From Klebsormidium nitens (Eukaryota; Plantae; Klebsormidiophyceae), in contig DF236950.1 of NCBI GenBank assembly GCA_000708835.1, positions 466,129-530,128 on the forward strand: a stretch of DNA of 64,000 nt. Reading direction: 5' to 3'. Of the stretch, positions 1 through 64,000 are shown piece after piece. The notes under the pieces are model-generated. The model worked only from the letters and a program-made list of their open reading frames with translations. It was not told where the DNA came from and searched no databases. Numbering within the stretch: the stretch's first letter is position 1; the number at the start of each line of letters is the position of its first letter. The translations under genes were made by a program, and so were the position numbers.

Positions 1-713
1 TACCCCCCAGCTGGTACAACCGGGGGGCTGCCTGTGGCTGGCTGGCCGGGACGAAAGTCCATGGCATGGGAATCCCTGCTGGTGTGCTTTAATTTTAGGG
101 TACTGGTACGTTGTCGTATTATTATTCATTGGGTACAAAATTTAGGTCTTTTCAAGTTGGCGTGGGTATGAAAAGTTGATAATTTTTACCTCTCGTCTTG
201 ACTCTCGGCCCTCGGGCATGCCCGGGAGAGCGGACAATGTTGGTTGAATGTTGCCATGTTGCGTAATTGGCGGGGCATTTGTGCAACCGGTAAAAGCAAC
301 CGCGCGGTGATTAAACAAATAAGAATCAATCTTTGCCAAGTACCCACAGGTTGGTGACTTTCAACCCAGCTTCTTAATACCGTACGGTATAGGTAGGTAC
401 CTAGGTAGGTAGGTACTGGGTAGGTAAGGTAGTAGGTACGGTGCCGGATACCGGTACTGGTAACTCCCATAATCCATTTCACTTCAGAGCCATTTCACTT
501 TAACTTCCAAGCTACCCGGGCAAACAAACTAAAAATCCTAACCGAGAAAATCACCCGCTTCGCGCCCGAAGCCCGGCCCCGAACCCACCCGGACCACAAA
601 ACCAACCCTACCCGTCTCCCGGGCGCCTTTCCTAAGTGAAATGGCTGTTAAGTGAGATGGGAGTTACCAGTGGCAGAGTGGCACGGTACTGACTCTTGTT
701 GACACCACTATTA

Positions 714-999
714 CCCGTACCAACATGCCGGTTGGGCAATAATTAATTATTTTGAATTTTGCCCAAAATTTTTAATACTTTCAAAATTAGGAGTATCATC
801 CTTGCCCAGATTTTCAAATGAGTGAAAATTTGAATATTTGGATCAAGACATTTTGGGTGGTAGGTATGAAAAGGCACTTTCCCTTTTATTTGTACCAAGA
901 TGTTCAAATTCTCAGAGATTCCAAAATGAGTTGCCCAACTTCAAAACGTACGTAATAATAACTGGGCAAAAATCTGCCCAACCGGCGTGTTGGTACGGG
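714..999. mobile_element. MITE-like non-autonomous DNA element, 286 bp, 25-bp terminal inverted repeats flanked by TA (Tc1/mariner-like)
   Basis: Left end cccgtaccaacatgccggttgggca (714-738). Right end tgcccaaccggcgtgttggtacggg (975-999) is its reverse complement with 1 mismatch. TA lies at 712-713 and 1000-1001. The AT-rich interior has no transposase ORF and repeats TGCCCA/TGGGCA. Confidence 0.65.
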
Positions 1000-1238
1000 T
1001 ATAGGTACCCAGGTACCTATGGCAGCTACCTACCTAGGTAGACCGTAGATTGCAAGAAGCGCCCCGAGAAGCGCCAGCGCTGCGACAAGTGTACTGTGTA
1101 CCAGCTGTAGCCTACAAAAGGACTCCCCCAATGCCAATGGGGAATTGATCGATGGGACCACTTCGAAGTCACAAAGGAGGGAGAAATGGCGGGTCCCATT
1201 GAATGAACTACCAGACGTAACAGAAGGTGTAGCAATCG

Positions 1239-4200
1239 ATGGCGTCTGTGGGAACCCCCACGTCTGACACTTCCTTTGCTGTGAGCCACAGTGCAGATCA
1301 GAATGGGCACGAAGAAGTTCGGACGCTCTTTGTGTCGGGGTTGCCGGAAGACGTCCGGGAAAGGGAGCTTTACAACCTAATGAGAACGTTTGAAGGATAC
1401 GAGGGCAGCCAGATCAAACGAGCTGCAAAAAGCTCAAAGGTCAGCGTTATTGTCTTTCAGATGTCAAGAAGCAGGCACCCATGAGCTAGGTGATTTTGCA
1501 GGAAAAAAGTGGCTTGTATATTGAAGTCATCCTCTCATGTTCGCATTGCCTTTTGCCAAAATCTTGAAGAAGTTCTTTTCGCTCTGTCGTGAGCGGGTGT
1601 CCTTTCAATATTATCGCCTGAGCACAAGATTATTTGTTTGTTGCAGCCTGTTGGCTTTGCCACTTTCAGAACCCAAGCTCAGGCGCTGGCTGTGAGAGAA
1701 TCGCTCAATGTGAGTCCATATTCATTGCCATCCCTTGCAAGCCAATCCCTCTGGTTTGATCCACCCAACTTGTGCCGGGCAGCCAATCCTAATTAGAGAA
1801 CCTCTAGCTCATGCAAACTGCCTGTTCCTTGGAGACTCGCATTATGGGCACTCTTTGAAATCATGTGGTGCTGAGTGACGTTGAATGTTGTCCACTACAG
1901 CACAGTAGGAATTTGCATTGTTAATGTTGATGATCACATTGCAGACAATCTAATGGTCCCCCACACAGCCGCCTGTACGGGTCCTTTGCAGGACACCTTG
2001 TTCGACCCGGACATCGATGCGCGGTTACAAATAGATCTGGCTAAGCAAAACTCAAAAGTACTGAAAAGGGGCAGGCCAGGTATGTCCTCTCATGTTATAT
2101 GGAGCAGATTCTACCCACGCCAGGCTCTGGTTGCACCTTTTCACGAACTTCTCTTTCAAAGGCCGATCCTGAACAGACCTGTCTCTGCTCAACCTCAGGA
2201 ACATGGATTGGCTAGGAGACTCTCAAGAGCTGTCAAGATCCTTGCGGAGGATGCCAGATTTTTGTTGGCTTTCAGTGACCTCAACTTACAAGTTTGCGGC
2301 TTTGCTTATGCAGGGGAACTGCAGCAGCCTCGCGAGAAGAAGCTTCGCAGTGCCATTCCCCCACTTGTGACCCTTCCTCCGCTGGATTCATATGCGTTGG
2401 CAGCGGCAGCAGTTGGAGGTGAGTGTCCAGCACTAACTGCATCATCTTGAATCATGCAGGGGTTCCGCACAGTTGTCTAATGGAACCAGCAGCACCATTT
2501 ACTTTGGACTACATTGAAAACATCACTCCACTTTTGGACAGTTCCAGTCTCTTGTCCTGTTATTCACCACCCAGTGAAGCGCCAGACAGACCTGGGCACC
2601 AATCCACACAACACCACTTGCTGTGAACTTTGCCGAGAATCTTACTGGCTCTCCTTGCAAGTACTTCTTCCGCAATGTCAGTGGCACCCACTTTCCAGAA
2701 ACCTGCCAGCAAGCATGGGTCGTTAACGACCTCTTGTGGTCCTACGAGACTGTCGCATCAGAGCCGGACTCACCTCTTTTCACTTCCATTGGGCCAGGCG
2801 CCAACAGCCCCTTCTCCACCCCAACACTCCTCCAAGGCTTGCTGGGAGCACAAAGGTGCACATTCTCCCGTTGGCCCCACTGCGCACCTTCACTGGAACA
2901 CCGCTCCAATGGTCATGCTTATTTCACCTGCTTTGGCTGTGGCTTGCACATGCGATGCTTCTGGGATGCCCCCTGGTTGTTGCATGCTCAAGCAGAACGT
3001 GTTATGAACAGAGCAATGGCTTATGATGCTCCTCTTTCTTGTTTCACAGCGTAGCGGGAACCTCCAGTCTTTTTGCCAACGACCCTTATGCTGCAGCGCT
3101 TGTATCCCACCTGGTAGGCATCACGAGCGCCATCTTTGAGGTCCTCCTGAGTAGAGTCTGACAATTGCACAGCCTGCAGTGGTTCCAACTTGAGGCAGCA
3201 TACTTGCCCTGGTTGTTTGTCCAGATTGTGGCAACTGCGTTTTGATTCTGATCACTTTGTTGTGTGTCGGCTTTCTCCGATGCTTCTGCTGAACTGTGTC
3301 TTTAATACTTGTCTCTACAGCAGCAACAGCACCAACATTCTCAGCAGGCTCGGAACCTGCCCTTTGGATCCAACTTTGCCCCCCTCAATGTGGAGCGCTC
3401 CCCCATCAACCCGCCCTGCTCAACTCTGTTTGTTACAAACCTTGTGGATGGCACGAAAGAGGATGAGCTGAAATCTATGTTCATCCGGTGAGGACTCGGG
3501 CTTTTGCTTGAAGGTCTCACAGAAGACTGCATGATTTTTGACTGGGAAGGGGTGATGTACTTGAAGTGCTTCTGAACTTTGTGACAATGTCCTCTGATCT
3601 CTCTACATCTTGGCTGGTTCAACAAGCAAGTGTTAAGATGCCACGCTGCCCCTTGTCTCACTCATGTGCTTGGGCTGGCTGTCAACCAGTGTCCCAGGCT
3701 TTCGGAAGCTGCGCCTGGTGCAAGGGAACGGAAAGAGGGGTCCAACTGCTTTTGTGGAGTTTGCGGTGAGTGCGCCTTCTACTTGTGATGCTGCTTTTGC
3801 ACAACCTTGTGCTATCAATGCATCAGACGAGGATGCTTCTGTACTCTTGATGTATCTTATCTGATATATTCGTCTACTTGCTTATCCAACTGTAAGCTGC
3901 TCACAGGATACGGAGGCTTCGTCACAAGCAATGCACCAGCTCCAAGGGATCCCCCTCCGCTTTGCGGAGTCAGGAGGACTGACCGTGCAGTAAGTGGCTG
4001 CCATGCTTGTGGTTCGTCTGTCTGTCCTTTAGACCTTTGCCTGATGCTCCTGATGCAGAAGCGGCACTTGTGCAAGCACGCAATGGCAAGAGATATTAAT
4101 GCTTGCAATATACTTGGAGATGAAAGGTGGCTAAAACGTAAGGTCCTAACCTTGCTTGGCTATTGTCGAAAATGGGACTGTGATTCTTCAAGAGGATGGT

Positions 4201-4400
4201 GGATAAGTAGATCAACCCTTTGTCTGCTCTCTTTTACCATCCAATCTGTGCCTCATGGGCAAGGCCTGATGCCGCATTGGCTTGTCTCGTCTGCCCCTGT
4301 ACCTCTCCCAGTCGAAAAGAAGTGCAGCAGTAGTGAACCCTCACCATCTTGCAGGTTTGCTCGTCAGCAAATGCGACCCTCGTCTGCTACCCAGTTCTGA
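1239..4400 (+). CDS. Two-RRM RNA-binding protein (RBPMS/Scw1/Whi3-like, plant U2B''-like family)
   Basis: About 9 exons: 1239-1439, 1647-1709, 1992-2079, 2314-2418, 3055-~3113, 3321-3488, 3690-3765, 3907-~3989, 4355-4400. RRM1 shows [28 protein letters not shown] and [15 protein letters not shown]2 shows [12 protein letters not shown] and GPTAFVEF. All introns are GT-AG with consistent phase. Confidence 0.88.
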
Positions 4401-5678
4401 GGCGCTGGGGTTATGATTGGAAGCCTAGGCCCTTTGCTTTGCCATAAGCTTGCTCTCTCAGTGCCTTCCAAAGGAGGGCTTGTATACTAGGTCAAATCTG
4501 CATGACAATGTCTAGCCACGATCAAGCTACCACGCATGACGTTGAATTCATCTTTACCAGCTGGGGGCTATGGTCGTTGTACAAAAACACGCTAGAAACA
4601 TCTTGCCTGCTTACGGGGTATTTTTCAGACGCCAGAAGCTCGCAACAAACAGACTAGACAGCTTTTGTAACACACAATTAACCTCCTAACACATCTGATA
4701 GGCATTAGGATGTTTGTGCTCAACTCCATTTTTCCAGCATAGTGAAAGCCAATCTTAACGACCATCAGTCCTAACGGCAAGATGCCTGCTAAGTTCGTGC
4801 GCAGCATCCTTTAAGTCATCATACAACAAGAGCAACAACTTCGCTGCGGTTTGTCTTTGTAACTTTGCCAATCACCAATTGGAATTTGGCGATCCTTACA
4901 CCAGCTCACGCGTGCCCAACTTTGGCATGAACGGATTTGGCTAGAGCCTGTTCGACTCTGATCGTTTAGATCAGAGTGTAGGCGGCTGCGGCTGGTTACT
5001 GATCGAGAGCTAGAGCTGGCATTGATCGATGTATATGGCCCTCGGCAGTTGCGAGAACATGGCCAGTGCACGCGCTTAGTACGTAATAATACAGAATCTA
5101 AGTGATCTATGTCGCCAAATTAAACGCACGTACGTCTTATGCGGTCCTGCAAACATCCATGCATACTGGATGAGGCGGCCGCATGGGATCCGAGCATTGA
5201 CTGCAACCCTGAATTCATCAGGATATTTCTAACCGGCCTCTAATCTGGAGGACCCAACCTAGCTGCCGGGATTCATGACTTCTACTGGCATGTGTGCAAG
5301 CCTAGCCTCAACATGGCCAAATGCTATAAGCTGTTCAGGATGTATTCCAAGTTGCAGCTCACTCGTCTCTGCATTTCGAAGAAAGTTATGCAACAGACCA
5401 TCTCGTCAGCTCAATGATCCAAGTCGGATAACAAGTTAGCACAGCCAGTAAGCCCCCTGCAACCTCTTGATCAAGGTTCCCGAGTGTGTCCTATCATACA
5501 CTTCCACGCGACATGCCACCTCAATAATCTTGGAAAGCGGATTGGGCGGGCACATTTCGAATTCAAGGTTACAGTCACTGCTTTTGGCTTCGAGCCTGCC
5601 GCCTCTCGCTATGATTGAAAGGCGCACTTGCACTTACCAAAAGCGGGTCCTCGAAGGAAGAAGAGATACAAGGACACG

Positions 5679-7525
5679 CTAATCCATCCTGCCCTTGAGC
5701 GTCCTGGTGATGACCTCATTTTCAGAGCTGGAAGCGACAGAGAGGTACTGCATTAGCAGCACGAAAGGAACAGAAAGCATGGTTTTGAACGACCTAACCA
5801 ATCGGATGAACAACCAGAAGAAAAACTTCCGGAAACATAAAGTATCCGAAAAATCTGAGCCAATAGGGATATGCTCAGCCATTGAAGCAGTACGAGGCTG
5901 CAGTTTGAGAGTTTCCAACTTGCTCGAAAGATATGAGGAGAAGGAAAGAGGCAAAAGCAACACAAGCCTTGATAGTACACTTACACAATGTGGACAATGC
6001 CGCCCCAGCCACTCAGGCAATCGCGGTCCACAGATGAAAGCAGAGCTTGAGATATCACCTCAAAGAGGTCTTCGGGCTCCTGCATAGATTCGAGATGTGA
6101 TCAACTAAGTGGAGGAGATGCACCCGTCCTGGTTCATGTTCCAACTGTTCACAGGGATGACATCGGCAAAGCGGCGAGTATTGTATTGAGTCGCAGCGGG
6201 TGAGATTTCAAAACGGACAACTTTCATACTGATATGTCACACTACTCACCAAATCTGGTCTGTACATGGATTCGCAGGCCCCATAGAGTGACTCAGACGC
6301 GGTTCCGGAAACGACGAAATCACTGGAGAATTGCCTGCACAGTTGATTCAAGAACAATCGAGCTTAAACATCTGACAGGTTAAAAGCTACTGTTTAATAT
6401 CCTCACAGCTAACCAAAAGACGAGCAACTTGTCAAACATGAACCGATAAAAGGCACGTTGTAAAAACATGCGCAAACTTACAAGTATAACCACTGAGCAG
6501 GATTGTATATGCAAACAAGACTCCTTAGGTCAGGCACAAGAATCATGTATGCATTGACACAGAGTTCTACCAATCAAGAATTGCCGACGAGTGTCAGCTT
6601 GTAAGGACCTACTTTGCGCCCAGAAGATCCATTGTGCAGATGAAGGGCGATCCGTCCGAGTTCAAGCCCGCGATCACAGGCTCCGCAAAATAGGGGCCAA
6701 ACCTGGACCAACAAGCGGCATATCGAAGATCAGAACGGTTTTCGACCTGCCTCACCGTCGGCAACAAACGATGAGAAGAGAAATTTAGAGGCATGCTAGA
6801 GAAGGACACCTGCACAGAGGTAGCTTACACATGCCCACACAGGTGACCCGCATGAATCAATGGCTGATATACCGTTTCTCGTATAACATTGATGAGACCA
6901 GGTTTGCGAAGGTGGATGGCTTCATGTCCCTCTCCTCCCGCAGCTTGTACAGCTTGTGCCGAAAGACGAACCGCTCGTGCCTGCAGAGGGGTTCACCACC
7001 GGCTTTAGTGGCAGGCCAAACTCTGAGACACGCTTGCAGTACATGTCAAGTAAGAGAAGCGGCCAAGAGCAGGGGTTTGACAACAGGGTCCTTTTCAACA
7101 GCTGGAATTTGCCAAAACGAATCAGGAAGTAGTCCTACACCAAGTATGTAAAGTAAGTGGACTCAGAGTAAGTAAACTCACAGTGTCTGCACATCCGATG
7201 CTAAGCCAGAGAGTCCGATGTACAATTTGTCATGGATTTTGAAGATCCGCTGAAAGTCGGTTGCAAGTGTCTGCTGTTGGATGCCCAGCCGCCTGTCGCT
7301 TGCTATGGCGAAGCAATTCTTGCCCATCATGGCAATAATCGCACTGCCATTGTATGTAAGAATCTGCATGATATGAGAAAGACAGCAGTTGATGGATTGC
7401 GATTGGCGTAGAAGAGTGGTCAAAGGTGGTGCTCTGATTCGCAAGAACCAAAAAGAGTGGCCATTTGAACAATGGCTTGCCTTCCACATAAGGGGGAAGG
7501 ATGTGATGATGCAACTTACCGACAT
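5679..7525 (-). CDS. PBC1: 20S proteasome subunit beta type-3
   Basis: Exons 7525-7520 (ATG TCG), 7363-7182, ~6980-6873, 6702-6613, 6334-6250, 6079-5986 and ~5727-5679. Spliced protein runs [63 protein letters not shown] ... [14 protein letters not shown] ... [18 protein letters not shown] ... [15 protein letters not shown] ... RTLKGRMD. Confidence 0.97.
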
Positions 7526-8259
7526 TTTTTGTAGAAGCACAGGCAGCTCCTCAAACCTGGGCAATTGCCTACCCTCCTTCAAGACAAAGTTACCAAGGCG
7601 TCTACACGCAGTTCGTGCAGCGGATGAAGGGCTCGAAATTGCTAACAACCACGGTCCAGCCTGCAAGGAGCACGAGCTGGCAAGCCAACACGAGCAAGCT
7701 GATCCTGAGGCTGGCGCCTGAAGGCCTGAAGGTCTGCTGAAGACGCCTAGCTGTAGGTAGTACCTAGGTAGCTGCGAGACGGAATCAGGTAGAGATGAGC
7801 AGAGTCATGGAGCTGAACTGTGAGTCTGACCTTGCCTCTGAAGACTGACGACTGTGAAGTGAGGCGCTTGCAGAAATTCATGAACCTCTTTCTTTCCGCG
7901 TCGCGTCAGGGTTTGCTAGGTGAGTTACGGCCTGTAGGCTAGAACTGCCCCCCGGTTCTTCCGATTAACCCACGGTTGAAGTTCCGTTTGTGAGAAGGGG
8001 CTAGACGTAAAAGAGCTCAGACTCAGAGTCAAATGAAGGCTCCATGTGGAGGAGCCTGATTTATATATGTGACATAGTCCAGGCTACCAACCTAGACCGA
8101 CCGTAACGCTTTATATATACTGCTAGTATTACACCCTCGACTGGAGATTCCGATCAGCGTTACGCAGGATTTCACCTTTGGATGGATCCTACTGTTTCCA
8201 AATTTTGACATCGATCAAACTCGAGGCTAGCTAGGCTCCAGTGGTCAGTGTCAGTGGAA

Positions 8260-8870
8260 ATTTGCCCCGCACGAATCTTGGTACCGCGCGGTCGGGACCG
8301 TCGAGGGATGGTGAGTACCCAGCCAAAGGTTGCAATAAAAGAGAATTGACGCCGACGGATCTGGGAATCGAACCCAGTGGCGCAAGAGGCACAAAGTTGC
8401 TGAATTTAAATTTTGGTAGAACCGGACGCGGTACTCGACGATTCGGACGCGGTCGGACACTCACCTGGTCGGGTAGCCTTCAAGCACACTAAAAACCTCA
8501 GACCAATGGCTTTGCCGTTAGTGGGAACCCTAATCGTAGAGCAGTCACAGGGAAGGGGCGTAACCCTAACGCACAGTCAGTGCTTTGTGACTTGACCCTA
8601 AGGCTAGTCGAGTGCCCGGTTGAAGTCGTGGTACTAGGTCCGGTTCTCGTACAAATTCTCCGCGGTGGGTACCGTTCCAGTCGATCGACGGTCTCGATCG
8701 TCCGTCTCCAACTCTACCAAAATTTATTCGGGAACTTTGTCCGTTTTGCCCCAGTAGCGGGAGCTCGCGACTTGAGAGCGAGCTCTTTTGCCAATGAACC
8801 AAAAAGTACGACCAATTCCTCTGCTGACGGATCCGAAATACCGTACTGCCATTCGAATTCGCACCCCGGC
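8260..8870. repeat. Degenerate long inverted repeat (arms ~8260-8420 and ~8713-8870) between the divergent PBC1 and IF-1-fusion genes
   Basis: Reverse complement of 8370-8420 (tctaccaaaatttaaattcagcaactttgtgcctcttgcgccact) aligns with 8713-8757 (tctaccaaaatttattcgggaactttgtccgttttgccccagt). Weaker similarity continues outward. Confidence 0.55.
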
Positions 8871-9212
8871 CTAGGCCCACGAATAATTAAGTTTGAACTT
8901 TTTACGATTTCGCATCGATCGACCAAACTGGATTATTTTTAATTTCGTTTTGTCCCATTTTCCCTGCTAAAAGACCTGTTTTTGGCCTTAAAAACTTTGA
9001 ATTTGCATTTCAACTTTTCGACCAGGCAGAGAATAATTCATTGAAATTTTCGACCTGGTCTTGAATAATTATTTTTTATGCGAATTCACAATGGCAGTAC
9101 GGTATACAAAAAAGAGATTTGTGAAATCGACGGTGTACAATACATGAGACTGATCCCCTTCTTTCATCGACGGGTGAATCAGGTACAATTCCGTCAGAGT
9201 AAACAAGCACGA

Positions 9213-9375
9213 ATCACAGTAAATCGACTCGGTCACAGATAACCGAGCCTCCAAGAGGTCAAAGGTGAGCGACAAGTGCACACGGTCACATTGAACCGAC
9301 TCATTTCACAGCAACCGACTCGGTCACAGTTAAACTGAGCCGCCATGAGTACGAAAGTGAGCGGTGAGTGTACAC
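9213..9375 (+). repeat. Degenerate direct repeat (period ~92 bp) built from a ~17-bp submotif tcacag-n-aaccgactc
   Basis: cgactcggtcacagataaccgagcc...gtgagcgacaagtgcacac recurs as cgactcggtcacagttaaactgagcc...gtgagcggtgagtgtacac. Confidence 0.55.
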
Positions 9376-9636
9376 TCAAACAGTGCTACAGCAAATATGA
9401 GCAAAGCCTCAGTGTGAAGATGCGCAAGAGTGTGCTTATTGAAACCCTTGAGTGTGAGACGATTATATCAGTGTGAGTGCCTGTTTACACCTTTTGAAAC
9501 GCATTAGGCTCGTCGCGACCTGAGTCATGTCTGCGCAGCAAAATTGGTCTCTAGAATTGGCAGAGGTGCTTCTTCGAGTTCTTCGCGGCGGGCCGCTTTG
9601 CGCTGCGACTCAGGCTGGCTTCTGCTTTGGCCAGGA

Positions 9637-12285
9637 ATGGCCACCACAAGCAGATGGGGGTGTCTGCATCAGCTCTCCGCAACTGGGGGAGTCACTTCAG
9701 GCTCTCGTCATGAGAAAGCAGGGGCTAGAATTTCAGCAGACCTTTGCTTATGCCCGGCAAGAGCACACTGGCGTCACTTGCGAGAATCTTTACGAGAAAG
9801 GGGATTGGTGACTTGGAGGGGGCAAGGCCAGGAATGGAGGGGAACGCCACACTTTGTTCGATATAGCAGGTGAGTGTCACAAGTCAGCATTCTGTATTAA
9901 ATGCAAATTGTGGGCTCCTATTCTCTGAAAGAGTTGTTTCTCCTGGAGGTTGAAGTCAAAGAGACAGCTTGCCAGCTTGCCTCAAAGATCACTATGTCAC
10001 GTAAGTACTTTGCACCTCAAAACCTCAACGCAAAGTTCGTGTGCGCTCCTTAAATCCGTGCCTGCTTGTTCCACAAACGTTGCAAAGTGACCCGCAAGCT
10101 CGATTTCTACTCCTTGCCCCTTCGTTTGGTCCTGCCCTTTTGCTGCCTGGTCAAGCTTCGGGCAACTTTTGTCAGGTCTTGACCGGAGGCATGTCGAGCC
10201 CCCGCGTCTATTTTTTCCCCGGCCCCATGCCCGATTCTGGGGCTCAGTGTGGACAGGTTGTCCATATGCTTACCTTATCTAGGCCCTTCTGACCTGCTCA
10301 GTCTGTTAGTACATGGCTTTTGCTTCTGCTGAGAAACCCATGAAAGCCCCTAATGTTTCAGCTGACATTGTTTCTCATTGAGATTGAATGCTGTTTGGGG
10401 CCTCTCTTCAGGTGCTCCGCTTCCGACGGCCCCTCCCCCCCCTCCTACTCCAAGCGCCACCCTCGCCCCCCTCCCCCCGGTAGTGAACCTCGTCAAGATG
10501 CCCCCCGGACTGACAGGAAGAAGGAGGCGCACCGGCATGCGCTGCACTTGGAGCGGTTGGGCCCTCGCAAGAGGGCCAAGATGTTGGCAGGGCCTGCCGG
10601 CAGCAGGGCGTGGAAGCGGGCACGGAGAAAGGTGGCCAAGGTTGCTGAAAGCATCAGCGAAGTAGTGGATGCCGCCGCAGCGGCGGTCGCGCTCCCGACA
10701 TTGGCCCCTCTCTCTAGTGAAGCAGCCCAGGCATTTGCTCGCGTCAGCGGGCAAGGGCCCTCTAGTTGGGATGCAATGGCAACCGAGGCGGACCGCCTCC
10801 GAGACAGCGGCTCGTCAGCCGCTTCTGCTCTGGCCGCGTTCCTGGAGCTGGACGGGTCTCGTCTACCGTCACCTGACGGCGGGTCCTTTTTCACCAGCCC
10901 ACATCAGTTCCCCGCATCCCATGCCCTGCAAATGGAGGACAAGCCCCCGGGGACGCCTGGTCTGAGTGTTGACAGCCAAGCAGACGAAGCTGGAAGTGGC
11001 GCTTGGGGCGAGGCGACGCGAATGGCGCTGCCCGTGTTGGGCTTGGCGGCTGCCACTGTGGTGGGGACACTGTTTACGCGGCGAGCCGGTGTTCCCAGAA
11101 TGCTGCCCCGAATGGCGATGCGTGCGCTGGCCTACCCCGCCCTCTTCCTGCAAACCGGCATTCTGGCCTCAGAGCAGGGAGCGGAGAGGGCAAGACAGGT
11201 GAAGCCTGAGCACTGGTGTAGCCCTGTGGGGTTGATGTTGAGACCCTTTTCTGGTGTTTGGTGTCGTGGCAATCTCAACCTGACCAGAATGGGTAGACGT
11301 TCTGTACAGACGCCTTGCATCTTGTTTGGGGGCTTGAGATTGCCTGAAAGGCTGTTGGCTGAGTTGCGCATCCTCGCTGTGCTTGTCGAACAAGTTTTCG
11401 ACCCCATCTTTGTTAGGCTCAAACACACGCGTCTGCTGCTTTGGGTGGTGCAGGCTGCCTTGTGGAGCCTGCCCCCCGCTTTGCTCGTCTCGTCCTGCTT
11501 CATGGGCTGGCGTGTGGCGGCCGCCTCAGCCGCGGCGTTCCTGACGGCGCAACTCGTCAACGTCAACGTCTCAGAGAGGCTGCCCCGAGGTGCGCTCTCA
11601 GTTCCGCACTCTTGGCCCCCGGCACTTGATATTTTTGCAGTTACAAGAAACGAACACATTCCATACTTGAGAGTTTTTGTCAGAGGGTGCTTTTATCTTT
11701 GTGGCCGTGTCTGAGGGCTGCTCGTTTGACTGTCGTCTTGTGCACGTTCAAATTGCTTGCCCTGACTTTGGCGCCATTCGATTTGTTAAAAGAACGAGCC
11801 CCTTCCGCTCCTGCTGCGCAGCTTCCCATTGGTGGCAGGTCGTCCTGGTTGCTGCAGCGGCCGCCTCCGTTGTCGACGCTCTCGTCTTCGCCCGCATCTC
11901 CTCGAGGGCCGTGCACGGCCTTGCATTGGCCATGGCCTTGACGGGCGACTTTGGCGAGGTTGGCGAGCGGCGGCGGTTCTCGGGCGTGCGGCCAGCGCTG
12001 AAGAAGCAGAGTGCGATGATCGAGATGGAGGGCGAGGTGCAGAAGGCTCTGCCGAACGCCATGTTCCAGGTGGCGCTGGACAACGGGTGCCAGGTGCTGG
12101 CGCACATCTCGGGCAAAATCCGGCGCAACAGAATTGAGATCTTCCAGGGGGACCGTGTCAAGGTTGAGATCTCACCTTACGACCTTACAAGAGGTCGCAT
12201 CACGCACAGGAACAGGCGGGCAGGGCAAGGGCCGGCCACTCCAGGCGGGCCCAATCCTCCGGGGGGCAACCCTGTGCCAGCATGA
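9637..12285 (+). CDS. Predicted plastid-targeted multi-pass membrane protein with a C-terminal translation initiation factor IF-1 (S1 fold) domain, ~539 aa
   Basis: Exons 9637-9869, 10412-11198, 11454-11589 and 11822-12285 total 1620 nt with matching phases. The N-terminus is Ser/Thr/Arg-rich and transit-like (MATTSRWG...YSR|CSASD). Four to five hydrophobic segments precede the IF-1 domain. Confidence 0.7.
12001..12219 (+). other. infA: Complete IF-1 (InfA) domain, cyanobacterial/plastid type, uninterrupted by introns
   Basis: [73 protein letters not shown] carries the IF-1 hallmarks [28 protein letters not shown] and PYDLTxGRI. Confidence 0.96.
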
Positions 12286-13637
12286 GAACAAAGGCGGTTT
12301 TAGCGTGTCCTTGATCGAGAGCACTAGGCGTGCCTCACCCATTTGACTGACCTGTATTGCTTGTAAAGGTGGTTGGTGGTATTATGGGAGCGTATAGTGG
12401 GCGGTTGCTGTGGTCACCAGCTTTACCCAGTACGGTGTTGTGTACCATAGGATATATACTTAGGCATGGTCAATTGCCAGGAGACTTACTGCAATAAGCG
12501 GGACGCCGCTGCTATGTAGCAAGCACCTCACGTCGATTTCCATTCATACAGCACTCACACTGAGTAAGCTTGATTGGTCGGGCGTGCAACCTGGTGGAAG
12601 CTTTTCCAAAGCCACAAAGCCAGTGGCCGTCCACGGTGCCCATCTATCAAGTATGTTTGATATAGTGTTTTGGAAGGTAACCATAACACATGGTTCTTAC
12701 ACATGCAAAGGAACCCTTCCGTCGGCATCATTATCGGAGGCGGCGGTCAAGCTTCGTGTTGAAGATGCCGGGAGGACAGATATCATGTGAGCCTGGCCTA
12801 GCCTGCTTATGATCATATAAGCAGGACTTAAATCAGGACATGAGTCCGCGTCACCATGTCGTACGTGGCGCATGCACTGAACCATGGAGTCCTCAATTGA
12901 TCGCGCGTGTGCACGCATGCCTAAGTGCATGTGCTGAAAGCTAGATCCGGCCGTCAGTGATGTCTGACTTGGACCGATCATAAAACAATTAATTGCATAC
13001 GGGTACATGTGGCCCCGGCCGGTGACGTACAAGTTCTCAGCCGGCTGCATGAGAACTCGTACGTGATTGCAACAGGATTTTGCTGTATACAATCAGAAGC
13101 ATGCGCATGCAGTCATCTATGTAGCTAGCTGCAGCTAAAGGTCATGCTGATTGGTAAAATGTTCAATGGATTCAACGGTGTAGGCTCGCAGCTGTTGTTT
13201 GGCGTATACCGTCATGTGCGCACTCTCATATATGTCCATGCTCGGGCGATCGCGATATCGAGCATGCCCTCAACCGGATCCGGATTGTGTGAGCCTTAGC
13301 TCTGACTACAAGGTCATGCTGTGCGGGATCGTCCTTACGAACTTAATTGTTGTCAGCAGCTACTATACCAGTACTCTGAACCGCCTACAGCTTTTAGAAT
13401 TGTTGCAAAGTCGCATGTGCTCCACTGACCGTCGTTCGTTTTGATTGGTATAATCAGGCGGCCGCGCATGTCCTTTTGAAATGGCGGGAGAGCACTTGAA
13501 TGACATGTACTGCGAGCAGATCAAACCTTACATCAGAACTGTAATCATACATTCCTCATGTCATTAGCGTGCATGCCGCAGAATTAGTCTTTCCGTGTAA
13601 CAGGAAGATCGAGAGTGTTCCCTCATGCACTCGAGCC

Positions 13638-16600
13638 TCAATGGGTCGCTTCTGCAGCTGCCAGTACTCTGGCGCAGTACACTTGCGAGCGGTGTTTTTG
13701 CATCACTTTGCGCACCGCCTCTTCTACCTGCACTCCCCTCACTCGCGCCGCCACTTCGAGCGCGCTGCACACGGCGGCCTGCACGCGCGCATCCGGGTCG
13801 TCCATGTGCACCAGCATGCCGTCCACCAGCTCGCGCACCTCCGCCCCGTCCTCGTGCGGCGGCAGGCTCGCAAACAGCTGCCGCGCGGCGCCTGTGATCT
13901 CGATCCTGATCTCGTCGTTGCTGTCGTCCAGCCGCTTCAGCACGTCCTTGTACAGGGCCCGCCGCTGCTCCCCGCTCAGCGCCGGCCCGGCGACCCGCAC
14001 CAGGTGCTCCGCCACGTGGCAGGCTGCGCGGCGCGTGTCCACGTAGTAGTCCTCCTCCAGGCAGGAGCGCACCACCGCCAGCAGCGAGCTGCCGCTCAGC
14101 ACGCCCAGCAGGTCCTCCTGGAACGTACGGGTGACGTGGTCGCTAACATTGAAAAGTTCAGGCATAAGCTTGAGGGCTGTGATTACGAACTGACCTCAGC
14201 ATCCGATTCATTGCCTGCCATGCCATGTTCCTCAACCAGCGGCTGCTCCGCGCTGGTCATTGGAACCGAGCCAGTCCTCGCTTCTCGATGTGCCTTCGCT
14301 CGCCTTCTGTCCCCCCCGCCGGGGCCTCACCTGGGTGCAGAGGTCGTTTCTGAGCAGCGTTCCGGTGGCCACCATGGCGGCGTGGCGCACGGCGGCGGCC
14401 ACCTTGCCGGCCCGCCACACCCCGCACGGCACCAGCATCTCGGCGAGCAGGCGCGCGGCCCGGCGACGCCAAGTGGCGGCCAGGGCAGGCACCTCCAGCA
14501 GCTCGTCCACCAGCTGCGCCGCAGAAGCAGGAGTGACAGAGTGCGGCAAAGACACCGTACATGCGGAAACCGAAACGCTGGGCATGCTTGAGTAGAAAGA
14601 GATAAATGGCGACGCATTTTGAGCCCTTGCAACAAAGGTGGTCTGCACAATGAACCTGGCGCCCTGACAATCATGCCTTCAGCTTCAGCGATCCGGACGC
14701 AACATACCAGAAGAAGCTGCGAATCGACCCGACAACCAGCAGGCCAGGCCTTTCATCAATCTAGCAGGGTGCACCGCACAGCTGGGGTCCTAACCTGCAG
14801 AGCACTGATCCTGAGCGCCGCCTCCCTCTCCTGCTGCACCACCCCCGCCAGCACGGGGAGTGCCTGCTCCAGGCCCGGCCCCGCAGCGGCCCCGGCCGCG
14901 TGCAGCAACGCCTGGAAGAGCTGCCAGCCGGGCGACACGGACACCCATTGCGCATGGTCCGCGGTCGCTGTGGCCAGGAGCCCTGACAGGTGCTCCGAGA
15001 ACAGCGACGACACCGACGAGTGCCCAGTAGCGCGCGCGAGTGCGGACGTGACTTCTGCAGCGGAGTGCTGGAGGGGGACATCGTTGGGGGTGGCCTGGAG
15101 CTGCAGAGTGATGAGACGAGAGCGTCAGAAGGTGAGGAGACGAGCGAGCTGGCACCAACGCCATGTCAGTCGGGCACTACGAACGGCGCCGATGGCAGAC
15201 TGATGGCCGCACATAGAGCGACGCTGGATGACCGTCGACTCTCAAAGCCTTGAAAGCCCGGGTTCCGTTTTCCACAGGGAGTCTTGTACGAGAGACACGT
15301 CTCACGAGTAGTCGAAGCAATGAAGATCTAAGCAACGGTCATAAGGTCACTGTACCTAACATGGTCCAGAGCACCAGGCTGGCACAAAGTAGCGTATGCA
15401 AGCGACGCGGACCCATACCTGCAGGAGCGTTTGCAGGAGGGGCAGGGTGACGGGCCCACAGGCGGGCCCCGCCGCACGGACCAGGTTGGTCACCACCGCC
15501 AGCAACTGGGTGCGCACCGCCGCATGCTCGGCGCACCGCAGTTCCTCCCCGGCCACGATCTGAGCGATCTGCAGGGACGCGAAGCGATTCGGGTCGGTAC
15601 GAGAGTGGCCTCGTCATGTGAGGACGTGACCGAGGGACCCTGGATTTCACGTTGGAAGTCTGCTCCTTGCTCTGGTCAATCACGTGACGCGAGACAGGGT
15701 CTAGGAACAAAGCGTGTGCGAAGAGGGCCCGAGTAGAGCAGTTTCGTCGCTTTGCAACACCGCTTACGAAAGCTGCGGAGGCGTCACGCAACCCACCTGC
15801 GCGACATGCTCCGCAGCGAGGCCCCCCTCTTCCGTGGCGTGCAGCAGCGCCGCCAGGACGACCAGCCGGTTGGCCTTTTGCGCAGCGCTGGCGCGCGGCG
15901 CCGTAAGCTCGTCCCCCATGATGGGCACCCACATCGCGGGCCGCACCGCCGCCCCCACCACGTGGCCGCAGCTCACTATCCGCTTTGCCACGTCAGCATC
16001 CTCGTCGCCCACCGCAGCGCACAGCATGGGCACGATAACGTCTACGTGGCCCGTCACGTTCTCCCCCCCCAGGACCAGGACCGTGTGCAAGACTCGCGCC
16101 GCCCCTTGGCGCAAGGCCACGGTCCACTCGCGCAGCTCCTTTTGCAGCGGCCGCAGCAGCTCCCGCAAGTGCGTCGCCACGACCTTCTGGATGCCGGGGG
16201 CCGGCCGCCCCTTGTACCGGGGCGGCAGAGGGGGGCCGCGCCACGNNNNNNNNNNNNNNNNNNNNNNNNNNNNNNNNNNNNNNNNNNNNNNNNNNNNNNN
16301 NNNNNNNNNNNNNNNNNNNNNNNNNNNNNNNNNNNNNNNNNNNNNNNNNNNNNNNNNNNNNNNNNNNNNNNNNNNNNNNNNNNNNNNNNNNNNNNNNNNN
16401 NNNNNNNNNNNNNNNNNNNNNNNNNNNNNNNNNNNNNNNNNNNNNNNNNNNNNNNNNNNNNNNNNNNNNNNNNNNNNNNNNNNNNNNNNNNNNNNNNNNN
16501 NNNNNNNNNNNNNNNNNNNNNNNNNNNNNNNNNNNNNNNNNNNNNNNNNNNNNNNNNNNNNNNNNNNNNNNNNNNNNNNNNNNNNNNNNNNNNNNNNNNN

Positions 16601-19216
16601 NNNNNNNNNNNNNNNNNNNNNNNNNNNNNNNNNNNNNNNNNNNNNNNNNNNNNNNNNNNNNNNNNNNNNNNNNNNNNNNNNNNNNNNNNNNNNNNNNNNN
16701 NNNNNNNNNNNNNNNNNNNNNNNNNNNNNNNNNNNNNNNNNNNNNNNNNGCCATTGCGTCGCGGGGGCTGTCGGGAGGCTCGGCCAGGCGATCGCCGACT
16801 TGCTCGGCGAGCTCGAGCGTGCGGGACGCGATGTCGGAGGAGGGGTCGGTGACGCCCACCAGGAGCAGCGGCAGGAGGTCCAGCACGTACGGCTGGGGGT
16901 CGAAGGCGGGCGGGGGGGGGAGGGGCAGACTGCCGGACGGGGCGCCCAGCCAGTGAGCAATGGACGAAAAGAGGAGCTGCAGCGAGAAAGACCATCAAAA
17001 CGAGGATCAGCATAGAGCTCTTCATTCGTTGGTCTCGAGAGCGATTCGAACGGCAATTTCTACAGCCTCTATTATTGCATGTACGATGTATACGGAGCTC
17101 CTGTTGCCCACACTTTGTGGCAAAAGCGCGGCGGCTGACCTGGCGGACTGCGGCGGCCTTGTCGAAGGCAAGGGGCTTGATGCCAGGGGGGAGGACGTCC
17201 GTGAGGCTGCCCGCGGGCAAGCCGCCAGTCGCAACCACCCCATCCAGCGCCTGCAGGACGGCAGTCCGGACCTGCGCGAGGCGGCACACGAGAGTATCCA
17301 GGCTCAGGCACAATAGAGGAGTTGCCTTGCTGAGTCTTTGCATGATGTCACGGGTCGGACTTCATGGAATCTGTCAGGCAACCTCTAGACTACGAGCTGA
17401 CCCTTTGAAGCCCGACAAATAAGGTCAAAACGCAACAGAACGTATCGATTCTTCGAGAGGGAACGTCTTGCTTAAGGCGAGCTGACGACCAGCAAAGAAA
17501 AGGCTCTCTTTTTTTTGTCCCGACTCGCCGGCTTTCTCAGACTACTGGCTTGTAAAGGCGCCTGAGCTACTAATGACCACCTCCAGCTCTTACCCGTGAG
17601 TGTGGATGGGCCACGTTCTGGAGCAGTGCTTTCATCAGCCCCTCCGCGTGAGGTGCCAACGCTCCGGGGCACTGCCGTGCGCCTGCCACGATGCCGCGAC
17701 AGGCCGCCTTCTTGATCTCGTGGAAAGGATCTTGCAGCACCTGGCTTAGCACCTGCACTCATTGGGTGGCCTCAGCAACTACACCCTCAGCTTGGGCGCT
17801 CTGCTTGTAGGAGGCCAGCTACGAACCACAACCCCTTTGGCATGGACATTTGGCACAAGCTCGGAGCCAGAGGGTCCGCTGAGCCTTGAGGGACGCAAGC
17901 GAGGGCGACGGTTCGTGTCCTTACTGCTGCTACATCTTGTGCGGCGGCCTGCGAGGGCTGCTGCGTGCACCGGGGCAGCAGGCTGTCCGCCAGCAGGGCC
18001 ACCAGCTGGAGGCGCACCTCCTCCGACGTCTCCGCCACGGGGCTCACGCCTGCAACGACACCCTGGGCAGCTCAGAAGACGGGGGAAACCTCCTCTGGCT
18101 GACGAGGGAAGGTTTGGCAAGAGTAGCACAGGGACGAGGCGTCAGGAGTCGGGCAGAAGCTGTTATTAATCATGAGGGTGTATCACTTTGGCAGCTGGCG
18201 GAGCATTGCAATGGAGCTCACCGATGCGGGCTCTGACAGGGGGCATGACCTGGTCCATCACAGTGCCCACCTGCATGGACTACGCGCAGTGAGCAATGCA
18301 GCTGTTGTTCAAGATTGAGAAGGCACCAGATTGAGTCCTACGAAAAATAAAAAGCAAGCATACTTCGCTCTGTATGGGGCCCTACAATCAGCTGGGCACC
18401 GAAAACGGGACCGAACAGTCCCCCACCAATGCAGAAGTATACCTGAGGTAGCTTGGAGGTGACGGCCTGCATGATCCCCAGGGCCAGCTCACGGCACTTC
18501 TCAACAGGGTCACTCAGCAGCTGAAGGAACGGAGGCAGCAGCCCAGAAGCGCACAGGGCCTGCAAGGATACATGTTGTGTCTCAGTGAGGAATAAAAACC
18601 TTTGGACAGTTTGCAATGCAAGCATGGCCCTCGAGCAGAGCAGAATACAGCCCCAGCTGCACCACCCTTTTTAAAACATCTTCTGTGCAATGAGATGGTC
18701 CATACCTCCAGGTACGGCCCATCAGGTGCCACAGTCCCCGCGCCCGTCGGTGCCAACAGCTTTTTGAAAGTTTCAAGAGCAGCTCGCCGCACAGATCTAT
18801 CCGGGTCTTGCAAGCGATTGAATTCTCGCTGGTGTGCCTGCAACATACATTAGCTACAGGTTGGACACATACCACCTGAAAGGAATTGCTTGATGCAGCT
18901 CAAACATAATCCTTGAGGGAGCCAATCGCTTTTGCAAGCTAGTGGAATGTATTCCAGCAACTAGGCAAGCTTGCGGGCTAATAACAGCTGAAAAGCGAAG
19001 GCGTTCGAGGAGATACATGCCAGTGCTTGAGTAGCAGGGTTCCTTTCAACAGTCCGTACTTGCACCACCAAAGCCTACTTTCCAGGGCGTGAAGACAGCG
19101 AGTTCAAGAACGTTTGGCAGCGTATTGTGGGCACAATTCTGCGTTTTAGCCAAATTCACCTGAAAGAAAGAGCCAAGTCTCTCTGTGCCATCCAGATTGG
19201 TCCCCTGGACCGCCAT
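13638..19216 (-). CDS. DNAAF5: HEAT-repeat dynein axonemal assembly factor 5 (HEATR2)
   Basis: Multi-exon HEAT repeats: MAVQGTNLDGTERLGSFFQ|AHQREFNRLQDPDRSVRRAALE, LSDPVEKCRELA, ETSEEVRLQL, LQDPFHEIKKAAC, VAHPHSRVR, LLPLLLVGVTD, GRPAPGIQKVV, LREWTVALRQGAA, VWRAGKVAAAVRHAAM, LKRLDDSNDEIR, LVHMDDPDARVQ. The gene is interrupted by the N gap. Confidence 0.85.
16246..16749. other. Assembly gap (504 N) inside the DNAAF5 gene
   Basis: Run of N. Both flanks read as DNAAF5 coding sequence on the minus strand. Confidence 0.99.
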
Positions 19217-20553
19217 CACTCCAGAATCGGCGTCGGCATTCAAACCACCTTACAGAACGCTCTGAGCATTAGCTCGTTTGCAGTGCAACTAAGGATCTAA
19301 CAGATTTAATTCAATCTAGGCAGAGCGCGGCAGGGCGGACGCCCTCGATTGCTGCTCTTTGCAGAGACATTGTGAGCTGGAAAGACATTTTAGATTTCTG
19401 CTGCAATCTGCTCAAAAAGGAAGGAAAAAGGACGTCTGTCTCGAGCATTTATCCGACAAACAATATTTAGGGTTTTGGCATTGCTCCCGGCAGCGCAAGC
19501 CTGAGGCGCGCCGCCGCGGCCGCGTGTTGGCGCTGCCGTACGGAGCCGGCCGCGCAGCCGGCCAGGTGGCCAGGAAAACTTAGGCAGCTAAACTCCAGAG
19601 CTGCCACAATCGGTCCCGGGCAAATGGTTCGATAGACTTTTCCGTCATCGTGCGCCGTCAAATCGTTCATCGCACGGCCGGAGTTCAGTTTAAACCATTA
19701 CATCGCAAAATTGGACCCGTCGAACGAAACTCATTAAGCTTTGCCTTAGGACTCAGGTGCAAAAAGTGCGCGGCACTGCACTCGGGTATTGTCGTACTGC
19801 CCGGCTGAAATATGAAAGTGGTCGGGATTACAAAATTTTAGTGCGGCCGAGTGACCGCGGGACTGCATCCGGTAGGTACTTATCGAAATTTAAAATTCTT
19901 CACGGAAGTCGGTGATTTCCGACCCGCCGAAAGGCCTTGTTTCCACTGAACACTGAGTTACACTCACTGAATTAAAGGGCTACAAGCCGCGCACGAGGCC
20001 TGTAGCCCCAAATTCGCCGGCGACTCCGACTCTAATCGACCGGGCCTCGCGCGGGAGGCTGTACTACTGTTCTACTAGTAAAGTAGGCTGCGCCGAGGCT
20101 GCAGTGGCCAATATCCGGGCCTCCGAAGCGTTACATAGCTGAGACTTCAGACTTGCTGTTCGATAGCCTCTCGTGAGTTGGATTTCCTAGGGTCCGGACC
20201 GGTTGTGGCGCGCTCAGCTCAAGGACGAAATGGCTGCATGCATGTATGTTGCTGTTGCTGTTGCACATGTTGCTGTTGCTGGTAGATTATTGCATTCTTG
20301 ACGCCCAACTTTGATACCTCGTCCTAAGGTGTGTTTCTTCAGAAAGAATTGGGTGTCAAGCCTCTTGAGCTCCATGCACAACTGAACATTCTTGTTCGGC
20401 TTCAATCGGCCTTGCCAGGCCTTGAATCAACTAGGTACTATCCTCGGCTTGGGGTGTGCTTCAAGGTTGTGCGGACTAGCGGACTACCTGTACTTGGTTT
20501 GGGAATATCCGCTTATCAAGGAGTCGCAGCAAGCAGCTTCAAGATTTGCCAAG

Positions 20554-22574
20554 ATGATTGGTTTCATCGTAGTGGGGTTGGGCATCGCTGCCGCTTTGTA
20601 CATGCTGCGGCCCAAGGACCCAATCATTAAGGTGGTACAGGTTCACATCAAGGGGTTTAGTGTCCGGACACAAGTCACCCCCATACCTGCGGTTCTTGTC
20701 GACCTGGAGGTTTCGATGGATGTCTTGTGCAAGAATCTGAACCCTGTTCCCATCTCCTGCAGTGAGGTGAGTCCAGCCTTATCTTGCTCGTTCTAGGTTC
20801 AATGATCTTTCATTTGGATTGACGTGAGGTGCGATCCAAGCCCAACCGACAGGCTTCGTGGACTGCATGAATGACCATCTCTGACCTCCGCTTGAGAATG
20901 CTGAGTAATTGGAAAGAAGGTGCAGTGGGCCTGCTCATATTGCCTCGGTCATTTTGCAAGGCCTTGCTGGGACAGAGATGCTTTTGTCGTCAAGTTTGTG
21001 ATCTATCGCTTCTAGTTGTCATGGGCAGAGATTAAGTCGCAGTAGGTGGCTTCCTTTTGAAGTATTATTGTGCACGTCAGGCAATTGTTGTTTTGGATCT
21101 CGCTTCTTCTGACAGTATTCTTTTGCGCAGGCGCTCATGGATATTGTCTACGAGGGACAGAAACTTGGTACTGGAGATGTCCCCTTCAGCGAACAGCCCG
21201 GTTGCAGCAGCAGAATCATCACCATCCCAGGGAAGATCAGCAGCATTGCTGGTGAGTTCTCCTCGGTAATATGCTCTGGCGGAGACAAGGTCAGGATAAC
21301 ATGCCCAGGAAAGGCGAACATTCTTTTGAATTGATGCTGGGGTGTCCATTGACAGGGCAGTTCTACTAGGGCAAGACTCTTTCAATTGCAACTATACACC
21401 AAAACGGTTTGGCTCTTCAGTGGGCACTTGGTCCCCGTAGTTTCCTTCAACCTGGAGGACGTAGAAGCATTCGCACGGATAGAATCATATGTCGGAACTG
21501 CGCGTCTCAGTTTCAAGTTCAAATGTATTCGGCCCTGAAGGGACTCACGGGATGTCCTTTTTCGAGGGAGCTCTTACCCGTACACAACCCAAGGGCTCTG
21601 TACTTCAAGCGGGGACTTTAGGTCACTTTACCTGGCGGACTGGCTAGTTCCAACGAGTGCTAGGTCACCCAATGTTTTAGTTTCTTCCCATGTCTTATTG
21701 GTTGCTCAACAAGTTGTTTCGATTTCGCAAAGGCAATTACACGGAAGGGTCTCTTGAATGGAAAGAGGAATTTTTAAGGGTGAAGTCTTGTTGCGTCTAG
21801 TCTGTAGTAGACAACTTTGACCTCTTTTACAGATACTGATGACCAAATTGTCGCATTGTCTGTCTCAGTCTCATTTGCACATTTACAGGGCAGGCTTCGA
21901 AGAAGAGTCTCGCCTCTGCAAATCCCTGAATTGGTGCAATTGCATTCGCAGCTCTGGGCACACTTGGCCCAAAGTTGTTATCGGACATCGCTAAGCGGGA
22001 GGTCAAGCTCACGGGAATAGTAACCCTGAAGGGAGTCGCCAAGCTAGGTGCAATCAAGCATCGATTCAACGTAAGCTTCTTGCTTCAGGAGACTGTCTCT
22101 CTCTGTTTAAAATATCACTTTGGAATCGTTGAGCATACTACTGTGCCCCTTCGATGCTTTCGTCTCCAAAAAGTCGTTCAGCTGCGTTGCAAAAGTGGTT
22201 TTGGTCTGGCCTTCAACTTCAAGATTGCTCGCCCTTCTCTGGATTCTGGAAAATAGTTCGTTCACTGGCGAAAGTCTGTTCTGTTTTCTAGCATGTAGGA
22301 TGTATTCAAGCAAGCGTTATTTGCGAGGCAAAGCCCTTTTCTGCATAATCGACGACTTTTACTCCTAGTTTCCCCTCACATTGACATCACACATCTTTCA
22401 TTCCGGCCTTGAAGCTAAAAGTCACAAAACTCTTCTTTTGTGCAGGTAGGGGTCAACTGCGACGTAGTGGTTGACCCGCTCATGGTCGATGTGATCAGGA
22501 GCAGTAGTGAATGTGACATGGATCTTTTCCCAACACTGAAGGGCGATGATCAAAATCCGGGAAAGACGGAGTAG
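20554..22574 (+). CDS. LEA_2 / NDR1-HIN1-like protein with N-terminal membrane anchor
   Basis: Exons 20554-20766, 21131-~21252, 21952-22070 and 22446-22574. The anchor MIGFIVVGLGIAAALYMLRPKDP is followed by KNLNPVPISC, IVYEGQKLG and VNCDVVVDP. The start codon is uncertain because the frame is open further upstream. Confidence 0.78.
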
Positions 22575-23406
22575 ACCTTTAATGCTACATTCCTCTGAAT
22601 ATCAAATCGGAACAGTCTGGCATCAGGTAAGTTCGAGTCTATCAGAGTGTCCACAATCTTAGGGTCCCACGTGTAGCATCTCATCGTTTTCAAAATTCAG
22701 GGTCTGTACCGGGTATAAGCGCGCGGCAGGCCATTTTTGAAACCTGACACCCTCTTCTGAGCATTGTAAGGGGCGTGCACATTGCATGGGCCGGACACCC
22801 TCTTAGACCGTACGACCCATAATCAACATACTGGCGCTGAATCTGTTCTCAACAACTATAGTTGATACTGCTCTCAAACGCTAGTGAGAGCCCCGATCGA
22901 GTCCGCCCCAGGCAACCAATTCGTTGGGGGCCTTATATGTACTAACTGATTCATCATGTGAGCTATATATACCATGTTGTCACCGTCACATGTGCTGCAC
23001 CAACTAAAGAATAGATATATTAGCTTATATACATATATGCGACTGATGTTGCACATTCAGAGACCTCATCGTTACATACTGTGGTACTCTGCACGCAATC
23101 GTGTGCCCCTGTCACATGGCAGTGTATGCATATATCAATGCGCGCTCGATCTGATAAATTGATAAAATAAATGCGTTGATCAGTTCCTGCATGGGACATG
23201 GCTGCATGCACATGGCGCAGTGAATCATTGGCTGCAGAGCCTGTCATGCTGATCTTCAATTGCTCGGAAACCGTCTAGCAAGCACCGTCACCTTCGTCTT
23301 GGAGTTGGTGCACATATAGCGCGCATGGGTAAACATGTTAAGGCGCATGATTTGCGCGGGCACACTATATACGGCTGTGCCTTGCAACTACTTCCGAGTA
23401 TGTGGC

Positions 23407-26400
23407 TCATGTGACCGTCAAGAGATCCTGTCTTTTGCTGAGGGCGCTATTTACTATTGTTTCGAGGTCTTTCGTTGCTTTGGCGACGTCTGGCTGATCA
23501 AACACTCCCGACACAATGGCTACTCCATCAGGACCTTTTGTATTCGCCTTGGCGGCCGACAGTACTTCAGCTGCATTCGTCGTTTTGATCCCTCCTATGG
23601 CAACGACCGGAAGCGGAGTGCTCTCGCAGACCTCGAGCAGACCTTTTATCCCAATCGTTACGTTATTTTCTTTTGTGTTGGTCGGAAAGACGCCCCCTGA
23701 CCCGAGGTAATCCGCCCCATCTTCAAGTGCCTTTCGCGCCTGCTCTGGCGTCTTGGTAGATATCCCGATGATCCTGTCCGGCCCCAGCAGGGCACGTGCC
23801 AGCCTGAGCGGCATGTCCGACTGCCCGATGTGCACCCCGTCGGCCCCCACCGCCAGCGCGACGTCGATCCGATCATTGATCACGAGCGGGACTCCCGCTT
23901 CCCGCGCCAGCGCCACCACCTCTTGCGCCTCCTTCACAAAGTCCCCGGTGCCGATGTCCTTCTCCCGCAGCTGCAGAATGGTGGCGCCCCCCTCAATGGC
24001 GGCCCGCATCGCCTCCACGTTGCTGCGGCCCCACCGCGCGTTCATGCGCGAGTCGCTGACGGCGTACACCGCCAGGTCGGATGGCCGGAAGCGCGCGCGG
24101 GGGGACTCCCGCGAGGTACCCCATGACGTTGTCCCGTAAAAGTGATTCAGCGGGCCTGCAAAACGGGGATACGGGGAAAGCACGCAAAGTCAGCACTTTT
24201 CAGATGTCTTCGGTTTGCAAGAAAGTCTAGGTCAGCGGCTGATGCAGCCCGTGCTTTTGAACATTCGAAGCTGCGCCAGGAATGCGGACTCTACTGAGGC
24301 ACGCACGTCGTGAGAATCTCGATCCTGTGAAAAGCACGAAGAGCAGCAAGATCGTGCGGACAGTTACTTGCAGATCCGCCCAGCAACGTGCCTGATTTGC
24401 CGCAAGCTTTGCCGCAGTCCTCACCGTGCTTCCCCTGGCCCAGCTGCAACCAGGCGCTGCTCTTGAGGGCCTCCGTGAGGTACCCCTTGGCCGCGCTCAC
24501 TGCCGCCACGAGCGGCCGCCCCTTGGCCAGCTCCGCCGCGATGCCCGACGCCAGCGTGCACCCCGTCCCGTGCGTGTTCCGCGTGTCGACCCACCCCGCC
24601 TCCAGCTCGTGCAGCCTCTCGCCGTCAAACAACACATCCACCGCCAGTCTTCCCCCTGCCACGTGCCCCCCCTTGACCAGCACGGCCTTGGGCCCCAGCT
24701 CGAACAGTGCCGTGGCGGCCCGCTTCATGCCCTCCAGGTCCGTGATGTCTTCTTCCCACCCCAGTAGAGCCTTGGCCTCGGGCAGGTTGGGCGTGATGAC
24801 GTCAGCGCGCGGCAGGAGCAGCTCTCGCAGCGCCCCGAGCGTGTCCCCGCCCACCAGCACATCCCCGCTGGTCGCCACCATGACGGGGTCCACCACCAGC
24901 CGCACCGCGGGCCGCTTCGCCAAGCACTCAACGACCGCGCGGATGATGTCAGCAGACGGCAGCATGCCCGTCTTGACGCAGTCGCACCCGATGTCTGACA
25001 GCACCGCCTCGACCTGCGCTCGCACGAAGTCGGCTGGCACGGGGTGGATGCCCTGCACGCCCGCCGTGTTCTGTGCGGTCAGCGCCGTGACGACGGACAT
25101 GGAGTACACCCCGAGCGCGCCGGCCGTCTTCATGTCCGCCTGAATTCCCGCACCCCCGCCCGAGTCCGACCCCGCTATCGTCAGCATGCGGGGGACTATG
25201 GGCGCCTGCCCTGCCGCCTTCTCGACCTGGGCTGAGAGCGTGTACAGAGTGGCGCGCCCGGTCGATGCGGAGGCCAATGCGCGGGAGGGGCTAGCGGAGA
25301 AGTTTCCGGCTGGGCTGCCGTTTCCAGTGGGTGGGGGTGTTGGGCGCGTGGCGGGCTGACGACAGACGTCCAGCAGGCGGTCAATCTCTGACCAGGACTG
25401 GGCCTGGAGCAGGCGGCCCGTGCCCCTGCGGCTCTCCACTGGGCGGTCCTGATGCTGTGCCAGAAACTCGGGGACGGCCTGGAGGGTGACCCCAAACGCA
25501 CGGCAGACGCGCTCAGCGCTGGCGCTGCAGCCCAGCAGCACGCCCAGATCTGCGCTGACCAGGGGCAGCAGGTCCGTCACGCTGTCGCCAACGTACACAG
25601 TCAGGCCCTGTGACTCGGCGGGCTTCCTCGCACTTGGAGGAGAGGCGCCGGGGGGCGCAGCTGCGGAGGCCAGCCGTTCGAAGCAGGCCTCCTTGTGGAG
25701 GGGCGTGTGGATGCCCCCCGAGAGGGCCCCAGTAGAGACCTCGCCCTGCTGTTCCAGCTCGTTGCTCAAAATCTCAGGAGGGGGCGTAACAGCTGCATCA
25801 AGGAGGCGATAGCGTTAGAATGCAAATCGAAGGCGTGAAAGGGATAGTCTTCTCGAATTCTGTAGAGGAGTCGGGACCAACAGACAGCAGGCAGGTATGA
25901 GGACATGTTTTGAACTTGACCTCCTTCGGATGGATGCGCATCAGTACAGCGATTGAAGCAACTGCCTAGTTAGCCAATCCACCATATTATAGATCGGCTC
26001 TTCCCTGAAACACAGAGAAGTGGAGGCAGGAGCTTCTTATGGACCTTGGTGAAGATTTTGCGTGGGGAATTTCGTTGTACCTGGCCAGGCGTCCAGGTGC
26101 AGGGCCGCAGAGAGGAGCTCTCGGGAGGGGTTCACGGAGAGGACGGACACAGCGATTTTGTCATGAGCACAGCGGTGCAGCACGCGCAGGCAGCCCTCCT
26201 GCAGGGGAACACGCCCCGCCCTGACGGCGTCCGCAATGGCGGGGCGGGAGACGCCTGCCAGCAGCTTGTTGCGCACCAGGTCGTCCATGCTGGCCTGCTC
26301 CATGACAGACATGGCCGCCAGGAAGCGCCGCAGGGCAGGCAGGTCAAATGCCTCACGGCGCTGGGGGGCCTGCGAGGAGGCCGCCCACAGTCAGTGCAAG

Positions 26401-27477
26401 GATAGAGTGAGAGAACCGTGAAGGACAACGATGAGGGATCATGTCGCAGGAGCTGTATTCTTTAAAAGCATACCAAGCAGTACAACTGGTTGTAGCTCTG
26501 GCTAGATTGCGCACCAGAACTTGTTTCCTTTAGTCCACTGCATCATCTTCAGACAGGAAATGTTTTTGTTAGAAGCTGTGGGTGAGGTGAACATGGTCTG
26601 GCCCCACCTCCTGCAGTGCCAGGGCCATGGCCTTGTCGTACTGCTCCATGTACGCCAGCCCCGCTTCTTTCCAGGCCTGCCGGATCGCCGCCCCTCTCTC
26701 AAGATCATTCCGCGCCTCCGCCTCCTCTGCCGCTAGTTCTCCGTACAGGGCAGTGGTGTCACGCTGTGTGCACGTAGAATCAAAGTCCACCACCAGCCTC
26801 GAGACACAGCTGCCGCGAGGGCTGCCCATCGGAGCCAGCGGAGCAGTGCGGCCAGAAATGGTGGTAGCACCAGCTGTCGTGCGGGTCAAGGATGCTTGAT
26901 ACCCGGCAGTGACGGGTCTGTCGAGGCCCCTCTCGCGGTTGATGCGGCTGAAGGACAAAGGCCTGTGGGGTCGCCTGGGCACCTGAGGAGAGGGTGGACA
27001 CTGCAAGGACTTGATGGTGGTTGGTGGTTGCAAACCCCCGACAATCTTTGCAACACTGGGGCTAATAGCAACGAGGAAGAGAACGTGGACAAAACATGGT
27101 GGTGGTATATATTGCACCAGAAACCATAACAAAACCCTGTCAGAGGCGTGGAAAGTGATGGGAACATTGCCTCTGCAATGCTGTCCATCGGAGGTCCCCC
27201 ACAGACCGCTGAGCAATGAGATTCAATTTCAGGGATGGCGGAGATATGCCAGGCTCTGGATTGTGAGATGAATGCATGGCCAGTTGATCAAGCACAGCGC
27301 CACTGCAGGCTTGCCGATGCGACCAAGGTCACTCACCGGCCTTATTGATGGTGGCAGCACGGCGCTCCGAGCAGGGGACGCGTGAGCTTTCCCAGGTTTG
27401 CTTGATAGATTCCACTGCCACCTGCAGCTTCCAACAACTCTGGACCGAATTAGTGAAGCCGCAAGCGGAGAACCCAT
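23407..27477 (-). CDS. TH1: Thiamine biosynthesis fusion: transit peptide + TH2-like HAD phosphatase + ThiD (HMP/HMP-P kinase) + ThiE (thiamine-phosphate synthase), ~969 aa
   Basis: Exons 27477-27422, 27208-27136, 26982-26608, 26369-26081, 25792-24425 and 24155-23407 total 2910 nt in phase. HAD motifs: DFDSTCT, SVLSVN, TPLHKEACF, YVGDSVTDLLPLVSADLG. ThiD motifs: TIAGSDSGGGAGIQAD, VKTGML, VVDPVM, TPNLPEA, KGGH, THGTGCTLAS. ThiE motifs: QLREK, INDRIDVA, GVHIGQSD, FPTNTK, VAIGGI. Confidence 0.93.
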
Positions 27478-28212
27478 TGCAGCTCCCACATCCGAGACGT
27501 CTCCAGTCCAGCCAGATGTTGCGACCGATAAGTTGCTGGCACCACCTCTGATGATTTTATAAGGTCATTGCTCCCATTGCCGATCAATTGCATGAGAATG
27601 AACCAAGAAGGGTGCACCGTGCAGCATCAGCAGCGCCACATTTCAGCGATCAGCTGGCCATAGGTCATATAGGTACATGGCATGCAGTCCTGAACACGAA
27701 GGGAAGGGTTGAGCTTTAACCTTCTAAGTGATTTCGCATTTCTTTATTAACCGTCGTGGCCTCGAAGTGAGTACCGTAACCCACCTCTGTTGACCCACCG
27801 TATACCCCACGTCTGTCGGGTTACGTAAAGCTCGGGTTAGCAGCTACCGGCCCAGGTCAGGTTAAAGTCGTGTTGCAAAAGAAACATCTAACCAAGATTC
27901 TGGAATCTCCGTTGTCCAATCAATGCAATGCAATGCACTGCCCTTTGCTTTGCCCTGGAGGCTGGGGCCGGGCCTCTGCTTTGCCGTTTGCTTTTTGGCA
28001 TTGCGCAGCAGCTTGAACCTCTTTGGATCAGACTGAGAAGTTCGGGGAGCGTCCTTGACGAGTCCTTTATGGGCCGTTTGCCGCAGCTAGGCAACAGGGC
28101 TGCTGAGGTTTCGGAGGGGTGCTTTGAAGGTTGCATGCATGAAGAGTACGAGGCGGGAGGTTCAGTAAGGAGTTGATTGCAGCTAAGCGGCTGAACTGCC
28201 TTTCTCCCGAAG

Positions 28213-31200
28213 ATGGTGGAGCCACGTGGGCAGCTCCAGTTGACGTTGGCGAGTCTTTCCTCCAACATGCATGACGCCCTGCTACAGCTGACCTCCAATG
28301 ACGATTCCGACAAGAATGACAATGCGGAGTCTGCATTGGCCCCATTCGAGCATCCCCAGCTCCCACTGTTTCTCCATAAGCTGGACAAGCTGAAAGCGCA
28401 ACTAAACAAGACGTGTGATGGTTGGAGGAGTAGATGTGTTGAACTGCAAACGCAGGCTGGGAGGCAGATGCAGCACTTTCAACGCAGCCTACAAGCAACC
28501 GCCCAAAGACTCCCACACCAATTTAAGCGTCCTCCCGGCCAAAGTCCTCGCAGGAGAAAGGCGAATCGAGGTTTGCACTTAGTCAGTGCGGTCGGCAATC
28601 CTGCACGTGCAAAGGTTGGGGCAAGCAGCAGCGCATCCGGTGTGGGGGCCAGCAAGAATGCACTTGCGGGGGGCCTGGCCGGGGGCTTGGTCGCCTTGTC
28701 TCTGTATCCGGTGGACACCATCAAGACCCTGGTACAGGCAGAGACAGGGGCTGGCCAGCGGTCAATTCCCCGCATCTTCCAGAAGCTGGTGGAGAAACAT
28801 GGTGAGGGCAGCCCAGAGTGGTAGAATTGAACCAGTCTCCTACTTCTCTCTCAAGTCTAACTGGCCCCTCTGGTGGCAAGTGGGGATCTATATCTCTTTG
28901 AACAGCTTGAAAGCTTCAGTTCGAGAGTCAGTGCACATTCATCTTCACTTTGGAATGTGAACAAAGTGCTCTGCAGCGACGGAACCACACAACCAATTGT
29001 AAGCAGTATTTGAAGTTCAAGGTACAATTGGAATGTGTGGCTGGATTGAGATCCTGCTTGCGAATGCCGATGAGGCACACGATGCTCACACTCCATGCCT
29101 CGCCAGGGATGTTTGGGCTGTATCGAGGATTGGGCAGCAACCTAGTGACGGCCACCCCGATCTCTGCCATCTATGCCAGCACGTACGAGGCCGTGAAAGA
29201 GGTGCTGCTGCCCCACCTGCCACCGGTGAGGGACTCGCTGCGCCCTTCGATATGTAAGCTTGCCCCTGTGCATCTGCGGGCAGTGTTTATAGTAACTTTG
29301 TGGATTTGTAATGCACAACAACATGCTTTAATCTGTTGGTGGTAGATAGTGCCTGTGGCCATGGGACATTCTCTAGGAGAGGTTTACATTGCAAAGGACT
29401 TGTGGCTGTGCAGAAGTTCCAGTCGGTGGCCCACTGTAGCGCGGGGGCAGCCGCCAGCGTGGCCACCTCGTTTGTGTTTACCCCCAGCGAGGTGGTCAAG
29501 CAGCGCATGCAGTACACCAGCCAGTACGCCAACAGCTGGTCAGCCCCAGCCCTGCCTCGCTGCCTGCCTTCCTCGCCTGTTCGGAAATGATGTTGCAGAG
29601 TATCGTCCTCTGGAAGGATAACACCTCTCACATCTCTCTAACCATTTGTTTAATATGGAGAGTGATCTTTGTCTCAACTGCTTCTCAGTTTCTCCAACGT
29701 AGTGTTGACCTGTTGAAGTTTGAGGCCAAGATCGCTGTTCTGGCTGCGTTCAGGTCGGCTTTCTTGGGCATTCTGCGAACAGAGGGGATCACCTCGCTGT
29801 ACAACGGGTGGGGAGCTGTGCTCGCCAGAAACATTCCGAACTCCATTATCAAGGTTGGCTTCCAAAATGGGAGCAGCTCCTCCTGCCTTGACCTGATTGA
29901 CCTGTTGACTTGATGGCCTGATCAAATGGATGCTTAGGCGCATGTTTGGTGGCTAGTGTAGCTTCCAGGAGTAAGATTCTGCTTTCACGAGTCGAAGAGA
30001 ATCCTTTGGTGGATATTCGGCTCATGATCAGTGTATCCCATCACTCAAGAGTCAATGGGTCACAGCGCTCTGTGAGCTAGTCAAAGAAGCGAGTCGACTT
30101 TCCATGCATCGCTTTTGTCAGAAGTCGAGGGGAGTTTTGCGCTTCGTTAAGATTTCAGCACGTTTCGATGTTGTTGCAAGGGGTTATCGCAGGCAGACCT
30201 CTAGTTGGTAACGAGCACAAACCAGAATGCGCCACAGCTTATTGTACCCGCTACTGAATGTTATGCGCTTGGTTACAAGAGCAGTGTGCTCTTCGTAGCG
30301 ACGCCTCAGGTCCCGTGAGGAAAGCCATTCATCAATGTCTAACAGTCGCTCGTTGTTGGTTGTGCAGTTCTACACGTACGAGAGTCTCAAGAAGCTGGCT
30401 CTGGACAGGCGGCCCGGAGCCACCCGGCTCACGCAACTAGAGTCGGTGAGCCTCTCACTGGTGCCCCTCACTGAGCCGTCACTCCGTTCGCGGTCTAGCT
30501 TCAGGGCCCATTCGGGGCCAGCTGTGAAGAGTAAGGCAGTAGTGCAGTTGCCACGCAACGATAGAACCGCTCCGTGCTTTGAATCCCGACTGTGAGCAAT
30601 GGCGGCTTAGGATGTCGAGCTCACACAAGCTGGAAAACTGACGCTTCTTGTCCGGTTTCGCAGCTCGTGATTGGCGGCGTGTCCGGCGTCTCGGCGGCCT
30701 TCTGCACTACACCCTTCGACGTGGTCAAGACCAGGCTGCAGAACCAGGTACTGCGGTCCTGGAATTTGCCATTCCTCCTGAGAAACGCCGGCCATCTCTT
30801 CGTCTCGTCTCCGCACTGCCTCCACTGTCGCCCTTTTTACTTTTGCCAAATGTTTATGCGCACAAAGGACTCAACAGGGGCAGGATGGCCCGCACTTGAC
30901 CGCGTCGCATGACCGGTGCAGATGCCGGGCCAGACGATCCAGTACGGCGGGGTCACGGAGTGCTTAAGAAAGATTGTCGCGGAAGAAGGCGTGGCCGGCC
31001 TGTACCGGTGAGGGCACATCCGTCCGCTGATGTCCTCGAGGTCCAAGAAGTCGCTGGCAGGGCTCGCCGAGCCGTTTCTTGCAACGCTCCCCTCAACCTC
31101 TCGTTGCACCACTCTGAAATAGGTGTGGGTACAGTGTTTAGAGCGCTCTGCGTCCTCTATCTGCAATGACAGGCTGAATGCGAAGAAGCCCCCGAGTATT

Positions 31201-31472
31201 CTCACGCCGTGCAGTCTCGTCGGGGCTTCTTGCCGTCAGATCTATAGATATGGAGGCAGCGTCGCAGAAGTGATGGTTTCCATGTTCGCCGCAGGGGAGT
31301 CGGGCCGCGCCTCTTCATCTACGTTTCTCAGGGGGCCATCTTCTTTGCATCGTACGAAGTGCTCAAACGCGTGCTGCAAGACGAGTGGCGCATTGCGCCA
31401 AGAGAAGGGGGCACAATCGGATACAAGGAATCCGCGCCCGCCCCGTTGCAGAAGGCGGCCAAGATAGGATAG
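28213..31472 (+). CDS. Mitochondrial carrier family (SLC25) protein, SAM-carrier-like subfamily, with long N-terminal extension
   Basis: Exons 28213-28801, 29107-29225, 29414-29538, 29754-29853, 30368-30445, 30664-30747, 30922-31007 and 31295-31472. Three carrier signatures are present (PVDTIK, PSEVVKQ, PFDVVKTRLQ), along with GLYRG motifs and RNIPNSIIKF. The start may extend to 27928 via a 48-nt intron. Confidence 0.9.
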
Positions 31473-32676
31473 CTGTTTCACGGGGAGCCCGATTGCGACA
31501 TGATGTAACGATGTGTGTTTGGACGTCGAATTTCATGTTGTGCATGTCAACCAACGCATACTGTCTGATGGAAGAGCACCTGGTTCTTGACTGGTCCAAT
31601 CTTCCGGGAAACGTTTCAAAGCACGCGCGTCTTGGGAAAGGCACCGCTGTTTTGCTTCGAAATGCGGCTTTGCTTTTCTGAATTCGATGGAGTACATCAA
31701 GAACTGAACTAGGGAAGTTGAGATTTCCGAGGAGAGTACAACCCGCTCACGAACGTCCTCTACAGGTGATAGGCATTCAATGAAGCAGCTTGCTAGGGTA
31801 AAAACTTCAACTACGCACATCTAAATCGGTCGCATGAAGGTCCAATATCAGCAGGTCCAATATCATAATAGAATCAGAGCGCGCGGCCGAACAATCACAC
31901 ACATGCGACATGGCCCGTGCATGTTTGTCATTCAAAATGTTGCCAACTGCAGCAACGAAGGATCGAAGACTATCCATTACGAGATTATATTATAAAAGAC
32001 TATCAATAAAGGTAACCTGGCAATCAAAACGAGTCACTGAATGTTGTGCAAGAGATGAGAGCGACCAGAGGTCTCGTGCTGCAGTCGCCTGGATAGCACG
32101 ACTTCGGACACCTCAGGCTCAGCACTATATTTGCCATTTGGGCCTGGTATGTGGCCGCATGCTCAACGCGGTACTACGTTCGACGTCGTCTTCTTCCCGC
32201 TCTCGTTAGCCCTTGTCTGGCGAGTGTCAAGCTTTACCGCCTGCTCATTACCGTGTCGAATCGGAGAGCGACAGCTGTGCAGAGCTAAAGTAGCTAGAGC
32301 CTCTGTGAGTTCTTAAAATTCTACATTCAAAGCTAGAACCAGTGGGTGGAGGCGTGCCTCTCAAATCCTCAGCTATGGGTACACCAATCTTGTCATTCTT
32401 GTCACGTTAGAGTCAGACCATCCTTCAAGATCAGGAGAGCTATCACCTCTAAGGATCGTTGCATCATTGCTTCCCTCGTTTGCATCTATTAGAGAATTTG
32501 TTTGACCGCTTATAGTTGGCAAGGGTTAGTGAGTGCTAAGCAGGCCAGCTTTCTCACCCGGTAGTTCTGGGCACTACTCTGGGTGCTCCTCATGAGCTGA
32601 GCGGGGCGAAGGCGCCTGCGAGGCGATGTAACTGTTTGGGAGGAAGGGCAGCCTTCTTCCACCTGGTTCAGCAAGG

Positions 32677-35304
32677 ATGGTGTTCTTTTTCAAAGCCCGG
32701 CCGTCGGTTGGGGACATCATGATATACATGGGGCTGGACAAGTACGAGAATGAGGACCTGATCAAGTACGGCCTGCCGGAGGACGTCTGGTGAGACATTG
32801 ACTTGATTGTGGGATGCTCGATGTGTGGTGGTTGTGGCAAGAACCAGTGTGACCTGATGTATGTTGCAAGTGCAACTTCAGGACCATGCTCCTTGTGGTC
32901 GGCAAATTACAAAGCCTTCAAGAAACGTATGTTCGTTTGAAACTGGCAAATTTGTTAAAGCTGGAGGGCTTGCCGGGGCGCCGTTTAAAAAGTAAGTGGC
33001 GTCGTGCGGATTGTTGTGTGCAATGCTGGCACGCTATGTGTGTCAACTCACGCTTGCTGTGGTTGTGTACAGGTTCCACGTGGACAAGATGTCGTCGGCG
33101 CACGTGTACTGCCGCCTGGCCAAGCACCAGTCCATTGAGAGCATGTCGGAGGAGCTGCTGGAGGACTGCGCCCAGCTGGTCAAGGCCAACTCCATCCAAG
33201 GTACACCACCTGCCGCAGCCCCCAGCGGGACCTGCAATGCAACCTTCTCTTTTGAGACTTCTTGTGTTCTGTCTCACGCAAGTCTGCCATGTTGAGGTGG
33301 CCACTTGCTTGCCCCTCCGTGTGGCTACAGGCTGGGGCTGTGGTGGGCTTATGTTGCCGACCACCAGACCTTACAAATCTGAGAAGGTTGTGTCAATAAA
33401 AACGAGCCTGTGTCAGACCTTGAGGTGAACACCTCATTATTGTGCGCAGTGCATGGCTCAGAAACGAAACACCTCGCCTGGAGCTACTGACTCGAAAACG
33501 GTCGTTTATGTGCGATCATCTCTCTGGATGTGAGAGCGACCCCTTGGGTATGCAGGAGGGTCCATCCTAACGGTGTGTTGCCGATGTTGCCGATGTGCTT
33601 ATGCCATCTTAAGTTTCGGAGACCTCTAAGATCTGAGAAAGTCAAAGCTCGCCCAAGTGTCTTGAAGGAACTCCAATGCTGTATTAGTGTTATTCTTGAA
33701 ACGTACGGAAGTCTCAAATCCTGTTGGTGTGTTCCTTCTTGCTGGAATATGCTCTGACATTTTATCAATGTGAAATGCTGGCAAGCTTTGAAATTTCCTC
33801 ATGGTCGTTGGCAGACTCGGGTGAGGTTTGAAGTCTATTCTTTTGAGCTGGCCATGTCCGCTGGCCAGGTCGCCAGTGCCAAAACGCGCAGATCAATGAT
33901 TGACGTTTTGCTAGAGGGACTCCCGCCCACTGGGGGCCAGCATCCTAAGCATGCGCTCCCTGCTCTTGTCTGCTCCTACAAGACTGGAATTACTCTTACT
34001 GCCACTCCCAATTCAGGAGCCTCATTCAGCAAAGTATGGAATGTGCGAGACTGGTCATCTGCCGAGGGGAAACGGTGTCAGAGGCCAATTGAAGCCCGTC
34101 ATCATTGATGGGACCTGTTGGATCGAAGCCGCCATATGACTCGTGTGTGCTTTGGATTGGCGCGGCCCATTGTTGCCCTGTGCCTCCCTCGAGCGGTCCC
34201 CTGAGCGGTGTGTGCGGTGCGTGCAGGCAACAAGGTGAACAACGTGGACGTGGTGTACACGCCGTGGGCCAACCTGAAGAAGACCCCCGGCATGGACGTC
34301 GGCCAGGTCGGCTTCCACAGCGGCAAGGCGGTGAGGCCCGCACTGCGCCAAGCGCTCAAGCTCAACCGTTCTTGATATCAGGTTTTGGGTCCGCGTATTT
34401 TCGTCACTGTTTCAGGGTTGTGTAATTTTGTCACTGAGTAACAAGGTCGGGCCGTTGGCTGCCTGTCGAGCTTACTCTGTTGCAGTAGCCGCGGTTTGGT
34501 TGTCTCCTCCAGTGAAGCCCACAACCAGATTGCTCGCTCAACTCCTGCGCCCTGCTCGTTGCAGGTCAAGACCGTCCGGGTGGAGAAGCGGCTCAACGAG
34601 GTGGTGAACCGACTGAACAAGACGAGGGTCGAGAGGAAGGTGGACCTCAAAGGTAATCGTTCATGCGATTTGCTCCGCTGATCGCGAGATCAGAGCGATC
34701 AGCAGAGATATTTGATCCATGGTCCTTCGAAATCGACTCCGACTCTGGCAAGTCCCGAAGCCGCATCCGAGCCTGTCCCCGCAACATAATTCTTCATCAG
34801 CGCGGTGTGGCCGTTAGATGCTATTTCTGCTCTGCTTGGCTGGCCCCGGGTGCTCATCGGTGCCAGTGGCTGTGTGCAGCGGAGCGCGAAGCGTACGATG
34901 CCGCGGAGAGGGCGGTCAGGAAACAGCAGGCCAAGGAAAAGGTGCGTCAGGCGCCATGGGCTGGTCTTTTATTCTGGATTGATGACGTGTCCGGTGTATC
35001 TGCAAAATTCAAAGATCCGTGCCGAATGTAGCGCTGGCTCATACGGTTCTTGTCGTCTCAGCGGTCTCTCTCGGTAGGCCCGAGGGTGTAACAGCAGGCC
35101 GTGACGTAGACGGGGCGCACGTGCTAAGTGGATGGCGCGCACCTGCAGATGAAGCGCGAGCTGGAGGCCAAGGCGCAGAACGAGCGGGACAAGGAGCTGC
35201 AGAGCTACAAGGGGCTGATGGACAAGAGCACCAAGATGGTGTCCAACAAGGACATCGACCTCAAGGGCAAGTCCGTGCGCGAGATCGAAGAGGACTTCAT
35301 GTAG
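32677..35304 (+). CDS. CCDC25: Coiled-coil domain-containing protein 25 (NFACT-R domain)
   Basis: Six exons encode MVFFFKARP...[23 protein letters not shown]|[15 protein letters not shown]...[15 protein letters not shown]|[30 protein letters not shown]...EEDFM*. Confidence 0.95.
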
Positions 35305-36883
35305 CCGTGCACCAGGGTAGCTCGTCGGCTGTTGTCGCTTAGGCGGATGAGGGATGGATTGATTCACCTGATGCATTATGCAGCCTGTGGATCCGAGGCA
35401 GGTAGCTTTTTGTTAAGCTGCCGAGAGAAATGCCCAAGTAAATTGAAGGTACCGGGTTTTCCAACGCCTGTACCCCGACATGCAACGTGAATTGGGACTC
35501 GATCAAGAGCTCGCACAATGATGTCAACTTGATTACATCCACAGCACCGTGACAAGGACACTAGTATGCCAAAGAGAATTCTCACTGGCAGTGCGACCAT
35601 TAATGGTCGCATGGGCTACCTGGAGTGATACATGTAGAGGACCTTCAAGCCGAAGTACGGAGGAAGGTATCCTCAGTCCGAAGCGAAGGAAGACCTGCGT
35701 ATTCTGTCCCGTCCTCAATGGCTGATTGAGGCTAAGGGGTTCATATGATGAATTTTCATTTCTCCCGGTAGTTACGCCATGATGAGGTAGCATGTCATCT
35801 GAGTCATGTTGCTTTGTCGCTGGTAATCGCTTGGTAACTAGAATAGAAACTTTTCCGATGAAGCCCGAACTCCGAAATATTGCTTGTTTCTGCGCCACAT
35901 GGGCGCCCAGGTGCCTAAGCGTGTACAAATAGAAGTGACCATGCAAAGTGGAAGTTGACCATCGACGATTAATTTGGACGTGAACTAGTCGGATCACATA
36001 AATGTGCGTTAACAAGAATCGACACTTTGATTGATTTGCATGCCATCTAGCTAGTAAGACATTGGACATGACTTGCAGCCGTAGCAAGCTGCAGAGTCAA
36101 CTCATTGTACCGTCCCGGTCTCACCGGCAGACTTTGCCTGATGGCTCTATGTGGCTCAGGGCGTTAATAAACCGTAAGTTACCATTGATGCTAATATATA
36201 AGCAGAAAGATTGGTATGTCTTATTTAGTTATGATATTGTATGCCAAGGGCCCCACATGCTTGGCTTGGTATCGTTGTTCATGTTAGTGACTCGCAGCAT
36301 GTCGCAATTTCCAGGTCGGGACTCGGGGTATACCGCGTTACACAATCCGCAGTGATTGCTTTGCTTGCAGCACAGTACGTGCTTGCAGCTCGACGTCAGC
36401 AAGTTCCGTGAGTTGTCAGGGATACATGAACAAAAGTGTTGTTCGAATTTAAAACCAAATGTTTTCCGTCTTTTCCAGCATCCACTCTCTCACACCACAG
36501 CGTCAATTCAGGACGTGCGTTCAAGTTTGACTCAGGAAGGTAGGCTATCACCAAACTTCGGCGTTTCGAAAATTCAGTTGGTGGAATCGCTTCAATTAGC
36601 GTCCACACACGTGCAGGCTTCAAATCCTGTATAACTATCATCAAAAATATTGCTCCACTTACCAAGAGGTGTCAAACCGTAAACGACCCGTGACATCGAC
36701 CATGACGACATGACCAACGAGTACCTTGACTTCAGTTCTCGTATCACTACCGCACCATTAAACTTCCAACTAACTACAAATTTGGTTGTTTCCGAGTCCC
36801 ATATCTTAGCAGACTGCGGCTTAATTGCACGTGCACAGGCAGTCTGCCGTGGCTCTGCTCCGGAACCCGCAGCGCCTCTGCGC

Positions 36884-39800
36884 CTAGAAGCCGCGCACCT
36901 GGGCGCACATGGTGCTCATGGTGTCGGGCGTCACGGTGGAGTCCGAGGACGAGAGGCCCAGCGCGTCGTGCATCGCGAAGTAGACGCGAGTGTTGTCCTG
37001 CAGCACCGCACAGCCCAGTCAGCGACGCTCTCAGACGTACTCCGACTCAAACGGGAGGGATGCTAAGTGTGAACGCCAGCGAAGCGTGACTCCTTAAGCT
37101 GTAGTATGTGGGGGCGAGATCAAAGAACCGGTCTCGGGAGCCCAAAATAACGGCAAAGCTTTAGAAATCACGACCACGACAAGCATCAGGAAGCCAGGCC
37201 GGAAAACACCCAAGAGGACCGACCGCTTTTTGTGCTGAAGGCCGACTTCCCGCTTGAAAGGCATGGAAGTAACTCACCTGCACTCTAGCCAATGCGATCG
37301 AGCCCGGGCCTGCGAGGGAAAGGCGTACAAAGTGTGAGTACTGGCGTCCGTGATGCAACAGCTGTGTTAGCACAGTATGCCACCGCCGGTTGGCAAGGAG
37401 AAGCGCAGAGGTTCTTAGACCAGCCTTCGATATCGGGGTTCCATTCCGCCGGGGTGTGTTCGGCCGAGTGCGGCGGCTCACCCTGGGCAAAGACGGGGAC
37501 GTCGGTGAGGGTGTGCACGCCCTGGCTCTGGGCGGGGTCCAGGTTGCCGTTCTGCGTGATGCCGCCAACGGAGTCCTTGGGGTTGGCCACGTAGTACGTC
37601 TGGGGCCGCGACGCGTTGAAGGTCGAAAAGTTGGAGCCGCCGGCCGGCACTGCCGGCGTGCGCACGCCAGACATCTTGACCTGCACCCCAGCCCAGGCTA
37701 CGTCAGCAGGGCGCGACTCGAGCAGGCGCAGGCGGAGCAGCCGCGCTGCTACTAAATGGTGAGACTGGTAAAGCAGCCACGCCGCAACCGATTAGTGAGC
37801 CTGGTAAGGATAAGACTCATAGCATGTATCCATCGCAACAATATTCTCGTGCATCTGATGGTCAGGGGCAACACCAGAACGACGATACATGAGGCAGCCT
37901 CTGGCCTTGACCAGAGCAGAGAAAGCGCAAGGCAACCTGCAGCTAAGGAGTAAGTCTGACCTGGAAGTTCTCGTTGAAAGGGGGGAAGTCCGCCACTCCC
38001 TGAGCCAGGGTGTAGCGAGGGGCCCACGTGTCGGGGAAGTTGTCCACCTACAAGACAGAGCAGGAGTCCGTCAGTGGGCCGCCCCTCGAGATCCCGGTCC
38101 ACGAGACTTATTCACTCCTCAAGGTTACTATAAGCTAACCCACTTCGTCTTTCTTGCTTGAGAAAGGGTAGGAGCCATCGCCTCTTCTAAACCCAACGAT
38201 CCGCTAATCGCTGGGGGCCACCGCTTTCCAACCGACATACAGCGTTCCATTAACGACTTTCTGAACGTTCGCTTGTTTACCAAGCTGAAAGGAAAAGCAA
38301 AGGTCGTCTCGATGCATCGAAGGGTTTTCGCTGATAAGAACTGCTGGCAGGCTGAGCGCTACAACAGGTGGGCGGCCTTACATCCTCGTTGGTGTATCCC
38401 GGGTACCCCGCCGCCTGGTACACGCCGATGGCCTTGCGCTTCTCCGCATCGCTTGCGTTGGCCGTCACCGCGGCGTTGAAAACTGCAACGATGCACGAAG
38501 AAGACGACGTTCCACGGTTAGGAAGGCTTGAAATCTGGACGCATGCCCTGTACCGTGGTGCAAACAGTAGGGGATGGTAAGAAACGTAGACCCGACTCAA
38601 CCAGTTCAGCTACGCTATGAATGAATTAGCGGCTGCACCCATAAGCAGGGCTGCCGGCTGTGGCGGAAGAGTGTGCCAGCTGGCAGGCGGCCGGGGCGGT
38701 GGTGCGCGCCTCACCCTGAGTGTCAACGGTACCCCACACGTCGTAGGCGTGCCCGTGGTCCGCGGTGGCGATGATGAGCGTGTCGTTGCCGCGCGCCGCG
38801 TTCCAGGCCAGAGCGTACCCAACAGCCTCGTCGAACTCAATCAGCTCGCCGAGCATGCGCTCCTACATGCACCACGACTAGAGATGAGCAAGCAACGTCG
38901 CTCTTGAGAGTCTTGTTAATTGAAGTGGTTGCTGCCTGTGAAGCAACGGACAACTTTTGTGGTCACACAACGTGTAGCTCAAAGACTTTGTGGCATACGA
39001 TCACCCACCCCACGTCCTCCCCTCCGCCACCCCGTGTCCCTCCTTCCTTCCTCCCCCCCTTCCCCGTCCCCCTCGACATCTTGCAACACGTGCGAGCGAG
39101 CTCGAGCGGCACTGCCTCACCCAGTCGAGGGCGTGCGCCATCTTGTCAACGGAGGCAGCCTCAACCATGAGGTAGAAGCCGTTGGGGTTCTTGGAGAGGA
39201 CCGACAGCGACACATTCACCATGTCCACCAGGCCGGGCTGGTCCGTGGCTGCGCGGCCGGACCCATCGGGGTACTCCTTCTGGGCAGCGATGTTCTGGGG
39301 GTACACGTTGCGGTCCACTGCACACACGCACAGAATAGAACGGCCTGAGCAATCGGGACTGCTGATTCGAGGGAGTGCAAAAGGGAAAGATATACAGACC
39401 AAGGCAAAGCACAGCGTGCGGCCATCGAGCTGTTCCATGTCCCCTGATTTCACCGATGCTTGGGGGAATGGGATAAGCGGTGCCCGAGACGGTTGCCAGG
39501 CTAGTAGGTGCCGACTCACGCCACTTGTCCATGTTGCCCTCGTGGAAGATGCCCAGCACCTTGGAGGCGCCCCCGGCGGCGGCCGCATACATGGCCGTCT
39601 TGTTGAGCGCAACGCTGTAGCCCTGCCCCGCGGCAACGCCGTAGTAGTCCTGTGAATTGAGCGACTTGGGCGCGTGGAAGTAGGCGCCGCCGCCGCCCAT
39701 GATGACCTCCATGTTGAGGCCCTTGCCGGACACCACGCTGAAGGCGCCGTTGCTGACGTTGGTCCCGAAGAACATCTGGTCCGTGATGAAGTTCTTGTCG

Positions 39801-42800
39801 TCACGGCGCCGCGTGCTGCGAGCAAGCGCGGCAGGCCCCATCAGCAGGCCGTCTGGTTACTAGATTCCCGGATTGGAACACGAGTTCCAATCAAAAGGAT
39901 ATGTTTCATAGTTTCATCTTTGAGAAAGCCCCTTTCATAAGTAGGGCTGTGCACCTGCCTCGAACACTCACGAATAGTGATGCAAAGAGTGTGCAGCGCC
40001 AGCTTACTGAGCGAAGACGGCGGCAGGGGTGGCATCCTGGATCTCAGCGGTGGAAACGACACCAACCGCCATCCCGCGGCGACGCTTGGCCTGCAATAGC
40101 ACGCAATGAGTGAGAAAGATGAAGGGCATGGTGAAATGAGGATTTATTTGCACAAGCCAAGACACAGACAGACGCAAGCTTCGAACCCATCTCGACCACA
40201 ACAAGCAGAAGCGGGTTCATGGCGAAGAGACACTGCAGATGAGCATCGGGGGTGCACCTGCTCCCCAATGGTCTCGATCTTGGCGTGCCCCAGGTTGTTG
40301 GAGGTGGTGTCAGCATACACCTGAAATGCAGCGAGCAAAGGGGAGAGGTCACTTGGGGCTGCCAGCATTGCCAAAGCCAGTTCTTGGAGAAACGGAACAA
40401 ACTCAAGAGTATGCAAGACAGGCACAACCCACAGTCGCCAAGCCTTTCTGCCACAGATAAAGTGTTGCTGCCATGATCATCAAGAAGAAAACCGTCCGAG
40501 AAGTTTGGCGATCAACACCGGAGCCGAACTTGGGAGGCTTCAACTAGACTCACGTTCAGCGCGTTCACCGCAGACTTGTGCCCAGTGTTGTAGGCCCTGC
40601 AAACCAAAGGCGTCAGACTTAGTCTGTTATTAGGCAACGACCGCTATCTTACAGCCCTTCTGAGAGAAACAAAGACCTGCAGTCGGCCCAAGCACGCTTG
40701 AATGAGGATGCAGTAAGCCTAAGCGCAGAGCATGGTCTATCTCCCTACACAAACTGGTCTAATCCCCTGCACAAAGTGGTCATAATGGCTATGCAGCTAT
40801 TCAGCAGAGGCGGCAGCAGCGGGGTGGCTCACGTTGCAGAGTTGGCAGAGTCCGTGATGATGGCATCGTATCCGCTGGTGTGCGCCAGGCCCACGTACGG
40901 CATGGTGTCCATGTACATGGGACGACGGAACTTGCCCGCAGCCTGTCCGCGGCTAACCTGCAGCGCACCACGCACAGTGAGGGAGATTTCGAAACCACAG
41001 GGGCCACATGAAGGAGCATGACGCAGAAGCTCCCAGCGTCAGGGCCAGCATACACATACTCCTAGGGACTCTCATGACCAGTGGGCCTCCTTCATGATGA
41101 ACATCAAAGGAGGAGTGAGACCAGCCAGAGTGACACCAAGAGCCTATTAGAGGCCGCAGAAGGGCACAGCCTGTGGTCACATGCAGGCTGATCCTAGCAC
41201 TGTCCTTACCAGCCTGGCTGCCGTGATCATAGGGACCTGCAAAGAGATGCAACGGCGTCAGAGCGTTGTCACTTTGATTCTTGGGTACTGGCTCCCACTT
41301 TGAAAGTCAATGTGCAGGCTGCGGAGGCAGGCCAGAACAGCACAGCTCTTGCGTAGTACACAGCAGATGACGGCCCCCAGCAACCACGCGGCATGGGCTC
41401 ACCGTCATGCCATCCGCAATGAACAGGATGACGTTGGTGGCTTTGCGGGTAGTGACGGGGCGGATGGTCCAGGACACCTTGGTCACCTGCCCGCCGGCAG
41501 TGGTGAGGGTGACCGTGTACGTGCCAGGGTCGGTGATCGTCACGTTGCGCCAGTACTCACCCACCGACTGCACACACCCCGCGAGAGCGTGTTAGCACCA
41601 ACGGGGGCCAGACAGGGAACCACCAGCAGAGCAGTCAAGGACAGTCTCAGATGCAGCAATGCCTGTGTCAGGGGGCAAGGGGCTTTGCCCTCACGTTGTT
41701 CCTGACGGTGGCGCCTGAGTAGTCGGACACATAGGTGTAGGTGTAGGGGCTGGAGCTGGTGTTGGTTACACCAAAGTAGGAGTCCAGGCTCTGGGGGGTG
41801 CCCGCCGCCCCATTCTGAATGGTCACGGTGTGGGCCGTGCTGCCGTTCATGGCGCTGTGCACCTCCACGCGGATGTCAAACAGAGCACCCGACGAGAACT
41901 CTGCACAGTGGGACCCAGGGGTCAGGCAACAAAACATCTGGCTAAAGCTGGTGTACCTGATGCGCATCTTGCTGTGCTGCAGCAACTGGGACTTTGGTTG
42001 TTTACAATCAGCTCTGCAAGTAAGGGGGGGGCTTGCAATTTCAGGTGGATTATCGATTGTGTAAGTGGGTTCTTGCTCTTCAGCTTCTTGAGCTCTGTAA
42101 GAGCCAACACCACAATGATGAAGCTTCCCCATGCCACCGAATGTTACTCGTCATGTGGTCACTCACACAGAGGAGACACTGGCTAATTTGGAAAGACCCC
42201 TTCTTCCCCAACCTTGCCCCCAAATCACCTCGACGCCCCCAAATCACCTCAACGCCCCCAAATCACCTCAACACCCCCAAATCACCTCAACACCCCCAAA
42301 TCACCTCAACACCCCCAAATCCCCTTGATGATAAGAACCCCCTCTGCCCCTTGACTCTGCTGCTATTGATACTAGCATCAGTCTTGTTCAAAACAATCTG
42401 ATATGCTGCTCGTAACTTCTACTGACCCCTCCCAGGGTCAACAATTACAGAAATTGCACGTCATCGCAAGTTTACATCTTGCTCAGAATTCAAGACACTG
42501 CTTTACAATATGGATAGGTTCAGACCAAGTGCCAAGAGGTGATCACAGTGGTAGTATTCACAGGATTTTTTGGCCCTTAACCAAGGACGGTTCTGGGCAG
42601 GTTAAAATCTGGTTATCTGTCCAGTAGCCAGACTTGGGCGTTAAACAGCCTCGGAACAAGGTTGAAGCCCCGGTAAGCTGTCCAATAACCCAACGCCCAA
42701 GTCTGGTTACCAGCCTGGTTAGCAGCCAAAACTTCCTGTGATTAATCCTGGCTGCCATGATTCAAGAAACCAGACTGGCAACATACAATCTTCAAGTACC

Positions 42801-43132
42801 ACAACGGGTAAAAGTCAATGCTCCAACAGCATTGCACCAATTCATCAGGACAAGCAGAGAGCAGCTGCCACATCAAGCGCATGCACAAATCCCCAGATGT
42901 AACGGATACTGCATCAGTCGAAAGTGTCAGCGTGCTGCTCGCCTGCCAGGTCGGTGGGCCAGATGCAGCCGCCGGACTGCGCATTGCAGCCTGGGTTGTC
43001 CAAGTACTGCCCGATGGTGGGAGTGAGGCCCAGGCCATTGGCGGAGGTGACGTTGGTGGTCCCCAGCTGGGCCAGCGCGGGGGGCAGCACAACGGCCAGG
43101 AGGCACACAGCGAGGGCGGCGCGCAGAGCCAT
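36884..43132 (-). CDS. Secreted alkaline phosphatase (AlkP/PhoA family) with N-terminal extension domain
   Basis: About 15 exons. Signal peptide MALRAALAVCLLAVVLPPALA. Motifs include NVILFIADGMT, catalytic TDSANSATAYNTGHK, STAEIQDATPAAVFAHTRRR, EVIMGGG, FYLMVEAASVDKMAH, TADHGH and GVHTLTDVP. It ends DNTRVYFAMHDALG...QVRGF*. Confidence 0.92.
42217..42320. repeat. 19-bp minisatellite (cccccaaatcacctcaaca) x ~5.5 in intron 1 of the alkaline phosphatase
   Basis: Period 19 is directly visible. The first two copies carry small variants (cgacg, caacg). Confidence 0.92.
42625..42709. repeat. 18-bp inverted repeat with 49-nt spacer (hairpin or mini-MITE) in the same intron
   Basis: tagccagacttgggcgtt (42625-42642) pairs with aacgcccaagtctggtta (42692-42709) with 1 mismatch. 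Confidence 0.7.
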
Positions 43133-45048
43133 GGTGCGAGGGAGATGGTCCCTGCAGCGGTCAGATCGTCCTTATCGGAGCTCCCTTACAAGTCACGTCA
43201 GCAGGCTCTGTTTGATCCAGATTTCTTGTGCCTTCGTTGTAAGAACGTAAATTTGACATCAAATACCTACTTCCATGGCCCTGGGTCAAGAGAAGAATCT
43301 TCTTTCTTCACAAACAGGATTGACGCCTTACTCCAAGCTGAATACCTACACAGCTTGGAGCATCTGTGGGTACCTAGTAGGTACCAATTACATTTTTGTG
43401 TGTTTCCCGTATACCTACCTGGCCGGGTGCTTCAGCCTTCAACTACCTAGGTACCTACCTAGGTACGCCTTTCTGGAATCTGCAGCACTGAATAAGCAAT
43501 GAGCATCCTGATTCCTACCTGCCTTGCCCTGCCATGCAGCAGTCCGACCACCGCCGAATGCGACTGCCGCTAGGTACCTGTAGCGTACATGCAGTAGCTG
43601 ATACCGGTAGGTACCCTCATGATCATACCTGCCTGCTATACAGCTCCTGAGTCCATCTTGCAAGGTCGAAATCTGGGATCGAAGTGAGTCCGCTCAGGTC
43701 CTCCTGTCGTTGCTTCGCCGGGCAGCCAAAATGGACGCAACGTGGGCCCGGAAGCCGTGCAACCGACCGCTCGGACGGGGCAGGGCCCTACGGCACCGGT
43801 TGGTCGACATGCACACCGAAGTGTGAACACTACGATGGCGTGAAGTGTTGACATCAGCCTTCGGGAATCTTGGAGCTTTTGAGGGTGGCAGCTGATCTCA
43901 TCATTGGAATCCAGCTCGTCACTTCCACGAAAAGATTCCTCAGGTAATGATTAGAACTTCGGTGTTCGACGCTTTTGCGGCTGTGGGGAAACTAAACATT
44001 CAAGCAATCAGACCCCTGGAAAAGTGCTCCACCACGCGAATCTATATCAGCCAATCACAAGGCCCTGCTTGGGATCATCATAAAGATTCCAAGCAAGCCG
44101 CACTTTGCCGTACGCTCGGTACACCTTTACCGACTTCCCATGTGATTCCTAATACATCATGATTTTTGCACGCGCAACTTGAAGGCCCGGTCGTAATCTT
44201 GAAAATTAGATTTAAGTTGCATGAAAATAAAGAGGCAGGACTATGATGTATGGGCTCCAACCAACAAATCCTAACCCAGCGATTTACCTACTCGCTCCGA
44301 GCCCGTCCACACCCTAACCTACCCGCTAACCCCCCACTGGTTCAAGGCTGGCGCTCATTATTCCCATGACAAAATAAATCTAGTCCGAGCTCCCGGTTTG
44401 TGCCTGCTGAGTCAGAGGCCGCCATATGTCCTCCGGCCGGCCTCAACTTCAAGCTAGTCCAGAGTGATTGGCATTTCTGCAGAGCCAGCCGGCCGAGTCT
44501 CCGAGTATGGTAGGTACTCGGCTTGGACTACCTATACCGGTACCCAGAAATTAGAATGCTGACTTCCAAATTTTGATCCCTAGACTAGTCTAGACTAGTC
44601 ACTAGTGCCACAGCCTGTAGGTACCTAGCTCCAGGAAGACCCATTGTAGAATTCGGCCCCCGCATAAGGAGAAAGGATAAGCACAACCAACTGAACCCTG
44701 CTGTCAAGAACTTGAAAAGTTGAGCTGCGCCGGACAGCATTGGTTATATGGTCTCCATGTCCACGTCCTCTTGCTTTGATAGATCTGCTTGCGGTAACGA
44801 CAAGTATTTAACTCTCTAGTTTGTTGTTGCTGTGCACCGGAACGAAGCGTAGGGACGCGCTGAGAGATTGGGCCAGCTTGCTGCGTCTCAATCACCAGCT
44901 TGTAATGCAGTGGGCAAACAAGAGGACACAAAAGGATAGTGCATGCGCCGGCAGGCTCTGATTGGACTTACAACCGCTCTGTTTTGGAGGGAACCTACTT
45001 TTCGTCGGATTGAAAGCAGGACATCAGGTCCTTGCTCTGCTGATCAAG

Positions 45049-48000
45049 ATGAGTGCTGTAAGCACGCTGGTGGGCCTTGTGCTGTTGTTGGGCACCACAG
45101 GTACGATTACTGCCCTTGGATCACCAGGTTTGCTTCGACGATCATCTTCTCAGGTAAACAGTAGTCGAAGTCATTGTCTGAAAACTAGCATCAGTCCTTG
45201 GTAAGTACTGCCCAGGCAGAGTTGTTAGGTCTTGGCTTCGTGAGGGCAATCTGGCAGAGTTTCTTTCTTTGAAGCTGACGCAGACATGTCGTCCCGATTG
45301 GAATCTGCTGACAGCTTTTGCTGCTTCGCCCCTGCCACCAGTTTGCCCTGCCGAGGCCCAGCTAGCTGCGCCGCATCACCACAGACGGCTGCACCAAGCA
45401 GGGGGTAAGTGACTGGTCACTGAACTGCAACGAGGTACCCTGGTCGGGTTGTCCCCTTGCCAAAGCTTGGGTTGGATTCTGTTCTCTGCAGGCCTTAGGA
45501 CGGAGCCATGTGCAAACCAAATTTCTGAAAGCGCCGGGACTTCTTATATGGCGGGACGACTAGCTTGCATGGGGTAGTGAGGACATGGTTTTGCATGACT
45601 TTCAATTTCTGTATGTGCATGTATTCTCCAGGAAACCCCACTAGGAAGGACACTGTGAGAGTCGCTGAAGTGCCGCTGATGCCGCTGCTTACTCTACCAC
45701 ACCCTACTTCTCTGTGCCTGCAGCGGCGCCCGCCCCCGTGGGCCAGGTGTGCTCCAACGGCCTGGTGTGTCCGGAGCACCAGCGCTGCGACACCACGCTG
45801 CTGTCCGGCAACGACGGCACCCAGGCGGTCATCCAGTGCCTCTGCGTGACCGGCTACAACGGCTCCGAATGCCCCAAGCCCTTCACGGTGCCCCCAGCCC
45901 CCACCGATGGCCCCGTTGCACCGTTGCGGCCAGCTGCAGGTTGGTATGCTTACTGCTGAGACAGCACGGTTCGGAGTCACTTCTGCCAGCTGTTTACCGT
46001 GTTCTTCGTACAGATGGCTTCAAAGATGCCTCCGGAAGCTCAGACTGTGAGCCAACGTACCGCCTAGATTGCGAGAAGGCGCATTCTGATATTTTGCGTG
46101 AAGTGAAACCTTGTGGTTGAGGTCCTGACTATGTTGTTATTGACAGCTTATGGCAATGTTATCTATCATCAGGATGGTTCGACTCGAAATAGCTCGGAAA
46201 GCAATCTTTGCAAAGCGGTTCGCATTATCTCGAACTTGAGGCGTCTTTGCTCTTCGTTCGTGGTTGAAGGAGTGAGACAGATTACCGGGAGCTCCTTCTT
46301 ACCAGGTTGTGTCGGTGGGATCAAGTGCCCAATGTTGCGCTGGTTGTCCATGTAGGGTGATGTAGGTAGCATCGGGTGGAGTTCAACGAGCAGATACTCC
46401 GGAGGAAACTCGTTACGGTACTTTGTGGTTCTCCAGAGCATGGACATGTGCGTCGTGAAATTTCCATTCCGATATTTTATTGTGCAACACTGCCACACAC
46501 CGCATCAAATCAGCCATTTATGTAGAGCTGTTGAGGAAGCCTATATTCCTGGCCGCAATCTTCTTACTATCTTGGGTTAAACTCTGGTCTGGCAGTGTAC
46601 CTCCCTCTGTTTTTTCTCTCCCCACGCACGACCTTACCCCACCCCCCCTCCCGCATGCCTGCAGTGGCGCCCGCGCCCGTGGGCCAGGTGTGCTCCAACG
46701 GCCTGGTGTGTCCGGAGCGCCAGCGCTGCGACACCACGCTGCTGTCCGGCAACGACGGCACCCAGGCGGTCATCCAGTGCCTCTGCGTGACCGGCTACAA
46801 CGGGCCCGAGTGCCCCAAGCCGTACACGGTGCCCCCACCGCCGACCACTGCCCCAGTAGCGCCCGCTCCACCAACAAGTAAGCTGCGGTTGGGGCTTGGA
46901 CGAGCAGTATCGAATGGATTTGCCGAAATGTGGGCGTCAACGCTCGGGCTTGCACTACTCAGCCTGCCACCGTCAGGCTGACGACTGCATCCCAGGAACG
47001 AGCCTTGCCACTGCTAACAAATCCGCCCTTGACGTGCTTGCGTACCCCTGTGGTAGGTACTGCCAGCAGCGCCGCCGCGGCAGCTGCCACGGTGGCCTCG
47101 CCGGGGTCCTCGTCATCCGCGCCTAAGGGGGGCTCCAGCGGACTAGGGGTGAGGGATGCCCGCTTCGTTTCCCCTCTGTAATGAGTCTGCCCATTTTGGC
47201 CCCCACAAGTTGCGGATAAGACACGGACGTATTAAGGTGGAGACGGTCTGGGGTGTCCAACCGGTTGAAAGAGAAGTTGGACCAAGACATGTTTCTATGC
47301 GGGGCCGTGCCTCTGTTTCGTCCTTCCTGCCCGAAGACGTGCTTGAACACTGTGAACGTGGTGCATTTCCGCCCAGTCTTGAATGTCATTAACTCTACGA
47401 GACTTCTTGTCATGAGCTGCTCTTTCCAGGATGTGCAGCATAGAAGAGGTCATTTGCACCTCTGCGCGTCCCTAATAGGTGGAAGGCCACACCACTTCGG
47501 GGTTTGAAAGCGTACATAGGGGGAGATTACTTCTGTTTTTGGACCTTGCAATCCCCGCTTTAGCTCGTGGGGCGTGAGGGTCAAGACTTTCTTAGATTGG
47601 AACTTTTTCAGGGACTTTGCACTAGACTTGTGATGCGCGGCAACTCTTAACCAGATCAATCTCGGGCCCGTGCTATCATGAGAGACCGCAGCATGCAGCG
47701 CGGTTGACTCTTGGCAGACTTCTGGGTTGGGCTGCGGTCAGCGTTGTGCCTGGTCGGCCCGGCACCGCCAGCAGGCTGCCTCCCGCAGCTGGGCCTTAGT
47801 GGCTGTCCCTCCGGCTGTGCCAGCGCGGACCTGGCAGCCCCCAGTACCTCTGCTCGGACACGGCCAGTTTTGATGCCCTCGTCGAAACAGGATGCGCTTT
47901 GCCAGGCCGCTTCGGGAAAGTATCGCCCTCGTGACCTCGAGATGATGAGTCCGTTGGAGATGGGAAAGATTCACCGCCCGTCGAGGCTACGCTCGTAAAC

Positions 48001-48425
48001 TCGTGCTTGCTGTAGGCTTCTCCCCTATGGATGCACCACTGGCAGGTATTGGCACGCCAGAGAGGGCCCGAGGTGCTCACGTCCCCTGGCCCCTCATACG
48101 AGACTCTCACATTTGGAGAGTCTACGGGGGCTTGACAATGAACTGCGTGGGCGTCTCTCACGCTTGAGGAGTTGAACGGTGACTCCCGTCGCGACCTGCT
48201 CCACTGAGCCCCTCTGGTGTGTGCGTGTCTCCCCAGGTGGGCGCCATCGTGGGAATCGTGGTGGGGTGCGTGCTCGGGGTGGGCCTGCTGGCGGCGGGTG
48301 TGCTGTACGGGATGCGGCGGCGGCGGGAGGAGCGGAAGGCGGTCGAGTTCCAGGACTTCCATCACGCACACCACAGTATGGACTCCCACCAGCAGCCGGC
48401 CGCGCCAACGGCCCCGGAAGCATGA
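45049..48425 (+). CDS. Type I membrane protein with two tandem EGF-like domains, Pro/Ser-rich stalk and short cytoplasmic tail, ~274 aa
   Basis: Exons 45049-45100, 45342-45404, 45724-45939, 46665-46877, 47057-47148 and 48237-48425 total 825 nt in phase. It has a signal peptide, then two copies of CSNGLVCPExQRCDTTLLSGNDGTQAVIQCLCVTGYNGxEC. The TM segment GLGVGAIVGIVVGCVLGVGLLAAGVLYG is followed by RRRR. Confidence 0.85.
45727..46840 (+). repeat. Near-identical duplicated coding exons (~45727-45896 and ~46668-46837)
   Basis: About 7 nucleotide differences over ~170 nt. The flanking introns share only the last 9 nt (tgcctgcag). Confidence 0.93.
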
Positions 48426-49865
48426 CGGCTGCAACGAGGTTTGGTGATGCTTTTCGCGGTTTTCCCCATCTTGGAGATGACGAATCCGACCTGGTTGACA
48501 AGAGCGGGCCATTTTGCCTCTGGCCTTCTGTTGATCCGCGACTTCGTCGAATGATTTTAACACGCCTCTTTTGAATGTATTACATTGTGATTATTAAGAG
48601 GAGGTTTGCTTTGGTGAGGTAGGTGCGTCGGTCCGATTAGGTTGCCCCTGGTTTTGAAGCTAGTGGTAAGGAAATACGATGTAGAGCTGTATTTAAGAGA
48701 CGCATCTGACCACCGTCGGTTGAGAATTCACCCTCTGCTCTACCTGGGTCCCTCTAGAATCCCGTACGTATGAGAATAGGTACAAGCGGAAGCTGCCATA
48801 CTAGAGCCGCAGTGAGTGCACGCTAGCACGTACAAAGACAGAGGAGAAGCGCCTTTTCGGGCGCTGCTTAGAGCATATACTCAAAGCAAGTTGTTGGGCA
48901 CTTTTATCGCCGACTACATAATCGGGGGCACACGTACTCAATCCGTTGAGGCACCACGATCATTGATGTACATAATCTGTAACATCGAGGCGCCTCCAAA
49001 GGCTTCTCGATCCGACAGTCCGTCGTGAGGCCCACAGAATCCAGCGGAGCTGCAGCCACCCCGCCGTCGCTGTCAGCCTAGCTTTCATATAGTGCATCTT
49101 GGGTAGAGCGGCTGCCATTTGATCTCACGCACATGCGAGTTTTATGCTAGTTCGTAAGCAACCCTCACGTGATTGTCATCCGACGGCGGGCGGACTCAAA
49201 ATGAGACCATCGAACATCCTAAGCGGATATCGGTTTTAAGGTTTGCATATGATAGTGAAAAGCATCTGTGCTATGATTCAGATCGTCGGTAGTATAGCCT
49301 GGCACGTGGCTAGCCGGGTTCCAGAAAAGCTGCACACTCGATCGTGACGGTGGCAGCCGCCACATAGAAGCCCTCATCATTGGGCCAAAGTTTGACTCCA
49401 GGCGGCTGCTGCCCCATGCATGGTCTGGCTAAATACCCGGCAATATATGTGGCATTGCATACAGATCGACGAACTATTGTCTCGGCCAACGCCGTGTCAA
49501 CACATGGCCTGCTGAGTGACTTGATGCACGGCTTACTTTTGACACATTCTTGGACTACGCGTGAATTGCCGAGCACGATGTCTATCTTTTTGAAAGGTGA
49601 AGGGCTGACAACGCGGCTATCGGATTCCAGCCATGCGTTCGTTTCTCAGAGCCGCTGTAGATCGCGTAACTTCCCTTACCGCAGCCTGTGGCGGGACACG
49701 AATTATCTAGCGTGCGCCAACCGGTGGACGGGTCCACTCCAGAGTCCCGGGGCATCCTTTACAACGTTGCTGATCCTCTGGTTGAGGGTGGTCACGCAAG
49801 CAGCCTACATGTCTAATTGACGTTCTGCTTGACATTTTCGGTCACTTTCTACTGCGCTTCCGGTG

Positions 49866-52652
49866 CTACAGGGCTGCCTTCTTCTTGTTGAAGGCCATGC
49901 CACTTATGCCGCTTGGATCAGTGACGAACCTGCGCAACCGCACGGTAAGATCAGCCTGTCACCTCCCTAGGTCGAGCACCGACACCCTGGATCCTCAACG
50001 CCGGACGGCCAAGCTCCTGAAAGGCGCTTAAGCACAGTATCCAGCTCAGTTGGCACGCCAAACGAAAAGAAAAGTAGAAACGGAACAACGCAGGACGCTT
50101 TGCGTATCTCACCCTAGAGGCTTGTAAAACGACACGACGTTGGGCTCCGCATACAGGTTGATGTTTACAATCCCCTGCGAGGAACAGAAGCACCGTCAGC
50201 GAGAGGAAGAGCGGGCCGAAACAACGGATAGGATGACAAATCGAACAACGAGGATCATCTAAATGTGACAACAGACACGAAAACAAATCTCTTTCTGAAG
50301 TCGCCACTTCAAGTCTGTAGTCAAGCTGCTCAAAGAGAGAGGGAAGTTTGAGGCTTTCGGCTCCGTACTTGACTCAAAGCCCTGCCAACCAGGCGAGTGC
50401 AAAGAGCATTCGCAAGGCAACGCAGAGGTCTCGTGCAAGCAATCCCGGGGCCGCACTCTGCATTCCTCAGTTGCACGACGATTGTGCCACCCCGGCGGTC
50501 CAAGCAGGCGTGCTCGTTCTACCAATGTCCTGCGTGCTAGAATTGTATCCCGCACAATCAATCGAAGGTCGGGCCGATTGAGGTGACAGTGCTTTCTACG
50601 GGACACTCTTGGTCGCGACTGGTTGACAGATTCGGATCAACGAAGTTGCCCAGCGGATGGTTGCTCTTACCCTATTTAGAAGCTCCGCCATCAGCCTTTC
50701 GATAACCGCCTGCAACAGATGAGAGAGGCTTCTCGACTGGCCATTTCAGACACAAGCAGAGAAAGAGAACAGCAACTCTGATCGGAGGGCCTGAGATTGC
50801 ATCACCAGCCTGCCTGGCAGGTTCAAGTCCGCCGTGACGCGAGTATCGCCGCAAATGCACACCACCTTCCGTCCGCCTAAGCCAAACAAGCGTGCATCGC
50901 AACCGGCGAGCTCGTTTTGCCGTCCCTCCAATGGTTGGGCCATCACCTTGCCGAGGCCTTTCTTCTGCCAGCCCGGGTCCACCACCACGTCCCAGATGGT
51001 CTGCACCACAGCACACCCCCGCATCACCCGCACCGCCACCATGACTCGAACTGATGTACGACGCCAAGAGCGAAATGCAGCATCGGCAGTCCAGGTCAAA
51101 AGCATTTCGCAGGCGACCAAGTTCGAATGCAGTATGGCGTCCAGGCATGTACTTACAGCATTAAAGACCGCGTCCCCAGTGGCTCTGGCAAATGCAATCA
51201 GCCGGTCGTTTTCCGTGTCTAGGAGCCAAACCATCTGCATGCGAGGATGTGTCAAAAGAGTGGTGGAAAAGGCAGGCAATCAAAGCAGGTAACTTGGGTG
51301 CACGAGTCCCAGCGGCAGCTGCGAGGTGCAGGCTAAGCTTACGTGCTGGCCCTTGATGCCCCTGGCCTTTCAGGGCTGAACGACAGAGCAATCTTCGTCT
51401 CCCAAAACATCAGCATATGGGCAGGAAGAGCAACCAGAGTCAGTGGTTCCATCGCCAAGCAATATCCATGGCGACAAGTGCCGCTTACCGCTAGGGTGTT
51501 TTGAAGTGCTATCCGCAGCTTGGACCGCTTTCTGTGAGGGAACCCAACCTGCAGGCACCCATGGAATGCGCAGATTAGCCACAGGCAGCACATAATTGGG
51601 GGAACACAAGAGCAGTGGATTCGTTTGGCATGGCCCTTCTTCTCCTCCAATCGGATGCTGCCTCCTTGCCTCGCATCTCTCCACACTCTCCTGTTCAGAA
51701 AGGAGGGCCCACGAGCCCTGTCCTGCCAAACGCACCCCCCCCCCATCATTCTGAGGCCGAGCGCCGTTCAATTAAGCCCCCGCTTATTTCAACTGGCGTT
51801 GGGTGCCCACCTTGCCAAACAGTCCGTTGAGCTGGTCCAGGTCGACGCTGTCACCTTCAGAGTTGAAGCGCAGCCCCTGCACCAGCGCACCAGCCTCCTG
51901 TGATCAGAGGCCTTCAAGCGGGGCCACACCAGAGTCTGCAGGAACATTCCTTTCGAATGAGCCTGCTCAGGATCTTGACAGCAAGGCCCCGCATGATGTG
52001 AACAGTCTTTGCTTCAACAGAGTGCTGGATAAGCTGACGCTTCCCTCACCTCTTCTGAGAATTCCTCATCTGAGATGCTGAACTTCTGCACACAATAGAA
52101 TTGACTGGTCATAATTCAAGCACAATGGTGGTGTGCCAAGTGGTACTGCCACTAATGAAGCCCAAAAGACTAACAACCTGATCAAAGCAAGGACAATGCG
52201 GGGCTGATTTGGACTCTGCATCAATGCTGCCAGCTGTGTGTGTGTGGGCGTTCTGGGGGCTCAAAAAGCAGACAGACCCTCACTCCTGACAAGGTGATCC
52301 CCGCAGCTTCTGTTGTGAGAAGCCTTTCTCGCAGTCCGCTGTCCTGCTGTGACTGGTGTACCCCCTCGATCAAGCACCTCGGTGTCCAACAGCCCATCCG
52401 TTTTCTGCCCTGCCTCACGCCTCGTTTCCCATTGAACCTTTCCAGCTGTGGATTCAGCGGTGCACTTGTGCCGCCACATTGCAGCGACCGAAGTGGATGC
52501 CGCCTGTCTGTCCAGCACGCCCTGAGATTGTCGAAAATGGGGCCAGGCTCCGCATGTAGCCGCGAATGCGCACCAGGCTCCCCCACTAGGGAGCCATTGT
52601 GTAGAGTGTTGTTGCACAGCTGCAATCTCCACCCTGCGGCGGTGGCACACAT
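49866..52652 (-). CDS. Plastid GNAT acetyltransferase, GNAT1/SNAT2-like (NSI-related)
   Basis: Exons 52652-52284, 51897-51811, 51548-51489, 51234-51157, 51000-50947, ~50709-50671, ~50174-50113 and ~49929-49866. Protein includes VDLDQLNGLFGK|VGFPHRKRSKLRIALQNT, AFARATGDAVFNA|TIWDVVVDPGWQKKGLGK|AVIERL, INLYAEPNVVSFYKPLG|FVTDPSGISGMAF. The start codon is less certain. Confidence 0.88.
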
Positions 52653-53006
52653 GGTGAGCTGTTCGTCAGCGCCACCAAGAGCAAGACTGGCTTGGTCTGT
52701 TCTTCAGCCTTTTGGGTCTCAAAGTCAGAAGCCGCCTTAGCTACCTAGGTGTCTAGCTAGCTTCCTGCGTTCCCTCGAGTTCTGCCAGTGCCAGAGACTT
52801 GAGTCCAGACTCGGAGCTTCTCGTCAGAACCTCTGCCACTCCGACATCCACCACTGCCAGATCATGTTGAAACTTGAAGACGGGAGTCAGAGGTCGAGAA
52901 AAGGGCGCTGCATTTTGCCATGCCTTCAAGTTCACGGTTTTCCTGATGCAACAGTGCAGGTCGCCCCTTCTGTATCTAGTTTTAGTCCAGCGCACGCATT
53001 CATCTG

Positions 53007-56000
53007 ATGGCGGAGAGCTGGAAGATGGCGCACGACAATAGCACCTCTTCTCAGCACCACGATTCGCCCCTTGTTTTTGCCTATTATGTCACAGGCCATG
53101 GGTTGGGTCATGCGACACGCGTTGTGGAGGTAAGCCATTGCGCATACTGCGATCGGCAGCATAGAATAAGGACAATCTGTCTCCTCTGGAAAGATGCGAG
53201 CCACGCCACCTCCTGCAAATGGCTGTCTCCACCACATCAACAGAATTGCCACCGCGCATGGTGATTTGTTTGTCAGGCTTAGAATATTGAGGCTGCGCTC
53301 CTCTTTTGTTGCAGGTGACGCGGCATCTCATCGATGCGGGCCATGTTGTGCACGTTGTTACGGCTGCGCCTGAGAATGTGTTCTTCAGAGAGATACAGTC
53401 TGCCAATTTGCACGTCAGGAAGGTGGGCTGGTCCCTGCGTGCACAGTTACTCCTTGTACGCTGCCCTGCTTGTGTGGTGGTGGTGGTGGTGGTGGTATAT
53501 ACAACAGTAGGGGGTGGTGGTGGTATGTTACTAGTGGTGTAAGTGAGCGCCTTGCCTGTGACACCCCCCTAAGCCTGGTCTGATCCTGAAGGATTTCACC
53601 TTCCTGATGCTGCTGGTTACAGCCACTGAACCAAAACAGTACCCCTGAGTGGTGATGCATTTCATAGAATTCTGAACGCTTTTGGTTCTACCATGTGATT
53701 AACATAACAAGCAGAAAAAGCGATTGATTCTTACTTCCAGGTGGGAACATGAAAGTCCTGCCACTTTCTTTGCAGGTGTTGCTGGACACCGGCGCAGTGC
53801 AATCTGATGCTCTCACCGTCAACAGAATTGCTTCTTTGGAACAAGTAAGCACCTCGCCACCAACAGAATCATCGTGGGTCTTCATGGGCTACTATCTCAA
53901 ACTTTTCTTTGAGCTCTTTCTGGTGGAATAAAGAATGACGGTCAAACATCAACATTGCTCGCTGTTGGAATCAGTGGTTCGGGCACCAAAGGGATTTGTG
54001 CTCATATTGAATCTGCATATGGAAAACCCCTGCATCTGCTTGCGTGCAGTACATGAAGACGGCTGTCCTTCCCCGCGAGTCCTTACTCAAAGACGAAGCG
54101 GCATGGCTCAAGTCAGTGGGCGCCAACCTGGTGGTGAGGCTGCCCACCGGATGGCAGGCCCCGCTTGTTCCAATGCGAGGTCAATGATGTCGGTCCACCT
54201 TGAGCAGTTCACACAAACAGATAGATCAGTGCATCAGTACGCAAGTGTGCCTACCGCTTGAATTGTAGATTCGTGCTTCTGATTCTTGGATTGTACGCAA
54301 GATTGGTTTGCTGAACGACGCTGCAATCATCAAACATGGGGCCAATCCCAAACTAGAGCCTCTTGAGTCGAACTGATATGGAGACATCAACACCTGTTCT
54401 TGGTAATAACATGTGAGACTCTTGACCCTTTCGTTCTTGACTTGGTCTTATTGGCTTTGATCACTCAGCGCAATCAGCCATATCAGTCTGTGAGCTACTT
54501 GAGCCTCTTGTTCCTTTTGAGAAGACAATTGTGGCTGTTGTGTTGCCAGGTGTCTGACGTGGTCCCGATTGCGTGCGCTGCCGCGTCTGCTGCGGGCATT
54601 CCCTCCATGTGCGTGTCCAACTTCTCGTGGGACTACATCTTCGCGGAGTACGTCATCGTGGCCGGGGCCCACCACCGCTCCCTCCTCTGGCAGGTCAGCC
54701 CCCGCAGTGCCACCCCGCTGCGCCCCAGCCTCACAGCTGCAAACATCAGGTGCAGCTTTTTGCCTGCGGCCCCCTTCCTGGAGGGCGCTATCTCATCTAG
54801 GGACGTGCTTTCTACCACAATCGAGTGAATTGGGTTCTGACTGTCCTGGATCCCCCTGACCCCCCTGTTCTGGGCTGGCATTTATGCCAGATTGCGGACG
54901 ACTACTCTCAAGCCCTGGGCCTCCTGCGCCTCCCTGGCTACTGCCCCAGTGAGCCGTCATATGCGCGCCTTTGCCTCTGCGTGGGTCTGCGGTGCATCAA
55001 CTTTATACCCAGCCGTTCTTATACAAATCAATTGCTCGCTTCTCCTGGTGTACCCCTTTCCAGGGTGACAGCATGGTAGGGACTCTTCCTGAAGCCCTGT
55101 CCGTCCCTCTGTGCAGTGCCCGCTTTCCGCAACGTTCTGGATGTCCCACTGGTGGTGCGACCCGTCCGCCGCAGCCGCCAGCAGGTGAGCGCCACTGTTG
55201 CCGCTTCGTTTGCGCCTGCTTGTCCCAGGCTGCTGCCCGGCGCCCTGCACTGGCGTCTGAGATGCACTACTGATGGGGAATCAACGCCAACCAGCGCCGT
55301 CGAGGGATACGTGTATAAGGGGTCAGGGTGTGATGGCGACGACGGGTGGGGCAGCTCAAGTCGGGTCTTTGGCTCTGTGGGGCATCATCCAGTTGAGGCA
55401 GAAGCTGGTGTGAGCGATGCTTCCGGCGTTTGGGCGATCCTGTGCGCGGGTTCCGCCCGGTTGCGTGACTGCGTTCATGGCGGTGTGGTGTGAGCAGGTG
55501 CGCGCGGAGCTGGGGGTCAGCGAGGATACCAAGCTGCTGCTCTTCAACTTCGGGGGGCAGGTGAGCGAGCACGGGCAATGGAGTGGAGCATGCAACGGAA
55601 GCCCCTGTTTCTTGATTTGGATCGCTGGAAACAGACACGAGTTAGTCTCGTAGTGTCATCATTCTGATTGTTCTCGAAAGTATCACTGATCTAGAAGATC
55701 TTGAGATGAAACTACTGTAATTGGACACGACCTACTTTCTTAAATCCTTGATGAACATTTCTCGCAATTCCATCGATCCCAGAAGACCTTGGTTGTCGAA
55801 CCACGATACTTCGGCACGGACTAATCCGGTACCTCCATAATGGAGGTTTCGCGCAAAATGTCACTGAGTCTAGAAGACCTCGATAAGCGAACTACGACAC
55901 ATGGACACACCTACTCTCGTACTTCCGTAACCAACTTTTCTCATAATCCCGTTGAACTTAAGACTCTAATTTACGAATCACGATTCAGGCCTAAGCACTG

Positions 56001-59000
56001 CAAAGGATATACAGTCGTTCCTTTTGGACTCTATGGTCTGCTTCGAGGACGCGGTAAAAATGGTTGTTCCTGCCGAGGTTTGCTGCTGTGAGTAATCGGA
56101 AAAAACTCCCGTCGTGGAACATGTTCCTGCCTACTAACGTGACCCCCTCTTGTTTTGCAGGACGCCAGCTGGCAGCTGCAGGCCAGCTTCCTCCCTCCCG
56201 GCTGGAAGTGTCTGGTGAGCTCCGCCTCTTTCTGTCTGCCCTGGCGCACAGCCCCGTGCATCTTCCGATGGCCCGCCTGCCGCCTCGCCTCTTTCCTGCG
56301 GGTGTCCCCCGGGTGAGCGCTGCGGTGCTGCGCTGCAGGTGTGCACCGCGCTGCCGGTGCCGGCGCTGCCCCCCAACTTCCTGCGCCCGCACCACGACGC
56401 CTACACCCCGGACCTCATCAACGCCTGCGACTGCATGCTGGGTAAGCACCAGCGCTGGCAGATCGGACTCGCAAAGCTTTGTATGGGAGCGGCTGAGGGC
56501 TGTTGCCTACGAGGTTGCACCCCCCTCCTCGGTGTGCTTGGGCTCTCAGTGCAGCAACACGCGGCTGGGGTTGCCGTTGTGCTGGTCGTGGCAGTGACCT
56601 TGGTGCCGTGTGCTGGTCCAGGCAAGATCGGGTACGGCACCGCGAGCGAGGCGCTGGCCATGAAGAAGCCGTTTGTGTTTGTGCGCCGTGACTACTTCAG
56701 CGAGGAGCCCTTCCTGCGCAAGATGCTCGAGGCAAGCTGCACAGCCCTGGGCGCCAGGCCCGCTGGCCGACGTCGTCATACTCTCTCTCACCCTTTCGTA
56801 GCAATGCATATTGTGAGGTGGAGTCACTGTCTCTTGCTGGTGCATGCCTTTGTTCCCATGCTCTGCCACTCTTGTAAACCCCGCCGTGGCTTGTTGCCCC
56901 AGATTCATCGCTGCGCAGTGGAGATGAAGCGGCAGGACTTCTTCGAGGGCCGCTGGCAGTCGTACCTGGACCGTGCCGCCGTCATCCACCCCAACTACTC
57001 GGGCCGGCTGGACGGAGGCAAGGTATGTGCAGCCCCGCCACTATCCACCCGGGGCCCACAGGGATGGGAGCACCCACTAGGCGGACGAATCGTGCTGCAC
57101 GATTCGCCATCGGAGAGTGCTCTTTGGATCAGTTTCTTGTAGCTTCATGAGACGAGGAGATGCAAAAGGCACGACGGCGTTGCAGGTGGTCCAAATGCGT
57201 CCGCCGGTGTTGTGCTGCGTGAAACGTCCGCTGATCCTGCGGTGTGCTGCAGGTGGCGGCTCGCCTGCTGCAGGACGCCGCGCTGGGCCGCCTGGACACC
57301 CGCCACCGTGTGAGCCCTCCGCCCAACTTACGCCCGCGCCTGGCCCAGGGCCGTCAGGGGAAACGGCGCGCTGTCCTTCTCAGGAATAAGAAGACCCGCT
57401 TCTGTGCTGGCTGTCATGCACAACTTCCATCGGCGGATCTTGATCGCGTGCGATTGTCGAGTCATGTCTGCTTGTGCGGGTTGCCATGGCCCGCCCCTGA
57501 GGCTGGCTGTGTGTGGCCTGTGGCGTGCAGCAGGGCGACGGCGTGGGCCGGCTGCGCGACGCGATCGTGCTGGGGTACCAGCTGCACCGCATGCCGGGCC
57601 GCCTGGACATCGACGTGCCCGAGTGGTACCACGCCTGGGCCAGCGAGGCCGCCTCCCCCGCGCCGTCCCCCCTCCACGGCAGCCCCCTCCCCGAGCTGCG
57701 CCTGCTCGACACGCAGCCCGCGCGCATGGCCGACCAGCTCACCGACAGGTGCGCCCACTAGGAGGATGTTGCCTGAGCGCACCGCCAAGCATGGGGATAG
57801 GTCGCTGGCGCATTGATGACCGAGAAAACGCTTTCAACAGCTTGACTGCCGCTGCCCGCCTTAGCCCCCCGCCCTTGCCGTGCAGCGCGCTGGCGTCCTT
57901 CACCCTCCTCCACGGCGACCTGTCGGGGCGGCCCGACACGGCGGCGTTCCTGGTGACCCTGGCGCGGCTGCAGCAGGAGGGCGACCTGGCGGCCTCAGAC
58001 AGCGCGGCGCAGCCGACGGAGCGCGAGAAGCTGGCGGCGGGCACGCTGTTCCGGTGGGAGGACGAGCTGGTGGTGGCGCGCGCGCCGGGGCGGCTGGACG
58101 TGATGGGCGGCATCGCGGACTACTCGGGCAGCCTCGTGCTGCAGATGCCCATCAAGGAGGCCGCGCACGTCGCGCTGCAGAGGAGCGACCCCGGTGAGCG
58201 CGCGTGCGACGACCGGAGACATACATGCTTCCAAACAGCCTGGGGGCATGAAGCGTCAGTCTGCTCGTCGGTGAACAAGGACCGGTATCGATGTCGGTCG
58301 ATGAAACAGTAAAAATAGCGTTCACTATAGCTACGTACAAAATAAATATTGCAACAAGTTACGATTGTGGGGGTGCCCCATCGCCCGCATGGTTGTTCTC
58401 AGTTGGTGTTAATCGCCATACTGTCTGTTGCTTTGCACCTGCAGCCAAGGCGGTGCTGTGGAAACACACCATTGCGCGGCAGAAGGCCAAGGGGCGGTAC
58501 CCGCAGGCGGCGCTGCACGTCGTGTCGTTTGGCGCGGACAAGACCAACCGCTCGCCCACGTTCGACCTGGACCTGGCGGACCTGCTGGACCCCGCCACGG
58601 GGCAGCCCCTCGAGTACGCCGCGGCGCGCGCGCTGTTTGAGCGCGACCCCAGCCAGCGGTGGGCGGCGTATGTGGCCGGGACGGTGCTGGTCCTCATGCG
58701 CGAGAAGGGCCTGCGCTGCGGCGACAGCCTGGCCATCCTGGTGCAGTCGGCGGTGCCCGAGGGCAAGGGCGTCTCCTCCTCCGCGGCCGTCGAGGTGACG
58801 GCCACGCTGTCCAGCATGCCGCTGTCTCGTACTCGTCCGTCGACATGTTGTCACGGGGCAACAACTGTGTGCAGTGTCGAGCTTGTCGGAAAAAGTGCCG
58901 TTGCAACTTGTTCAGTCAGCGCAGACTTTTTCGAGCTCTTTCAATCTAGCATGTGCTTCATTCCTGCCGAGCGTTATGGCTGCGTCGCCCCTGATAGTTT

Positions 59001-60615
59001 CTCCGCTGCCTCTCGGTGCCAGGTGGCGACCATGACAGCAGTGGCTGCGGCGTTCGACCTGTCGATCCCGCCCGCGGAGCTGGCTGCGCTGTGCCAGCTG
59101 GTGGAGAACGCGGTGTGCGGCAGCCCGTGCGGCATCATGGACCAGATGGCCTCCTGCTGCGGCCACGCCGGGAAGCTCCTCGCGCTCGTGTGCCAGCCCG
59201 CGCGCGTGCTGGGCCACGTGGACATCCCGCCGCACATCGCGCTGTGGGGCGTCGACTCGGGCATCCGCCACGCCGTGACCGGCGCCGACTATGGCTCAGT
59301 GCGCGTGGGGGCCTTCATGGGCAAGCGCCTGATACAGGAGGCCGCGCACGGAGAGGCCGCGGGGGTGGCCACGCGCGATACCGGGGACGCGGACGGCGAC
59401 GACGGGCTAGCCAGCGCGGCGCACGGGGACGCGCAGCTGGAGTACCTGGTCAACGTGCCGCCGCACAGGTGACCGCCGCCGACAGGGACACCGCCGGACG
59501 ACTCTCTTTGAGTTCCTGAGGTCCATACCGCAAAGAGGGGGCAGGGTCAGTGCGACAGCCATGCGTGCTCAGTTGTCACATGCACTCCCGCTTTTGCTGA
59601 CACAGCTGTTGCGCTGGGGCAGGTACGAAGCGCTGTACGCCCCGCTGCTATCGGAGGAGATGACGGGGCACGAGTTTGTGGCACGCTACGGCAGCCACCA
59701 CGACCCGGTGACCAGCATCGCGGCGGACAAGACGTACCCGGTGCGCGCGCCCACAGCGCACCCGATCTACGAGCACTTCCGCGTCGCCGCCTTCTCGGAG
59801 CTGATGCGCGCCCCGCCCAGCGCCGCGCAGCTGCGCATGCTGGGGGAGCTCATGTTCCAGGTACACCACCCCGCGCCCCGACGTGCAGCCAGCACGAGCA
59901 GCTGCCCGCTGAAGCGAACCCGAGTTGTCGTCAAGCGTCGCTGCCTGCAGATTTGCACTGTGTTGCCCGTCGTGCCGCTTGATCCCCTCTGACGCGGGGT
60001 GGCTGCCTGCTTTGCACGCAGTCCCACACGAGCTACGGGCGGTGCGGGCTGGGCAGCGACGGCACGGACCGCCTGGTGGGCCTGGTGCAGGGCCTGGCCG
60101 GGGACAGCAGCGGCGCCACGCCCGCGGCGGGGCTGTACGGGGCCAAGATCACGGGGGGGGGCAGCGGCGGGACGGTCTGCGTGCTGGGGGCCGCAGGCGA
60201 GCAGAGCAAGGCGCAGATCAAGCAGGTGCGGGCAGCCGGCGTCTCGGCTTCTGTGGGACGTCACAACGTGAACGGCACAATCGCCTTCATTGACCGATCT
60301 CCGATGCAAGGAGGTTTGCCCAACTGTCTCTACTGGCTGGTGACATCTCGTTCTGCTGGTTGATGTGGAAAAGGGCAGTGTTTCGCTCAGAGATGGATGG
60401 ACCATGAGAAGGCAAGCGTGGGCAGTGCCGGCCGTCCTGCTGACGGCGGCGGTGTGTCTGTGCAGCTGAAGCAGCGGTACAAGCGCGCCACCGGCCACAG
60501 CCCGTACATCTTCGAAGGCTCCTCCCCCGGTGCGGCGCAGTTCGGCCACCTGCGCATCCGCCGGCGCCCCGAGCAGGCCCCGCCCAGCAAGGCAGGGGAA
60601 GCAGCGCAGCGGTAA
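53007..60615 (+). CDS. ARA1: L-arabinokinase (glycosyltransferase-like N-terminal domain + GHMP kinase)
   Basis: About 20 exons. Motifs: [136 protein letters not shown]. Confidence 0.96.
53474..53524. repeat. (GGT)n microsatellite in ARA1 intron 2
   Basis: About seven GGT units at 53476-53496 and a second short run at ~53513-53524. Confidence 0.8.
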
Positions 60616-62274
60616 AGAGAATGTGTACCAGGGTGAGCATAGGACCCGCTGGTGCCATGTTGCGCACTCTGATAGGGCATGCCCGTGTACGTCTTCATCA
60701 ACAGGGTGCAAAGCGCAAGGTGAGGTATACATACAAACAAGTGGCAGGAAGAATCGGATGGTGGTGATTGATCAGCGGAAATTCAGCATCTACTGGGTCT
60801 ACTTAAAACGCGGTGGCTATCAAGCCTTCAGCTTGCGACTGTGGTATCCTCAGCGCTTGCAATACTCAGGCTCGCTGCTGCATTTAAAATCAGCCTCCCA
60901 AGGGGGCTGGATCGCAAGGTGGTGCCATTGATTCAGTTCCGTGGGTCCAGCCGGCTGGCACCTACTTCAACTAAAGCAGAACTAAGATGGCGGCAGCAAC
61001 AGGAACCTGATTTTACTAAATCAATTACCATGATACGCTTGAGGACTTGGATCGCCGCCATGCCATATACATGCATCACCTTATAGAGCTCAAACTGAGG
61101 CATGGGACGTAATGGAGCACATGGGGTTGGGGCTCTGTTTCAATCCAGCAAGCTTGATCTATACCTGATCTGATCTGCCCGCATGGCCTGGTCTTTTGAT
61201 GATTTCTAAAAGACTCGGGCTGAGCTAGGGTTGTCATCATCAATTGCATCGCATAAATGTTTTGTCTGCACCTCCTTCTAGATATTCATCGACAACGATC
61301 TGAGACAACAATAAGTCCGCATATTGCTTCTACAGGGTCGAGAAAGTTACGAAAATTGGGTGAGAATTTTACCACTATGGTACGGATTCTGCACACACAG
61401 GAACGGCACCATATTCATTCTAGAACGATTCTGGCACCAGAATCGTACCATTATGCTACCATGTTCTCATGTACCATTCGTCCACCGTTCCGGCACCAGA
61501 TCAACATGTTGCTTGAGTCCTGGTACTATAGCCTCACCATGCCGTTCTGGTACCTTTACAGTCTCATTTTGCACCGGGGGGTGTTCTACAATGAAGTATA
61601 TATTGCTTGTAGCATACACGAGACGGTGTACACCTAGGATATTTGAACAGTCTCAAAATGGTACGTGCGGAATTGATCAAGTACTTAAAATCTTTAGGGT
61701 GCAGATTGCCATTAAGCTCCTCGATCGACCACAAAGTTTTGCAACATGCGGAAATTGATCAAGCCTGCACATGGCATGCCATGATGCACAAAGACAAAAT
61801 CAAAGAATGATACTCTCAACCAACTCAATTTTCAAACTTAGGTAGTATAGGGTATTCAAGTAGACAATGGACCACATGTTGACCTGAGTACTATATGGAA
61901 TTTTGTGTGCATAGCCTGAACAACCATAGTTTCATGGACGATGGACCTTTTTGTTGAAGGTGTGAAAAGATGCTCAGCCTATGTAGTGCCAACGCATGAT
62001 GTTAGGCGCAAAGCATGGTCCTAGGAGTAGGTTTCTCGCCTATGAGTACTGTACAACAGTTTGAACTTCAATGACACCGCGTCCAAAAGCATAATCCTTT
62101 CAAGTTGTCAAAGCAACCAACCTTTGCGACATCAAAGCCACACGCACACTTGTGTTTATCATTGACCTGTAATCCGTAGCCAAGACCAACTAAACCAAAC
62201 CTGGTCCATCAATGTGATGGGTATCAATGTCCTACATCCCCTTATCTGCCACAGTCCCCCTAAGGAGGACTGCA

Positions 62275-63652
62275 TCAATGCCAATCTAAGTTGCTCCGTC
62301 TCTTCTTAGAAGGAGGCACCTGAAGGCCCAAATCAGGGACCACAAACAGATCATCCGAATCGGGCACGACAGCCGGGCCCATATCATACGACGACCGCGC
62401 CTTGCCCTTCAAAGCGGATCCCCCACCCTTTCTTGGAACAGCTGGGCTGTTGCTTGGCACCAAACCAGGGGACGGCGAATAGTCAAAGTTGGGCACCTCG
62501 TGCATTGACTCCGCGAAGGCGAGGTCGTCAAACATCCCAAGGTCAGCCGTCCAGTCAAAGTCACCCATAAGCGCGTCCATACCCTGCACAGACCGCACAC
62601 AACTTGATCAGACCAGCTCACACATTCTGATTTGGACATTGTAAGGAGCGAACCCAAACATTGAAGAGGTGTGACCATACGAAACGTGCCCGGACGCAAG
62701 AAAATACCAGACTTTACAAGAATCCCTACAGTGATTGTCACAAGAGCTGCTAATGGACACATAGCAACTGCATGCGCCGTCTCAATGTGCAGCTTAGCTG
62801 CCTTGCATGCCAGTTGCTGACAGGGCGCTGCAACGACAATCTCCTTCCAAAAGAAGGAGCGAACAAAAACTTGTTGACAGGTGGCCCAATGCACTTGTTG
62901 TTGCTCTCGCTTGATAACCAAAGAGAAATCACGCTTGACAACTAAAGAGAAATTAGTGCATCGAACTGCACCATACCCAGCGTATTTGCACAAAAACCAG
63001 ATATCTTTTGGCAGTCTCGTAATGACCCACAAATGCTCACCCTAAGACCTCATCAAAGCCAGCGCGCAGAATGTGCTGCCAATACAGGCACAGAACTTAC
63101 CTTTGTAGACCCAATGTCATTAAGGCTGTATCCATCCGCTAGGTTTGGGATCCCCAAAATCTCATCCACGCTCCACACCGGCACCGTCGAGTCAGGAAGC
63201 TCATTTACATTCACGCTCTGCCCCCTCCTCAACCCACTGCTGCTCGCACCCCCCCCTCGTGAGCTCGGCCCTGCCCCCGAGCTGCCCCCCCCAAAACCCC
63301 CACTAAACCCTGAACCCCCGCCACTGAAAGCTTCTGGAACGGGACTGGAAGGCACTGCCGTAGCTGACTTCTTCTTCGAGGGTTTCTGTTCGGCGGGCTG
63401 GTAAACAGGGACACGGGCAACTGGAGAGGTGGGCTTTGGAGGGAAGGGGGAACCGAGGACCTTAGACGGGGCAGATGTTGAGGGGGCCTCAGCCTGCTCG
63501 TCTGCCCCAAGATTTTCTAAGCCAACGCGGACTCCGGTCAGTAAAAACCGAGTGTGCTTCCGCGCTAGATCGTTGGCAGTGTGAATAGAGATGTCGCAAT
63601 CCCGGCACAGGAGAGCGCGGTCCTCGAGGCAAAAGAAGAACGCCGCTCCCTC
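62275..63652 (-). CDS. B-box zinc finger protein, structure group IV (BBX21/22/24-like); 5' exons not identified
   Basis: Exon 63652-63101 holds the second B-box (EGAAFFFCLEDRALLCRDCDISIHTANDLARKHTRFLLTG) and WSVDEILG. Exon 62583-62275 ends with the VP motif DDLFVVPDLG and basic NLS SKKRR. Confidence 0.9.
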
Positions 63653-64000
63653 CTGAAATAAGAGCAAGTTTGCGTGGGCAGAACTTCAAGGGGCTCGATT
63701 GTGCTCAAGGTTTTGACAATTGCTGAGCCATACTCAAGCTAGAACCATGGACTCTTCAGATTTCAATAATTGCTTGCATAATAACCCAGCAATGCTCATA
63801 CACAGGGCCAGTATGCTTAACCAAAGGTCGCATGCACTGCAGCCTTTAGCAATTGGAGCTGGCTGCAGCAGCTGCCGGAACTATGCAACCTCATTGAGAA
63901 ATCTTTATGCAACGAATCAGAGGTAGAACGCCCTTTTACCCTCTCACTATTGCAGCCTGCAAGCTTCTGAGTATAACAACAGGTTAAGAGACACCGCTGT

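What the first reader, a model, noticed from the sequence alone, without database searches (positions are those of the whole stretch)
9637..12285. Translation initiation factor IF-1 fused to the C-terminus of a multi-pass, plastid-targeted membrane protein
The sequence shows a complete, well-conserved, intron-free IF-1 in frame at the end of exon 4. It follows directly on hydrophobic segments ([17 protein letters not shown]; [35 protein letters not shown]; [21 protein letters not shown]; [10 protein letters not shown]), and the four exons join in phase. Known IF-1s are soluble ~70-aa proteins, and nuclear copies normally add only a transit peptide. infA has moved from plastid to nucleus repeatedly. 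I infer either a transferred infA that hitchhiked into the last exon of a plastid membrane gene, or a membrane-tethered IF-1 that could localise initiation at thylakoid or envelope membranes. VVDALVFAR faintly recalls the EExxFRG motif of CPBP/Abi proteases with the glutamates lost, which is speculative. I know of no described protein with this architecture.
Basis: partly seen in the sequence, partly recalled or inferred. Interest (0 to 1): 0.78.

Follow-up and report, generated by a model that had tools for sequence, protein, structure and literature searches.

The report
Plastid IF-1 fused to transporter remnant
A green alga (Klebsormidium nitens) makes its chloroplast-type translation initiation factor IF-1 as the tail of a five-helix membrane protein derived from a queuosine-precursor transporter, a conserved and so far undescribed way of re-housing a gene that moved from the chloroplast to the nucleus.

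Summary
The window is Klebsormidium nitens nuclear DNA, not human. An intron-free contig from a sister species joins exons 2-3-4 at the same junctions. A fourth species keeps all four exons in phase.

The membrane part is not CPBP-like. It is a diverged Vut_1/YhhQ (COG1738, preQ0/preQ1 transporter) domain, above Pfam's cut-off and collinear over three exons. It has five helices. The family's sixth helix is replaced, just after a conserved GD motif, by a basic disordered linker and a complete IF-1 OB fold. Ten of the family's most conserved residues, mostly polar, are substituted, yet the membrane part is under strong purifying selection (omega about 0.1, and 0 for exon 3).

The IF-1 domain is sister to plastid-encoded infA of other Klebsormidiophyceae. 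A second nuclear paralogue shares the last intron, has a decayed Vut_1 part, and has a first exon copied from the neighbouring EPSP synthase gene.

The best reading is a hitch-hiking organelle-to-nucleus transfer. Whether mature IF-1 stays tethered or is cleaved off is open.

The parts
9637..9869 (+). Exon 1: start codon and 77 codons plus 2 nt. The peptide is transit-peptide-like, rich in Ser, Thr and Arg, with no acidic residue in the first 25.
   Evidence: The model equals GAQ77626.1. The ATG, the reading frame (one in-frame 3-nt indel) and the GT donor are conserved in species 4, L007 184-413. Omega is 0.69. No transcript evidence.
10412..11198 (+). Exon 2: about 200 aa of low-complexity Ala/Ser/Pro-rich region, then Vut_1-like helices TM1 (11025-11075) and TM2 (11115-11165) and the first codon of TM3.
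   Evidence: Covered by the spliced contig L001. The family HMM matches positions 39-68. Omega is 0.24-0.35 for the soluble part and 0.145 for TM1-2. Loop 1 is unusually basic.
11199..11453 (+). Intron 2, 255 nt, in frame and stop-free in K. nitens only.
   Evidence: It is absent from the spliced contig L001. The homologous introns in L003 (332 nt) and L007 carry in-frame stops (P0122, P0123).
11454..11589 (+). Exon 3: Vut_1-like helices TM3 and TM4, the most conserved part of the gene.
   Evidence: 45/45 aa identical to species 4 at dS 0.58. 44/45 identical to species 2 at saturated dS. Family HMM positions 69-111, i-E 2.5e-09.
11822..11943 (+). Exon 4, first part: Vut_1-like helix TM5 (11830-11901, WW...VD..LF motif) and a 9-residue remnant of helix 6 (11917-11943).
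   Evidence: Family HMM positions 113-153. Alignment A1. AF2 helices 389-412 and 418-426. This part is also kept in paralogue B.
11944..12015 (+). Linker [24 protein letters not shown]. It runs from the family's conserved GD motif, where Vut_1 helix 6 would continue, to the start of IF-1. It is the junction of the two parents.
   Evidence: pLDDT is below 50. The motif is conserved in both paralogues and in all species. The KKQ matches the N-terminus of plastid-encoded Streptosarcina infA.
12016..12219 (+). Complete bacterial/plastid-type IF-1 OB-fold domain, residues 451-518.
   Evidence: PF01176 E 3.7e-25. TIGR00008 scores 105 bits against a cut-off of 61. Foldseek 4ql5 TM 0.96, and 1hr0_W (30S-bound IF1) TM 0.89.
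12220..12285 (+). Gly/Pro-rich C-terminal tail and stop codon.
   Evidence: The tail varies between species.

Best explanation
This is a chimeric nuclear gene created by a chloroplast-to-nucleus transfer of infA in the Klebsormidium lineage. The plastid infA reading frame became joined in frame to the last coding exon of a YhhQ/Vut_1-type (COG1738) six-helix transporter gene, just after the conserved GD at the start of helix 6.

One spliced mRNA (shown for exons 2-4 in a sister species) encodes the following, in order:
- a transit-peptide-like N-terminus;
- about 200 aa of low-complexity sequence;
- five Vut_1-derived transmembrane helices plus a helix-6 stub;
- a flexible basic linker of about 24 aa;
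- a complete IF-1.

Inferred mechanism: the host gene supplies promoter, introns and targeting information. The precursor is imported into the plastid and inserted into a membrane through the Vut_1-derived helices. The linker and IF-1 lie on the stromal, positive-inside face, where IF-1 serves 30S initiation.

The Vut_1 part has lost helix 6 and ten of the family's most conserved residues, mostly polar, so it is probably no longer a preQ0/preQ1 transporter. It is nevertheless under strong purifying selection, so it has a sequence-specific role of its own (carrier, anchor or a new membrane function).

The mature form is not settled. I put release of soluble IF-1 by cleavage in the conserved disordered linker at about 0.5. 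That would parallel maize SDH2-RPS14, which I cite from memory. I put permanent tethering at about 0.35. The confidence given here (0.8) is for the chimeric hitch-hiking gene as such, not for either mature form.
For: - Gene model: it equals GAQ77626.1.
- Splicing: spliced contig L001 against genomic L003. The same four exons are in phase in L007.
- Host family: Vut_1 identity at 38.2 bits against GA 27.2. The exhaustive HMMER hits outside Klebsormidium that I scanned, 17 of about 70, all match Vut_1. There are three collinear HMM matches across exons 2, 3 and 4.
- Fusion point: the alignment places it at GD, the start of family helix 6.
- Origin of IF-1: the clade with plastid-encoded Hormidiella and Streptosarcina infA has support 99/98. 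No short Klebsormidium IF-1 is among the best 120 hits.
- Selection: omega is 0.116 for the membrane part and 0 for exon 3. It is 0.063 and 0.012 against a more distant species.
- Paralogue B: it shares intron position and phase, so the fusion predates the duplication.
- Structure and charge: five helices, a disordered linker and an OB fold. The charge bias puts loop 1 and the C-terminal linker on the same, positive side.
- Precedent for hitch-hiking: SODcp-RPL32 (PMC8429499).
Against: - No transcript or protein data exist for K. nitens itself, and none spans the exon 1-2 junction.
- Absence of infA from the Klebsormidium plastome was not verified.
- Plastid targeting is inferred only from composition and from the origin of IF-1. 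YhhQ in Chloropicon is predicted mitochondrial.
- With five helices, the positive-inside pattern implies that the long N-terminal region lies on the trans side. That is awkward for a transit-peptide-led import.
- Paralogue B keeps only one hydrophobic helix, so the membrane domain is not strictly required to deliver IF-1.
- The Vut_1 tree places the domain on a very long branch (4.85 changes per column), so the donor lineage of the host gene is unknown.
Confidence: 0.8

Rival explanations
1. Permanently membrane-tethered IF-1. The mature protein keeps the five helices, and IF-1 works on a leash of about 24 residues at the stromal face of the envelope or thylakoid membrane, biasing 30S initiation towards the membrane.
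For: The helix just upstream of IF-1 and the AMA-x-x-GDFGEVG-basic linker are conserved in both paralogues, even where the rest of Vut_1 has decayed. The membrane part is under strong purifying selection. The charge pattern places IF-1 on the positive (stromal) side. The linker is predicted to be flexible.
Against: To my knowledge all characterised IF-1 proteins are small soluble factors that cycle on and off the 30S A site. Nothing here shows that the precursor is not cleaved. Paralogue B could supply soluble IF-1.
Confidence: 0.35
2. IF-1 is made on its own from an internal promoter or start codon (intron 3 or exon 4), and the long fused ORF is incidental.
For: The K. subtile Trinity ORF P0003 starts at the Met of AMAL and is labelled 'complete' and '.p2'.
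Against: P0003 is what an intron-3-retaining isoform would give. In K. nitens the frame through intron 3 is closed upstream, and its first ATG is that same Met. The ATG at 12016 is K. nitens-specific. A product starting there or at AMAL would carry acidic residues and no transit peptide. The spliced contig L001 reads through uninterrupted for 410 codons. An omega of about 0.1 upstream shows that the fused frame is translated.
Confidence: 0.08
3. The protein is targeted to mitochondria, or dually, because the host YhhQ gene was a mitochondrial transporter.
For: Chloropicon YhhQ is predicted mitochondrial, and YhhQ is absent from almost all other green plants (PMC12301720).
Against: The IF-1 domain is of plastid origin. 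Paralogue B carries the N-terminus of EPSP synthase, a plastid enzyme by established knowledge. GenBank names both genes chloroplast IF-1.
Confidence: 0.1
4. Copy A is a decaying or mis-merged gene model, and only paralogue B is the working plastid IF-1.
For: B has a conventional-looking transit peptide. The IF-1 domains of A and B are identical in protein sequence, with reduced pS, so gene conversion could mask decay.
Against: A is intact in four species, with saturated dS to one of them, and has omega well below 1 in every region except exon 1. It is transcribed and correctly spliced in a sister species, and an A-type transcript exists in K. subtile.
Confidence: 0.05

Closest known systems
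SODcp-RPL32 chimeric nuclear gene of Malpighiales (PMC8429499; Cusack and Wolfe 2007 and Ueda et al. 2007 as cited there)
   Same: A plastid gene moved to the nucleus, landed as the last exon of an existing gene for an organelle protein, and borrows its 5' exons. Later duplication and divergence of the copies also occurs.
   Different: There the host is a soluble enzyme, and alternative splicing or subfunctionalisation gives separate SOD and RPL32 products. Here the host is a polytopic membrane transporter truncated inside its last helix. No alternative terminal exon was found. The host-derived part is itself remodelled but conserved.
SDH2-RPS14 of maize and rice mitochondria (from memory: Figueroa et al. 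1999/2000; Kubo et al. 1999)
   Same: A transferred organelle gene is fused behind a truncated host protein. In maize the chimeric precursor is cleaved between the two parts.
   Different: That case is mitochondrial and the host is soluble. Cleavage has not been tested here.
Nuclear INFA genes of angiosperms (Millen et al. 2001, as cited in PMC9038950 and PMC8429499)
   Same: Repeated, lineage-specific transfer of plastid infA to the nucleus, with IF-1 at the C-terminus of a longer precursor.
   Different: Angiosperm copies add only a short transit peptide, giving precursors of about 140-150 aa. This one is 539 aa with five membrane helices, and it is in a streptophyte alga.
YhhQ / Vut_1 (PF02592, COG1738) preQ0/preQ1 or queuine transporters
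   Same: Helices 1-5 are homologous and collinear, and they keep the YP..F, RxAxAS, Q, WW and D..F motifs.
   Different: It lacks helix 6. Ten highly conserved residues are replaced (N297T, T313A, D327G, N330A, R331S, F346L, D376N, F380S, R384P, P393V). Loop charges are redistributed. It falls far below the NCBIfam equivalog cut-offs. It sits on a very long branch.
Plastid-encoded infA of Hormidiella parvula and Streptosarcina (Klebsormidiophyceae)
   Same: 77-79 percent identical IF-1 domains, including the KKQ..IEMEG N-terminus. They form the sister clade.
   Different: Those are free-standing proteins of 81-85 aa (I infer they are plastome-encoded from the Streptosarcina RefSeq YP_ accessions and source names; nothing retrieved says so for Hormidiella).

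Membership tests
Bacterial/plastid IF-1 (infA; PF01176, TIGR00008) | Profile match above the curated cut-off | tested here: met
   PF01176 scores 87.8 bits against 30.2. TIGR00008 scores 105.4 bits against 61.15.
Bacterial/plastid IF-1 (infA; PF01176, TIGR00008) | S1-like five-stranded OB fold | tested here: met
   The AF2 model has pLDDT of about 83-96 in the core of the domain. Foldseek gives TM 0.96 and rmsd 0.6 A to 4ql5, and TM 0.89 to 30S-bound 1hr0_W.
Bacterial/plastid IF-1 (infA; PF01176, TIGR00008) | Free-standing soluble protein of about 70-85 aa | tested here: not met
   It is the C-terminal domain of a 539-aa protein with five predicted membrane helices.
Bacterial/plastid IF-1 (infA; PF01176, TIGR00008) | Binds the 30S A site and supports initiation | not testable with these tools
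   Needs biochemistry or complementation.
Vut_1 / YhhQ (PF02592, COG1738) | Pfam profile match above the gathering score | tested here: met
   P0121:270-447 scores 38.2 bits against 27.2. The spliced L001 protein scores 30.6 bits.
Vut_1 / YhhQ (PF02592, COG1738) | NCBIfam equivalog cut-offs (TIGR00697, NF008406) | tested here: not met
   17.3 bits against 50.95, and 36.4 bits against 252.
Vut_1 / YhhQ (PF02592, COG1738) | Six transmembrane helices | tested here: not met
   There are five long helices plus a 9-residue stub. The family's helix 6 is replaced by the linker and IF-1. No relic helix-6 exon lies nearby.
Vut_1 / YhhQ (PF02592, COG1738) | Family-conserved residues, mostly polar, in the helices | tested here: not met
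   About half of the positions conserved at 75 percent or more are kept. Ten of the most conserved are replaced, and the same replacements are seen in the sister species.
Vut_1 / YhhQ (PF02592, COG1738) | Transport of preQ0, preQ1 or queuine | not testable with these tools
   Needs a transport assay.
Chimeric nuclear genes born from organelle-to-nucleus transfer | The transferred domain nests within the organelle-encoded clade of close relatives | tested here: met
   Clade with Hormidiella and Streptosarcina plastid infA, support 99/98.
Chimeric nuclear genes born from organelle-to-nucleus transfer | The gene is lost from the organelle genome | tested here: inconclusive
   No short Klebsormidium IF-1 is among the best 120 of 5,932 hits. 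infA is not among the genes retained in all streptophyte algal plastomes. No source I could read states the Klebsormidium status.
Chimeric nuclear genes born from organelle-to-nucleus transfer | The upstream exons come from a pre-existing nuclear gene | tested here: met
   Exons 2-4 carry a collinear Vut_1 domain with spliceosomal introns.
Chimeric nuclear genes born from organelle-to-nucleus transfer | The host protein is also produced by alternative splicing | tested here: not met
   No alternative exon encoding Vut_1 helix 6 lies in the introns or in the 900 nt downstream. Transcript isoforms were not available.
   No CPBP hit at E up to 10. The motif in question aligns with the Vut_1 helix-5 motif.

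The most novel reading that the evidence does not exclude
Klebsormidium anchors a working IF-1 to a plastid membrane through a domesticated five-helix transporter remnant. Part of chloroplast translation initiation would then be physically localised at the envelope or thylakoid. This would be the first membrane-tethered bacterial-type initiation factor.
Probability: 0.3. Interest if true: 0.85.

Novelty: new variant of a known kind. Interest (0 to 1): 0.6.

Why it matters
Functional organelle-to-nucleus transfers are usually thought to need only a short transit peptide or a soluble host protein. Here the host is a polytopic membrane transporter of a family said to be absent from almost all green plants (PMC12301720).

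The host-derived helices have been remodelled and are then conserved as tightly as IF-1 itself. A paralogue shows a second route, a transit-peptide exon copied from the neighbouring EPSP synthase gene.

The locus therefore holds two solutions to the targeting problem side by side in one genome. It also dates an infA transfer within a streptophyte algal class.

It makes one concrete question testable: can a bacterial-type IF-1 work while tethered to a membrane, or must it be cut free? If it is tethered, that bears on how chloroplast translation is localised to membranes.

Tried and rejected
- **CPBP/Abi resemblance:** rejected.
- **Retention of the in-frame, stop-free intron 2 as coding:** rejected. 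It is spliced out in the sister species, and the homologous introns carry stops.
- **An alternative terminal exon encoding Vut_1 helix 6, the SODcp-RPL32-style solution:** none found with a family HMM over 9300-13200.
- **Origin of the host Vut_1 gene from a tree of the hits:** uninformative. The Klebsormidium domain sits alone on a branch of 4.85 changes per column, and only the quick tree finished.
- **Sequence search of solved structures with the membrane part:** no match at E up to 10. Foldseek hits for the whole model are dominated by the IF-1 domain.
- **Plastome status of infA in Klebsormidium:** not stated in the text of Lemieux 2016, Civan 2014 or Hori 2014, nor in the supplements of the 3,654-plastome survey.
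- **Long proteins carrying IF-1 elsewhere:** only four ENA metagenome ORFs, fused to unrelated enzymes and none with Vut_1. They look like bacterial gene-call read-throughs and were not followed.
- **Whether K. nitens also has an intact YhhQ gene:** could not be settled. The representative library carries no names.
Full report
**Identity of the window and check of the observation**

The region is eukaryotic, with GT-AG introns and about 50-60 percent G+C. It is not human. Joining 9637-9869, 10412-11198, 11454-11589 and 11822-12285 gives a 1620-nt ORF. Its 539-aa product is identical to P0121 = GAQ77626.1, [quoted passage not shown]. The gene lies on scaffold DF236950.1 of GCA_000708835.1, and that stretch maps to window position 6637 onward.

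The C-terminal domain is a complete IF-1:
- PF01176 gives E 3.7e-25.
- TIGR00008 scores 105 bits against a cut-off of 61.
- An AlphaFold model of residues 270-539 has mean pLDDT 79.7. Its OB fold superposes on solved IF-1 structures with TM 0.96 and rmsd 0.6 A, including 30S-bound IF1.

**Evidence that the fused reading frame is used**

Contig L001 (JGI sample 3300034941, 1292 nt) carries one uninterrupted ORF of 410 codons, open to its 5' edge. It matches window exons 2, 3 and 4 back to back, with junctions at 11198/11454 and 11589/11822.

Genomic contig L003, from a Logan assembly, is about 99 percent identical to L001. It carries introns of 332 and 400 nt at those same two points. L001 is therefore a spliced transcript of a sister species.

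A fourth species, L007, aligns to the window from exactly 9637 onward. It keeps the ATG, the frame (one 3-nt indel) and the donor of exon 1. All four of its exons assemble into one open frame.

Against L007 (dS about 0.45), omega by region is:

| Region | Omega |
|---|---|
| Exon 1 | 0.69 |
| Low-complexity part of exon 2 | 0.24-0.35 |
| TM1-2 | 0.145 |
| Exon 3 (45/45 residues identical) | 0 |
| TM5 to linker | 0.21 |

Against the more distant L001, synonymous sites are saturated (pS about 0.68). Exon 3 is still 44/45 identical, and the membrane part has omega 0.063. The upstream frame is thus translated and constrained.

Intron 2 is in frame and stop-free only in K. nitens, so it is an intron. 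The ATG at 12016 is a K. nitens-specific insertion, since the other sequences read KKQ(S/A)AIEMEG.

The K. subtile Trinity ORF that begins at the Met of AMAL is what an intron-3-retaining isoform would give. In K. nitens that Met is the first ATG after the in-frame stop in intron 3.

**What the membrane part is**

Pfam places residues 270-447 in Vut_1 (PF02592) at 38.2 bits against a gathering score of 27.2. NCBIfam's YhhQ model matches with E 3.8e-09 but far below its equivalog cut-off.

An exhaustive HMMER search of 1.84 billion representatives found 75 proteins at E up to 0.001. Apart from Klebsormidium fragments, they are proteins of 95-378 aa at 27-48 percent identity, mostly 28-40. All 17 that I aligned match Vut_1.

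An HMM built from those 17 hits matches the locus three times, collinearly: positions 39-68 in exon 2, 69-111 in exon 3 and 113-153 in exon 4. It matches nowhere else between 9300 and 13200.

In the alignment, the Klebsormidium sequence follows the family through helices 1-5 and up to the conserved GD that opens helix 6. There the family continues with V-K-L...L-x-P-Y, while Klebsormidium continues with [18 protein letters not shown] and IF-1.

The KKQ..IEMEG stretch is also the N-terminus of plastid-encoded Streptosarcina infA. The join therefore lies within about 15 residues after GDFG.

About half of the family's highly conserved positions are kept (YP..F, G, AR, R-x-A-x-AS, AFL, Q, WW, S, D). 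Ten of the most conserved are replaced, and the same replacements occur in the sister species:
- N297T, T313A, D327G, N330A, R331S
- F346L, D376N, F380S, R384P, P393V

The domain sits on a very long branch relative to all other Vut_1 proteins. The literature says YhhQ is absent from almost all green plants and is predicted mitochondrial in Chloropicon (PMC12301720).

**Structure and topology**

The model shows:
- five long helices (residues 273-301, 308-333, 335-357, 359-382, 389-412);
- a 9-residue helix (418-426);
- a disordered stretch (427-446, pLDDT below 50);
- the OB fold.

In the family, loops 2 and 4 carry the positive charge (mean K+R 2.7 and 3.6), and loop 1 carries none (0.1). In Klebsormidium, loop 1 has four Arg, loops 2 and 4 are weakened, and the stretch from helix 5 to IF-1 has eight K+R.

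By the positive-inside rule, this puts loop 1 and IF-1 on the same side, presumably stromal. That fits a five-helix protein, but it would place the long N-terminal region on the trans side. I regard the topology as unresolved.

**Origin of the IF-1 domain**

The nearest relatives outside Klebsormidium are the short IF-1 proteins of Hormidiella parvula (79 percent) and Streptosarcina (77 percent). I take both as plastid-encoded from the Streptosarcina RefSeq YP_ accessions and the source names; nothing retrieved says so for Hormidiella. No short Klebsormidium IF-1 appears among the best 120 hits.

In a maximum-likelihood tree, the Klebsormidium nuclear domains (support 91/76) are sister to those two. 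The whole klebsormidiophycean clade has support 99/98. This indicates a transfer within the class. I could not find a statement on whether the Klebsormidium plastome lacks infA.

**A second paralogue**

Searching for long proteins that carry IF-1 found P0209, 331 aa, also named chloroplast IF-1 of K. nitens, on scaffold DF237636.1. It resembles the window gene only from the exon-3 equivalent onward, at 69 percent over 164 residues.

Its four-exon model has the last intron at the same codon and in phase 1, and the preceding intron in phase 0, as in the window gene. The duplication therefore happened after the fusion.

Its exon 3 is a de-hydrophobised relic of helices 3-4. It still keeps a helix-5-like hydrophobic segment and the AMA-x-x-GDFGEVG-basic linker.

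Its first exon is homologous to the N-terminus of the EPSP synthase gene 7 kb away, at 75 percent over 116 nt. The same exon is present in the orthologous locus L002 of another species, which shares flanking threonyl-tRNA synthetase and glycosyltransferase genes.

Within K. nitens, the two IF-1 domains are identical in protein sequence. Their pS is 0.27, against 0.55-0.66 in the flanks, which hints at gene conversion.

**Interpretation**

Shown:
- a real, spliced, selectively constrained ORF that joins a Vut_1-derived five-helix domain to a plastid-derived IF-1;
- its conservation in several species;
- a post-fusion duplicate.

Inferred:
- the transfer hitch-hiked on a YhhQ-type gene, as rpl32 did on SODcp (PMC8429499);
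- the product goes to the plastid;
- the Vut_1 part no longer transports queuosine precursors but has acquired another constrained role.

Open: whether IF-1 is released by cleavage in the conserved, disordered linker, or stays tethered. I slightly favour release, by analogy with maize SDH2-RPS14 (recalled from memory) and because known IF-1s are soluble. Retention of the adjacent helix and linker in both paralogues fits either outcome.

**Novelty and score**

The gene model and its IF-1 name are public. My literature searches found no description of the fusion, its Vut_1 host or the paralogue. It is a new variant of a known kind, a chimeric nuclear gene made by organelle gene transfer. I score interest at 0.6. 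If IF-1 proves to be membrane-tethered, it would deserve about 0.85.

Noticed in passing
L005:5997-6110 and L005:12986-13099 (K. nitens DF237636.1); L002:8134-8292: The first exon of the second IF-1 paralogue (P0209) is a diverged copy of the 5' end, presumably the transit peptide, of the EPSP synthase gene 7 kb downstream. It is 75 percent identical over 116 nt and about 66 percent at protein level. The same exon is present in the orthologous locus of another species.
   Followed up: partly
window 12016-12219 versus L005 exon 4: The IF-1 domains of the two K. nitens paralogues are identical in protein sequence. Their pS is 0.27, against 0.55-0.66 in the flanking linker and tail. This suggests gene conversion confined to the IF-1 domain.
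   Followed up: partly
window 11199-11453: Intron 2 is exactly 255 nt, in frame and free of stops in K. nitens. A prokaryote-style ORF therefore runs 10353-11714 across it. The homologous introns in two other species are not open.
   Followed up: yes
P0210-P0213 (ENA metagenome proteins): Four metagenomic ORFs of 347-424 aa carry IF-1 fused to unrelated domains (lipoprotein diacylglyceryl transferase, aconitase, NAD-epimerase, nucleotidyl transferase). They are probably bacterial gene-call read-throughs.
   Followed up: no
window 6637-7525 (-) and 13638 onward (-): The flanking genes are a proteasome subunit upstream and a HEAT-repeat (DNAAF5-like) gene downstream, both on the minus strand (Pfam marks). 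Neither has an obvious link to plastid translation.
   Followed up: no
window 9222-9242 and 9313-9333; 8838-8853 / 9090-9105: Upstream of the start codon there is a 21-nt direct repeat (AA[T/C]CGACTCGGTCACAG[A/T]TAA, spacing 91) and a perfect 16-nt inverted repeat 236 nt apart. Either could be a promoter element or a transposon remnant.
   Followed up: no
P0130, P0140, P0170, P0179: Some Vut_1 homologues carry N-terminal extensions of 80-127 aa rich in Ser, Ala and Arg. One is from the cryptophyte Hanusia phi. So a few eukaryotic algae do have organelle-style YhhQ proteins. They form two small groups in the quick tree.
   Followed up: partly
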